44,540 nucleotides of DNA from Escherichia phage vB_EcoS-phiEc4. Positions 1 to 44,540 of this stretch are shown piece by piece. The stretch lies in sequence record MZ576218; one strand, 5' to 3'. The translations under genes and the position numbers were made by a program. Position 1 is the first letter of the stretch, and each line of letters begins with the position of its first letter. Under the pieces are notes generated by a model. It worked only from the letters and a program-made list of their open reading frames with translations, had not been told where the DNA came from and did not search any database.

Positions 1-1251
1 ATGAGTATTCAGCTATCCGCACCACAGGCACTGTTCCTGAATTGCGATAACAAATACAAGGCCTATGTCGGAGGCTTCGGTAGCGGCAAGACATTTGTCG
101 GCTGTCTCGACCTGCTTACGTTCATGCTCCGGAACCCGGGTACCCGCCTGGGCTACTTCGGCCCCACCTACCCGGCTATCCGCGACATCTTCTACCCGAC
201 ATTCGAGGAAGCGGCTAACCTCCTCGGCCTCGATGTGCTGGTTAAATCTGGCGACAAAGAAGTCGTGGTCACTCGCGGTAAGACGGTGCTCGGAACTGTT
301 ATCTGCCGCTCGATGGATAACCCCGGCTCGATAGTCGGCTTCAAAATCGCGGCTGCGGTCGTGGATGAGCTGGACGTATTGAGCCGTGAGAAAGCCGAGC
401 TGGCGTGGAACAAAATCGTAGCCCGCATGCGTCTGGTTATCCCGGGGGTAATTAACCACATCTCCGTCACCACGACTCCGGAAGGGTTCAAGTTCGTTTA
501 CGCCAAGTTCAAGGAGAACCCGACGCCGAGTTACTCAATGGTGCAGGCGTCCACTCACGAGAACGCCAGATTCCTGCCGCCGGATTACATTAGCTCGCTG
601 ACTGAGACTTACCCGGCGCAACTGATTAACGCGTATCTGAACGGTGAGTTTGTCAACCTGACATCCGGAAGCGTGTATTACGCATACGACCGACGCAAGC
701 ACCGCAGCAAAGAGACAATTCAACCGGGCGACACGCTGTACATCGGGCAGGACTTCAACGTTACGAAGAACGCCAGCGCCGTGTATGTGCAGCGTAAAGA
801 TGGATGGCACGCGGTTGCAGAACTGAAGGGCCTGTTCGATACGCCGGACACCGTGCGCGTAATTACCGAGAAGTGGAAGTCACAAGGCCACCGCATCGTC
901 GTTTACCCCGACGCTAGCGGCAAGAACCGTAAGACAAACTCGGCGTCAATCTCTGATATTGCATTACTCCAGCAGGCGGGTTTCGATGTTCGCGCTAAAT
1001 CAGCCAACCCCCCGGTTAAAGACCGCGTTTTAGCCGTGAACACCGCGCTGGAAAAAGGTAAGCTGTGGGTTAATGACCACTTATGTCCTGAGATAGCCAA
1101 GACGCTGGAACAGCAGGCATACGACGATAACGGAGAGCCGGCTAAAGACGGCGTCATTGACCATATGGCTGATGCTCTCGGCTATCCTGTAGTTTATGAG
1201 ATGCCGGTGGTTAAACCAGTAATCAACATCCCGGTGACTTTCGCACTTTAA
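1..1251 (+). CDS. terL: terminase large subunit
   Basis: 416 aa; Walker A GGFGSGKT near N-terminus; lies immediately after the terS fragment at the window end (circular permutation) and before portal. Confidence 0.85.
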   Translation: MSIQLSAPQALFLNCDNKYKAYVGGFGSGKTFVGCLDLLTFMLRNPGTRLGYFGPTYPAIRDIFYPTFEEAANLLGLDVLVKSGDKEVVVTRGKTVLGTVICRSMDNPGSIVGFKIAAAVVDELDVLSREKAELAWNKIVARMRLVIPGVINHISVTTTPEGFKFVYAKFKENPTPSYSMVQASTHENARFLPPDYISSLTETYPAQLINAYLNGEFVNLTSGSVYYAYDRRKHRSKETIQPGDTLYIGQDFNVTKNASAVYVQRKDGWHAVAELKGLFDTPDTVRVITEKWKSQGHRIVVYPDASGKNRKTNSASISDIALLQQAGFDVRAKSANPPVKDRVLAVNTALEKGKLWVNDHLCPEIAKTLEQQAYDDNGEPAKDGVIDHMADALGYPVVYEMPVVKPVINIPVTFAL

Positions 1252-1263
1252 GAGGATTATTAA

Positions 1264-2745
1264 ATGTTAACTATGAACGGTCAGAATCAGGGTGTTAAGA
1301 CAAAACACCGGGAATGGCTGCATCACTTCGATAAATGGCAGAAGGTACGCCACGCGCTGGAAGGCGACCTTATTCGCTATCTGCGCAACGTCGGGAAGAA
1401 CGAACCTGACCCGACCTACGCAGCCCAGCGCCAGGAAGAATACGAGAACGGTGCTATCTGTTACAACTTCACTAAACGTACCCTGGCGGGGATGACGGGG
1501 TCAGTGATGCGCAAAGACCCTGAGCAGATTATCCCGCCTGAACTTGAGTACCTGTTGCACAACGCTGACGGTTCGGGTGTAGGGCTGTGGCAGCACGCGC
1601 AGGATACGTTAATGGAGATTGACTCGATAGGACGCGGTGGGTTGCTGGTGGATGCCCCGGAAACAGCCGCAGCAACGGCGGCAGAGCAGAACGCGGGATT
1701 ATTAAACCCGGTAATCGCATTCTATACCGCGGAGAACATTATCAACTGGAGACTCACCCGCATCGGTTCAGTGAACCGCGTGACGATGGTTGTATTGCGT
1801 GAGGCATGGGAATACTCGGAACCAGGCGCTGAGTTTGAAACAAAATTCGGCGAGCAATACCGCGTCCTTGACCTGATTGACGGTCGCTACCGCCAGCGCA
1901 TCTACCGCTTCGATGCCGAAGGTGGCGCACAGGATGAAGTAATCGAAATCTTCCCGGAACTCGGCGAACAGTTGCGCGGTAAAATCCCGTTCACGTTCAT
2001 TGGCGCAAGCAACAACGACGCCACTATAGACGATGCGCCTTTACTGCCGTTAGCTGAGCTAAATATAGGACACTTCAGAAATTCGGCCGATGTGGAAGAG
2101 GCCAGCTTTATAGTAGGTCAACCGACACTGTTCATTGCCCCCGGCGAGAACATGAGCATGGAGCAGTGGAAAGAAGCCAACCCACACGGCATACGCATGG
2201 GGTCGCGTTCAGGCCACAACATCGGCTCCGGCGGAAATGCGTTTCTGGTTCAGGCGGCGGAAACTAACCTCGCCAAACAGAATATGCTGGATAAAGAGAA
2301 TCAGGCCATCCAGATTGGCGCGCAGCTTATCACCCCGACGCAGCAAATCACCGCGGAATCGGCCCGCCTGCAACGCGGCGCCGACACGTCAGTCATGGCA
2401 ACAATAGCACGTAATGTAAGCATGGCGTATACCGATGCGTTGCGCTGGGTTGCGGGTATGCTTGGGCTTAGTGAAGATACTGAGATTGAGTTCAAGCTGA
2501 ATATGGAATTCTTCCTGCAACCTATGACAGCTCAGGACCGCGCTCAGTGGATGGCGGATATTAACGCTGGCCTGCTACCCGCCACCGCTTACTATGCTGC
2601 GTTGCGCAAGGCAGGTGTGACTGACTGGACAGATGAGGACATTCAGAACGCTATTGAAGACGCACCTCTGCCGTTGGGTTCTGTTGCTCAGGTAGCGGGA
2701 GAGATTCCGCAGTCGGCGCAGCAACAGGACACCACTCAGCAGTAA
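1264..2745 (+). CDS. portal protein
   Basis: 493 aa ORF directly after terL, size and position typical of portal; acidic C-terminus. Confidence 0.75.
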   Translation: MLTMNGQNQGVKTKHREWLHHFDKWQKVRHALEGDLIRYLRNVGKNEPDPTYAAQRQEEYENGAICYNFTKRTLAGMTGSVMRKDPEQIIPPELEYLLHNADGSGVGLWQHAQDTLMEIDSIGRGGLLVDAPETAAATAAEQNAGLLNPVIAFYTAENIINWRLTRIGSVNRVTMVVLREAWEYSEPGAEFETKFGEQYRVLDLIDGRYRQRIYRFDAEGGAQDEVIEIFPELGEQLRGKIPFTFIGASNNDATIDDAPLLPLAELNIGHFRNSADVEEASFIVGQPTLFIAPGENMSMEQWKEANPHGIRMGSRSGHNIGSGGNAFLVQAAETNLAKQNMLDKENQAIQIGAQLITPTQQITAESARLQRGADTSVMATIARNVSMAYTDALRWVAGMLGLSEDTEIEFKLNMEFFLQPMTAQDRAQWMADINAGLLPATAYYAALRKAGVTDWTDEDIQNAIEDAPLPLGSVAQVAGEIPQSAQQQDTTQQ

Positions 2746-2755
2746 GTTCACCTAT

Positions 2756-2778
2756 AGCCCCGAAAGGGGCTTTCTTAT
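2756..2778 (+). terminator. hairpin AGCCCC-GAAA-GGGGCT followed by TTCTTAT
   Basis: stem-loop read directly after portal stop; weak U-tract, may be a partial terminator or stability element. Confidence 0.4.
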
Positions 2779-2781
2779 AGT

Positions 2782-3858
2782 ATGCTATTAACTTTAGCGC
2801 CACAGGGTTTATCTATGAGCTTACTTACATCCCTAATCAGCCATCAGATATGGCTGCAACGCACCGCATCCGGTGAGGTGAAAGACCTCACGCCGTTCAT
2901 TCAGGAGATAAGGGATGAAATCAAACGGCAGGTGCTGTTATTCGGTGACGACGGTCGCAGCACTGCGCGACTGAATAAACTGTTACGCGACCTGGAAGAA
3001 GCACTAACCGGTATTACGGGTGACTGGCAAACAAAGCTAACAGACGACCTTAAGGAACTGGCGGCGTACGAGGCTGAGTGGAACGTAAAGACACTGACCG
3101 CCAACGTAGACGCGGAATTTGTTACGCCTACCGCTGAGCAGGTATGGGCCGCTGCCGAGTTTCAACCATTATCATTGAGCGACAAGCCCGTTGATTTCAC
3201 CAAGCTGATGTCTGGATGGGGCGAAACGGAAGTAGCACGTCTTGTAACTGGAGTTAAGATGGGCTTTGTGCAAGGTCAAACCACACGGCAGATTGTTAAG
3301 AATGTTGTTGGCGCTGGTGGACTAGCCGACATCTCAGAACGTAACGCGGCTACGGTAATCCGCACCGCGCTGTCCCACGTATCCAACGAGGCCCGTAACG
3401 AGACGTACCGCCAGAACGACAACATCATCGAGAAGTACGAGTGGGTGTCAACGCTTGACAGCCGCACCAGTACGATTTGCAGGGTCAGAGACGGGATGAC
3501 GTGGGAAATTGGTAAGGGGCCGATGCCCCCAGCCCATCCGAACTGCCGGTCGTGCACGGCTCCGGTAATCAGTTCCGAGTTCGACTTCCTCGATAAAGGC
3601 GCAAAACGCGCGGCTAAAGGCGCGGAAGGTGGCACTCAGGTAAGCGCAGACACCACTTACTACGAGTTCCTTAAACAACAACCGGCGTGGTTTCAGGACC
3701 AGGCGCTCGGCCCGGTGCGAGGTAAGATTTTCCGTAACAGCGGTATATCGCCGGAAGAGTTTCGCGTAATATCTGTAGATGGTTTCGGGAATCCGCTCAC
3801 GCTTAAGCAGATGGCGGAACTCGATAAACGTGTTGCTGATTATCTGAAAGGGGAATAA
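2782..3858 (+). CDS. head morphogenesis protein (Mu F / SPP1 gp7-like minor head protein)
   Basis: 358 aa following portal; C-terminal Cys/His-rich region typical of the F-like family. Confidence 0.6.
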   Translation: MLLTLAPQGLSMSLLTSLISHQIWLQRTASGEVKDLTPFIQEIRDEIKRQVLLFGDDGRSTARLNKLLRDLEEALTGITGDWQTKLTDDLKELAAYEAEWNVKTLTANVDAEFVTPTAEQVWAAAEFQPLSLSDKPVDFTKLMSGWGETEVARLVTGVKMGFVQGQTTRQIVKNVVGAGGLADISERNAATVIRTALSHVSNEARNETYRQNDNIIEKYEWVSTLDSRTSTICRVRDGMTWEIGKGPMPPAHPNCRSCTAPVISSEFDFLDKGAKRAAKGAEGGTQVSADTTYYEFLKQQPAWFQDQALGPVRGKIFRNSGISPEEFRVISVDGFGNPLTLKQMAELDKRVADYLKGE

Positions 3859-4319
3859 TGATGGGCTTTTTCAAAGTAACTGACGTACCGTCTCGTCGCG
3901 TAGTCCAGTACGCCCGCGTGTCTGGCTCTGGCGAGAACGTGGTATTTATTGGGGGCGAAAGTGTACTCGGTACACCGGTAGATGATATGCCGTTTGCAGA
4001 TAAAACCGGTATTGCGTTGCCCGCCGCCGGTATGCTTTATGAAATTCCGTATCTGGCGGACGCTGGCGACGTGTATTTCTCTGCGCAACCCGCCGATACA
4101 GAACTGACAGACGGCAGCGCAGCTATCACTGTCGAAGTTAAGGCAGGTAAAGCGCCATATGCTCTGACCTGGTACAAAGACGGTAAGGAAGTGGTCAACG
4201 CCCCTGAAGAGGCTCTGTCTCTGACGGTTAATGCGGTCGGCGAATATTTCGTTAAAGTTACTGATGCCGATGGTGTAGAGGCGGTGAGTAAAGCGGCGAA
4301 GGTTACTAAGCCAGAATGA
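3858..4319 (+). CDS. Ig-like domain protein (possible capsid-associated)
   Basis: 153 aa; C-terminal segment ALTWYKDGKEV...GEYFVKVTDADG resembles an Ig-like fold; RBS AAAGGGG upstream. Confidence 0.45.
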   Translation: MMGFFKVTDVPSRRVVQYARVSGSGENVVFIGGESVLGTPVDDMPFADKTGIALPAAGMLYEIPYLADAGDVYFSAQPADTELTDGSAAITVEVKAGKAPYALTWYKDGKEVVNAPEEALSLTVNAVGEYFVKVTDADGVEAVSKAAKVTKPE

Positions 4320-4340
4320 TAAAAAGCCGGAATGATAAAA

Positions 4341-4368
4341 AGCCCCGCTATGGGGCTTTATTTTTATA
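4341..4368. terminator. bidirectional rho-independent terminator
   Basis: AGCCCC-GCTAT-GGGGCT hairpin flanked by A-run upstream and TTTATTTTTAT downstream; sits between convergent genes 3858..4319(+) and 4432..4776(-). Confidence 0.7.
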
Positions 4369-4431
4369 TGAACATCGCGGTGATAGCCGCAGCCGATACC
4401 CTCAAAACAAAATAAAACATCACACTATTTG

Positions 4432-4776
4432 TCATTTGCATTTCTCGTCGTATGTTTGTTGTAACTGCGACAGACGATTACCGGCTGTCATCTCGTCCAT
4501 AGAAGGCCCGGCGCCCGTGTCCATAAAGAACAGCGGAACAATCAGGAATGCGCCTGTAACACCGAGTACAACGTTAGTACCTATTTGCTTATTAACACGG
4601 TGCGTAGCGTTGGCTTGAGCTTGTTTTGTCGCGGCGATTCTCGATAGTAACTGATTACATGTTGCCGTTGTATCCCCCGCCTGATAAACCTGTAAAGCTG
4701 GGTCTGGCAACGACCTTACGCAACCACTCAAACAAACGGCTACAACACCTGCTACTGCTAATTTAATATATTTCAT
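4432..4776 (-). CDS. lipoprotein with C-terminal hydrophobic segment (superinfection-exclusion candidate)
   Basis: 114 aa; signal peptide with lipobox LSGC (MKYIKLAVAGVVAVCLSGC); own promoter upstream; antisense to structural genes. Confidence 0.6.
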   Translation of the reverse strand: MKYIKLAVAGVVAVCLSGCVRSLPDPALQVYQAGDTTATCNQLLSRIAATKQAQANATHRVNKQIGTNVVLGVTGAFLIVPLFFMDTGAGPSMDEMTAGNRLSQLQQTYDEKCK

Positions 4777-4874
4777 AGTTCACCATTACCTGTATCAATG
4801 TCACCGATACCACTACAAGCCCAAATAAACATCGCCACATCAACTGCAATTACTACTGAAATAACGACTAACAT
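4773..4874 (-). CDS. 33-aa hydrophobic micro-protein (MLVVISVVIAVDVAMFIWACSGIGDIDTGNGEL)
   Basis: not in ORF track (<60 aa); strong RBS GAGGAGG 5 nt upstream of ATG; stop overlaps start of lipoprotein gene (ATGA coupling). Confidence 0.35.
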   Translation of the reverse strand: MLVVISVVIAVDVAMFIWACSGIGDIDTGNGEL

Positions 4875-4901
4875 GACGGCCTCCTCGGTTCGATAGAATG
4901 A

Positions 4902-4930
4902 ATAGTACCCTATTATATTGGGGTGTGCAA
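4902..4930 (-). promoter_or_regulatory. sigma70-like promoter P_A copy 1 (TTGCAC-17-TACTAT) with AATAG-N4-CTATT palindrome
   Basis: reverse complement reads TTGCACACCCCAATATAATAGGGTACTAT; 29-bp block recurs at 14137..14165, 37896..37924, 39119..39147. Confidence 0.6.
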
Positions 4931-4982
4931 ACTATTTATTTACGTATTCCAGTTATTCCACCGAATTGTAAATGTTGGAATA

Positions 4983-4998
4983 AACTATTCGAATAGTT
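4983..4998. repeat. 16-bp perfect palindrome AACTATTCGAATAGTT overlapping -35 of P_C1
   Basis: self-complementary as read; half-sites CTATT/AATAG are those of the promoter palindrome family but in opposite arrangement. Confidence 0.5.
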
Positions 4999-5025
4999 GA
5001 CTTTTCACTAAAAATATGATAAGCT
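4997..5025 (+). promoter_or_regulatory. promoter P_C copy 1 (TTGACT-17-TGaTAAGCT, extended -10)
   Basis: same -35, 17-bp spacing and TGn-TAAGCT as 37587..37615. Confidence 0.55.
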
Positions 5026-5031
5026 CCACCT

Positions 5032-5234
5032 GAGCTTGTGAAGTATGAACAAGCGACCGCGGCGCGGGCAGGTAACGGAGCGGGACGTAAGTCCTGAGTG
5101 TAGTTACGCTGACGCGTTCGGAAGGGCCATACTCTATTGCTTGTGTAAAAAGTAACAGGTTTACTTAGATTACGCCGTTTCTATGTTTAAATGATAAGGA
5201 CTAGCGCCCTGCTTTAAGGCAGGGCTTTACTTAT
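5032..5234 (+). ncRNA. promoter-proximal structured RNA element, copy 1 (candidate antitermination leader or sRNA)
   Basis: ~105-nt core homologous to 37621..37725 with compensatory changes in two helices; ends at terminator-like hairpin 5206..5234. Confidence 0.5.
5206..5234 (+). terminator. hairpin GCCCTGC-TTTAAG-GCAGGGC followed by TTTACTTAT
   Basis: 7-bp GC-rich stem and U-rich tail, 15 nt upstream of Rz start. Confidence 0.5.
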
Positions 5235-5249
5235 CGAGAAAGGGGAAAC

Positions 5250-5636
5250 ATGAATCTTAAAGCAACCGTCGTAGCAGGAGCATGTTTCATCATCCTGGCT
5301 TACACACACGGCATTTATCAGTACCGCAGCGGCTGGCACGAAGGCCGCGCTAATCTCGTTTCGCAGCAACAGCAGAAAGCACAGGCCGAGTTAGCGAAGA
5401 AAACACAACGGCAGCAGCAGGATGAATCAAAGGCCGCCGCCGCTGACAACGAAGGCAAGACGAAATCAGAGGTGATCACCCGTGAAGTCGTTAAGTACAT
5501 TAAAACTCCTGGTCGCAGCGTGTGCACTTTCGACCCTGAGCGCGTGCAGCTCAAGTCCCGCGCCGTCGCAAACGCCAATTCCATCCCCGGATACGACGAT
5601 GATGCAGCCGCCGTGCAAGCTGGCACCGCCGAGTAG
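5250..5636 (+). CDS. i-spanin (Rz-like)
   Basis: 128 aa; N-terminal TM segment, Gln/Lys-rich charged periplasmic region; contains +1-frame lipoprotein ORF. Confidence 0.6.
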   Translation: MNLKATVVAGACFIILAYTHGIYQYRSGWHEGRANLVSQQQQKAQAELAKKTQRQQQDESKAAAADNEGKTKSEVITREVVKYIKTPGRSVCTFDPERVQLKSRAVANANSIPGYDDDAAAVQAGTAE

Positions 5637-5745
5637 CGACGCTGACGAGGATTTAGCTATCGACGTTCAGAACGCTGAATGCGTACGGCAGCTGCGGCTG
5701 AAAGTGTTCATGTTGCAGGATTACGTGAGGAATATTCTGGAATAG
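5482..5745 (+). CDS. o-spanin (Rz1-like lipoprotein), overlapped architecture
   Basis: 87 aa in +1 frame relative to Rz; signal peptide with lipobox LSAC; Pro-rich mature region. Confidence 0.6.
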   Translation: MKSLSTLKLLVAACALSTLSACSSSPAPSQTPIPSPDTTMMQPPCKLAPPSSDADEDLAIDVQNAECVRQLRLKVFMLQDYVRNILE

Positions 5746-5827
5746 TTGCCTTGCATGTTGGAATAATTTATTCTTGACATGTAAATCCGGGTGGCCCGGG
5801 TTCCAACGTCCAGGGGACATACTGACT

Positions 5828-6532
5828 ATGAATCGTTTTTTACGTTATCCGTTCCAGGAAGAAGCTGGGGCAGAAGATAAAGCTGGTGGCGGTGACGCGC
5901 CGAAAATGTTCACCGCTGAAGAAGTTCAGGCGCTGATTGAGAAAGAAGTTGCCGGGCTTAAGGCTAATCAGGAAGCATTGTTGGCGGAGAAGAAAGAAGC
6001 CGCTCGCAAAGCAAAAGAGGCCGAAGAAGAACGGCAGCGCGCGCACCAGGAGGCGTTAAAAGCCGCTGGTAAGATGGATGAGTTCGAAAAGACGATTCGT
6101 AGCCAGTATGACCCGGTGTTAGCCGAGAAAGACGGTCGCATCTCCAGAATGGCAGAGCGTATCCTCGGCAGCGAACGTAAAGCGGTGCTAGGCTCTTTCG
6201 CGGGTGACTTTATTACCCCAGAAGCAGTGGACATTCTTGCGCCGTTCGTTAAGACTGAGTTCGAAGGCGATGATGTGGTTACTAAGTTTGTTGGTGCAGA
6301 CGGTAACGTAATCACGACTGACCCGGAACAGTTCCGCAAATACTTGCGAGAACACAAAGCGTTTTCACATTTGATTAAAGCAAATGCAGCTTCCGGCGGC
6401 GGGGCTTCCGGTAGCAAAGGCGGCGGGGCCGCACCAGCGTTTAAAGACATGAGTGAAGCGGAGCGTATCGCTCTGTACGAATCGAACCCTGCCGAATTTG
6501 AACGGCAACTTAAAGCCCTGAGGAAAAAATAA
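5828..6532 (+). CDS. scaffolding protein
   Basis: track ORF 5774..6532, first ATG at 5828; coiled-coil-like charged sequence (EAL/KEA repeats), immediately upstream of major capsid gene. Confidence 0.6.
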   Translation: MNRFLRYPFQEEAGAEDKAGGGDAPKMFTAEEVQALIEKEVAGLKANQEALLAEKKEAARKAKEAEEERQRAHQEALKAAGKMDEFEKTIRSQYDPVLAEKDGRISRMAERILGSERKAVLGSFAGDFITPEAVDILAPFVKTEFEGDDVVTKFVGADGNVITTDPEQFRKYLREHKAFSHLIKANAASGGGASGSKGGGAAPAFKDMSEAERIALYESNPAEFERQLKALRKK

Positions 6533-7581
6533 TGGCAATTACTACTATCGGCGACATCGTAACTGGTAAAGAATCGGTAATCCTGTCCTACATGACAGAG
6601 GACCCGGTAGAGAAAACCGCGTTCTTCCAGTCCGGTATCCTTACCTCGACTCCGTATGCCGCCGCTATCGCAAACGGCCCGTCCAACAAAGCGGTCCTGC
6701 CGTACTGGAAAGCTATTGATACCTCTATCGAGCCGAACTACTCGAACGACGTATATCAGGACGTCGCCACCCCGCGTAACGTGCAAACCGGTGAGATGGA
6801 TGTTCGCGTAGCTTACCTGAACGAAGGTTTTGGTCAGGCTGACCTGACGGTAGAACTGACCAGCCAGAATCCGCTGCAATCCGTGGCTTCCCGTCTGGAT
6901 AACTTCTGGCAGCGTCAGGCACAACGCCGTCTTATTGCTACCGCGCTCGGTCTGTACAATGATAACGTAGCGGCTACCGATGCGTACCACGAGCAGAACG
7001 ACATGGTTATTGACGTGTCCGCTACTCTGGGCTTCGACTCCGGCGCGTTCATCGATGCTACCCAGACTATGGGCGATGCGCTGATGGGTAACGGTGGTGA
7101 AGTGCTTGGCGCTATCGCGATGCACAGCTTCGTTTATGCGCAGGCGCGTAAGCAGCAGCTTATCGACTTCATTCGCGACGCTGACAACAACACCATGTTC
7201 GCCACCTACCAGGGCTATCGTGTGATTGTTGACGACAGCATGACCGTAGTCGGAACTGGCAACAGCCGTAAGTTCATCTCCATCATCTTCGGCAACGGTG
7301 CTATCGGTTACGGTGAAGGTTCTCCGTCCAACCCGCTGGAATACGAGCGCGAAGCGTCCCGCGGCAACGGCGGCGGCGTTGAAACCCTGTGGACCCGTAA
7401 GACCTGGTTACTACATCCGTTTGGTTACAGCTTCACCAGTGCAGTAATCACTGGCAACGGCACCGAGACTACCCCGCGCTCTGCTTCCTGGCAGGACCTG
7501 GCGAACGCCTCCAACTGGAACCGTGTGGTTGACCGCAAGCACGTACCGATTGCCTTCCTGGTAACTGGTGTCGGTGCTTAA
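6532..7581 (+). CDS. major capsid protein
   Basis: 349 aa after scaffold; followed by strong terminator; position and size typical of HK97-fold capsid protein. Confidence 0.8.
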   Translation: MAITTIGDIVTGKESVILSYMTEDPVEKTAFFQSGILTSTPYAAAIANGPSNKAVLPYWKAIDTSIEPNYSNDVYQDVATPRNVQTGEMDVRVAYLNEGFGQADLTVELTSQNPLQSVASRLDNFWQRQAQRRLIATALGLYNDNVAATDAYHEQNDMVIDVSATLGFDSGAFIDATQTMGDALMGNGGEVLGAIAMHSFVYAQARKQQLIDFIRDADNNTMFATYQGYRVIVDDSMTVVGTGNSRKFISIIFGNGAIGYGEGSPSNPLEYEREASRGNGGGVETLWTRKTWLLHPFGYSFTSAVITGNGTETTPRSASWQDLANASNWNRVVDRKHVPIAFLVTGVGA

Positions 7582-7597
7582 GGTTAAGCTATAATCG

Positions 7598-7625
7598 AGA
7601 GGGACTTCGGTCCCTCTTTTCATTT
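7598..7625 (+). terminator. rho-independent terminator after capsid gene
   Basis: 8-bp stem AGAGGGAC/GTCCCTCT with TTCG tetraloop followed by TTTCATTT. Confidence 0.75.
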
Positions 7626-7642
7626 ACTAAGAGGATTCCTAA

Positions 7643-7984
7643 ATGGTAGACGTATTGAAGCGGCGTATCACCGGCGTCTCCGCTGACGCCCCGGGCGCTA
7701 AGATTGACATGGCGACTATTTCTCCTGCGTCTTTCTCTTCCGCGCTGGCGGCTACTACCGCAGTGACCACAGGTGAAACTATGACGCTGACCGTAACGGT
7801 AGCCGGTGGTCTGGAGCCATATTCTTACCAGTGGTATAAGAATAACAACGCCATCGCCGGGGCTACCGCAGCTACCTATGCTAAAGCATCGACCACTGCC
7901 GCCGACTCCGGTACGTATAAAGTGGTTGTTCACGATGCGTATGGTAATATTATCTCCAGCAGCACTGTAGCAACTGTGTCTTAA
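7643..7984 (+). CDS. Ig-like domain protein (candidate head decoration)
   Basis: 113 aa; YSYQWYKNNNAI...GTYKVVVHDAYG Ig-like signature; located right after capsid gene. Confidence 0.5.
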   Translation: MVDVLKRRITGVSADAPGAKIDMATISPASFSSALAATTAVTTGETMTLTVTVAGGLEPYSYQWYKNNNAIAGATAATYAKASTTAADSGTYKVVVHDAYGNIISSSTVATVS

Positions 7985-8020
7985 TACAGCGGCCCTTCGG
8001 GGCCGTAATAAGGAAAGGTC

Positions 8021-8200
8021 ATGGCAGATAATTATGTAATCCGCGAAAAGTACACCCACGTTGATATTGTAGACGGTCAGGTGATGCCTGTTCGCGGTGT
8101 GGTAGAAGCGGATGAACTGGTTGCGACTCAACCGGACAACGAAGAAGCGCACAACAACGGCGGTGGTGCTAAGCGTCGTCGCCGTAAATCAGAGGAATAA
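8021..8200 (+). CDS. 59-aa protein with basic C-terminus (GAKRRRRKSEE)
   Basis: not in ORF track; RBS AGGAAAGG 3 nt upstream of ATG; fills gap between decoration and adaptor genes. Confidence 0.4.
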   Translation: MADNYVIREKYTHVDIVDGQVMPVRGVVEADELVATQPDNEEAHNNGGGAKRRRRKSEE

Positions 8201-8203
8201 TTT

Positions 8204-8716
8204 ATGCCGCTAATCGTGGAAGACGGGTCGATAGTACCTAACGCCGACAGTTACATTAGTCTGGCTGACGCCCGCGCGTTAGCGGCTAATTACGGTCTTG
8301 AGTTACCCTCAGACGATACTGCCGCAGAGGTGGCACTGCGCAACGGCGCTACTTATGTCGGGCTTGCAGAACCGCAGATGTGCGGCCGCCGTGTGTCCGC
8401 CGAGCAGTCCCTGGCGTACCCACGTACGGGAACAACACTAAACGGCTTCACCGTAGCTGATAATGTTATCCCACCGCAGTTAATCCGGGCGCAGGTAATC
8501 GCCGCTGTTACGTATGGAGCGGGCACTGATGTTCGGGCTAACTCCGATGGACGTTCCGTGCAGACCGAGCGTGTAGAGGGTGCGGTAACAGTTACCTACT
8601 TCAACAACGGCAACAGCGGGGCCACAACCGCGATTACCGCCGCTGACGACGCCTTACGCCCGTTACTGTGTGGTGGTCTTAACAACGGCTTCTCATTTAA
8701 TGTGTACCGGGGTTAA
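8204..8716 (+). CDS. head-tail adaptor / connector protein
   Basis: 170 aa, first gene of neck block after capsid; assignment by position. Confidence 0.45.
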   Translation: MPLIVEDGSIVPNADSYISLADARALAANYGLELPSDDTAAEVALRNGATYVGLAEPQMCGRRVSAEQSLAYPRTGTTLNGFTVADNVIPPQLIRAQVIAAVTYGAGTDVRANSDGRSVQTERVEGAVTVTYFNNGNSGATTAITAADDALRPLLCGGLNNGFSFNVYRG

Positions 8717-8718
8717 AA

Positions 8719-9333
8719 ATGGCGAAGACTAAATCAGAGATGTTTACTCTTATCGGCGCAAACCTCCCCGATAACACTACCGGGCTTATTACCCCAGCAG
8801 CGTTGCGCGAGGTAATGACACAGATGGCTGACTCACCTATTTACGCCACTCCAGGTGTTAAAGAGGTTGAAGTTCTCCGTGCCGCGTCTACGGTAACCCA
8901 AGCGCCTACCGCGGTAGATACGGCATTGCAGTTAACTTTCGGTGCAGCTCAGGGTAGTGCATCCGACCCGGTAATGATTAATGCTGCGGGGCTGGTTACA
9001 TTCAACACCGCCGGTAACTACGCCGTTCGCATCAAGTTACAGGCAGGCCGCACAGGTGCCAGCGGAACGTCAATCCTGCTATCACGTATTTTAGTAAACG
9101 GCGCTCAGTACGGCTCACCCGCCGCCACGAAACTGGTAAGCGCGGACACCACAATCCCGATTGAATCTCGCGTTGTTATTAACCCAACAGCAGGCCAGAC
9201 TTTTGCCGTTCAGATTATGCGGGATAGCGCCGGAAGCAACTTCGGCGGCGTATACCCGCAAGCGGCTACCGTAACCGCATGGGGTACAGCACCATCCGCG
9301 CTACTGGTTATCTCGAGACTGGAGGCCGCCTGA
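8719..9333 (+). CDS. structural protein of head-tail joining region
   Basis: 204 aa, Ala/Thr/Gly-rich; position between adaptor and head-closure genes. Confidence 0.4.
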   Translation: MAKTKSEMFTLIGANLPDNTTGLITPAALREVMTQMADSPIYATPGVKEVEVLRAASTVTQAPTAVDTALQLTFGAAQGSASDPVMINAAGLVTFNTAGNYAVRIKLQAGRTGASGTSILLSRILVNGAQYGSPAATKLVSADTTIPIESRVVINPTAGQTFAVQIMRDSAGSNFGGVYPQAATVTAWGTAPSALLVISRLEAA

Positions 9334-9692
9334 TGAGCACAGCTTTCAGTAAACGTATGCAAGGCGTAGGTACACGCCTGTTAACCAAATTCGGTAGCAC
9401 GGTATCTCTGATTCGCGCTGGCTCGAAAGTGTGGGATGAAGTTCTCGGTGAGTACGTCTGGTCTGCGGATGAAGTGTTGCCGTTGAAGGCCGTTCCGGTT
9501 CCTGTTAATGCGGGTCTGGTGAACGGTACGACGATTCAGGCTGGTGACATGATTGTTAAAGCCGATTACAGCGTCGTTCCTAAGATGGAAGACAAAGTGC
9601 AATTCGGCGGCGAGCAATGGTCCGTCGTAGCCATTGAGAAGAAGGTGGTTAACGATGATGTTGTGTCCTACTTTATTCAGGTGAGAAAATGA
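9333..9692 (+). CDS. head closure / neck protein
   Basis: track ORF 9279..9692; likely start ATG 9333 with GGAGG RBS and ATGA overlap with previous stop. Confidence 0.45.
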   Translation: MSTAFSKRMQGVGTRLLTKFGSTVSLIRAGSKVWDEVLGEYVWSADEVLPLKAVPVPVNAGLVNGTTIQAGDMIVKADYSVVPKMEDKVQFGGEQWSVVAIEKKVVNDDVVSYFIQVRK

Positions 9693-10084
9693 GTTTCGCG
9701 CTGGACGTCTCTAAGTTCGTGGAAAAGGCGAAGAAGAACCCTGAGAAGGTGATGCGTCAGGTGTCTATCAAGCTGTTTTCCGCTATCATAAAGGCGAGTC
9801 CGGTAGATACAGGCCGCTTTCGTATGAACTGGATGGCGTCTGGCGGCACTCCCGCCTCGGGGATTACGGATGGTACGGATAAATCAGGAAACACAGCAAC
9901 CGGAAACGCTACAAGTTTCGTACTGAAAGCCGCCGACTGGCACGAGTTTACACTGACAAATAACCTGCCGTATGCGCAACGGCTGGAGTATGGCTGGTCG
10001 CAACAGGCCCCCGCCGGGATGGTCAGGACTAATGTGTCTCGCTTCCAGCAACTCATTAACGAAGAAACCAACAAGGTGAAATGA
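9689..10084 (+). CDS. tail completion protein (HK97 gp10-like)
   Basis: 131 aa with VDTGRFRMNW motif characteristic of HK97 gp10 family. Confidence 0.6.
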   Translation: MSFALDVSKFVEKAKKNPEKVMRQVSIKLFSAIIKASPVDTGRFRMNWMASGGTPASGITDGTDKSGNTATGNATSFVLKAADWHEFTLTNNLPYAQRLEYGWSQQAPAGMVRTNVSRFQQLINEETNKVK

Positions 10085-10497
10085 TGGGCTACTTTGAGGA
10101 CTTAACAAAAGCGTTCGATGTGCCACTGGTAGCCTTCGGAACAGCAAACGGCATAAAGGTAGCGCTTGAAAACATCGACGCGCCGACGTCAACAGATACG
10201 CCGTATCTGGCAAGTTACATGTTGCTGGCGGATACCGAGCAGGCTGACTTATTCTTCACGGAACAACGCGCCGGTGTCTATCAGATAGACATTAACTACG
10301 CATCGGTGAAAGGTAGCGCGCCAATCAATAAAATGGCAGACTTACTTAACACGGCGTTTAAAGCAGGTAAGTCATTTTCACGTAACGACATCTGCGCCGA
10401 GGTTCAATCGGTAAGCCTGGGGCCGCTGATTGTAGAAAACGGATGGGCCAAAAGACCATTGTCAATTAACTTTATTGCATTCACCAAGAGGCTGTGA
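10081..10497 (+). CDS. tail terminator protein
   Basis: 138 aa immediately upstream of major tail protein gene; position-based. Confidence 0.45.
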   Translation: MMGYFEDLTKAFDVPLVAFGTANGIKVALENIDAPTSTDTPYLASYMLLADTEQADLFFTEQRAGVYQIDINYASVKGSAPINKMADLLNTAFKAGKSFSRNDICAEVQSVSLGPLIVENGWAKRPLSINFIAFTKRL

Positions 10498-11666
10498 ATA
10501 TGGCTACAACTCCTTTTAAGGGCGCGAATACCGCGCAATTCTATGTGGCGGAAGTGACCCCGGGCGTAACACCGGCTAACCCGGTATGGTCGCCGTTGCG
10601 CAACACGGGCGGCGTTCCTGCCATTACCCGCGACACGCTGACCTCCAACGAACTTGACGGCAGCCGAGAAACCACATCCATCCGCACCGGTAACAAGCAG
10701 GTTAGCGGAGAATACGCTATTGAGCTTAGCTCTAAAAGTCAGGACGACTGGTTAGCCGGGGCTTTAGGCTCTACGTGGCAATCCGGCGTTTCCCTGTCAG
10801 GACTATCGATTACCGTCGCACCCGCGGGCAAGACGTTCACACGCGCTACCGGCAGTTTTATCACTGACGGAGTTGGGGTAGGCGACCTGATTGCGTTTAC
10901 CGATTTAACAGGCGATAACGCAAAACCATTTATTGTTACTGCAGTAACGGCTACGGTTGTTACTGGTGCGGGCATCCAACACACCCTGACCACCGAGACA
11001 AAAACTAGTAAGGCTAAAACTGGCGACACGTTGGAAACCGGTAACACGTGTAAGACGTTCTCTATCCTTACCTGGTACAAAGGCCAGTGCGGCGGTACTG
11101 ACGCGTACACGTTAACCAAAGGCGTGGAAGTTTCTGGTTTTACCATCGAACAGGCTGTTAACGCGATGGTAACTGGCAGCTTCCCATTCATCGGTCGCAG
11201 TCAGGAGATTCTCACTACGCCGCCGACCGGTTCCAACTTCTCATCTGTTACTTTTGGTGATGAGCCGTTCTCTTCGGTTGACGTTTCCGTGTTCGATGGC
11301 TCTACGCCGTTGCGTTGTGATAGCCTTACCATCACCAACGACAACAGCGCGTCCGCGCAGTTCGAACTCGGCAACTCTAACGTTGCGTTTGTGGAACGTA
11401 GCCGCGCAGCTAACACCTTCTCCATCTCCGGTAAGCTGTATGACATGGCTATGATTCAGAAGTTTATCAACGAGCAGCAGGTAGAGATTAACTCTATTCT
11501 GGCAGGGGTAAACGGGGCTATGTCTTTCAGTTTGAAACGTGCAGAGCTTACGGCGGTTACACCAGAGATTGGCGGACCCGAGTCAATCACTCAGTCCATT
11601 GAGGGGCAGGCCACCGGCAACCAGTACCAGTCGTCTATCGTAATTCAACGTATCACCTACGCATAA
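10494..11666 (+). CDS. major tail protein
   Basis: 390 aa, Thr/Gly/Ser-rich beta-type sequence; followed by strong terminator; upstream of chaperone and tape measure genes. Confidence 0.7.
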   Translation: MNMATTPFKGANTAQFYVAEVTPGVTPANPVWSPLRNTGGVPAITRDTLTSNELDGSRETTSIRTGNKQVSGEYAIELSSKSQDDWLAGALGSTWQSGVSLSGLSITVAPAGKTFTRATGSFITDGVGVGDLIAFTDLTGDNAKPFIVTAVTATVVTGAGIQHTLTTETKTSKAKTGDTLETGNTCKTFSILTWYKGQCGGTDAYTLTKGVEVSGFTIEQAVNAMVTGSFPFIGRSQEILTTPPTGSNFSSVTFGDEPFSSVDVSVFDGSTPLRCDSLTITNDNSASAQFELGNSNVAFVERSRAANTFSISGKLYDMAMIQKFINEQQVEINSILAGVNGAMSFSLKRAELTAVTPEIGGPESITQSIEGQATGNQYQSSIVIQRITYA

Positions 11667-11671
11667 AACTA

Positions 11672-11697
11672 AGGCCCCTTTCGGGGCCTTTTTCTTA
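11672..11697. terminator. bidirectional rho-independent terminator
   Basis: AGGCCCC-TTTC-GGGGCCT followed by TTTTTCTT; between convergent major tail gene (+) and kinase gene (-). Confidence 0.75.
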
Positions 11698-12249
11698 CAA
11701 ACCTAATTTTAAAGCAATGTCTATAACGTTCGATTTAACGTCACCCGGTATGATGTAGGTGTCGTAATCTTTTACACCACTAACATCATACAGATAGCCA
11801 CGGCTATCGCCGATGAACGTATAGCCGTCACGATGGAGGCGAACGATTTGCACGTCATGCCCTGCGGCGACGATAGGGGCAACTTCACTGGCGAATCCAC
11901 CGTCGGACACTACAAAAACTTCGTCGCCGTCAGGCAAGTTTTCAGCAAGATACTTACCGAAATAATCATCGCCGAATACCGGTTTAATGAATTGCTCAGA
12001 AATGGCAATCATTAACTGGCGGCGGGACAACCCATTAAGAAAACCCTCGGGTTTTTCTTTCCGCGCCCGGTCGTCGTAGCCGTCGAGAAATTCGTGGTAA
12101 GCATCCTGGCCTAACGCTGCCAAAGCAATATTGAACATTGGATTCTTGAAACTGGTAGTTCCTTTCGCAAAGCCCATTTCTACCAGCGCCATAGCAAGCG
12201 TGTCTTTCCCGCAACCCGCAGGGCCATTAAGAATAATTACCTTAGCCAT
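11695..12249 (-). CDS. P-loop kinase, deoxynucleoside monophosphate kinase-like
   Basis: 184 aa; Walker A GPAGCGKDT; LSRRQLMIAISEQ segment resembles T4 gp1 dNMP kinase; start overlaps upstream stop (TAATG). Confidence 0.55.
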   Translation of the reverse strand: MAKVIILNGPAGCGKDTLAMALVEMGFAKGTTSFKNPMFNIALAALGQDAYHEFLDGYDDRARKEKPEGFLNGLSRRQLMIAISEQFIKPVFGDDYFGKYLAENLPDGDEVFVVSDGGFASEVAPIVAAGHDVQIVRLHRDGYTFIGDSRGYLYDVSGVKDYDTYIIPGDVKSNVIDIALKLGL

Positions 12250-12737
12250 TATTTATCGCTCCCGTGTGGTTTTAAGTGTGTAGAGTTCCCGTTACAGTCG
12301 TATTCGGTAACTGCGTGTGCGGTTATGCCGAGGTCACGGAAATGCTTTATTACCGCTGGAGAGTCGTCGAACGCACACAAGATTCTTTCCAGTCCGAAAG
12401 CACGCAACACCTCTTCTTTAATTACGATGTCTTTTCTGTTGTCGTGTTTGCTGCGCATGATTAGCGTGTCAAACCTAACGTTATTCTCTCGTAACCATTC
12501 GCGAGTCTCCTCCTCAGCGTCATCACTTCGCCCGGTAAGGATAATTATAGTAAGTCCGGAATGCCACAGTACGCTACACAAATGGATATTGTCGTATATC
12601 GGAGCGTCATCTTTGCAGGCCATGTTAAATGGCTTCCACGCCCACGTTTCTCCGTAGTTATCTTTTGGTAACAGGTGTAAGCGATGGGTACCGTCGGCCA
12701 ATGTCCCGTCTAAATCGAAAATTACAATATCTTTCAT
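12249..12737 (-). CDS. HAD-family phosphatase, T4 polynucleotide kinase 3'-phosphatase domain-like
   Basis: 162 aa; HAD motif I FDLDGTL, motif II LTGR, DNRKD..KEE and AFDDS segments closely parallel the T4 Pnk phosphatase domain. Confidence 0.7.
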   Translation of the reverse strand: MKDIVIFDLDGTLADGTHRLHLLPKDNYGETWAWKPFNMACKDDAPIYDNIHLCSVLWHSGLTIIILTGRSDDAEEETREWLRENNVRFDTLIMRSKHDNRKDIVIKEEVLRAFGLERILCAFDDSPAVIKHFRDLGITAHAVTEYDCNGNSTHLKPHGSDK

Positions 12738-13864
12738 CCCAGCATCTCCGGTGAAATAGTTAAACGTGCGACCTCGCCATATTCGGCGCTATAAGTAATT
12801 ACATTTGCACTGCGGCCCGACATCCATCCGCCGCGAGAGGCGTAGGCGTCTTTAGCCGCTAAGGTGCGGTGTTGCTCAACAATCATGTTACGGCTTTCTA
12901 CAATCTTCTGGTGGTGCAGATGGCCTACGTGGGCGTAGCTGTAAACACTCTCGCCGAACGCTTTACGGAACTTGGCAATCATAACCGGTTCGATAGCGTC
13001 GAATCGTGCTTTATGCCCGTGATGGAAGAACAGCGTCGTTTTGCCGTGTTGCACCATCTTGTAAACATCCGGCGACGTATCGACGAATACACGAGGCTCG
13101 TTGTCGTACAGTGTGCTGAACATCTCCGCCAGCCAAATCATCCCGGATTCGTCGTGGTTCCCCTGAACTATAAGCAAGCGAACAGTTTTATGCTTAACCA
13201 GAGCCATATCAACAACACGGCGGACCATGCGAATCATGTAGCGGACAAGTTTCTGGTAACGCGTGTCGGCGTCAAGGACATGACCACTCGCCGGTGTAAC
13301 GGCGTCAAGACTATCGAAGTGAGCTAAGTCGCCAAGAAGATTAATAACCCCCGTACCTGCATCCGGTGCTTTCTGAAACGCAGCATCAAACCAACGAGAG
13401 AATAAGTCCTCCGCGATTTTCATATCCCAGTCGTCGCCGCTCTCGTCAGCCCAGGCTAACATACCGAGATGGAAATCAGATACCGTGTAAAGATTGAGTA
13501 GTTTATCGTCACGTTTGGCTCGTGCCGGTTTAACAGGCGCAACGGGCGTAATCTCTGACTTCATGCCCTCTATTACGGCTTTCATCAATTCAACCTGACG
13601 TTCGGCATCAGCGTCGGTCTTAACCCATTGCAACTTAGTGTTGCCGAACTCGTCCACCAGGGACGACGTTCCTTTAATCTTGTAACCGTCTGGTACAAGG
13701 TGACTAACGTCGCGCCCGTGGCCTACGCCTTTCTTAGCCAGCTTCGCTTTACGGATTCGGATAACGCGGTCTGAGATTCCGTATTTACGGGCGATATCGA
13801 TATTCTTCATCCCGGCGTTCAATTCTTCCTGTAATTGCTCGTCGGTTATTTTCTTCTGGGCCAT
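12734..13864 (-). CDS. HTH domain fused to calcineurin-like metallophosphoesterase (SbcD/Mre11-like motifs)
   Basis: track ORF 12734..13969; likely start ATG 13864 with RBS GAGGAAG; motifs SDFHLG, GDLAHFD, GNHDE, HHGH, GHLHH; N-terminal basic HTH-like segment. Confidence 0.65.
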   Translation of the reverse strand: MAQKKITDEQLQEELNAGMKNIDIARKYGISDRVIRIRKAKLAKKGVGHGRDVSHLVPDGYKIKGTSSLVDEFGNTKLQWVKTDADAERQVELMKAVIEGMKSEITPVAPVKPARAKRDDKLLNLYTVSDFHLGMLAWADESGDDWDMKIAEDLFSRWFDAAFQKAPDAGTGVINLLGDLAHFDSLDAVTPASGHVLDADTRYQKLVRYMIRMVRRVVDMALVKHKTVRLLIVQGNHDESGMIWLAEMFSTLYDNEPRVFVDTSPDVYKMVQHGKTTLFFHHGHKARFDAIEPVMIAKFRKAFGESVYSYAHVGHLHHQKIVESRNMIVEQHRTLAAKDAYASRGGWMSGRSANVITYSAEYGEVARLTISPEMLG

Positions 13865-13902
13865 GCTTACTTCCTCGTGTTTAGGATTTGTCTTATAGTA
13901 GC

Positions 13903-14094
13903 CTACTTCTCTTTCACGTTCGAGTTGCAAGCCCAGATTAAAATGAATACCCACGGCAACAGAATCCACCCGAGAAATAAGTTAGCCATGAATATCGCCA
14001 GCTTTGCTTTATGGTTACGCATATGTGCCACCAAAAACGGGATAAAATAAACGGCTACAAAAATAATTAAGAAGAACATAGTGATACCGGTCAT
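13903..14094 (-). CDS. superinfection immunity (Imm-like) small membrane protein
   Basis: track ORF 13903..14121; likely start ATG 14094 with RBS AGGAG; pattern IPFLVAHMRNH...NLFLGWILLPW...LIWA resembles the small superinfection-immunity family as recalled. Confidence 0.6.
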   Translation of the reverse strand: MTGITMFFLIIFVAVYFIPFLVAHMRNHKAKLAIFMANLFLGWILLPWVFILIWACNSNVKEK

Positions 14095-14136
14095 AACATA
14101 ACTCCTGATTTGAGATAACATCGTTGGTGTAAGTGA

Positions 14137-14165
14137 ATAGTACGCTATTATATTGGGGGGTGCAA
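14137..14165 (-). promoter_or_regulatory. promoter P_A copy 2 (TTGCAC-17-TACTAT) with AATAG-TACG-CTATT palindrome
   Basis: near-identical to 4902..4930; drives the minus-strand Imm/phosphoesterase/phosphatase/kinase operon. Confidence 0.6.
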
Positions 14166-14272
14166 GTAGTGTGCTAGAATAATTTTGCGCCTAGTGTCGC
14201 ACACGAAAAGCGGGTGGTTCCCGTCTGGCGCATTTCCTTTAACCAGTAACCTCTTAACCAAAGGATTAAAGA

Positions 14273-14689
14273 ATGAAACTTTCTGATTTTTATTACGAAG
14301 CGGAAGCCGAAAAGGGCGCACGTATGCCGATACCGCTAAAAGACGGTACTGATTCCGGGGAATGGCTTAATGTTGTTTCTCCTGAGGCGGACGTTGCCGT
14401 TAAGGCTATGCGCGCGTTCACCCTTGCATACCGGGCAGTATTAGGGAAATTAAAACCGCTTCGTGATAAGTGCGAAGAGATGAAAGATTTCTCTGAATAC
14501 AACCTGAAGATGGAAGACGCGGCGACGGACCTTAACCGTCAGTTAGCGATTGAATTGGTTAACGGGTGGAGCCTTGACGACGAATTCAATAAAGAGAATC
14601 TGAACACACTCCTGACGCAATATAAACGACTCGCGGAACTTGTTGTTGTGTTTCATAACGAACAACTGCACCAGCTACAGGAAAAGTAG
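14273..14689 (+). CDS. tail assembly chaperone (G-like)
   Basis: 138 aa immediately upstream of tape measure gene; followed by -1 frame ORF lacking its own RBS. Confidence 0.55.
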   Translation: MKLSDFYYEAEAEKGARMPIPLKDGTDSGEWLNVVSPEADVAVKAMRAFTLAYRAVLGKLKPLRDKCEEMKDFSEYNLKMEDAATDLNRQLAIELVNGWSLDDEFNKENLNTLLTQYKRLAELVVVFHNEQLHQLQEK

Positions 14690-14694
14690 ACGCG

Positions 14695-15054
14695 TTGCTC
14701 CAGTTCGCCCGTTGGAACTTCATAACCCGCCACAAACGGCGGGAATTTGACAGTATCGCCGATGGGCATAAAGCCGCGCTAATTGCTATGGGGGTTATGC
14801 AAGACGCGCCGGATGCAACGCAGGCCGCTGGGCCGGAATGCCCCCCTGAGCTACTAACCACATTTGAGAAGTACAGGGAAATTAAATTCACCCGCCGAGT
14901 GGACGACGACGGCATCAAGATGTACCCGCGCGAGCAATTACGATGGTCAGATTTAGTGGCGTACAGCACCGTTTCAGGCCAGAATATAGGGATGTTCGAA
15001 TCCGACATCATCATGAGCTTAGACGCTATTTTCGAGGGTAGAAACGATGGCTGA
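14695..15054 (+). CDS. tail assembly chaperone T-domain, probably expressed as G-T fusion by -1 frameshift
   Basis: -1 frame relative to 14273..14689; frame open from 14659; near-slippery GGAAAAG at 14680..14686; no ATG or SD at its 5' end. Confidence 0.45.
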   Translation: MLQFARWNFITRHKRREFDSIADGHKAALIAMGVMQDAPDATQAAGPECPPELLTTFEKYREIKFTRRVDDDGIKMYPREQLRWSDLVAYSTVSGQNIGMFESDIIMSLDAIFEGRNDG

Positions 15055-17386
15055 TGTAGCTAGTTTAGTAGTAAAAGTAACAGAGCAAGGCGCGAAAGCC
15101 ACATCAGACCGTCTTGACAACCTTTCAAAGTCCGCAAAAGTAGCGGGGGCCGCCGTAGCAGGCCTTGCTTCTATCGTAGCGGCTACCGCGTATAAAGCTG
15201 CCCAAGAACTGGTTGACTCACAGCGGCAACTGGACAAGATGTCCGCCAGTTTGAAGACCTTAACAGGAAGTACCCAAGGTGCTAAACAGGCGCTAAGTAT
15301 CCTGCAAGATTTTGCCCGCGATACCCCATACGGACTGGAGCAGGCGGTGGAAGGCTTCCGTAAGCTGGTGGCCCTTGGCCTTACCCCATCCGAGGAGGCG
15401 TTGCGGTCCTACGGCAATACCGCATCGGCTATGGGCAAGGACCTTAATCAGATGATTGAGGCGGTAGCCGACGCCAGTACGTTTGAGTTCGAACGCCTAA
15501 AAGAATTCGGCATCAAAGCCAAGCAGAACAAAAACGACGTAGAGTTTACATTCCAGGGGACAACAACCGTAGTTAAGAAAAGCGCTGCCGATATTGAGCA
15601 GTATTTACTTAATATTGGTAACGTAAATTTTGCCGGTGCCATGGCGGACCAGGCCAACACCCTTAATGGCGCTATCGCGAGCGCCAGTGACTCATGGTCG
15701 CAGCTAAAAATGACGCTTGCCACCAGTCTTGATGTTGGCGCACTTGCGGAACCTATCAGGTATATCGATGACTTGATCCAGGAATTAAACGCGTCTGTTG
15801 CTTCCGGTGAATTAGCCGCTGAAATGCAGATGTGGGGCGACATAGCGTCGGAAGTAGGAAGCGCTATCGAGATGTCATTCGACGCTGCGTTTGGCTTTGT
15901 TGGTGATGCCATCAACGGGCTTAATGAACTGTGGGATTTCAGCAGCAAGAGTATTACCGATAGCGGAGAACAAACGGCCACCACCATCGCTGAATCCGCC
16001 GCCGATGCTCTTGACTTCATCGCGGAAGAGTTCACCGCGATGGAGAGATTCTTTGAAGATATGGTTAAAGGTGCTCAGGACGCTGGCCGTCTTGTACGCG
16101 CCGCTTTTACCCCCGGGGAATCAGTAGACGTAGCTAAAAATATCAACTTCCAGCTTGGCATGGCTTTGGATACCCAGCGCGATGTCGCCGACGTTACGCG
16201 TAAAAGTTTCCGCGAACAGGTAGAAGCTCAACAGGATATTGTAGCGTTAAAACGCGCGGCGTATGACATCGATAAGGAGTCCGCAAAAGCTGAGGGGTTA
16301 AACAAATTTAAGGTAACCGGAACCGGCGGCGGTTCTGACGATGACGGGTCAGCCGCAAAAGCCGCTAAGAAAGCAGCGGACGCGTTCGAGCGCCAGAAAA
16401 AGGCGGCGGAAGACTTCTACTATCAGTCAATCCATCTTAATGATGACGTATTTCAGAAAATAGAAGCTAACCAGGAAGAGCAACTGTCTAAGTTGCAGGA
16501 TTTTTATAGCAATAAGCTTCTTAGCGACCAACAGTACGAAAACGCCAAGACGCAGATTATGCTCTCTGCCGAACAGGCCCGCCAGGAAGAACTGGACAAG
16601 AAAAGGAAAGAAGCCCAGGAGAAGCAGCAGAAAGGTGATGATTTCATGGCTCAGATTATGGGCCAGAACGCCACCGAGCTTGAGCTTCTGGATATTCAGG
16701 AACAGCAGAAACTGGCGGTAGCCGATAAGTACCGGGAACAAGGTCTGATTAGCGAGAAGCAGTATCAGGCCGCGCTTAACGCCATCAACGAGCAGTACGC
16801 AACCAAGCGTGCCGACGCAACGGCAACAGCTTTCGGTAACATGGCTTCAAACATCGGGTCTGCGTTGGGCGAGGCTTCTGGTGCGTACAAGGCATTCGCT
16901 ATCGTACAGGCCACTATAGCCACGTACACCGCAGCTATCGAGGCGTACAAGTCAACGGCTGCTATCCCTGTTGTTGGCCCGTTCCTGGCCCCTGTAGCCG
17001 CTGCCGCTGCCGTCGGGGCAGGTATGGCGCAGATTTCCGCTATCAGGTCAGCACGTGAACAGGGTGGACAGTTATCCGCCGGGCAGGCTTCCACCATCGC
17101 TGAACGCGGTAAACCCGAAGTTATCATGCCCGCTGGCGCATCGCGTGTGCGCACCGCGCAGCAGATGAAAGAAATTATGGGGCAAAACGGGTCTTCTTCC
17201 GGCCCATCTAATGTTACCATTGTAAATAATACATCGAGTCAGATTGGCAACGTATCCACCGAGCAGGATGATGAAGGCCGTCTGCGTATCATCATAGAAG
17301 AGCAAGTTGCTGCATCTTTGCAGAACAGCAACAGTAAGATTAGCAAGGCCCGCAAGGCCACAAGAAACGCGCCGGGGTTTAAATAA
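15047..17386 (+). CDS. tail tape measure protein
   Basis: 779 aa, Ala/Gln/Glu-rich coiled-coil-like sequence, downstream of chaperone pair. Confidence 0.8.
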   Translation: MADVASLVVKVTEQGAKATSDRLDNLSKSAKVAGAAVAGLASIVAATAYKAAQELVDSQRQLDKMSASLKTLTGSTQGAKQALSILQDFARDTPYGLEQAVEGFRKLVALGLTPSEEALRSYGNTASAMGKDLNQMIEAVADASTFEFERLKEFGIKAKQNKNDVEFTFQGTTTVVKKSAADIEQYLLNIGNVNFAGAMADQANTLNGAIASASDSWSQLKMTLATSLDVGALAEPIRYIDDLIQELNASVASGELAAEMQMWGDIASEVGSAIEMSFDAAFGFVGDAINGLNELWDFSSKSITDSGEQTATTIAESAADALDFIAEEFTAMERFFEDMVKGAQDAGRLVRAAFTPGESVDVAKNINFQLGMALDTQRDVADVTRKSFREQVEAQQDIVALKRAAYDIDKESAKAEGLNKFKVTGTGGGSDDDGSAAKAAKKAADAFERQKKAAEDFYYQSIHLNDDVFQKIEANQEEQLSKLQDFYSNKLLSDQQYENAKTQIMLSAEQARQEELDKKRKEAQEKQQKGDDFMAQIMGQNATELELLDIQEQQKLAVADKYREQGLISEKQYQAALNAINEQYATKRADATATAFGNMASNIGSALGEASGAYKAFAIVQATIATYTAAIEAYKSTAAIPVVGPFLAPVAAAAAVGAGMAQISAIRSAREQGGQLSAGQASTIAERGKPEVIMPAGASRVRTAQQMKEIMGQNGSSSGPSNVTIVNNTSSQIGNVSTEQDDEGRLRIIIEEQVAASLQNSNSKISKARKATRNAPGFK

Positions 17387-18804
17387 TGAGCGACTTATAC
17401 TTTCCACGTAGCCTTAAGCCGGTGGTATCAAAAGGCTACTCAATGACCAGACGTAACAACGTCTGGAGTGTAGATTTAGCCGGTGGCGGGGTGCGTCAGG
17501 GCCGTGACACGTATTACGACGTGTTCCCTGTTAGCGTAACCCTGATTACATCCGCAATGGGGCGGCAGGCGTTTCTGTCGTTCCTCGAGAAAGTCGATGG
17601 TGGCGCGTCAAGTTTCTGGATGGCGCACGACTTCGGCATGGGTATTGAGGATTATCAGGTAACCATCACGTCCACTATAGCGGAGTCCACCGAAGACGGG
17701 ATTAACTGGACAATTACCTTCACGGCAACCGCCGAGAAATCGCCGTTCCAGGACCTTGAGAACCAGTGTCTGATTAACAATCTGCCAGATTTGTATGGCT
17801 GTTATGGTGATTGCCTGGGCAGTTTCCTGAAAATATACGCGAACTATGAAACGACGTTCCCGCGTATCTGGAGTGACGAAGGCCCCGCCGGTTATCCGCC
17901 GATTAACCTTCTGGCGTCCGCGCTGGATAGCCGCATTGTTTATGAGGGGCCACAGGTTTACTACATCAACCGAAATGGCAATCTTGTGCGGTCAGCCGCC
18001 AATGAATGGCCTCTTACGTTTATCGATGGGGTTGCGGTTGGGCGTGTGCCGCCAGAAGGCGGTTCTATTAACTACCAGATAGGTGGATTAGGTATTGGGT
18101 GGGTAAGTAGTTTCAACCGTATACCCCTAACATCAACAGAGGACAGTGTATACCAAGGCAACCTGGCAGGCGCAGTCACCCCAACAACAGAAAATAACAG
18201 CCATTTCTTGTATGCCAAATCGCTAGGGGATTCAGTAATAGATGTTGGGGAAACATATACTGCTACGGTAATTCTTAAGGCGAATGGTGTCCAGTTTATT
18301 CAGGTTTATTGGAACGCAGGTAGCACAGGGATTTCATCGCGCTACTCTAACTTCGACCTTATTAATAAAGCTGTATCAGGCACGGCGACATCGGCTTTCA
18401 TAACTGAAATATCCGATGGGTGGGTTCTATGCTCAACTACCACAATCGCGACGGGGGACGGTTCTTCGCTATCCTCCATATCGGTGGCAAGCATACCGTC
18501 TATGGCGTCTACCAGACTCCCGTCTTACGCATCGGATGGAGAATCTTCTTTTTCAGTTGCGTCCGCTCAGGTTGAAAAAAACCCATTCGCCACGTCACCA
18601 ATAGTAACTGACGCATCACCATCCGCACGCCAAACGGCGTCAGCAAAGGTAGTAATGAGCGGAGCCGCAAGTATTGACATCACCTATTCCGACGGCACTG
18701 TGGTAAACGTTCCGTCTGTAGATGATTACGCGACTATCCCTCAGGCCGATTCTGCGTGGGGTAGTAAATATATCACTCGTATTGATTTTAATGTGGACGG
18801 TTAA
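17386..18804 (+). CDS. distal tail / minor tail protein
   Basis: 472 aa directly after tape measure (ATGA overlap). Confidence 0.5.
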   Translation: MSDLYFPRSLKPVVSKGYSMTRRNNVWSVDLAGGGVRQGRDTYYDVFPVSVTLITSAMGRQAFLSFLEKVDGGASSFWMAHDFGMGIEDYQVTITSTIAESTEDGINWTITFTATAEKSPFQDLENQCLINNLPDLYGCYGDCLGSFLKIYANYETTFPRIWSDEGPAGYPPINLLASALDSRIVYEGPQVYYINRNGNLVRSAANEWPLTFIDGVAVGRVPPEGGSINYQIGGLGIGWVSSFNRIPLTSTEDSVYQGNLAGAVTPTTENNSHFLYAKSLGDSVIDVGETYTATVILKANGVQFIQVYWNAGSTGISSRYSNFDLINKAVSGTATSAFITEISDGWVLCSTTTIATGDGSSLSSISVASIPSMASTRLPSYASDGESSFSVASAQVEKNPFATSPIVTDASPSARQTASAKVVMSGAASIDITYSDGTVVNVPSVDDYATIPQADSAWGSKYITRIDFNVDG

Positions 18805-18807
18805 CTT

Positions 18808-19323
18808 ATGAGTCAGGAATCAGTAGAAGCAGCCTACCGCCGTAAGCTGGCCTCAAACCCCGACGGCGAGATTGACTACACGACGCTGGAGATAGTGCAT
18901 CCGCTTCTTTCGAAGCGGTATTTACTTGTGCGCGGGCTACAGGAACTTACGGCAACACTGGAGACAGGCGAAACTATCACATTCGAACCTACCCCGATGG
19001 AGGCGTCGGGGGCGGCTAACAACAGTGATATGGACCAGACGACAACATTCACTCTGCCGGATATTCTCAATCAACTGGATGATGAGATGGATAAAATCCC
19101 GATGAGTAATACCGAGTTACCGAAGTTCATATTCCGCCGTTACGTCAGCACTGACCTGTCTTACCCGGCTGACGGCCCTGTCGTGTACGAGTTACAGGCC
19201 ATTAATCAGGAGAAGGGCGAGTTCTCCGCAGATGTCGGTACACCTATGCTGAACCAACGAAGCACTGGTATACTGATGACACCTAAAGAGATACCGTTAT
19301 TACGCGGCCTGTTGACCACATGA
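18808..19323 (+). CDS. minor tail protein
   Basis: 171 aa between distal tail protein and K-like gene. Confidence 0.45.
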   Translation: MSQESVEAAYRRKLASNPDGEIDYTTLEIVHPLLSKRYLLVRGLQELTATLETGETITFEPTPMEASGAANNSDMDQTTTFTLPDILNQLDDEMDKIPMSNTELPKFIFRRYVSTDLSYPADGPVVYELQAINQEKGEFSADVGTPMLNQRSTGILMTPKEIPLLRGLLTT

Positions 19324-19685
19324 ATATTAACGACTACACGGGAATACCTTACGACTTTCGCAAACGCAATTGCTGGCATCACGTTCGCATTGTACGGGCC
19401 GATGCCGGGTTAGAAACCCCGGCGTTCGACGTTACAAGCCCAACGGCGATTAACGAAGCGTTCGACGAAGGCCATCGTGACACGAAGGGGCTTACGAAGA
19501 TTGATAAGCCTGAAAACTTCTGTGCGGTGCTTATGGGGTATCGCCGTGGCGGTCGTATCGTGTGGCACGCGGGAGTTTACTTCGACGGGATGGTGAGTCA
19601 TTGCGAGCTTGCGTCCCGTCAGGTACGACTTGACCGGCTGGCGGACCTCAGAGACACGTACACGGAGATTGAATTTTGGCGATAA
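19320..19685 (+). CDS. tail assembly protein, NlpC/P60-like (lambda K-like)
   Basis: 121 aa with Cys (NCWHH) and downstream His consistent with a Cys-His peptidase fold; position before J-like gene. Confidence 0.4.
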   Translation: MNINDYTGIPYDFRKRNCWHHVRIVRADAGLETPAFDVTSPTAINEAFDEGHRDTKGLTKIDKPENFCAVLMGYRRGGRIVWHAGVYFDGMVSHCELASRQVRLDRLADLRDTYTEIEFWR

Positions 19686-22243
19686 TCCTGCACTACACGC
19701 GAAATGCCGACGGGGCTTTCGACCGTACAAAACACGTCGGGATGCCGATGGAGTTTGTCGTTAACCGTATCCCGGACGGCGTTCCGGTACGCGTCTATCT
19801 TGGCGAGATTGGTGATGATACTGATGTTACAGACGACTTCGACGCGCTCAAAGACGAGGACGCCGTGTACCACATTATTGAGGGCGCTGGCGGCGGCATT
19901 GGCGACGCCATCGGGAGTGTATTCAGTTTCATCCTTAAGCCAATCGCCAAATTGTTCGGGCTAAACACAGCGGCTAACGCTAATTATTCCGCTACCAACA
20001 ATCAGGCTACGTCGCCTAACAACAGTCTCACCGACCGCTCAAACAAGCCACGACCTTATGAGCGTTCCTATGATATCTGCGGGACAGTGCAGACCATCCC
20101 CAATGACCTGATGCAGACATATAAGGTGTTTAATGCCTCTGGGGTACTTATTGAATATGCGTACTATGACGCCGGTCGAGGGTATCTGCATATTGAGGAA
20201 GACGGTGTAACTGAGGCAGATACCCGAATCAGCGAGATAACTGGCTCGTCGGTGGCGGTGTATTCCCCTTACACTTCGCCGAATAACACCAACGCCCCAC
20301 AATTGCATATTGGCGACCCGATAGACCAGAAATTGTACGTTACATTTAAAAACGCCGATGTCGATGGCGCTGTTCTTCCCGCCCCTAATGATATCGCTAT
20401 AGACGTGCAGGACTACACTGTCCAGCGGCAGGGAACAACCGGCGTTGTAGTAGGCGATGACGCTGGTTTCGATGAGTTTTTGGCGGTCGGGGACCTGGCA
20501 TACTTCGATAACGTATATGCGGATACAACCCCAGGGTCTTTGGGTAATGAGGTTAACCTGGACGGGAGGTACACGGTTCTTTCTGTTAGTGAAACGACCC
20601 TTATTGTGGACGTCAGTACAAATCAATCAATATGGAACCAGCTAGGGTCATCGGTGTGGTTTATAGGTGAAGAGGGTAACCATCTCATAGGTCCGGCGGA
20701 CACTTACGCGGCTTCCCTCTCTGAATGGGCGTACATCACCCGCGGTACGGTCAACCGTGTTGTAGCCAATGTCGCCGCCAGCAACGGCATGTATAAATAT
20801 AACGGCGATTATAACCGTGCCTCCGTTACGGTGGAACTGCAATACCAGATGGTGGACGAATTGAAACAGCCCGTTGGTGGCATATTCACCGTGCAAGGCA
20901 CTGTTACAGGGAGAAACACCGATTACACTGGTATTACCCTATACGGAAGCTTGCCTACCGCTTCCAGATTCCGCGCCCGTATGCGCCGTGTTTCCGATAC
21001 TGATAAAGATTTTGAGGGTACTGTTAGCGACGAGGTTACTTTCACTAATCTGTACGGGCAGTCACTGGATACAACCCCGCACTACGGCAACCGCACTACT
21101 GTACACTGCGCTCGTAAACAAACCCCACGTGCCGCCGAGGTGTCAGAACCGGAACTGCGCATGATTGCTACCGAGATGTGCTACAAATACTTAGGTAACG
21201 GCGTATTCGATACGGTAATGACACCGAACACTCAGGCCGTGCAGTCGCTAATCAGGCTGGCGCGTGACCCTGTGGTGGGTAATCTGGAACTGACAACGGC
21301 AAATATGGACAAGTTACTTGCCGTGCAGGAAGAAATTGAGTCGTATTTTGGCAGTGAATTAGCCGGGCAGTTCTGCTACACGTTCGACGACTACGACACC
21401 ACGATGCAGGACATCGTTCAGACCATCGCGGAAGCCGTTTTCTGTACTGCGTACCGTAAAGGTGCGGATATTATGCTGCGATTTGATCGTCCGGTTGCGG
21501 GGCCCGAAATGGTGTTCACCCACCGCAGCAAAACTACTGGTACAGAGAAATGGACGCGCACGTTCAACGATTCGACAACCTATGATAGCCTGTCGTTCTC
21601 ATACATCGACCCGGATACTAACGTACAGGAAACGATTTATATCCCGGAAGAACTCGGAGCAAACACCGAGGAATATGAATCGAAGGGCGTACGTAACTAT
21701 CAGCAGGCATATTGGCTGGCGTGGCGTCGCTACCAGCGCAACGCGTTAAGTAAAGTTGTCGTAGAGTTCGAAGCTACCGAAGAGGGTGCACTCGCTACAC
21801 CGGGTGGTGTAATCAGCGTGGTTAAAGGTTCACGTATCGCGCCTCAGGATGGTTATGTTGTTGCCGTTAATGGGCTTACGCTGACACTGTCGCAACCTGT
21901 TACGTTTACCCCCGGCGATGACCACTCCATCATCCTCAAGAAGCGCGATGGCTCCGTGCAGAGTATTTCTGTTATCAAAGGAAGCCACGACCGCGAGGTG
22001 ATTATGCTCTCCGCGCCGGAGGAGGCAATCTACACGGGGAATAGCGCACTAAAAACTGAGTTTTCATTCGGCAACGAAGCAAGGCATAATGCTCAGAAGA
22101 TAGTTGTTTCTTCAATCGACCCCGGCGACGACCGCACGGTCAAGATTACTGGTTACAACTATGACGACGGATTCTATAAATACGACGGCGTCGCGCAACA
22201 CGGCAGCAGCTTCTCCGACGGATTCAGCAATGGTTTTAATTAA
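19676..22243 (+). CDS. tail tip / central fiber protein (J-like host specificity protein)
   Basis: 855 aa; track start is TTG at 19676, first ATG at 19742; largest tail gene after tape measure. Confidence 0.65.
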   Translation: MAIILHYTRNADGAFDRTKHVGMPMEFVVNRIPDGVPVRVYLGEIGDDTDVTDDFDALKDEDAVYHIIEGAGGGIGDAIGSVFSFILKPIAKLFGLNTAANANYSATNNQATSPNNSLTDRSNKPRPYERSYDICGTVQTIPNDLMQTYKVFNASGVLIEYAYYDAGRGYLHIEEDGVTEADTRISEITGSSVAVYSPYTSPNNTNAPQLHIGDPIDQKLYVTFKNADVDGAVLPAPNDIAIDVQDYTVQRQGTTGVVVGDDAGFDEFLAVGDLAYFDNVYADTTPGSLGNEVNLDGRYTVLSVSETTLIVDVSTNQSIWNQLGSSVWFIGEEGNHLIGPADTYAASLSEWAYITRGTVNRVVANVAASNGMYKYNGDYNRASVTVELQYQMVDELKQPVGGIFTVQGTVTGRNTDYTGITLYGSLPTASRFRARMRRVSDTDKDFEGTVSDEVTFTNLYGQSLDTTPHYGNRTTVHCARKQTPRAAEVSEPELRMIATEMCYKYLGNGVFDTVMTPNTQAVQSLIRLARDPVVGNLELTTANMDKLLAVQEEIESYFGSELAGQFCYTFDDYDTTMQDIVQTIAEAVFCTAYRKGADIMLRFDRPVAGPEMVFTHRSKTTGTEKWTRTFNDSTTYDSLSFSYIDPDTNVQETIYIPEELGANTEEYESKGVRNYQQAYWLAWRRYQRNALSKVVVEFEATEEGALATPGGVISVVKGSRIAPQDGYVVAVNGLTLTLSQPVTFTPGDDHSIILKKRDGSVQSISVIKGSHDREVIMLSAPEEAIYTGNSALKTEFSFGNEARHNAQKIVVSSIDPGDDRTVKITGYNYDDGFYKYDGVAQHGSSFSDGFSNGFN

Positions 22244-22255
22244 AGAGGACTCTAT

Positions 22256-24241
22256 ATGTCAAGCGGATGCGGTGACGTTTTAAGCCTGGCGGATTTACAG
22301 ACCGCCAAGAAACATCAGATTTTCGAGGCCGAGGTTATCACTGGCAAATCCGGCGGTGTAGCTACGGGTGCAGACATTGATTACGCAACAAATCAGGTTA
22401 CCGGGCAGACGCAGAAGACGCTTCCTGCCGTGTTGCGCGACGCGGGTTTTTCTCCGGTGTCATGGGATTTCTCCACAGGCGGCACGTTAACCGTTAACGA
22501 CCGGGACAAGGTGGTGTATGACCCTGTTAGCGAAACATGGTACTCGTACGCAGGTACGTTACCAGTTGTTGTCCCTGCATCGTTTAATCCAGTCGGTAAC
22601 GCTAACTGGAAGCCGCAGACAGACCCAAATTTGCGTAATGATTTGGCGTCAAGTACCGCCGGTTTGGGGGCTTCACTGGTGTCTTTTTCCAACGGTAACA
22701 CCGTTGAAACATTATCTGACGCGGACGGTGCCAAGAACATAGGCAGCGGCGAAAGGAGTTTGCTTGCACGTAACAATGATATTAAGCATTCAGGAGACTT
22801 CTCTACCCTGCAAGCTGCAGTAGATGCATCGTTACCGAAAAATGACTTACTTATTTCCCCTGGTGAATATACTGAAAAAGTTACTATTGGTAGCGCACAG
22901 TTAAAAGGCGTTGGTGGGGCTGTAGTACTAAAAACACCAGCAGACTTTACAAACACTGTTCAGGTTAATTTATCGACGCCTCATTGGCAATTCCGCCATA
23001 GTGGCGGTTTTGCTATAGATGGTTCTGGTACAACCGGGGCCGTAGGTATTAGTTTTGACCCGTCAGACCAATATTCCGGACGTCATAATTTTAGTGATTT
23101 ATACATACACAACATCAACAAGGCAATTCAGAAGCCTTCCGGGAACATCGGTAATACATGGAGAAATATTGGGGTATCTACGTGTGATTGGGGGTATTAC
23201 GCGATTAGTGGCTCAGAGATGCATTGCGGGGCCGATACCCTCTACAATATCCACTTCGACGGCATCTCCACCTATGCCGTCTACCTAAACGGCACTGCCG
23301 ATAACGGCGGGATAGGCGGATGGTGGCTTAAAGACTCCATTATTGAGGCTTCCGGAGGTGGCGGGATATATTTAAAAAGCAAATCAGGTGACTGCCCTAC
23401 ATCTCCATGCGGGGTATCCAATGTATGGACGGAAGCGATTGCAACATCATCGGCTGTTCAGGTAGACGGCGTGGCGCAAAAACCGCGAGTTCTCAAGTTG
23501 GTAGACACTGCGATATTCTTTGCTGAGTATTCTTATCTCAACAACATCGAGCTATCCAACTCCAACTTAGTAACTTATGGTTGCCGTTTTGACAACGCTG
23601 ATGGTAATCAGGATATTGTAGTGGATGCACAAAGCACCATTGTAGCCCACGATGTGTATTTAAACGGCAGTTCTGGAAAGGACGTTATTGTAGAGTCTGT
23701 CGCGTCGCAATCCGCAACGGTAGCCACTACAAACTTGTCTCTGCGAGGAAATTTAACAAGGGGACGAGTGTTTAATACGCCGACGGGGAATAAGTTAAAA
23801 GCTATCACATTTGACTCAGGTAGCCATAATTTTTCTGGTAGCGGTACCGTTAACGGTTCGACTGTATCTGACGGACTTCACGCCGCTACATGTACCGAAT
23901 TTTCATTCCCTGGGTCCGGTTTATATGAAATGGTAGCGTCAAGAACGACACTTACATCCGGTAGATGGTACGTGTGGGGCGTCAACTCTCGCCTCCAATC
24001 AGGAACAGCAGATGTGAGTATAACGTCAGGTATTACTATGGGTAGCGTTTATACTAAGTCTGGTGAGTGGATTAGCACATTTGGGGTGGGTAAAGCTTCC
24101 GCTAACGGTACTGTAAGTCTGTACGTCTCTACTGCGGGAGGTTCAGGTGCTGTTATCAGATTTAGCGACTTCTTCATCGCTGAGTTTACGACGCAGGCTC
24201 AGGCTTTAGCTTTCGCTAACTCCCGAATGTCGTTGGCTTAA
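22256..24241 (+). CDS. tailspike protein (beta-helix depolymerase-like)
   Basis: 661 aa; N-terminal particle-binding-like domain; Gly/Asn/Ser/Thr-rich repetitive C-terminal region typical of right-handed beta-helix tailspikes; last gene of structural block. Confidence 0.65.
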   Translation: MSSGCGDVLSLADLQTAKKHQIFEAEVITGKSGGVATGADIDYATNQVTGQTQKTLPAVLRDAGFSPVSWDFSTGGTLTVNDRDKVVYDPVSETWYSYAGTLPVVVPASFNPVGNANWKPQTDPNLRNDLASSTAGLGASLVSFSNGNTVETLSDADGAKNIGSGERSLLARNNDIKHSGDFSTLQAAVDASLPKNDLLISPGEYTEKVTIGSAQLKGVGGAVVLKTPADFTNTVQVNLSTPHWQFRHSGGFAIDGSGTTGAVGISFDPSDQYSGRHNFSDLYIHNINKAIQKPSGNIGNTWRNIGVSTCDWGYYAISGSEMHCGADTLYNIHFDGISTYAVYLNGTADNGGIGGWWLKDSIIEASGGGGIYLKSKSGDCPTSPCGVSNVWTEAIATSSAVQVDGVAQKPRVLKLVDTAIFFAEYSYLNNIELSNSNLVTYGCRFDNADGNQDIVVDAQSTIVAHDVYLNGSSGKDVIVESVASQSATVATTNLSLRGNLTRGRVFNTPTGNKLKAITFDSGSHNFSGSGTVNGSTVSDGLHAATCTEFSFPGSGLYEMVASRTTLTSGRWYVWGVNSRLQSGTADVSITSGITMGSVYTKSGEWISTFGVGKASANGTVSLYVSTAGGSGAVIRFSDFFIAEFTTQAQALAFANSRMSLA

Positions 24242-24246
24242 AACTA

Positions 24247-24270
24247 AGGCCCCAAACGGGGCCTTTTCTC
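24247..24270. terminator. bidirectional rho-independent terminator
   Basis: AGGCCCC-AAAC-GGGGCCT followed by TTTTCTC; between convergent tailspike (+) and minus-strand genes. Confidence 0.75.
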
Positions 24271-24407
24271 TACTCTTCTGATAACTTCTCCAGCACAAAC
24301 GCCAGTTGCGCATTAGCGGCGTCTCTTTGTTGCCGTAGTCGCAGAACCTCTTCTTCGAGTTCCTTGATACGTTTTTGCAATGCCGGAATTGGGGCTATGA
24401 TGTTCAT
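24270..24407 (-). CDS. 45-aa coiled-coil protein
   Basis: not in ORF track; MNIIAPIPALQKRIKELEEEVLRLRQQRDAANAQLAFVLEKLSEE; ATGA overlap with stop of Toprim gene. Confidence 0.4.
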   Translation of the reverse strand: MNIIAPIPALQKRIKELEEEVLRLRQQRDAANAQLAFVLEKLSEE

Positions 24408-24919
24408 CTGGTAAATTTCCTCGCAAGATACGTTATTTCTTCTTCACAAAGTTCATCAAGGTCGTTAGATACAAATCCTCTGGTGAATGTTTTGCTGAAC
24501 TTTAATCCAGCTTTATCATTGTCGCCAGCGCACACCCAGTCATACGGCAAAAGTGACATTTGCTGCCGTAAGTCAGCTGGTATGTTCGACCCCAATGCGC
24601 TAACTGCATTAAACCCGCAATTCATCAAAGCAACAGCTTTAAATATGCTTTCGGTAACAAATACCACCCCGCTACTTGGCAAATACTCAAGTCCCCATAA
24701 ACACGGCCTTGTTGTTCGGGTAAAGTACCGCGCGTCTTTAGGGTTTTTACAGTTCTTTTCAGCATGCGGCTTGTAATGCTGGTATCCTCGTAGCCTGCCG
24801 TCAAAACCCCACAAGTAGAATGTAGCAACGCCAGGGGCTAAGACTACCTGGAGACGGTCTGCGTCAAAACCTCGTGACAGCAGATGCGCCTTAAGTAGAA
24901 ACTCTTCGAAATCCATCAT
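24404..24919 (-). CDS. Toprim-domain protein (DnaG-like catalytic core)
   Basis: 171 aa; conserved Glu in VTESIF and DxD in CAGDNDKAG in Toprim order. Confidence 0.55.
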   Translation of the reverse strand: MMDFEEFLLKAHLLSRGFDADRLQVVLAPGVATFYLWGFDGRLRGYQHYKPHAEKNCKNPKDARYFTRTTRPCLWGLEYLPSSGVVFVTESIFKAVALMNCGFNAVSALGSNIPADLRQQMSLLPYDWVCAGDNDKAGLKFSKTFTRGFVSNDLDELCEEEITYLARKFTR

Positions 24920-26340
24920 TTCTTACTCCTACGTTTCATATAATTAAGTAGTTCATCCTGTACAGACCTTTTCTCGTCTGTACGCGCCGCAACAACCTCG
25001 TCCAGAGTGTCTTTAGCAACGATGTGATAAAGGAACACCGGGCGCTCGTGACCCGCCTGTTTCTGGCGGACTGGGCCTATGCGCTCAACAACCTGCAAAT
25101 AGTGCTCAAGGTTCCAGCCTTGCGAGATGAACGCCAGATGATGACCCCCGTCCTGTAAATTCAAACCATGCCCGGCTGACGCAGGATGCACGCATAAAAT
25201 CTCGATTTCCCCACGGTTCCACGCTTCCATCTGCTTGTTCCCCCTAGCGCCTTTGGCGAACGCCTGTGCCTGTGGGAATCGCTTAAGGATACGCTCCAGT
25301 TCGTGTTTAAACTGATAGGCTACCAGCAACGGCGCACCCTGCAACTCCTCAACAATCGACTCGAGCGCATCCAGTTTCGTGTCGTGCACTTTCTCCCAGT
25401 CTTTGGTCGCTTCGCCGTCTGGCCCGGATACATATACAGCACCAGATGCAATCTGCAAGCACTTTGAGGTCTTCGCCGCAGCGTTAGCCGCTTCAACTTC
25501 CCCGCTCTCCAGTTCTGCGAATAACTTCTCCTCCATATCTATGTACGCCTGACGCGCTTTCTTCGGCAGGTCTATTTCCACCGGTACGATAACAGGCGCT
25601 TCACAACCAAACCACTCGGCAGGGTCTATGGTCAGGCTGATGTCTTTCATCTTCTGATGAATCTCATTATCCGCACCCGGTCGTGCATGATACTCGCGGG
25701 CCATAGCCGATTTACCTTTCTGTACCGAGTTAAACCAGCGGTCGGTGAATGCTGTGTACGAAGAGCCGAGGCGCTCGCCAGCGTCGATAAACCAGTTCTG
25801 ACCCCACAAGTCTTTGAGGCCGTTTGGTGACGGTGTGCCTGTCAGGTTGATGAAACGCTTAACCTTTCCGAACGCAACCTTGCTGAGCGCCTTTGCCCGC
25901 TTGCTACCACCCGAACGGCTGCGGAACGATTTAAGCTTCGTGCTTTCATCGGCAACGATAACCGTAAAAGGCCAGTCGTCTTTGCCGTAGTAGTCAATTA
26001 GCCACTCGATAACTTCGTAGTTAGTGCACACCACGTTAGCATCTGACTCCAGCGCTGCGATGCGGCGCTTCTCCGAACCAGTTGCATCTACGACACGCAG
26101 ACAAGGGAATTGCCATTTCTCTTGTTCAGCAGGCCACGTACCGGACGCAACACGTAACGGGGCAAGGATTAACACGCGGTCCTCTTCCGTAAGCTGCCCG
26201 TTGCGGAACAGGCGGTTGAGCACCCACATAGTGGAGGAGGTTTTACCTCCCCCCATTCCGCACCAGATATTACAGCGCGGGTGTTGCAGCATGAACGAGG
26301 TCATGAGCTTCTGGTACTCGCGTCTTTGAAACTTACTCAT
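24916..26340 (-). CDS. SNF2-family helicase
   Basis: 474 aa; Walker A GMGGGKT, DExx box DESTK, motif III LTGTPSPN. Confidence 0.75.
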   Translation of the reverse strand: MSKFQRREYQKLMTSFMLQHPRCNIWCGMGGGKTSSTMWVLNRLFRNGQLTEEDRVLILAPLRVASGTWPAEQEKWQFPCLRVVDATGSEKRRIAALESDANVVCTNYEVIEWLIDYYGKDDWPFTVIVADESTKLKSFRSRSGGSKRAKALSKVAFGKVKRFINLTGTPSPNGLKDLWGQNWFIDAGERLGSSYTAFTDRWFNSVQKGKSAMAREYHARPGADNEIHQKMKDISLTIDPAEWFGCEAPVIVPVEIDLPKKARQAYIDMEEKLFAELESGEVEAANAAAKTSKCLQIASGAVYVSGPDGEATKDWEKVHDTKLDALESIVEELQGAPLLVAYQFKHELERILKRFPQAQAFAKGARGNKQMEAWNRGEIEILCVHPASAGHGLNLQDGGHHLAFISQGWNLEHYLQVVERIGPVRQKQAGHERPVFLYHIVAKDTLDEVVAARTDEKRSVQDELLNYMKRRSKK

Positions 26341-27277
26341 TTACCGCCCCCATGAATGCCTTTATAAATTCAGCGGCTACTTGCGGGACGATGGCATTGC
26401 CGTAACCGCGCAATCGTCCCACTCTGGCGGGTATCCCATTAGCCAGCGGGAATGCGCCGGGTTCAACTGGCCGGAATTTTCCATCCCGGCAGCCGAGCCA
26501 GTCAGCATCTGACCAGAAGCCGTGATGCGAATTGGTTGCGTTATCGCCGCTGCTTGTGCCACGTCTTGAGGTCCACCCTTCCTCTGAATCTCCGATAGTG
26601 CCCCCTCTAGTGTTCTCACGTTCTTTTCCCCGTCCGCACTGCGAGGAGTAGGCCAATTCGTCAGTTTTAGCCCCTGTTCCGTTGAGTAGTCCAGCCTGTC
26701 GAATGTTCTGTCCTTCCCGTCCTTGCGGATAACAGTCTCTCCGCTCCCTTTGTAATCGTTCGCGGTCGGTGTCGGCCAATTCGTGCGCACCAAAGAAGAG
26801 TCGTTCTCTTTTGTGCGGAGCGCCGACGCTACAAGCTGGGAGTACGGCAAACCCGACGGCGTAGTCTTCTCCTTCCAGGTGAGTTTGTAAATCGCACATC
26901 CACGATTTTGCAATTGCTGGCGCAACCTGTTCCCCAAAGAGGACTGGAGGGTGGCACTCGCTGATGAGGTCAAGGAATACGGGCGCGAGGTGTCTCGGGT
27001 CGAACTGTCCGAGTTGCTTTCCTGCCGTGCTAAACGGTTGGCAAGGCGGGCTTCCCGTCCAGAGAGGCGCATCTTCCGGAACTCCCGCAAGTCTGAGCGC
27101 GAGAGGCCAGCCGCCGATACCAGCGAAAAAATGACACTGGGTGAATCCGTCGAGGTCTTCTGGCTTAACTTCAGTAATGCTTCTTTCATCTACAACTCCA
27201 AAAGGTATGTGACCCTGTTTTATTAATTCACGCAGCCACGCGGCTGCGCCTTTATCCCATTCGTTGTAATAGTTCAT
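26333..27277 (-). CDS. DNA (cytosine-5) methyltransferase
   Basis: 314 aa; motif I FAGIGG, motif IV SPPCQPFS, motif VIII KRERLFF, motif X GNAIVPQVA; atypical low-complexity variable region. Confidence 0.7.
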   Translation of the reverse strand: MNYYNEWDKGAAAWLRELIKQGHIPFGVVDERSITEVKPEDLDGFTQCHFFAGIGGWPLALRLAGVPEDAPLWTGSPPCQPFSTAGKQLGQFDPRHLAPVFLDLISECHPPVLFGEQVAPAIAKSWMCDLQTHLEGEDYAVGFAVLPACSVGAPHKRERLFFGAHELADTDRERLQRERRDCYPQGREGQNIRQAGLLNGTGAKTDELAYSSQCGRGKERENTRGGTIGDSEEGWTSRRGTSSGDNATNSHHGFWSDADWLGCRDGKFRPVEPGAFPLANGIPARVGRLRGYGNAIVPQVAAEFIKAFMGAVNE

Positions 27278-27465
27278 TTTGCCACCAGAACTAACTCTTT
27301 ACGCCCGAACGCCGTAACGTTACCGGTTACATCTTCGATAACCAGTTTACCGTTCGACTCGACGTACACCGTATCAACGGCAACAGGCCGACGGGTCTTA
27401 ACGTTGAAAATCATGTCGCCAGGTACGATGTCACGTGCTGGTTTGCGGTCATATTCGTGTTTCAT
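27274..27465 (-). CDS. hypothetical protein
   Basis: 63 aa ORF, ATGA-coupled to methyltransferase gene; preceded by P_B promoter. Confidence 0.5.
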   Translation of the reverse strand: MKHEYDRKPARDIVPGDMIFNVKTRRPVAVDTVYVESNGKLVIEDVTGNVTAFGRKELVLVAK

Positions 27466-27495
27466 TTCTCAATTACTTATATTGTTGGTGTAGGA

Positions 27496-27783
27496 CTAAC
27501 TATAATAGTTCGCTATTAGGGCGTCAACCTGTTTAAACGAACCAACGACAAAAACATTAGCACCACGCTTACGCATCCGCTCGTGCTCCCGTAACTGGTG
27601 TGGATCCGGCTTCGTGCTTTCGTCTTTCTTTATCTCGACGAACCAGATGACGCCGCCGGGGAGAATTACCAGCAGGTCAGGGGCGCCGGAACGTCCTTCG
27701 TAGGAAAGTTTACGAACGAGGCCACCAATGGCCTCGAATCGGTCTTTTGCGTATTTCTGTATTTTGCCCTCAGGCGTACTCAT
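27496..27783 (-). CDS. VRR-NUC domain nuclease
   Basis: track ORF 27496..27819; likely start ATG 27783 with RBS GAGGGG; motif GAPDLLVILPGGVIWFVEIKK. Confidence 0.7.
   Translation of the reverse strand: MSTPEGKIQKYAKDRFEAIGGLVRKLSYEGRSGAPDLLVILPGGVIWFVEIKKDESTKPDPHQLREHERMRKRGANVFVVGSFKQVDALIANYYS
27499..27527 (-). promoter_or_regulatory. promoter P_B (TTGACG-17-TATAGT) with AATAG-TTCG-CTATT palindrome in spacer
   Basis: reverse complement reads TTGACGCCCTAATAGCGAACTATTATAGT; same layout as 31259..31287 and 34170..34198. Confidence 0.55.
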
Positions 27784-27868
27784 CCACACACCCCTCACGT
27801 TTCGTATGCGCAATACCACAGCGCGGACAGATCCGGCGGTCTTCTTCGTAGAACCAGTAAATTTTCAT
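27770..27868 (-). CDS. 32-aa Cys-rich micro-protein (MKIYWFYEEDRRICPRCGIAHTKREGCVDEYA)
   Basis: not in track; ATGA overlap with upstream micro-ORF; CxxC..H..C spacing. Confidence 0.25.
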   Translation of the reverse strand: MKIYWFYEEDRRICPRCGIAHTKREGCVDEYA

Positions 27869-27996
27869 TCCAGCACCCACAGATAAATTGTTACTAACAT
27901 ACCTAATACGGCAACCATCATGCCGTATTGACCCTCGTGACAGTAGACACCGGCGGCGAATCCCGCCAGTACCGCAATAATCAGTTTACTTGGCAT
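27865..27996 (-). CDS. 43-aa hydrophobic micro-protein (MPSKLIIAVLAGFAAGVYCHEGQYGMMVAVLGMLVTIYLWVLE)
   Basis: not in track; start overlaps 3' end of polymerase gene. Confidence 0.3.
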   Translation of the reverse strand: MPSKLIIAVLAGFAAGVYCHEGQYGMMVAVLGMLVTIYLWVLE

Positions 27997-30250
27997 ATCG
28001 CTTCATCTCCGCACCTTCAGCTACAAGAGGGAACCCCTCCGCCCATTCCGGCAATTCGCACATCAACCGCTCAAGCTCTGCTACATTGTATTCCGGTGAA
28101 TCTGGTGTCTCGCAGATAATCTCATCGTGTACGTGAAGTACAATCGGGTAGCCGTTTGCTTCTACGTTCAGCAGGGCATTAGCCAGCAAATCACGGCACA
28201 ATGCCTGAGTGCAGTTTTCCACCAGTTTACCGGAGTAGGTGTACTGGAAGCCCCACTGCCTGGTTAACTGATTTTCACCCTGATACTTGATGCGCACGTT
28301 AGTAGAAACTTTTCCGTCTTCGTCTGTCTCTTTTGACACGCTCAACCCGACGCCCGGGTATGACATAACGCGACCTGACGGCAACGTCATGCGCAACCAC
28401 CAACCAGCGACTTTGTTGCCGTTGTTGTCTGTTTCTACGTTGCGAGAAAACTTAACCCCGCGAGGGCCAGCGGTGAACTCTTTACCTGGATTGCGGATAG
28501 CTGCCATAGCGGCGTCTTCAATATCCCGCCAGAACGCTACTGTTTCCGGGTGGGACTCCCGCCACATACGCTTGATAGCGTCGCAGGTACGCCACACTTT
28601 CTTATCAAGAATATATGATGGTCGGTCATCTTTTTCACCGGGCCGCGGAGGTCGCTTTGCTTCCTGAATACGCGCCCATTCATAGCCGCGTGCAGTAGCG
28701 GCCCATATATGGTCCGGGAAAGTACCGTCCATTGTTTTAGCCATATCAACCAGGTTTAAGCCGAGGTTCTTAGCAAACTGAACGAAAGCACCGACACCAC
28801 CAGCATAGCCAAGTCCCAATTCACATGCTTTACCTATCTGGCGTAGGTCACTACGGCTTTCGAGAATGTAATCAGGGTCCATGCCGAACATCTTACCCGC
28901 GGTTACACAGTAAATATCCAATCCCGCACGGAAGGTATCGAGAGCGGTTTCTTCTCCCGCCAGCCATGCCAACCCGCGACCTTCAACGTTAGAGTAATCA
29001 GCTACGACAAACTTACGCCCGGCTTCCGGTATGATGCAGCTACGCACCGTCGATGCCGTTAGCTTGGCTACATCGAAACGGCGATGCGCGCGGCCTTTAA
29101 ACAACAGGTCGATTCCGTAGGACAATGGGTGTGTTACTCTCCACCAATCCTTCTCTGACATCCAGTCATAACGTACTTTCTTCTTTTTATTCTTCGGGTC
29201 GTCGTGATAGTACCCACGCGCGAGGTTCTGCGGCTGGAAGCCTTTACCTGCAAACCGTAACGTACGCTTAGCTCCACCATATTGTATGCAACCGCGACGG
29301 CGGTCGTCAGAAGAGCGGCCTAACAGCAGCGGGTTATATTTCGTGGACGCTGTTGACGCGGCCCCGAGGCGCATTTCGATAATCGTGCGGGCGTCGTCAG
29401 GTAAATCATCATCGGCCAGCAGGTCATTCAGCGTCGACTTCTGTGCGTTGTGTATGCGGTGTGCGGGGGCCAGTTCACGTAGAATAGGCAGAAAGTCCTT
29501 ACCGGTAAGCGAGCCGCCGTATTTACGTTGAGCTTCTTCCTGTAACTGTGCCTTGTGCTTCTCTACGGCTTCAATCGCGGCTTCCGCCAGTGCGACGTCA
29601 ACCTTAAATCCGCGGTCGTTGATTAACTGGTCAAGTTCCAGTACACGGTCTTCGAACTCGGAGTTACCCCAACGCGGCAGCTTATGGAAGACTTCACGCA
29701 TCGCAGTGATGTCGCTCACGGCGTACCTGATGAACATCGCCCACTCGTCAGGGTGAGTTTCTGCGGTGTAGCGGCGGATTTTGTAGTTCTTCGGCGTCGG
29801 TTTAGAGAAACGCTTAATCAGAGCCTTGCCGCGTTTATCTTTCGCGTTGTCTGCAGACACGCCCAGCACTTCGCACAGCGCATCAAGAGAACCCGGCAGC
29901 GCGTGACGGAACGCCCAAATCATAGTATCAATGGTGTTACTTACCGGAATATCAAAGCCCCAGCAGTGTTTCATGATTAGGCGATCGAAAAGTCCACCGT
30001 TGTGCCACACAATCTTGATGCGGCTGTTGGGCTTAACAAGGCGGCGCAGTGCGCGGTGCAAATCCCCCGGCATGTCGCTGCCGTCGGTGCAATCCCATAC
30101 CTGCACAGGCTCTTCGTCAAAAGCATAGGTACAGATAAGCACTTCGGTTGACGGGTGTTCAGCGTAAGCGTAGGAACCTACTTTCTTCAAATCGATGTCG
30201 CTGTAGGTTTCAAAGTCTAAGTAAAGCAATGTGTTCATAGTCTGTACCAC
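27986..30250 (-). CDS. DNA polymerase, family A with 3'-5' exonuclease domain
   Basis: 754 aa; Exo I LYLDFETYS; motif B-like RQIGKACELGLGYAGG; motif C VHDEI. Confidence 0.85.
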   Translation of the reverse strand: MVQTMNTLLYLDFETYSDIDLKKVGSYAYAEHPSTEVLICTYAFDEEPVQVWDCTDGSDMPGDLHRALRRLVKPNSRIKIVWHNGGLFDRLIMKHCWGFDIPVSNTIDTMIWAFRHALPGSLDALCEVLGVSADNAKDKRGKALIKRFSKPTPKNYKIRRYTAETHPDEWAMFIRYAVSDITAMREVFHKLPRWGNSEFEDRVLELDQLINDRGFKVDVALAEAAIEAVEKHKAQLQEEAQRKYGGSLTGKDFLPILRELAPAHRIHNAQKSTLNDLLADDDLPDDARTIIEMRLGAASTASTKYNPLLLGRSSDDRRRGCIQYGGAKRTLRFAGKGFQPQNLARGYYHDDPKNKKKKVRYDWMSEKDWWRVTHPLSYGIDLLFKGRAHRRFDVAKLTASTVRSCIIPEAGRKFVVADYSNVEGRGLAWLAGEETALDTFRAGLDIYCVTAGKMFGMDPDYILESRSDLRQIGKACELGLGYAGGVGAFVQFAKNLGLNLVDMAKTMDGTFPDHIWAATARGYEWARIQEAKRPPRPGEKDDRPSYILDKKVWRTCDAIKRMWRESHPETVAFWRDIEDAAMAAIRNPGKEFTAGPRGVKFSRNVETDNNGNKVAGWWLRMTLPSGRVMSYPGVGLSVSKETDEDGKVSTNVRIKYQGENQLTRQWGFQYTYSGKLVENCTQALCRDLLANALLNVEANGYPIVLHVHDEIICETPDSPEYNVAELERLMCELPEWAEGFPLVAEGAEMKRYAK

Positions 30251-30513
30251 GTCTGATAGTCTGCTTCTGTGAGATGGTCGTCGCGATCTTGTTTCTTGTT
30301 TTTACCGCGTTCTATGATTTCTGCCCAAGTCCGGTCTGGGTCTGTGTCTTCTATTAAATGTTTATGCTCCTCGCATGCATAGTGTTTATACCAGTCTCGT
30401 ACACCGTAAGCTGGAGGGTATTTAGTCATCCAAATTGCTCTAACTTTTTTACCTTCTGCCTTACAAAATTTGCAGTATGTGATGCGTCTGTATCTCTTAA
30501 GTTCCGCTGCCAT
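30235..30513 (-). CDS. hypothetical Cys/His-rich protein
   Basis: 92 aa with CKFCK...C..H spacing. Confidence 0.5.
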   Translation of the reverse strand: MAAELKRYRRITYCKFCKAEGKKVRAIWMTKYPPAYGVRDWYKHYACEEHKHLIEDTDPDRTWAEIIERGKNKKQDRDDHLTEADYQTWYRL

Positions 30514-30525
30514 TATTTTCGACCC

Positions 30526-30553
30526 TTAGTAAAAAGGCCCAATGAAGGGCCTT
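30526..30553 (-). terminator. hairpin AAGGCCC-TTCATT-GGGCCTT followed by TTTTTACT (minus strand)
   Basis: read on reverse complement downstream of 30573..31205. Confidence 0.5.
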
Positions 30554-30572
30554 AGTTAAACAGATTCAGATA

Positions 30573-31205
30573 TTAACCACGGCGACGACGTTCGCGGCGC
30601 GGTGCTTCATCTTCTTCGTCGTCTTCCAGGTCGTCGGTGCTCGCTACTACACTGGAGCCGCCGAAGCGTTTACCTTCGCCCATATACTTGATGCCGAGGA
30701 TGGTAGCGCACAGGTTTTTCCAATCTTTGTGCCACCATAATTCTACAGATACGTTTGCGATACATCCGCTATATACCTGCTCGCCTTCTATTTCTTTCCC
30801 GTCGATGTTGAAATCAGGCTCGGTTTGTTTTTCACCTTTAGCCGATGTCATAATCACCGGTTGGCGGTTGTTTGTAGCGCGGAAATACAGACCTTCTTCA
30901 AAATCCTCAATCGGATTATCTCGCATTGCCAGGTCACGGACGCAGCATTTGTCTGCGTGGTGGTCTACACCGTAGTTGGCCTTCATCCATTTCTCGGCAG
31001 CAGCGGCCCCGATTGCATCTGTTACAACTTCCAACGCGGTGTCGTAAAGCGCATCAATTTGAGGATGGTCAGGCTGCATAAGAACAGTAACCTGATACTT
31101 ACCCTTAATCAGTTTACCGGTTTTCTTGTCCTCAGAGTCGGCGGCACGTTCAAATACGTTAACCCAAGCAGTGTTTACTTTACGCAGATTCAGTTTAATA
31201 CCCAT
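30573..31205 (-). CDS. hypothetical protein, possible ssDNA-binding protein
   Basis: 210 aa with acidic tail DDLEDDEEDE; assignment tentative. Confidence 0.35.
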   Translation of the reverse strand: MGIKLNLRKVNTAWVNVFERAADSEDKKTGKLIKGKYQVTVLMQPDHPQIDALYDTALEVVTDAIGAAAAEKWMKANYGVDHHADKCCVRDLAMRDNPIEDFEEGLYFRATNNRQPVIMTSAKGEKQTEPDFNIDGKEIEGEQVYSGCIANVSVELWWHKDWKNLCATILGIKYMGEGKRFGGSSVVASTDDLEDDEEDEAPRRERRRRG

Positions 31206-31258
31206 CGTGATTTCTCGCTTTTAAGTTTACTCCGGGAGCTGCCCGGCCAGTGATTAGA

Positions 31259-31287
31259 ACTATAATAGCTAACTATTCATGTGTCAA
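31259..31287 (-). promoter_or_regulatory. promoter P_B (TTGACA-17-TATAGT) with AATAG-CTAA-CTATT palindrome in spacer
   Basis: reverse complement reads TTGACACATGAATAGTTAGCTATTATAGT. Confidence 0.6.
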
Positions 31288-31476
31288 ATAAAATTTTGCA
31301 ATAGGGATTATGTTCTCGAAATTAAGCATATTGGCCGGTTCGAACTCATCCTCTACAGGGTAGTATCGCATCATGGTACCGTTCAAGAACGTGAACGATT
31401 CCGAGTGTAGATACCCATCCCAGCGCCATACCATCAAAAAATCTTTATCAGTCGGCATTTCATTTACTTGAATCAT
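31273..31476 (-). CDS. hypothetical protein
   Basis: track ORF 31273..31506; likely start ATG 31476 with RBS GAGGAGGA and ATGA overlap. Confidence 0.45.
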   Translation of the reverse strand: MIQVNEMPTDKDFLMVWRWDGYLHSESFTFLNGTMMRYYPVEDEFEPANMLNFENIIPIAKFYLTHE

Positions 31477-32714
31477 TCTAAATCCTCCTCTGTAACTTGA
31501 TTCCACTCAGGACGTTTGTCATCCGCCGTTGCGACGCATGGCGCACCGGGCTTACGGGTAATGAAGTCTTTCAGTTCTTCTTCCGGTACAATTTTAACCG
31601 CTTCGGTCGGTGTCATAAGAACTACCTTTTGCAGCATAGTACCGTACTTCTCGAATACTGCATCGGTATCTTTCCACGCACGATTACCCGGGCGTCCTTC
31701 AACCAGTTTATACCCCGGCACTTTCTTACCGGAATGTAACGCAGCAGCCATAGCTTTCTCAACCTTGTCGATGTGCTGGCGCAACAACGGCAACTTCTCA
31801 TACTCAGCTACGAGTTGCTCTGGCGTAAGCTCAAGTGCAAAGTCGTCCTCCAGTTCTTCAGCCAGTACAGAGTTAACGGTTTTTGTACGCGCGGCGCATT
31901 GTTCAGAGAACCGGCACCACTGGCAACCATCTACCGACGGCTTAAAGTCTGACGCTTTCAGGTCCTTCTTGCCGCGGAAATAAGCATCAAGCGCTAACAG
32001 CGCGCGTTTCTGTGCGAACTTAGCGAACAGTTCCAGTCCTTCAACCGAGATGTCCCACTCTGTCGCACCCCCAGCGTAAGGCTGGAAGATGACCAGACGA
32101 ACGGTTGTTATGCTATAACGTCTCTTGAGTCGACGATAAACACCGAGAGCGTAAAGCATAAGCTGCTTGTTTTCTTTCGCTTCGACGCGATGCCGCCCGG
32201 TTTTCAGGTCGCCGATAATGAGCATGTGCTCGTCGGTGTTTGCCAGTTCCTGGACAGCAACGAGGTCAGCGGTTCCGAACGTCTCAACGCCTTCATACCC
32301 CGGATGCAATACCTCAGTAAGATTAACACGCATTTCCAGCTTGGCGTAAGTCGCTACGTCTATAATCGCTTTGCAGTAGTCGGTGTACTTGCGCACCTGC
32401 TCAATCATGTCCGCCGTAATCAGTACCGCGCCTTTCATCGGGCTGATTAGTGCCTTAATCTGGCCTTTGCCTTCATCCAGCACGTAAGCACCGACTTCAC
32501 GCTCTAACGGCAGCGCAGTTCCGCGAATATAAGCGTTGAGATGGACCTCAGCTATGGTGTGCATTGCCGTGCCTAATACAGCGGCTTTACCTGACGTGTT
32601 AGGGATATCTTTTTCACAGGCCAGTGATGCCGCGCAACTTAGCCACTTTTTAGCCCCTGACGGCGACAGTAAGGCATGTACATCGTTATTGCCGCCGCGT
32701 TCTTTAAGAATCAT
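31473..32714 (-). CDS. PD-(D/E)xK exonuclease, Cas4/RecB-like
   Basis: 413 aa; nuclease motifs GTADLVAV and IIGDLKTGR; C-terminal CQWCRFSEQC cysteine cluster. Confidence 0.7.
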   Translation of the reverse strand: MILKERGGNNDVHALLSPSGAKKWLSCAASLACEKDIPNTSGKAAVLGTAMHTIAEVHLNAYIRGTALPLEREVGAYVLDEGKGQIKALISPMKGAVLITADMIEQVRKYTDYCKAIIDVATYAKLEMRVNLTEVLHPGYEGVETFGTADLVAVQELANTDEHMLIIGDLKTGRHRVEAKENKQLMLYALGVYRRLKRRYSITTVRLVIFQPYAGGATEWDISVEGLELFAKFAQKRALLALDAYFRGKKDLKASDFKPSVDGCQWCRFSEQCAARTKTVNSVLAEELEDDFALELTPEQLVAEYEKLPLLRQHIDKVEKAMAAALHSGKKVPGYKLVEGRPGNRAWKDTDAVFEKYGTMLQKVVLMTPTEAVKIVPEEELKDFITRKPGAPCVATADDKRPEWNQVTEEDLE

Positions 32715-33058
32715 CGTAAACTCTCCAAATACAAGTTTAATGCCTGTAACTGTTCTTCTGTAGGAATGAAAGAATCATCGCGATGTAAGTCGCTTAACTG
32801 TTGCAACATTCCTGCGAACTGACGTCTTGCGTCAACAGCGTCCATGTGATGCTTTTCACTTTTATATATTAATGTTTTCGGGTAATCCTCAAGCCTGCCA
32901 GACGATTTATTCACGCGGAGCGCACGAGCTTCATGCACAATGTGAATGTACTTTTTGCCGTTTTGTAACACAGTAGCTACGCCGCTGCTCTTTCTGCGGT
33001 CGCCGACTGTGTAAACCTTGTCGCCACTACGCAGATTAAGCCACCATTTATCGGTCAT
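32711..33058 (-). CDS. hypothetical protein
   Basis: track ORF 32711..33073; likely start ATG 33058 (ATGA overlap). Confidence 0.45.
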   Translation of the reverse strand: MTDKWWLNLRSGDKVYTVGDRRKSSGVATVLQNGKKYIHIVHEARALRVNKSSGRLEDYPKTLIYKSEKHHMDAVDARRQFAGMLQQLSDLHRDDSFIPTEEQLQALNLYLESLR

Positions 33059-33327
33059 ACCCTGTTCTCCCACTGGTCAATTAAATGTCGTGTCTTATGG
33101 TCGCAGTGCATGGTCCACCCATACATCGACTCGAAGACATAAAAGTCAGGCTTGGCGAAAGTTGTGCGCTTAATCTGTGACACGTGACGGCCTATATCTT
33201 TAGGCCGTGGTACTTTTCCTAAGTACGCCATCTCTTCCATCTGGTGCGCACCGGACGGAGCACGCAATAGCCATAGCGCCTCTGTGTTATCCCGCCTGTC
33301 GACGGCTCGGTAGAGTTGGTAAATCAT
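33055..33327 (-). CDS. hypothetical protein
   Basis: 90 aa ORF with RBS GAGGG. Confidence 0.45.
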   Translation of the reverse strand: MIYQLYRAVDRRDNTEALWLLRAPSGAHQMEEMAYLGKVPRPKDIGRHVSQIKRTTFAKPDFYVFESMYGWTMHCDHKTRHLIDQWENRV

Positions 33328-33370
33328 AATTCCGACCCTCAGTTAAAGCGGCCCGAAGGCCGCGAGATAG

Positions 33371-33889
33371 TTATTCTTCTTCGAAATACTTGTTCTTGAT
33401 TGCTGTCAGGCGTTCCAGGTACTCAACCAGGTCTTCGTCTTTAATCGCGGCAATCTTCATCTTCTTACCTGTGAACTCTTCCAGCAGTTCATCAGAATCA
33501 TCGCACGCGGCATCGCTAGGACCTTCATTAATTGCATCGTCGATGGCCTGAATCTGGTCACGCAGAGACTTGTAATCGACTTCTTCTTTCTCTTCTTCCG
33601 GTTCTGGCGCAGGTTCCTCTACTTTAGCTTTACGCGGCTTGCGTTTTGGCTTCTCTTCCTCCGCCGGTTTAGTGTCAACTACGTCTTCACCCTCGACCGG
33701 GATTTCTTTTGTTTCTTCTTTTACAACAGTAGGCGTGATTGTTGCAGTTTCTGCGACACCACTGTCGACGTCTTTACCATATGGCGCCGTGATAGCCTTC
33801 GGCAGTTCAGTACGGCGTGCACTGTTCGCAGCAATCAGTTCATGCGCAACTACGAAACGTTCCAGTAATACTAAGAATTTCTCTAACAT
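33371..33889 (-). CDS. acidic low-complexity protein
   Basis: 172 aa, Glu/Lys/Pro-rich central region. Confidence 0.5.
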   Translation of the reverse strand: MLEKFLVLLERFVVAHELIAANSARRTELPKAITAPYGKDVDSGVAETATITPTVVKEETKEIPVEGEDVVDTKPAEEEKPKRKPRKAKVEEPAPEPEEEKEEVDYKSLRDQIQAIDDAINEGPSDAACDDSDELLEEFTGKKMKIAAIKDEDLVEYLERLTAIKNKYFEEE

Positions 33890-33913
33890 TATTTATTCTC
33901 CTGTTTATTTGGG

Positions 33914-34141
33914 TTACTCGCCGTCGCCTTCTGTAAGGCTATCGTCTATTAATTCAAATTTACCGTTTGGGTGTTGAATAGCTTCTTGCCCGCAATGGTC
34001 GCAGACAACAAGTTTATCGAACCCATCAAACTCGTCCCCGACTACGCAAGAAAGTACAAATTTATGTTTTGTGCACACTTCCTGCGATTCTCCGAAAATT
34101 GCTAGAAAACCTTTAGCTATGGCTCCCGTTATTGTGTTCAT
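33914..34141 (-). CDS. hypothetical Cys-rich protein
   Basis: 75 aa; C...C...CDHC spacing; RBS GAGGGG; preceded by P_B promoter. Confidence 0.5.
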   Translation of the reverse strand: MNTITGAIAKGFLAIFGESQEVCTKHKFVLSCVVGDEFDGFDKLVVCDHCGQEAIQHPNGKFELIDDSLTEGDGE

Positions 34142-34169
34142 ATCCGCCCCTCTCGTTTGGTATGGGCTA

Positions 34170-34198
34170 ACTATAATAGCGAACTATTCACATGTCAA
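34170..34198 (-). promoter_or_regulatory. promoter P_B (TTGACA-17-TATAGT) with AATAG-CGAA-CTATT palindrome in spacer
   Basis: reverse complement reads TTGACATGTGAATAGTTCGCTATTATAGT; divergent from the HTH gene promoter. Confidence 0.6.
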
Positions 34199-34222
34199 TG
34201 GGCTTTTCTAAAATAATTAATA

Positions 34223-34231
34223 TGGTACTAT
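34223..34231 (+). promoter_or_regulatory. extended -10 element TGgTACTAT upstream of the XRE-type HTH gene
   Basis: TGn-TACTAT about 30 nt upstream of ATG 34263; resembles the -10 half of the P_A family with degenerate palindrome AATAT-GGTA-CTATT. Confidence 0.4.
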
Positions 34232-34262
34232 TCACACATCAACTGACTAAGGAGTAATTGAC

Positions 34263-34478
34263 ATGCAACCATCCGAACTAGGCATCCGTGTAGAGCAACG
34301 CCGTAAAGAACTCGGCATCTCCCAGCGCCGTCTGGCTGTCCTGGCCGGTGTCTCCCAGGGCGCAATTAACCAGCTGGCTCTCGGTGTAACTCAGGACGTC
34401 CGCCCGGCAACGTTGTTTAAACTGGCGGAAGTGCTGGAAGTAGACGCTAAGTGGCTGGCGTTCGGTGAAGGGGCTTGA
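34263..34478 (+). CDS. XRE-family HTH transcriptional regulator (Cro/CI-like)
   Basis: 71 aa; helix-turn-helix GISQRRLAVLAGVSQGAINQL; RBS AAGGAG; divergent from replication-module promoter. Confidence 0.7.
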   Translation: MQPSELGIRVEQRRKELGISQRRLAVLAGVSQGAINQLALGVTQDVRPATLFKLAEVLEVDAKWLAFGEGA

Positions 34479-34495
34479 CGCCCCTTTCTTTTTAT
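34470..34495. terminator. bidirectional rho-independent terminator
   Basis: GGGGC-TTGAC-GCCCC followed by TTTCTTTTTATT; between convergent HTH gene (+) and 34492..34689 (-). Confidence 0.7.
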
Positions 34496-34689
34496 TGCAC
34501 CTTTATCGGGTATCTTTTGCGAAACTTACCTAACCCGCAGTACACGCTGTAAGCCTCTGTGTAACTGAACACAACATGATACCCGCGCCCATAAGGAACT
34601 ACGTTAAGAACTTCTACTACTTCGCCTCTGTGGTTGGTGTATTTATTACCTTTCAGTTCGTCGCTTACTTCTTTAAATTTACCGCTCAT
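34492..34689 (-). CDS. hypothetical protein
   Basis: 65 aa ORF ATGA-coupled to primase-helicase gene. Confidence 0.5.
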   Translation of the reverse strand: MSGKFKEVSDELKGNKYTNHRGEVVEVLNVVPYGRGYHVVFSYTEAYSVYCGLGKFRKRYPIKVQ

Positions 34690-36965
34690 TCCAAATCCTC
34701 CTCTGTCACTGTCAACATTTCATTCGGTTCGTATATTGTCTTTGGAATCTTGTTATCAGTTATTCTGGTGTTCAGCCTGTAACGACCTGGGATTATCTGA
34801 TTGTTTTCGTCAGTACCCGGAACAAGATACCCAGCCTCAACCATTTTCTTAATCTTCCCGCGTTCTATGGCTTCTTTGGAGTTAAACGCCTTTGCGTTGG
34901 GGTCAGACTGCGCGAGCTTATTCGCTGCGGATACCGTGATGCCCTCGTTGCCGTTGTAGGTCCCCTCCGCCAGTTCAAACGCCGCGAGTATCGTGGCCTC
35001 GGAACTGTTGACGGCGTTCTCTATGGTTTTACGTACATTTTGTTTACCTTCGTTAGTTAACCCTTCTTCCCTCTCTTTCTCCTCGTCGGTCTTGAATGGC
35101 TCGAAGCCCCACGGCATCAATACAAGCGCCTTGTGCGGCTCAGGCAGGTCGAGGTTTACTATTGTGCCGTATTCCTCTGTGCTACCGAGGAACTCAACCG
35201 CGCGGTACTCTTTCGGCGGCGGTGCTTCACGGAACTGTACAGACTCCAGTACCATGCCAACCGTCTTCTGTTGAGGACCGTGCTTAAATTTAGAGTGGTA
35301 TACGTTTATCTGACGGTCGGTAGCGCGTTCGATTGTCAGTTCCACGTCGACACCCGCATACAATGCTCCACTGCCGCGGGCTTTCTTTCCGCCCTTCGGA
35401 GTATGGTGAACGACACCGACAGCGGCTTTAGTTGCATCGCGCACTTCTTTCAGGATGGCGATAACTTTACCCATACCGATTGCCGTTGATGAACTGTTCT
35501 CGTCGAACTTATCAATCGTCAGGGCCAGCGTCTGGTTAAGGGTGTCGAAGGCAACCATGCCAATAGGTTCATCCCCTGCGGTTTCGCGCATCCTGCGGAT
35601 TAGAGCTGGAATTTTTTTATCACCATGCGTAGCGAGTATTTCGCCCATATCGATGACATGTACATAATCTTTACCTTCCTCGCCATATTTAGCCGCGAGT
35701 GCATCAATACGTGTTCGTGTAGCTGCACCACCCTCGCCGTCAATATAGAAATGGTGGCAACGTTGGGTGTCAGCCCCCGCAAACCGGTACCCGGCGGCGC
35801 TCAGGTACATCATCCCCAGCGTATAGAATGATTTGTACGTGCCGGATTCCCCGACAATATCCCAGATACAATCCGACGGCATGTACCCCTCAACGACGAA
35901 ATCAGCCTTTACCGGTTCTGGTAACTCGTCCTCTTCTTCAAGGTCTTCCAGGTCGTCGAGGCTGCATGAGACAGATTCACGCGCCCCCCAACCGATGGCC
36001 TCTGCGACTTCACTGAACGGCAGCCCGGTCGCATCGCACGCGTACTTCCACACCTCTTTCGGTGACAGGCCTTCTGTCGCCGTAATGTCTGTGTCGTGAA
36101 TCATGGTTACGTTTGGCGCTTCATACCCCTCGCGCGGGAAGCACAGCAGGAAGTCGTCCGGGCGCGGTGTCGGGTCGCTGTAGTTTTCGGCATGTTCCGG
36201 TGTGGCTGGCATCTTAAGGCCGCGCGGCGTCATGACGCCGCCGTACTCAAACGCCAGTGCTTCAAACGCGTCTGTAAACGCGGTGCGCAGTTCTTCCGGT
36301 ATCTGGTAATCCGATGCGCTGCTAACGTCAACGGCTGGGATGCCTTCCAGTAACTCGTTCGGGTCGATCAGGTCGTTGCGGCGCGACCAGATAACGGTAG
36401 CGCCGACCGGCGGCAGGTACATCGGCTGCGACAGAGTGAACCCGCTGCGGTCAGCGCCCATGCCTTCGAAGAAGTGCTCCAGCAAGCCATGACGAACACG
36501 GATGATGTCGCCGCCTTCAACCGGGCGGCTCAGCGGCATGACGACGCGAAAGCGCGGTGACTCATCGGTATGTGATGCCGTGGTGTAGAGACACATCGCC
36601 CGGCGGCTGCGATTAACCAGGCGCACCGCTTCCTGGTACTCTTCCGGTGTTGCACTGTCGAAGTCCAGATACGCCAGCGACGATTTGCTCACAGACGCGT
36701 CACAGCGATAGAAGAAGCCTTTACGCGCTTGCTTAAAGTCACCGGTTTCCGGGTCTTTTACAGTGCTGTGCGCAGAGTCGCACGCGGCAGTAATATAGCC
36801 TGGCGCTGTCTTCGGGTTGATCCCGTCACGAACAGCATCGAGCGGCTGGATTAACTCTTTCAGGTCATCCAGTGTTGCCGTGTGTGTGGTTCTGACGTTT
36901 ATATCCTTTTTCTCTGCCCGCGCGTTGCGACGTGACCACGAGTAGGATAAAATTACATCGGACAT
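34686..36965 (-). CDS. DNA primase-helicase (N-terminal primase-like region, C-terminal P-loop helicase)
   Basis: 759 aa; Walker A GESGTYKS in C-terminal half; large N-terminal domain. Confidence 0.65.
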   Translation of the reverse strand: MSDVILSYSWSRRNARAEKKDINVRTTHTATLDDLKELIQPLDAVRDGINPKTAPGYITAACDSAHSTVKDPETGDFKQARKGFFYRCDASVSKSSLAYLDFDSATPEEYQEAVRLVNRSRRAMCLYTTASHTDESPRFRVVMPLSRPVEGGDIIRVRHGLLEHFFEGMGADRSGFTLSQPMYLPPVGATVIWSRRNDLIDPNELLEGIPAVDVSSASDYQIPEELRTAFTDAFEALAFEYGGVMTPRGLKMPATPEHAENYSDPTPRPDDFLLCFPREGYEAPNVTMIHDTDITATEGLSPKEVWKYACDATGLPFSEVAEAIGWGARESVSCSLDDLEDLEEEDELPEPVKADFVVEGYMPSDCIWDIVGESGTYKSFYTLGMMYLSAAGYRFAGADTQRCHHFYIDGEGGAATRTRIDALAAKYGEEGKDYVHVIDMGEILATHGDKKIPALIRRMRETAGDEPIGMVAFDTLNQTLALTIDKFDENSSSTAIGMGKVIAILKEVRDATKAAVGVVHHTPKGGKKARGSGALYAGVDVELTIERATDRQINVYHSKFKHGPQQKTVGMVLESVQFREAPPPKEYRAVEFLGSTEEYGTIVNLDLPEPHKALVLMPWGFEPFKTDEEKEREEGLTNEGKQNVRKTIENAVNSSEATILAAFELAEGTYNGNEGITVSAANKLAQSDPNAKAFNSKEAIERGKIKKMVEAGYLVPGTDENNQIIPGRYRLNTRITDNKIPKTIYEPNEMLTVTEEDLE

Positions 36966-37023
36966 GTTGTATTTCCTTCAGCAAATAATTTGGCCTCGGC
37001 GTTCACCGCGTCGGGGCTTTCTT

Positions 37024-37314
37024 TTATCTTTTAGCCAGACATTCCATCAAATGTGCGTACTTACGATAATAATCTGCGACAATCTCATCACCGAAATACT
37101 GATAAACGTAGGATAGGTGGTCGGAGACATCGATGGAAGCCGACATTGTGCTGAGTCTTCTTAGACTAATCGACTGCAATTCTTCTGTAACGCAAAACGG
37201 CAAATATGAGTCCAGTTTACAGGAAACGTTAAAACACAACGCATACTCACCTTGCACTAAATAGACCATATAAGCACTGTCATTTTCTTTATCGTGGAAA
37301 ATTACACCTTTCAT
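37024..37314 (-). CDS. hypothetical protein
   Basis: 96 aa; ATGA overlap with upstream HTH gene. Confidence 0.45.
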   Translation of the reverse strand: MKGVIFHDKENDSAYMVYLVQGEYALCFNVSCKLDSYLPFCVTEELQSISLRRLSTMSASIDVSDHLSYVYQYFGDEIVADYYRKYAHLMECLAKR

Positions 37315-37481
37315 TTCACGTTCTCCTTAATCCACGCTTCAACTTTATTACGGTCAAATGTTCCTGGTAAACGGCGCCCCATTACTTTAACGCTGCAATC
37401 AGGAAACTTTCCACTCTTAATCCAGTTATTGATTGTCTGGCGGGTGACGCCGATTAATTCTGCAACTTCATTGATAGTCAT
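37311..37481 (-). CDS. AlpA/excisionase-type HTH DNA-binding protein
   Basis: track ORF 37311..37571; likely start ATG 37481 with RBS AGGAGA; motif TINEVAELIGVTRQTINNWIK. Confidence 0.55.
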   Translation of the reverse strand: MTINEVAELIGVTRQTINNWIKSGKFPDCSVKVMGRRLPGTFDRNKVEAWIKENVK

Positions 37482-37510
37482 CTCGCGCTCTCCTGTGTAA
37501 TATGTATCGA

Positions 37511-37539
37511 AGTATAAGGCGGTAACTTTGTAAAAGCAA
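37511..37539 (-). promoter_or_regulatory. sigma70-like promoter (TTGCTT-17-TATACT) for minus-strand operon
   Basis: read on reverse complement; TSS about 23 nt upstream of ATG 37481. Confidence 0.5.
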
Positions 37540-37586
37540 CCAAAACACCACGCAAAGTTACTAAAATACAAAAGATGCTACTGGTA

Positions 37587-37615
37587 TTGACTTTTACTTG
37601 AAAATATGCTAAGCT
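37587..37615 (+). promoter_or_regulatory. promoter P_C copy 2 (TTGACT-17-TGcTAAGCT, extended -10)
   Basis: same architecture as 4997..5025. Confidence 0.55.
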
Positions 37616-37620
37616 TCACT

Positions 37621-37858
37621 GAGCTTGTGAGATATCGCAAGCGACCGCGGAGCGGCAGGGAACGCAACGCGTGCCATTAGGCACTTGAGTGTAGTTCCGC
37701 TGACGCTTTCGGAAGGGTCAAAGTCTATTGTTAATCCCGCCTAAATATCCAAGTCACGGATAATTAAAAGTTTCTATAGTTGCCGTGAGCAAGGTAGAGA
37801 GTACTTCACTCCGCTGGGGTGGGCTAACGCCCACCCACTGCGTTGCGTACTCTTTTAA
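37621..37858 (+). ncRNA. promoter-proximal structured RNA element, copy 2
   Basis: core 37621..37725 homologous to 5032..5135 with compensatory substitutions; 3' region has GC-rich hairpin GGGTGGGC-TAAC-GCCCACCC nested in AGAGTAC/GTACTCT helix followed by TTTT. Confidence 0.5.
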
Positions 37859-37895
37859 GAAACGAAAGAATCACAGCGGCAACGTAACTATTCTC

Positions 37896-37924
37896 TTGCA
37901 CACCCCAACATAATAGGATACTAT
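37896..37924 (+). promoter_or_regulatory. promoter P_A copy 3 (TTGCAC-17-TACTAT) with AATAG-GATA-CTATT palindrome
   Basis: TTGCACACCCCAACATAATAGGATACTAT; followed by leader GAGACAGAGGAG and gene 37959. Confidence 0.6.
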
Positions 37925-37958
37925 TCACTTATCGAAACGAGACAGAGGAGTGAGGGTT

Positions 37959-38150
37959 ATGTTTAAGAAGGGTCAGTTGGTTAAAACTAAACGCGGAGGG
38001 CAATATGTATTAGTGTTGCAGGACGAGAGCGAGTATGACGAGGATAATCTGGTTGACGTATGGGGTCTGGTAAGAAAGAAAACTGGGTTCGCCTCACGCG
38101 ATAATTTAGAACTCATCGGCAACAATTTTAAATTCAAAGGGGTGAAGTGA
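37959..38150 (+). CDS. hypothetical early protein
   Basis: track ORF 37950..38150; ATG 37959 with RBS GAGGAGTGAGGG. Confidence 0.5.
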   Translation: MFKKGQLVKTKRGGQYVLVLQDESEYDEDNLVDVWGLVRKKTGFASRDNLELIGNNFKFKGVK

Positions 38151-38365
38151 TGGAAGAATTAATTTGTATTGAATCCCGCCAGGATGTGCAGGATTGGTTT
38201 GTGAAAGGTAACAAATATTCGTCAGGAGTATATTACGACGGCCGTCGATACGTTTTAGATGAAGACGGTGATGAATGGGATTTAGAGGACACTGTGGGCG
38301 AGACTTTAACCGTTAGTTTTCTTCAATGTTGTTTCCGCATCATTCACAACGGCATCGAATCATGA
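38150..38365 (+). CDS. hypothetical early protein
   Basis: track ORF 38147..38365; ATG 38150 overlaps previous stop. Confidence 0.5.
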   Translation: MEELICIESRQDVQDWFVKGNKYSSGVYYDGRRYVLDEDGDEWDLEDTVGETLTVSFLQCCFRIIHNGIES

Positions 38366-38447
38366 GGCTCGTGCCGACGACTCTGAGGGAGGTTGCCGTG
38401 GATAATATTTTAATTGTCAGCGCTGTTTATGTGGGGTGGAGGTTGAT

Positions 38448-38642
38448 ATGAGTCCATATAATGAATTCCGCTTACGCCGTCTTGTTGGTGGGCTGCGCGC
38501 CGCCGAGTTTGGCGTTGAATGTTGGGAAAAGGCGAAGTACACCCCATGGAAGTCGTGGAATTTGGCCCACGCTAAGGCGGTAGCGCAGTACCGGGAGTAC
38601 AAGTTAAATAGTTTCCTAAAGCACCACGGAGTAGAGCTATGA
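38448..38642 (+). CDS. hypothetical early protein
   Basis: track ORF 38436..38642; ATG 38448 with RBS GGAGG. Confidence 0.5.
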   Translation: MSPYNEFRLRRLVGGLRAAEFGVECWEKAKYTPWKSWNLAHAKAVAQYREYKLNSFLKHHGVEL

Positions 38643-38782
38643 GAGAAGCATTCGAACGGTGGGCCGTCGTCGAGGGTCTGCCGGTTAACAAGGGTTCAAA
38701 GAAAGAGTACCTGAACGTTAAGACGCGTCTTGCGTGGCGGGCGTGGAAAGCTGGTGTGCAGTATGTGATGAATACGAGGTGA
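38639..38782 (+). CDS. 47-aa hypothetical protein
   Basis: not in track; ATGA overlap with previous gene. Confidence 0.4.
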   Translation: MREAFERWAVVEGLPVNKGSKKEYLNVKTRLAWRAWKAGVQYVMNTR

Positions 38783-38785
38783 TTT

Positions 38786-38971
38786 ATGGGTGAGTGGATT
38801 AAGTGTAGTGAGCGGATGCCGGAGCCTTATGAATACGTTCTTGTAACTGATTGTTTTGTTGGCTGTGAGGTTATGCGTGTTAATTCGGATGGCTACTGGG
38901 GACCAGCGAAGAGTTTATACCACGGCGATATCTCCCACTGGATGCCCTTACCTGAGCCACCGGAGGTGTGA
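38786..38971 (+). CDS. hypothetical early protein
   Basis: 61 aa; RBS GAGGTG upstream. Confidence 0.5.
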   Translation: MGEWIKCSERMPEPYEYVLVTDCFVGCEVMRVNSDGYWGPAKSLYHGDISHWMPLPEPPEV

Positions 38972-39004
38972 TGTTCAATAGTTTGGGATTTTACTGAGTG
39001 ACTT

Positions 39005-39040
39005 ACGCTGCTACACAGCAGCGTATCATTTTTCTCATTT
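39005..39040 (+). terminator. rho-independent terminator
   Basis: ACGCTGCT-ACAC-AGCAGCGT 8-bp stem followed by ATCATTTTTCTCATTTTTG. Confidence 0.65.
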
Positions 39041-39118
39041 TTGTTCTATTTCACCAAACGCAACAATCGAAGCGACTATTGCAGGAGATGCAACAATACA
39101 AACACCAATAAAATTTAC

Positions 39119-39147
39119 TTGCACACTAAGATAGAATAGGCTACTAT
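39119..39147 (+). promoter_or_regulatory. promoter P_A copy 4 (TTGCAC-17-TACTAT) with AATAG-GCTA-CTATT palindrome
   Basis: TTGCACACTAAGATAGAATAGGCTACTAT; followed by leader GAGAGACAGAGG as in copy 3. Confidence 0.6.
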
Positions 39148-39178
39148 TCATTTACACAAACTAGAGGAGAGACAGAGG

Positions 39179-39307
39179 ATGAAAGATTATAGCGAAGTGA
39201 CTTTAGGCGAGTTGCAGGACGAGTATGAAGATATGCTCTACCCGTTCATCTGCGACGGAGATTACAACGGCGTCTATAACGGAGTGAGTGAAGAATATGA
39301 ATACTAA
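39179..39307 (+). CDS. 42-aa acidic micro-protein
   Basis: not in track; first ATG after P_A4 leader; SD spacing suboptimal. Confidence 0.3.
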   Translation: MKDYSEVTLGELQDEYEDMLYPFICDGDYNGVYNGVSEEYEY

Positions 39308-39485
39308 AAACGAGCATTTGATTAAAGTTACCCCGGTATGGTCGGCGTGGGTTATCGCCCCCGACGGAAAGCACGTACCGAAATTTGTGTTCACTGATGA
39401 GAAAGTTGCGCGTGAGTGGCTTCGTGCAGGCAAGAAAGGTGAACGCGGCGTCATGAAGGTTGGGTTAGTAGGAGACGTAGTATGA
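39297..39485 (+). CDS. hypothetical early protein
   Basis: track ORF 39288..39485; ATG 39297 with RBS GGAGTGAG. Confidence 0.45.
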   Translation: MNTKNEHLIKVTPVWSAWVIAPDGKHVPKFVFTDEKVAREWLRAGKKGERGVMKVGLVGDVV

Positions 39486-39922
39486 GTAACAAAAACGAAG
39501 TATTCGAGTACCTGATTGACCAGCTACGGCAGCAGGTAAATAACAACCGGTGCGAAGACCTGGCGCATGAGGTGCAGTCACTTAAGAATCAGTTACGCGA
39601 TGCGTCGGCGCAGATTAAGGAGTTGCAGAGTGAGTTACAGCATCAGATTGACCTGGCGGCGGGTGTGTATAGATGGTCTACCGCACATTTCGACGAGAAA
39701 GGTAAAGTCTTCAAGGTCGAGCGTGGGATTAAGACTGAGCAATCTGGTTGCCGTAAAGAAGATACTCATAGCCAAGGAACCGGAGTATCCGGGCGAGTTC
39801 GGGAAGGCGGTGTTAGGGTGACAGGATGTCAGTCGGAGTGCAGTCATTTATGGCATTACACCGACGACCACTTAGTACATTGCGTTTTGTGTGGGTTAAA
39901 AAGGAGCGACGAAGCGCTATGA
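39482..39922 (+). CDS. hypothetical protein with coiled-coil N-terminus and Cys-rich C-terminus
   Basis: 146 aa; ATGA coupling; CQSEC and CVLCG motifs. Confidence 0.5.
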   Translation: MSNKNEVFEYLIDQLRQQVNNNRCEDLAHEVQSLKNQLRDASAQIKELQSELQHQIDLAAGVYRWSTAHFDEKGKVFKVERGIKTEQSGCRKEDTHSQGTGVSGRVREGGVRVTGCQSECSHLWHYTDDHLVHCVLCGLKRSDEAL

Positions 39923-40122
39923 CCAGCATCTTATTTATCTGGGTACTATCCGCCGGCCATATGCAACTGGCGGCAACAGAAACGTTTTACTCAATGGAGG
40001 CGTGCCAGTCAGCGGCACGCGCCGCAGAGAACGCGCACTTCCTGTTTCAGGGGGACAAGCCCATCGATTCAGAGGTACGCGCTATCTGCTCACCTAAGCG
40101 ACTTGGTAAACAGGAGAAATAA
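39919..40122 (+). CDS. small protein with N-terminal hydrophobic segment
   Basis: track ORF 39826..40122; ATG 39919 overlapping previous stop; MTSILFIWVLSAGHMQLAA. Confidence 0.45.
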   Translation: MTSILFIWVLSAGHMQLAATETFYSMEACQSAARAAENAHFLFQGDKPIDSEVRAICSPKRLGKQEK

Positions 40123-40123
40123 C

Positions 40124-40318
40124 ATGGTACAGAGATACGAGTTAGAGTTGTTTCATCAGAAAGGTGGCTCGGTAAACCCGTGCGATGATGGTGGATACAT
40201 AGAGTACGAAGATTACGCGAAACTCGAAGCCGAGTTACAGAAATACAAGGACCAGTTTCCTGATTACGTTGAGTGCGCGAACTGTGGGTCAGTTACACAT
40301 GTGGAGGGGGTGGAGTGA
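40124..40318 (+). CDS. hypothetical small protein (paralog A)
   Basis: track ORF 40103..40318; ATG 40124 with RBS AGGAGA; MVQRYE...YEDYAKLE. Confidence 0.45.
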   Translation: MVQRYELELFHQKGGSVNPCDDGGYIEYEDYAKLEAELQKYKDQFPDYVECANCGSVTHVEGVE

Positions 40319-40497
40319 TGGCGCAGAGATATGAAAACGACCATGGCGATATGTTTCAGGTCGCCGAGGGTAATTGGGTTCGCTACGAAGATTACGCGGA
40401 ACTGGAGCGCAAACTGCGTAACTTCGCCGACCAGGTATTGTACGCACCTTGTTCGAAAGTTACCGAAGAAACGGCCCGCGAGATTCTGGACCTATGA
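40318..40497 (+). CDS. hypothetical small protein (paralog B)
   Basis: track ORF 40273..40497; ATG 40318; MAQRYE...YEDYAELE similar to upstream neighbour. Confidence 0.45.
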   Translation: MAQRYENDHGDMFQVAEGNWVRYEDYAELERKLRNFADQVLYAPCSKVTEETAREILDL

Positions 40498-40787
40498 GCC
40501 TTGCAACTGACATCCTGAAACGGAGCGGCCTTGCGCCGCTGTCGCCGAGAGCGAACACACGAATATACAAGCGTCGCCGTAACGTGCTGTACCCAGAGAT
40601 TCAGGACAGACGTAAAGCTATCCGCGCCTGTGGATTCCAGAACGGGAAGGCTGTGAATCTCGGTGAGTTTAAAACGCAGGAGCGCGCTGCAATCGCTAAT
40701 CGGTTATTTAATTACTGGAAATCGCTGGGATACGATGATATTCCGACGAAACCACAGAGACGACAATACATCTGGCGTCATAAATAA
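40494..40787 (+). CDS. hypothetical basic protein
   Basis: track ORF 40449..40787; ATG 40494 with ATGA overlap. Confidence 0.45.
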   Translation: MSLATDILKRSGLAPLSPRANTRIYKRRRNVLYPEIQDRRKAIRACGFQNGKAVNLGEFKTQERAAIANRLFNYWKSLGYDDIPTKPQRRQYIWRHK

Positions 40788-40817
40788 ACCGTTATTAAGA
40801 TAATTCCTAACCGTGCT

Positions 40818-40857
40818 ATCCTCCAGTTACTGCATACTTAATACGCACCTGGAGGAT
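40818..40857 (+). promoter_or_regulatory. RBS-sequestering hairpin upstream of holin gene
   Basis: perfect 9-bp inverted repeat ATCCTCCAG...CTGGAGGAT; 3' arm contains SD GGAGGA of TTG-initiated holin ORF. Confidence 0.45.
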
Positions 40858-40862
40858 TCATC

Positions 40863-41171
40863 TTGGATAAATTTACTGAAACAGTGACAGGCTGGCTTCT
40901 CGCTGCCGCGCTAGCCGGAGGGGTAATCGGACTACGACAACATAAGTCTGTTATTTCTGGCCCCATCGACGGATTCTGCTTTATCGCAACCGGCTTCACT
41001 TGCGCTGTATTCGGCGCGCCTCTTGCCGCTCAATGGTTCGGTATTACCGGAGAGCGCGAGATAGCTGGCCTCGGATTCATCATCGCAATTCTCTGGATGC
41101 CCATCTATTCCCGTCTCTCCGGTATCGTCTCTGGAGAATACATCGCTCGTCGAGGAGGCACAGATGAATGA
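40863..41171 (+). CDS. holin (three predicted TM segments)
   Basis: 102 aa, TTG start; hydrophobic segments and charged C-terminus; immediately upstream of endolysin. Confidence 0.6.
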   Translation: MDKFTETVTGWLLAAALAGGVIGLRQHKSVISGPIDGFCFIATGFTCAVFGAPLAAQWFGITGEREIAGLGFIIAILWMPIYSRLSGIVSGEYIARRGGTDE

Positions 41172-41436
41172 GTTATTCTGGTTCGGCGGTATGCTGGCAA
41201 TCGGAGGCACATCGCTGTTTAATGTATATCACCCCAGCGTGGATGACGGATTATTTGGCCGGGTGCTCTATATCCTGACTGCCATCGTCTGTGCTGCCGG
41301 ATGTATCCACCTGTTACAGGGCAGCATGTCACCAACGCTGCCTGAGACGTTAATCACATTAGTTGCGCTGCGTCAGATTCGCCAGGTGTGGCTGTCATAC
41401 GGAGGACATAAGCGTGTCTCGAAATATTTCAGATAA
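41164..41436 (+). CDS. second lysis membrane protein (holin or antiholin-like)
   Basis: 90 aa with two hydrophobic segments between holin and endolysin. Confidence 0.45.
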   Translation: MNELFWFGGMLAIGGTSLFNVYHPSVDDGLFGRVLYILTAIVCAAGCIHLLQGSMSPTLPETLITLVALRQIRQVWLSYGGHKRVSKYFR

Positions 41437-41899
41437 TGGATTGCATTTTACCGCCGCGTTCGAGGGATTCCGAGGAACTGCGTATCGCGCTACACCGAAT
41501 GAGAAGTACCTGACTATTGGGTATGGAAGCTATGGCCCGCATGTTAAGGCGGGGCAGACCATCACTCCAGGACAAGGCCTCCTGTTACTTAATCGCGATA
41601 TGGCTAAAGCCGTAGCTGCGGTTGATGCGGCAGCGCACCATTCACTGACACAGGCACAGTTCGACGCTGTGTGTGACCTGGTCTACAACGCAGGCGCTGG
41701 CGTGATTGCCGCTACCACGGGCACAGGTAAGGCGCTGCGTTCTGGTGACATCGAGACGCTGCGGGCTAAGCTGACACTGTTCATCAACCAGAACGGCAGA
41801 CCACTACTCGGCCTGCGTCGCCGTACAGCAGGTCGTCTGGCGCTGTTTGACGGTAAACCGTGGCAAGAGGCGGAGGCAATTGGGAGGGCTGTTAGATGA
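41414..41899 (+). CDS. endolysin, phage lysozyme (GH24-like)
   Basis: track ORF 41363..41899; likely GTG start 41414 with RBS GGAGG; motif FEGFRGTAY...TIGYG typical of T4-type lysozymes. Confidence 0.8.
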   Translation: MSRNISDNGLHFTAAFEGFRGTAYRATPNEKYLTIGYGSYGPHVKAGQTITPGQGLLLLNRDMAKAVAAVDAAAHHSLTQAQFDAVCDLVYNAGAGVIAATTGTGKALRSGDIETLRAKLTLFINQNGRPLLGLRRRTAGRLALFDGKPWQEAEAIGRAVR

Positions 41900-41960
41900 T
41901 GGAAGAAAACTGGGACGTATAGTAAACTTACTCCCACGCTGCTTGTGCTTGCACCACCCG

Positions 41961-41991
41961 AAACCCGGACCGCGAATCCGGGTTTTATTTT
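41961..41991 (+). terminator. rho-independent terminator after lysis cassette
   Basis: perfect 9-bp stem AAACCCGGA/TCCGGGTTT, loop CCGCGAA, followed by TATTTTA. Confidence 0.75.
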
Positions 41992-41996
41992 ACCAA

Positions 41997-42025
41997 TTGA
42001 CACCTAAGACTAATCCGACGATACT
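41997..42025 (+). promoter_or_regulatory. sigma70-like promoter (TTGACA-17-GATACT)
   Basis: consensus -35 with 17-bp spacer; lies between two terminators. Confidence 0.5.
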
Positions 42026-42031
42026 TAAATC

Positions 42032-42096
42032 ACCTCCTGTTCCATCCCTCTGCTCTCCAGTTTTATCCCGGCCCTGACCCAGCCGGGATTTTTTTA
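42032..42096 (+). ncRNA. candidate ~65-nt small RNA with CCUCC anti-SD-like motif
   Basis: bounded by promoter 41997..42025 and terminator 42065..42096; no ORF. Confidence 0.35.
42065..42096 (+). terminator. rho-independent terminator
   Basis: ATCCCGGC-CCTGACCCA-GCCGGGAT followed by TTTTTTTATC. Confidence 0.7.
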
Positions 42097-42117
42097 TCTA
42101 TTTCCGATAATGACTAG

Positions 42118-42146
42118 TTGACTATTACCACCGACCCTATTATATT
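42118..42146 (+). promoter_or_regulatory. sigma70-like promoter (TTGACT-17-TATATT)
   Basis: read directly; about 35 nt upstream of ATG 42181. Confidence 0.55.
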
Positions 42147-42180
42147 TACTCCATCGACAACGAGAACGGAGTAGAGAGAA

Positions 42181-42330
42181 ATGAAAATCACAGATATCGA
42201 TGCATTCGAAGACGCACAACTGATGGCACGCATCGCCGTCAATAACCTGAGTGGTAATATCCCGGCGGATGCGTTCTGGGCCGCCGCGATGCAGACACTG
42301 AAAGCCGCTTATGCAGGAGAGAAGAAATGA
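42181..42330 (+). CDS. 49-aa hypothetical protein
   Basis: not in track; RBS GGAGTAGAG; ATGA overlap with next ORF. Confidence 0.45.
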   Translation: MKITDIDAFEDAQLMARIAVNNLSGNIPADAFWAAAMQTLKAAYAGEKK

Positions 42331-42485
42331 GTGAACAAGGTCAAGTAAGCCAACCGTTACGAGTAGGCCGTAAAGTCAGTCACACCCCGTTCCCGACACG
42401 TGAAGAACTGATGAAACGTAACAGTTTCCCGGGGCCGGACAAGAACAAGTATCTCAATCGCATGTGGGGAGAGCGTAAAGAATGA
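42327..42485 (+). CDS. 52-aa hypothetical protein
   Basis: not in track; translationally coupled on both sides. Confidence 0.45.
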   Translation: MSEQGQVSQPLRVGRKVSHTPFPTREELMKRNSFPGPDKNKYLNRMWGERKE

Positions 42486-42871
42486 CTGACCGCGAATATG
42501 AAAAGATGATGGTTGAGGCCGTTAACAGCGGCGTAGACATCGGACACGTGATGCGCGTCCTGAATACTAAAATCGCGGTAGCCGAGCAAATGGTCGAGTC
42601 GCTTTACGAGACGCGCCGTATTCTGGTGCTTGAGTCGGAGAAACAGACGTTAGGAGGGCAACTGTCGATTAACGGTGAGTTTCAGCTGGAGGCGTTCCGT
42701 ATACTCCTCGGCGTTATGAAGCAGGAACCCAGCGCATACGCAGGAGTGTTCCTTGACGAGGAAGGTTCGCAGACACTAAGTTACTACGCTACCGAAGAAG
42801 AATTAGCGTTCGACGGCCCCGCGGTATCTATCCCGCTGTTCGATAACTGGATGGTGTACGACTATGACTAA
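42482..42871 (+). CDS. hypothetical protein
   Basis: 129 aa track ORF, ATGA coupling. Confidence 0.5.
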   Translation: MTDREYEKMMVEAVNSGVDIGHVMRVLNTKIAVAEQMVESLYETRRILVLESEKQTLGGQLSINGEFQLEAFRILLGVMKQEPSAYAGVFLDEEGSQTLSYYATEEELAFDGPAVSIPLFDNWMVYDYD

Positions 42872-43049
42872 AGCGCCTGAACCAGTAGTTATCGATGGCG
42901 TCCTGTGGAAGCCATACTCGGTTTACCACATCGACGCCGACGGGAAGAAGTTTAGCTTCTACATTTTTGCAATTAGCCGTGAGCACGCCGCTTGTGTGGT
43001 TGACGATATTCGAGAAACGGCGTGGCTTGGTGATGAGATAGCGGGGTGA
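42864..43049 (+). CDS. hypothetical protein
   Basis: 61 aa track ORF overlapping previous gene by 8 nt. Confidence 0.5.
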   Translation: MTKAPEPVVIDGVLWKPYSVYHIDADGKKFSFYIFAISREHAACVVDDIRETAWLGDEIAG

Positions 43050-43053
43050 GAGT

Positions 43054-43143
43054 ATGAGTCTCGAGGTGGTTATCGGTCTGGTGGGTCTTAGTTACTTCAT
43101 TGGGCTGTTGGTTGGGCTGTTGGTTGGGTTTCTGTGGGGGTAA
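43054..43143 (+). CDS. 29-aa hydrophobic peptide (MSLEVVIGLVGLSYFIGLLVGLLVGFLWG)
   Basis: not in track; RBS GGGGTGAG; contains tandem 12-nt repeat GGGCTGTTGGTT x2. Confidence 0.35.
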   Translation: MSLEVVIGLVGLSYFIGLLVGLLVGFLWG

Positions 43144-43149
43144 ATACTA

Positions 43150-43320
43150 ATGTTCAGTGACATTAACGCGGCAATCGAAGAAGCAATCTGGCGTCGCTAC
43201 AACGGCGAGCAACAACGGCATTTCTGCCTGGTGCAACGCGGTAACATGATTGCCGTAGTGCAGGACCGCGATAACAAATATCCGAATGCGATGTGGACAA
43301 CGAGGAATTTTTTAGGATGA
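43150..43320 (+). CDS. 56-aa hypothetical protein
   Basis: not in track; ATG 6 nt after previous stop. Confidence 0.4.
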   Translation: MFSDINAAIEEAIWRRYNGEQQRHFCLVQRGNMIAVVQDRDNKYPNAMWTTRNFLG

Positions 43321-43553
43321 TTACCAGCATTCCGAACCTGATTAAAGAATTCGGCACGATGGCCGAGACATGCCGGCAAACCGGCATCAACGAAATGACG
43401 ATTGCGAAGTACAGCAAAGACGTTGATTGCGAGCGCCACGTAATTTATAACAATCGTCTGATGACACATGTTAAGACAAGCCCGGTGTTATTCACGCGCC
43501 GAGGTATCACTAAAACTGAGCAACGCATTGCTAAAGAGGAGAGTGGAGAATGA
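43317..43553 (+). CDS. small HTH-like DNA-binding protein
   Basis: track ORF 43293..43553; ATG 43317 (ATGA overlap) or 43293; segment AETCRQTGINEMTIAKYSK looks helix-turn-helix. Confidence 0.45.
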   Translation: MITSIPNLIKEFGTMAETCRQTGINEMTIAKYSKDVDCERHVIYNNRLMTHVKTSPVLFTRRGITKTEQRIAKEESGE

Positions 43554-43822
43554 TTGAATATGATAACTACCACATAAACCGGTGTGAGGCACTTGAATTT
43601 TTGTCCAGAAACTTCCACGATTTCCCAGAACACATGCCTAATGTACGCGAAGTTGCGGAGGGTATTTCCGAGAACATATTCAAAGGCTGGCGATTCGTCG
43701 TTATTGATTCTGGTGAGTTGGTTTTCGCTGATTGCCTTTCACCATGTATTCGTAAAATAGACCTTGAGGAATTTAATGCAACTTTTAGTCTTTCCGAATG
43801 CCTGGGTTATAGCGGTAGCTAA
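43550..43822 (+). CDS. hypothetical protein
   Basis: 90 aa track ORF, ATGA coupling. Confidence 0.5.
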   Translation: MIEYDNYHINRCEALEFLSRNFHDFPEHMPNVREVAEGISENIFKGWRFVVIDSGELVFADCLSPCIRKIDLEEFNATFSLSECLGYSGS

Positions 43823-43880
43823 CGACCATTACGGCGGCGACGGTAAACGAGCGCCACGCCACGGCCTATATAACTGATAC

Positions 43881-43906
43881 AAGCCCTCTACGGAGGGCTT
43901 TTCTGT
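43881..43906 (+). terminator. rho-independent terminator
   Basis: perfect 8-bp stem AAGCCCTC/GAGGGCTT with TACG loop followed by TTCTGT. Confidence 0.65.
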
Positions 43907-43998
43907 ACATCCCGCCCAATCCCCTTATATAATCCCTTTAGACGCGTAGGGCGCGTCTGGTGCGCTCTGATGGTCAGACGCATATGCAAGGGGATTCT

Positions 43999-44540
43999 AT
44001 GAAGCTGAAACTTAAGCAGCCATCGCCAGAGGTGGTACAAGCTGCACATGAAGAAGCTGTTAGCGCAAACCGTCGCCGTAAACGACCGCGCGGTAAACAG
44101 AGCCTTTATCAATCATCACGTAACTCCGCCGCACTGTGGGACCCGGACTATTGCGACGCGTTAATCGAGTTCTTTGACCGCACGTCGTGGGAGCTTGTGC
44201 CAACGTCTAAGGGTGATGAACGCCCACTGATTCAGGATAAGCCGCCGTCACTGGCCCGCTTCGCCTTACACATCGGCGTCACTATCCCTATTATTAAGCT
44301 TTGGCTGCGTGAGATTCCCGCATTTGCAGAAGCCTGGGAGACAGCACAGGCGCTGGAAGAGGCATACTTCACTGAGACAGGGGCTGCGGGCATCTCGGCT
44401 ACGTTTGCCGCGGCTAAACTGGGCCTCAGCAAAGAGAAACCGGTTGCATCCACCGAAGAACCAGCACCGACTGAGATTGTTTTCAGTGTTGCGGAGCCTG
44501 TAGGTAAAATCGTAACAACGAACATGGGTGAGGTAGAGGA
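43999..44540 (+). CDS. terS: terminase small subunit (3' end runs off window)
   Basis: ORF open from ATG 43999 to window end (no stop, hence absent from track); basic N-terminus with RRRKRPRGK; sits immediately upstream of terL in the circular map. Confidence 0.6.
   Translation, partial: MKLKLKQPSPEVVQAAHEEAVSANRRRKRPRGKQSLYQSSRNSAALWDPDYCDALIEFFDRTSWELVPTSKGDERPLIQDKPPSLARFALHIGVTIPIIKLWLREIPAFAEAWETAQALEEAYFTETGAAGISATFAAAKLGLSKEKPVASTEEPAPTEIVFSVAEPVGKIVTTNMGEVE

Follow-up and report, generated by a model that had tools for sequence, protein, structure and literature searches.

The window analysed here is the whole 44,540-nucleotide stretch of Escherichia phage vB_EcoS-phiEc4 (record MZ576218), a phage of the genus Kagunavirus (Guernseyvirinae). 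Between its lysis genes and the next operon, four regulatory elements stand on the + strand in the order T1, P1, T2 and P2. A first-pass annotation had drawn a candidate small RNA gene at this site, with a promoter TTGACA-17-GATACT at 41997-42025, and we find this promoter and the other three elements essentially where it had put them. The features of the locus are as follows.

41960..41992, + strand: T1, intrinsic terminator of the lysis cassette (fold -14.4 kcal/mol, z = -3.3)
41997..42025, + strand: P1, sigma-70 promoter (10/12 to consensus)
42032..42095, + strand: predicted small non-coding RNA, about 61-65 nt, with its start inferred from the position of the -10
42032..42064, + strand: CU-rich 5' region of this RNA, candidate seed, unpaired in single and consensus folds
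42065..42095, + strand: T2, intrinsic terminator (hairpin alone -13.3 kcal/mol)
42118..42146, + strand: P2, sigma-70 promoter of the next operon, outside the RNA (10/12 to consensus)
42147..42180, + strand: P2 leader and ribosome-binding site (..ATCGACAACGAGAACGGAGUAGAGAGAA), outside the RNA, with an ATG at 42181

T1 lies between the endolysin stop at 41899 and P1, and its 10-bp hairpin (41960-41986; arms AAACCCGGAC/GUCCGGGUUU-like) is followed by TTTTATTTTA. P1 consists of the -35 hexamer TTGACA (41997-42002), a 17-nt spacer and the -10 hexamer GATACT (42020-42025). The T2 hairpin (42065-42089) has an 8-bp stem, AUCCCGGC/GCCGGGAU (42065-42072 / 42082-42089), and a 9-nt loop in which CUGACC is conserved. 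Its T-run occupies 42089-42095; base 42096 is an A, so the terminator ends one base earlier than first annotated. P2 (TTGACT 42118-42123, 17-nt spacer, TATATT 42141-42146) starts within 22 nt of this T-run. The first automated terminator scan, with a loop limit of 8, passed over both T1 and T2, and a second scan recovered them; for T2 the failure was probably due to a loop longer than this limit.

From the P1-T2 region through the terminase and structural genes, all genes lie on the same strand with terminators between them. A leader similar to that of P2 is also found at 37931, and a terminator-then-promoter junction similar to T2-P2 at 43882-43933. The record of phage fBC-Eco01 annotates a promoter, a terminator and a promoter at the P1-T2-P2 locus without comment.

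A hexamer match by itself is no better than chance in this DNA. Matches of at least 9/12 numbered 7 in the region 40000-44540, compared with 5.0 +/- 2.1 in shuffled sequences, which is no enrichment, and matches of at least 10/12 numbered 9 in the whole window, compared with 6.0 +/- 2.3 (P = 0.17). The support for the promoters comes instead from evolutionary conservation.

Anatomy and coding capacity of the predicted RNA

The predicted RNA reads ACCUCCUGUUCCAUCCCUCUGCUCUCCAGUUUUAUCCCGGCCCUGACCCAGCCGGGAUUUUUU(U), and its 5' end at A42032 begins with ACCUCCUG... No ATG, GTG or TTG occurs in 42032-42095, which agrees with the earlier proposal of an approximately 65-nt transcript lacking an ORF (61-65 nt in our prediction). 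The locus thus has what is expected of an sRNA gene, namely its own promoter and a Rho-independent terminator that enclose an ORF-less transcript of 50-300 nt. Folding of the 65-nt RNA gave -13.8 kcal/mol (z = -2.3), and both the MFE and the centroid structure contain the T2 hairpin only, leaving the 33 nt at the 5' end open. Within this open part, the conserved blocks are CUCCUG (42034-42039), CAUCCCUCU (42043-42051) and GCUC (42052-42055), and a U-rich stretch (42061-42064) directly precedes the hairpin. All 31 unique versions of the RNA carry GUUUUAU, UUUAU or GUUUCU upstream of the hairpin and a U-tail of 7-14, so that the U-rich run and the U-tail (at least 6-7) of an Hfq-binding module are present at the sequence level.

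In Kagunavirus, the DNA at the predicted 5' end, ATCACCTCCT, is identical to the 16S rRNA 3' end, and CUCCU is common to all versions. The anti-Shine-Dalgarno-like CCUCC that had been pointed out is real in Kagunavirus (CACCUCCU) but does not extend across the genera, since Jerseyvirus has GCUCCUG and only CUCCUG is shared. The C at 42031 is probably upstream of the transcription start.

We found no gene on the opposite strand over the predicted RNA, such as would make it a cis-antisense RNA of the OOP, sar or c4 type. The sole minus-strand ORF that reaches the unit (41683-42003) touches the P1 -35 and ends before the RNA, and the annotated neighbours are all on the + strand. A minus-strand mini-ORF, ATGGAACAGGAGGTGATTTAA, was considered and rejected: neither its length nor its sequence is kept in Jerseyvirus, and inspection by eye revealed no promoter-like site for it. 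As nothing credible is encoded opposite the RNA, any target must be in trans.

Conservation of the unit and its place behind the lysis genes

The P1-RNA-T2-P2 block was found in 444 phage records, from Kagunavirus, from Jerseyvirus and from a few phages whose names refer to other enterobacterial hosts, and the P1-T2 module is also present in 44 unique IMG/VR sequences. Homology in the databases begins exactly at the P1 -35 (41997). When viral contigs were scanned for CTCCTG-N(2-8)-CATCCCTCT, a terminator stood behind the motif in Guernseyvirinae contigs only; the same scan of genome contigs, for which the pattern is too unspecific, gave only chance matches in unrelated taxa among the matches listed.

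The fourfold-degenerate sites of the neighbouring endolysin gene served as a neutral benchmark; the window and Salmonella phage SETP7 agree at 39% of them. When the consensus sequences of Kagunavirus and Jerseyvirus are set side by side, both hexamers of P1 and both of P2 are 6/6 identical, compared with 10/17 for the P1 spacer and 2/7 for its discriminator. None of the 44 unique relatives deviates in the P2 hexamers, and 32/34 positions of the P2 leader agree between the genera despite the differing first gene behind it. The spacers, at 59-71% identity between the genera, lie above the 39% benchmark, so the conservation may in part be due to a mosaic linker that was exchanged recently and not to selection on the RNA. 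Diversity within the genera is 0 to 0.03 for the hexamers and at most 0.004 for the T2 stem, compared with 0.08-0.14 for the P1 spacer and 0.08-0.44 for spacer and discriminator together. The single-stranded seed is conserved, with only moderate constraint within Kagunavirus, where the 5' region of the RNA has a diversity of 0.071, hardly below the 0.083 of the P1 spacer.

The T2 5' arm is 7/8 identical between the genera, and the lone difference belongs to a compensated pair. Across the relatives, six pairs of the stem do not vary and one other switches from C-G to U-A in a compensatory manner, and 90% of the cells are paired, a share that falls to 53% or less once the partner is displaced. 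Conserved sequence starts at the predicted +1, where (G/C)CUCCUG follows three unrelated discriminators (AAACCT, GGTGTC and TAAATC), and the -10 and T2 stay about 38-41 nt apart. Within the unit, the genera differ by indels whose lengths are not multiples of three, and one relative (L050) has an inverted-repeat insertion of about 95 nt that separates the -10 from the seed. The conservation of the P1 hexamers is not a coding effect, because they are non-coding in Jerseyvirus, where a stop codon lies upstream of the -35. Judged from these alignments, it is the hexamers, the stem of the terminator and the transcribed segment that are under selection.

T1 sits on an insert of about 97 nt that is absent from most relatives; besides the window, T1 is present in L023, L012, L009, L005, L013 and L050. 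The RNA is thus bracketed by two terminators, as had been described, in the window and in a subset of its relatives, but not in the majority. In most relatives, the endolysin stop is either a TGA inside the -35 TTGACA or a TAG 2 nt upstream, and the RNA is therefore also the 3'UTR of the lysis mRNA, an arrangement that matches a 3'UTR-derived sRNA with an internal promoter (type I); in the window, T1 intervenes. Where T1 is present, the segment lies outside the lysis mRNA, yet neither P1 nor the seed has changed, an argument for the RNA made from P1 as the functional unit.

Target and homologue searches

Phage targets were sought with RNAduplex by pairing the 33-nt seed with 86 translation-initiation regions, which were taken from the close relative PQ436005, a genome that is not identical to the window throughout. 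The best value was -31.0 kcal/mol, compared with -29.2 +/- 2.3 for shuffled seeds (P = 0.21). Exact complementarity to the seed of at least 9 nt gave 6 matches in the window (6.2 +/- 3.3 in shuffles) and 9 in SETP7 (6.2 +/- 3.1). The earlier suggestion that the RNA is complementary to Shine-Dalgarno sequences found no backing here, as its pairing with phage ribosome-binding sites was no better than that of shuffled CU-rich seeds of the same composition.

Three individual candidates were examined and rejected. For the P2 leader, a 13-bp scheme (GGAG:CUCC, UAGAG:CUCU(G/A), GAUG:CAUC) could be built by hand, with an energy no better than that of shuffled seeds (P = 0.25 and 0.41). The early-right leader (37940-37961) displayed an apparent compensatory change between the genera (C:G to U:A); in 37 further genomes it varies among GAGGG, GATGG, GGTGG and GGGGG, and the seed has no matching change. 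The translation-initiation region of the gene at 40318 (GGAGUGAUGG) loses its pairing in fBC-Eco01.

E. coli genomes contain no homologue of the RNA and no match of about 20 nt or more on either strand. In Rfam 15, the predicted RNA stayed below the gathering threshold of every family, the best scores being 23.4 for RF02278 (threshold 50), 20.4 for PsrR1 (42) and 19.1 for anti-hemB (49.5). Our literature search brought up no small RNA described for Kagunavirus or Jerseyvirus and no small-RNA dataset for any Guernseyvirinae phage; the lone Kagunavirus RNA-seq paper restricted its classification to CDSs.

Interpretation and comparison with known systems

We propose, with moderate confidence, that P1-T2 is a self-contained gene for a non-coding RNA of about 65 nt, conserved throughout Guernseyvirinae and most likely acting in trans by pairing. 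Host sigma-70 RNA polymerase would initiate at about A42032 from P1, transcribe 33 nt of open, pyrimidine-rich RNA and stop at T2. The product would have the build of an enterobacterial chaperone-dependent sRNA, with an open 5' seed, a U-rich stretch, a GC hairpin and a U-tail. Its CU-rich seed (CUCCUG ... CAUCCCUCU ... GCUC) would most likely pair in trans with purine-rich ribosome-binding regions of host mRNAs, phage mRNAs or both, and thereby alter their translation or stability. For most relatives, as is the case for bacterial sRNAs of 3'UTRs with an internal promoter, the RNA could arise from its own promoter or by processing of the 3'UTR of the holin-endolysin mRNA; in the window, T1 would split the RNA unit from the lysis transcript. 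Beyond the observed sequence elements, conservation pattern, hairpin and lack of coding capacity, this proposal supposes that the RNA accumulates, that Hfq or another chaperone binds it, and that it acts on targets by pairing. The sRNA gene proposed in the first-pass annotation is thus borne out in its anatomy, its Hfq-type build and its conservation in more than 400 Guernseyvirinae genomes, and its function is what we infer. We regard the unit as likely to be a previously undescribed phage sRNA gene.

A variant of this reading, which we consider a long shot, is that the virulent phage has the host polymerase make the RNA from the first minutes of infection, with a 5' end that mimics the 16S anti-Shine-Dalgarno sequence, as a general competitor or decoy for purine-rich ribosome-binding sites or as a sponge for Hfq. 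If so, translation would move from host to phage messages with no single specific target.

The rival explanation with the most to recommend it, possible though in our judgement rather unlikely, is transcriptional punctuation, in which T2 ends the lysis operon and insulates P2, its T-tract also serving as an AT-rich upstream element for that promoter, while P1 is an auxiliary tandem promoter, some of whose transcripts pass T2 and enter the P2 operon in the manner of a leaky attenuator, and the RNA is a by-product. Most relatives have no terminator from the endolysin stop to T2, which means that T2 must terminate their lysis operon; P2, with its extremely conserved leader, starts within 22 nt of the T-run, a like junction exists at 43882-43933, and the searches of phage regions found no RNA target. 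On the other hand, a promoter meant for the downstream genes would be expected where P2 stands, behind the terminator, whereas P1 lies 40 nt ahead of an 8-bp GC hairpin with 7-14 U. Punctuation also leaves the onset of conservation at +1 unexplained, and P1 and the transcribed segment are unchanged where T1 already terminates the lysis operon. The attenuator that had been offered as the alternative to an sRNA gene has lost ground as well: there is neither a start codon for a leader ORF nor a structure competing with T2, the CU-rich 5' part has no strong partner in either T2 arm, and P2 lies just behind T2. We consider it very improbable that the segment acts in cis within the 3'UTR of the holin-endolysin mRNA (for stability, 3' processing or Rho loading) with P1 incidental. 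The segment is indeed the lysis mRNA 3'UTR in most relatives, and it is C-rich and G-poor, as Rho-utilisation sequences are. However, in T1-bearing genomes the lysis mRNA stops before the segment, which is nonetheless unchanged, the P1 hexamers are invariant although non-coding, and a rut site would be expected to be longer than 33 nt in front of an intrinsic terminator.

It is likewise improbable that the unit is a loading site for processive antitermination (of the lambda pR'-tR'/Q or the nut/boxA type). On this view, polymerase in its unmodified state would stop at T2, and a phage or host factor bound to the first transcribed part would allow polymerase started at P1 to pass T2 and later terminators and reach the terminase and structural genes. 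A strong constitutive promoter, a short transcript and a terminator do resemble lambda pR'-tR', same-strand genes with terminators between them extend through the terminase and structural region, and GCUCU in the predicted RNA may resemble the start of boxA (GCUCUUUA). The boxA likeness nevertheless ends after 5 nt in Kagunavirus, the 5' region contains no put-like or boxB-like structure, and inspection of +1 to +25 by eye revealed no -10-like pause element (TAnnnT type) that both genera conserve. Eight ORFs, seven of the P2 operon and a short one in the terminase small-subunit region (44048-44161), contain no Pfam domain of a Q-type or other antiterminator, and P2 and a further promoter at 43904 already feed the downstream genes. 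The chance that the locus is a small protein gene is negligible. In GenBank, the entry for PQ436005, the closest relative, gives a 44-aa hypothetical protein with a TTG start (window 41943-42077), inside a 76-aa TTG ORF at 41847-42077; this ORF runs across T1 and P1 and has its 5' half on the insert missing in most relatives, the lengths of the indels that separate the genera are not divisible by three, and there is neither an ATG nor a Shine-Dalgarno sequence.

The Jersey-like phages of Salmonella and the coliphages specific for K1 belong to the Guernseyvirinae, and their isolation for use in biocontrol and therapy is widespread; to our knowledge, very few regulatory RNAs have been described in strictly virulent phages. 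The phage regulatory RNAs known so far come almost entirely from temperate phages and prophages (PMC12197685). If our proposal is true, an sRNA gene in essentially every member of Guernseyvirinae would add a new and easily testable layer of control over host take-over or lysis timing. Annotation of an RNA gene would be warranted at a locus that is at present left blank or mis-called as a 44-aa protein, and the Kagunavirus and Jerseyvirus versions of the RNA provide a built-in comparative test for target prediction.

Among known systems, lambda OOP RNA and P22 sar are likewise short phage transcripts with their own promoter and a nearby intrinsic terminator, but both run antisense to a gene encoded opposite them. 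Lambda pR'-tR' (6S RNA, Q antiterminator) places a terminator at a short distance behind a strong constitutive promoter, and P1-T2 resembles it in having a promoter and a close terminator on the strand that leads toward the terminase and structural genes; P1-T2 differs in standing after the lysis genes, in having a second promoter directly behind the terminator, and in showing neither a conserved sigma-dependent pause element nor a Q-like gene in the ORFs scanned, both of which belong to a lambda-type Q unit (pR'-qut-tR'). The best Rfam match, the Betaproteobacteria toxic sRNA RF02278, shares a UCUCC motif, a terminator hairpin and a U-tail, but with 23.4 bits against a gathering threshold of 50 and similarity only in the generic terminator part, our RNA is not a member. 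DapZ and MicL stand for sRNAs that derive from a 3'UTR, have an internal promoter and use the terminator of the mRNA. Most relatives approach this type, with an endolysin stop within or right beside the P1 -35, T2 as their sole terminator and the RNA nested in the 3' end of the lysis mRNA; the difference is that T1 uncouples the RNA from the mRNA in the window and a subset of relatives, and that the unit is located in a phage and not on a chromosome. RybB, OmrA/B and CyaR are enterobacterial trans-acting sRNAs that depend on Hfq and have a pyrimidine seed at the 5' terminus or of anti-Shine-Dalgarno type. The predicted RNA is like them in its own sigma-70 promoter, its length of about 65 nt, its conserved and unpaired 5' segment, the U-rich run ahead of its GC hairpin and a U-tail of no fewer than 7; it differs in lacking an Rfam match and an E. 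coli homologue, in coming from a strictly virulent phage and in having a chaperone role that is presumed. The seed of CyaR contains CCUCCU, and the CU-rich seed of the predicted RNA could likewise pair with ribosome-binding sites of the AGGAG type.

Elements of the unit and its predicted transcript

We read the unit lying between the lysis genes and the next operon as a probable, unannotated, terminator-ended small RNA gene encoded by the phage, and its conservation over a whole subfamily of virulent phages makes it notable. Over 501 bases around this feature the window was 100% identical to vB_Eco_K-02 (PQ436005), an identity that is not genome-wide (coordinates from PQ436005 fail upstream of ~39.8 kb), and about 120 Kagunavirus genomes, including K1G, K1ind1-3, Golestan and fBC-Eco01, matched the same bases at 90-97% identity. 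Kagunavirus is a genus of the Guernseyvirinae, a subfamily of virulent siphophages. All elements named in the first-pass annotation, terminators T1 and T2 and promoters P1 and P2, were found in the window sequence.

Features of the region
ending at 41899, +: small genes, two holins and the endolysin, upstream of the unit
41960-41986, +: T1, 10-bp hairpin followed by TTTTATTTTA; fold -14.4 kcal/mol, z = -3.3
41997-42025, +: P1, TTGACA (41997-42002), 17 nt, GATACT (42020-42025); 10/12
42065-42089, +: T2, AUCCCGGC-CCUGACCCA-GCCGGGAU, by folding
42118-42146, +: P2, TTGACT (42118-42123), 17 nt, TATATT (42141-42146); 10/12
42181-43822, +: P2 operon of small genes, 1.7 kb, downstream of the unit
43882-43902, +: terminator hairpin after the P2 operon
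43904-43933, +: promoter-like site TGTACA-18-TATAAT after that terminator
directly downstream of 43882-43933, +: terminase small subunit

An automated terminator scan missed T1 and T2, and both were confirmed by folding. A seven-T run (42089-42095) starts at the last U of the T2 hairpin; its length ranges from 7 to 14 T among genomes, and several IMG/VR contigs, L004 and L033 among them, start inside it, probably as assembly breaks at the homopolymer. P1 and P2 were the top two promoter-like sites within 40000-44540. Hexamer matches of this quality were not rarer than chance, either locally (7 vs 5.0 +/- 2.1) or in the whole window (9 vs 6.0 +/- 2.3, P = 0.17), so the sequence match proves nothing by itself. 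Of the P2-operon ORFs, two gave domain hits, namely DUF2737 and a weak NinH-like one that stays under the Pfam cut-off (23.4 vs 29.8 bits). Besides T2-P2, the region 43882-43933 (+) is a second terminator-then-promoter junction, abutting the terminase small subunit.

The -10 at 42020-42025 places the start at A42032, giving a predicted transcript ACCUCCUGUUCCAUCCCUCUGCUCUCCAGUUUUAUCCCGGCCCUGACCCAGCCGGGAUUUUUU(U) of ~61-65 nt. In this RNA an unstructured, pyrimidine-rich candidate seed at the 5' end is followed by a U-rich stretch, then by a GC hairpin and a tail of 7-14 U. As had been claimed, it holds no ORF: ATG, GTG and TTG are all absent. The anti-Shine-Dalgarno (anti-SD)-like sequence CACCUCCU proved specific to Kagunavirus; Jerseyvirus has GCUCCUG instead. 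The DNA sequence ATCACCTCCT matches the 16S rRNA 3' end exactly, but ACCUCCU is the only part of it likely to be transcribed.

No Rfam family reached threshold for the RNA; the best, RF02278 (23.4 vs 50 bits), matched essentially the generic terminator part. In 5,426 complete E. coli genomes no similar sequence was found on either strand at the sensitivity available, and among the matches listed in viral and bacterial contig scans, the seed pattern plus terminator occurred in Guernseyvirinae contigs only. No small RNA of Kagunavirus, Jerseyvirus or Guernseyvirinae turned up in the literature searched. The fBC-Eco01 record lists, uninterpreted, 'promoter5, terminator, promoter6' at the corresponding position; the one Kagunavirus infection transcriptome classified 57 CDSs, and CDSs only (PMC12645636). 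A 2025 review of phage-derived small RNAs deals almost wholly with temperate phages and prophages (PMC12197685).

Several other features were observed in the window.

Other features
14184-14248, +: match to int-alpA RNA (RF02996; 36.6 bits vs gathering score 35.8), the sole Rfam hit that reaches threshold anywhere in the window, just upstream of ORF 14273-14689 (+)
34170-34214, both strands: back-to-back near-consensus promoters inside the minus-strand replication block (minus, TTGACA-17-TATAGT, 11/12; plus, TTCACA-16-TAAAAT, 10/12)
37587-37615, +: promoter-like TTGACT-17-TAAGCT, then ~280 nt without a convincing ORF, a GC hairpin (37817-37838) and a second promoter at ~37896
37896-37961 and 42118-42183, +: two similar promoter-plus-leader modules (…ACT..ATCGA(C)AACGAGA..GGAG..ATG), one heading the early-right operon and the other the P2 operon; leader motif ATCGNAACGAGA kept in most relatives

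In the early control region, the stretch 37587-37958 (+) may give rise to a second non-coding transcript; at the equivalent place fBC-Eco01 has a promoter, a terminator and a promoter annotated.

Conservation across the Guernseyvirinae

A sensitive BLAST search with 41955-42180 matched 444 phage records, of which 325 were named Salmonella phages, ~112 Escherichia or Kagunavirus, and a few for Raoultella, Klebsiella, Shigella, Proteus or Pseudomonas. In the Jerseyvirus alignments (~75% identity) the first aligned position is query base 43, equivalent to 41997, where the P1 -35 starts; they reach as far as the ribosome-binding site of the gene that follows P2. All collected versions (44 unique from IMG/VR and three more from GenBank) kept P1, the transcribed segment, T2, P2 and the P2 leader. 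The sole structural variant, L050, carries a ~95-nt insertion between the P1 -10 and the seed (1180-1276 of IMGVR_UViG_3300015181_000003). Inverted repeats form the ends of the insertion (TTAGGCGAGTAGT ... ACTACTCGCCTAA). It resembles a miniature mobile element, and the RNA would be lengthened or disrupted by it.

As a neutral yardstick we used the adjacent endolysin, compared between the window and Salmonella phage SETP7: the protein was 79% identical and fourfold-degenerate sites 39%. Between the Kagunavirus and Jerseyvirus consensus sequences, the -35 and -10 of both P1 and P2 were identical (6/6 each), with 10/17 and 12/17 identical positions in their respective spacers, 2/7 in the discriminator, 7/8 in the T2 5' arm and 32/34 in the P2 leader. 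Within-genus diversity was 0 to 0.03 in the hexamers and at most 0.004 in the T2 stem, against 0.08 to 0.24 in the spacers and 0.44 in the Jerseyvirus discriminator. Most Kagunavirus endolysins end ...GTG AAA GGT TGA, with the TGA within the -35 TTGACA; the Jerseyvirus stop, TAG, lies upstream of the -35, so the P1 hexamers are non-coding there. Two functional promoters and a functional terminator would be expected to show this pattern. Six base pairs of the T2 helix are invariant and one more is compensatory: in it, the single inter-genus change of the 5' arm is matched in the other arm (C-G in Kagunavirus, U-A in Jerseyvirus; a single evolutionary event), and Jerseyvirus adds one or two A-U pairs. 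Helix cells were paired in 90%, against at most 53% with the partner slid, and RNAalifold recovered the hairpin while leaving the 5' 33 nt unpaired.

In the transcribed segment, aligned by MAFFT and corrected by hand, ~27/33-35 positions were identical between the genera (hand count), with three small indels, none a multiple of three. The common blocks are CUCCUG (+2/+3), CAUCCCUCU, GCUC, UUUAU directly 5' of the T2 hairpin, and the loop core CUGACC. The most informative feature is where conservation begins: the 6-7 nt separating the -10 from the predicted start differ entirely from lineage to lineage (TAAATC, AAACCT, AAACAT, GGTGTC), and from the first base predicted to be transcribed the sequence no longer varies, a boundary that fits selection on the transcript rather than on DNA. 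Two observations caution against overrating this constraint: diversity in the RNA 5' region of Kagunavirus (0.071) was barely below that of the P1 spacer (0.083), and the spacers were more alike between genera than neutral sites. A mosaic junction lies on each side of the module. On one side homology sets in at the -35; on the other, behind the P2 leader (42147-42183; relatives L003-L051), a shared ATG opens at least six different ORFs, which makes that start codon a recombination junction. Because the module lies between such junctions, part of its similarity may reflect linker exchange rather than purifying selection.

Competing explanations of the unit

A small RNA gene is the best-supported reading of the P1-T2 unit, and comparative conservation has strengthened this proposal of the first-pass annotation without proving it. 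A discrete ~65-nt RNA is probably made; that it is a trans-acting regulator we regard as an even bet. Transcriptional punctuation with a leaky tandem promoter would explain T2 and P2 well, but it leaves unexplained both a conserved strong promoter 40 nt before a strong terminator and a conservation that starts at +1, and we consider it rather unlikely. The layout also resembles the antitermination loading site at lambda pR'-tR'; here we found no conserved sigma-dependent pause element, no RNA structure and no antiterminator gene, a domain of this kind, Q-type or other, being absent from all eight ORFs tested downstream of P2. Seven of these ORFs belong to the P2 operon, and the eighth is a short one in the terminase small-subunit region. 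We regard such an antitermination site as improbable. The attenuator offered earlier as an alternative is weakened, there being no leader peptide and no alternative fold making T2 conditional. A cis-antisense RNA was rejected, as the sole minus-strand ORF reaching the unit (41683-42003) ends before the RNA. PQ436005 annotates a 44-aa hypothetical protein (TTG start; window 41943-42077, +) spanning T1, P1 and the RNA. This ORF lacks conservation and is almost certainly an over-call, and a protein gene has hardly any chance of being the explanation.

The unit had been described as bracketed by two terminators, which holds for the window; beyond it T1 occurs only in a minority of relatives (L023, L012, L009, L005 (= K1ind1), L013 and L050), on a ~97-nt insert, and is no part of the conserved unit. 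Since T1 is absent from most Kagunavirus, T2 is there the only lysis-operon terminator and the RNA sequence doubles as 3'UTR for the lysis mRNA, a layout like that of bacterial 3'UTR-derived small RNAs with their own internal promoter. The RNA could accordingly be a cis element of that mRNA, but in T1-bearing genomes the lysis mRNA ends earlier while P1 and the transcribed segment are unchanged. This contradicts the cis reading, which we hold to be very improbable, and argues that the P1-driven RNA, not the 3'UTR, is maintained.

Pairing potential and comparison with known small RNAs

Target prediction on phage mRNAs did not bear out complementarity to particular Shine-Dalgarno (SD) sequences: duplexes with initiation regions were energetically no better than those formed by composition-matched shuffled seeds (P = 0.21). 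The same was true of pairing with the highly conserved P2 leader (P = 0.25 and 0.41), long exact complementarities were no more frequent than in shuffles, and a candidate site in the early-right leader failed a covariation test over 37 genomes. Since SD regions pair with any CU-rich RNA, the composition is in favour of an anti-SD-type action but singles out no specific gene.

The architecture of the predicted RNA is that of enterobacterial Hfq-dependent small RNAs. In RybB and OmrA/B the seed is the 5' end, and CyaR has a CCUCCU-containing seed aimed at ribosome-binding sites. Given the architecture shared with these types, the most likely mode of action would be pairing with purine-rich ribosome-binding regions.
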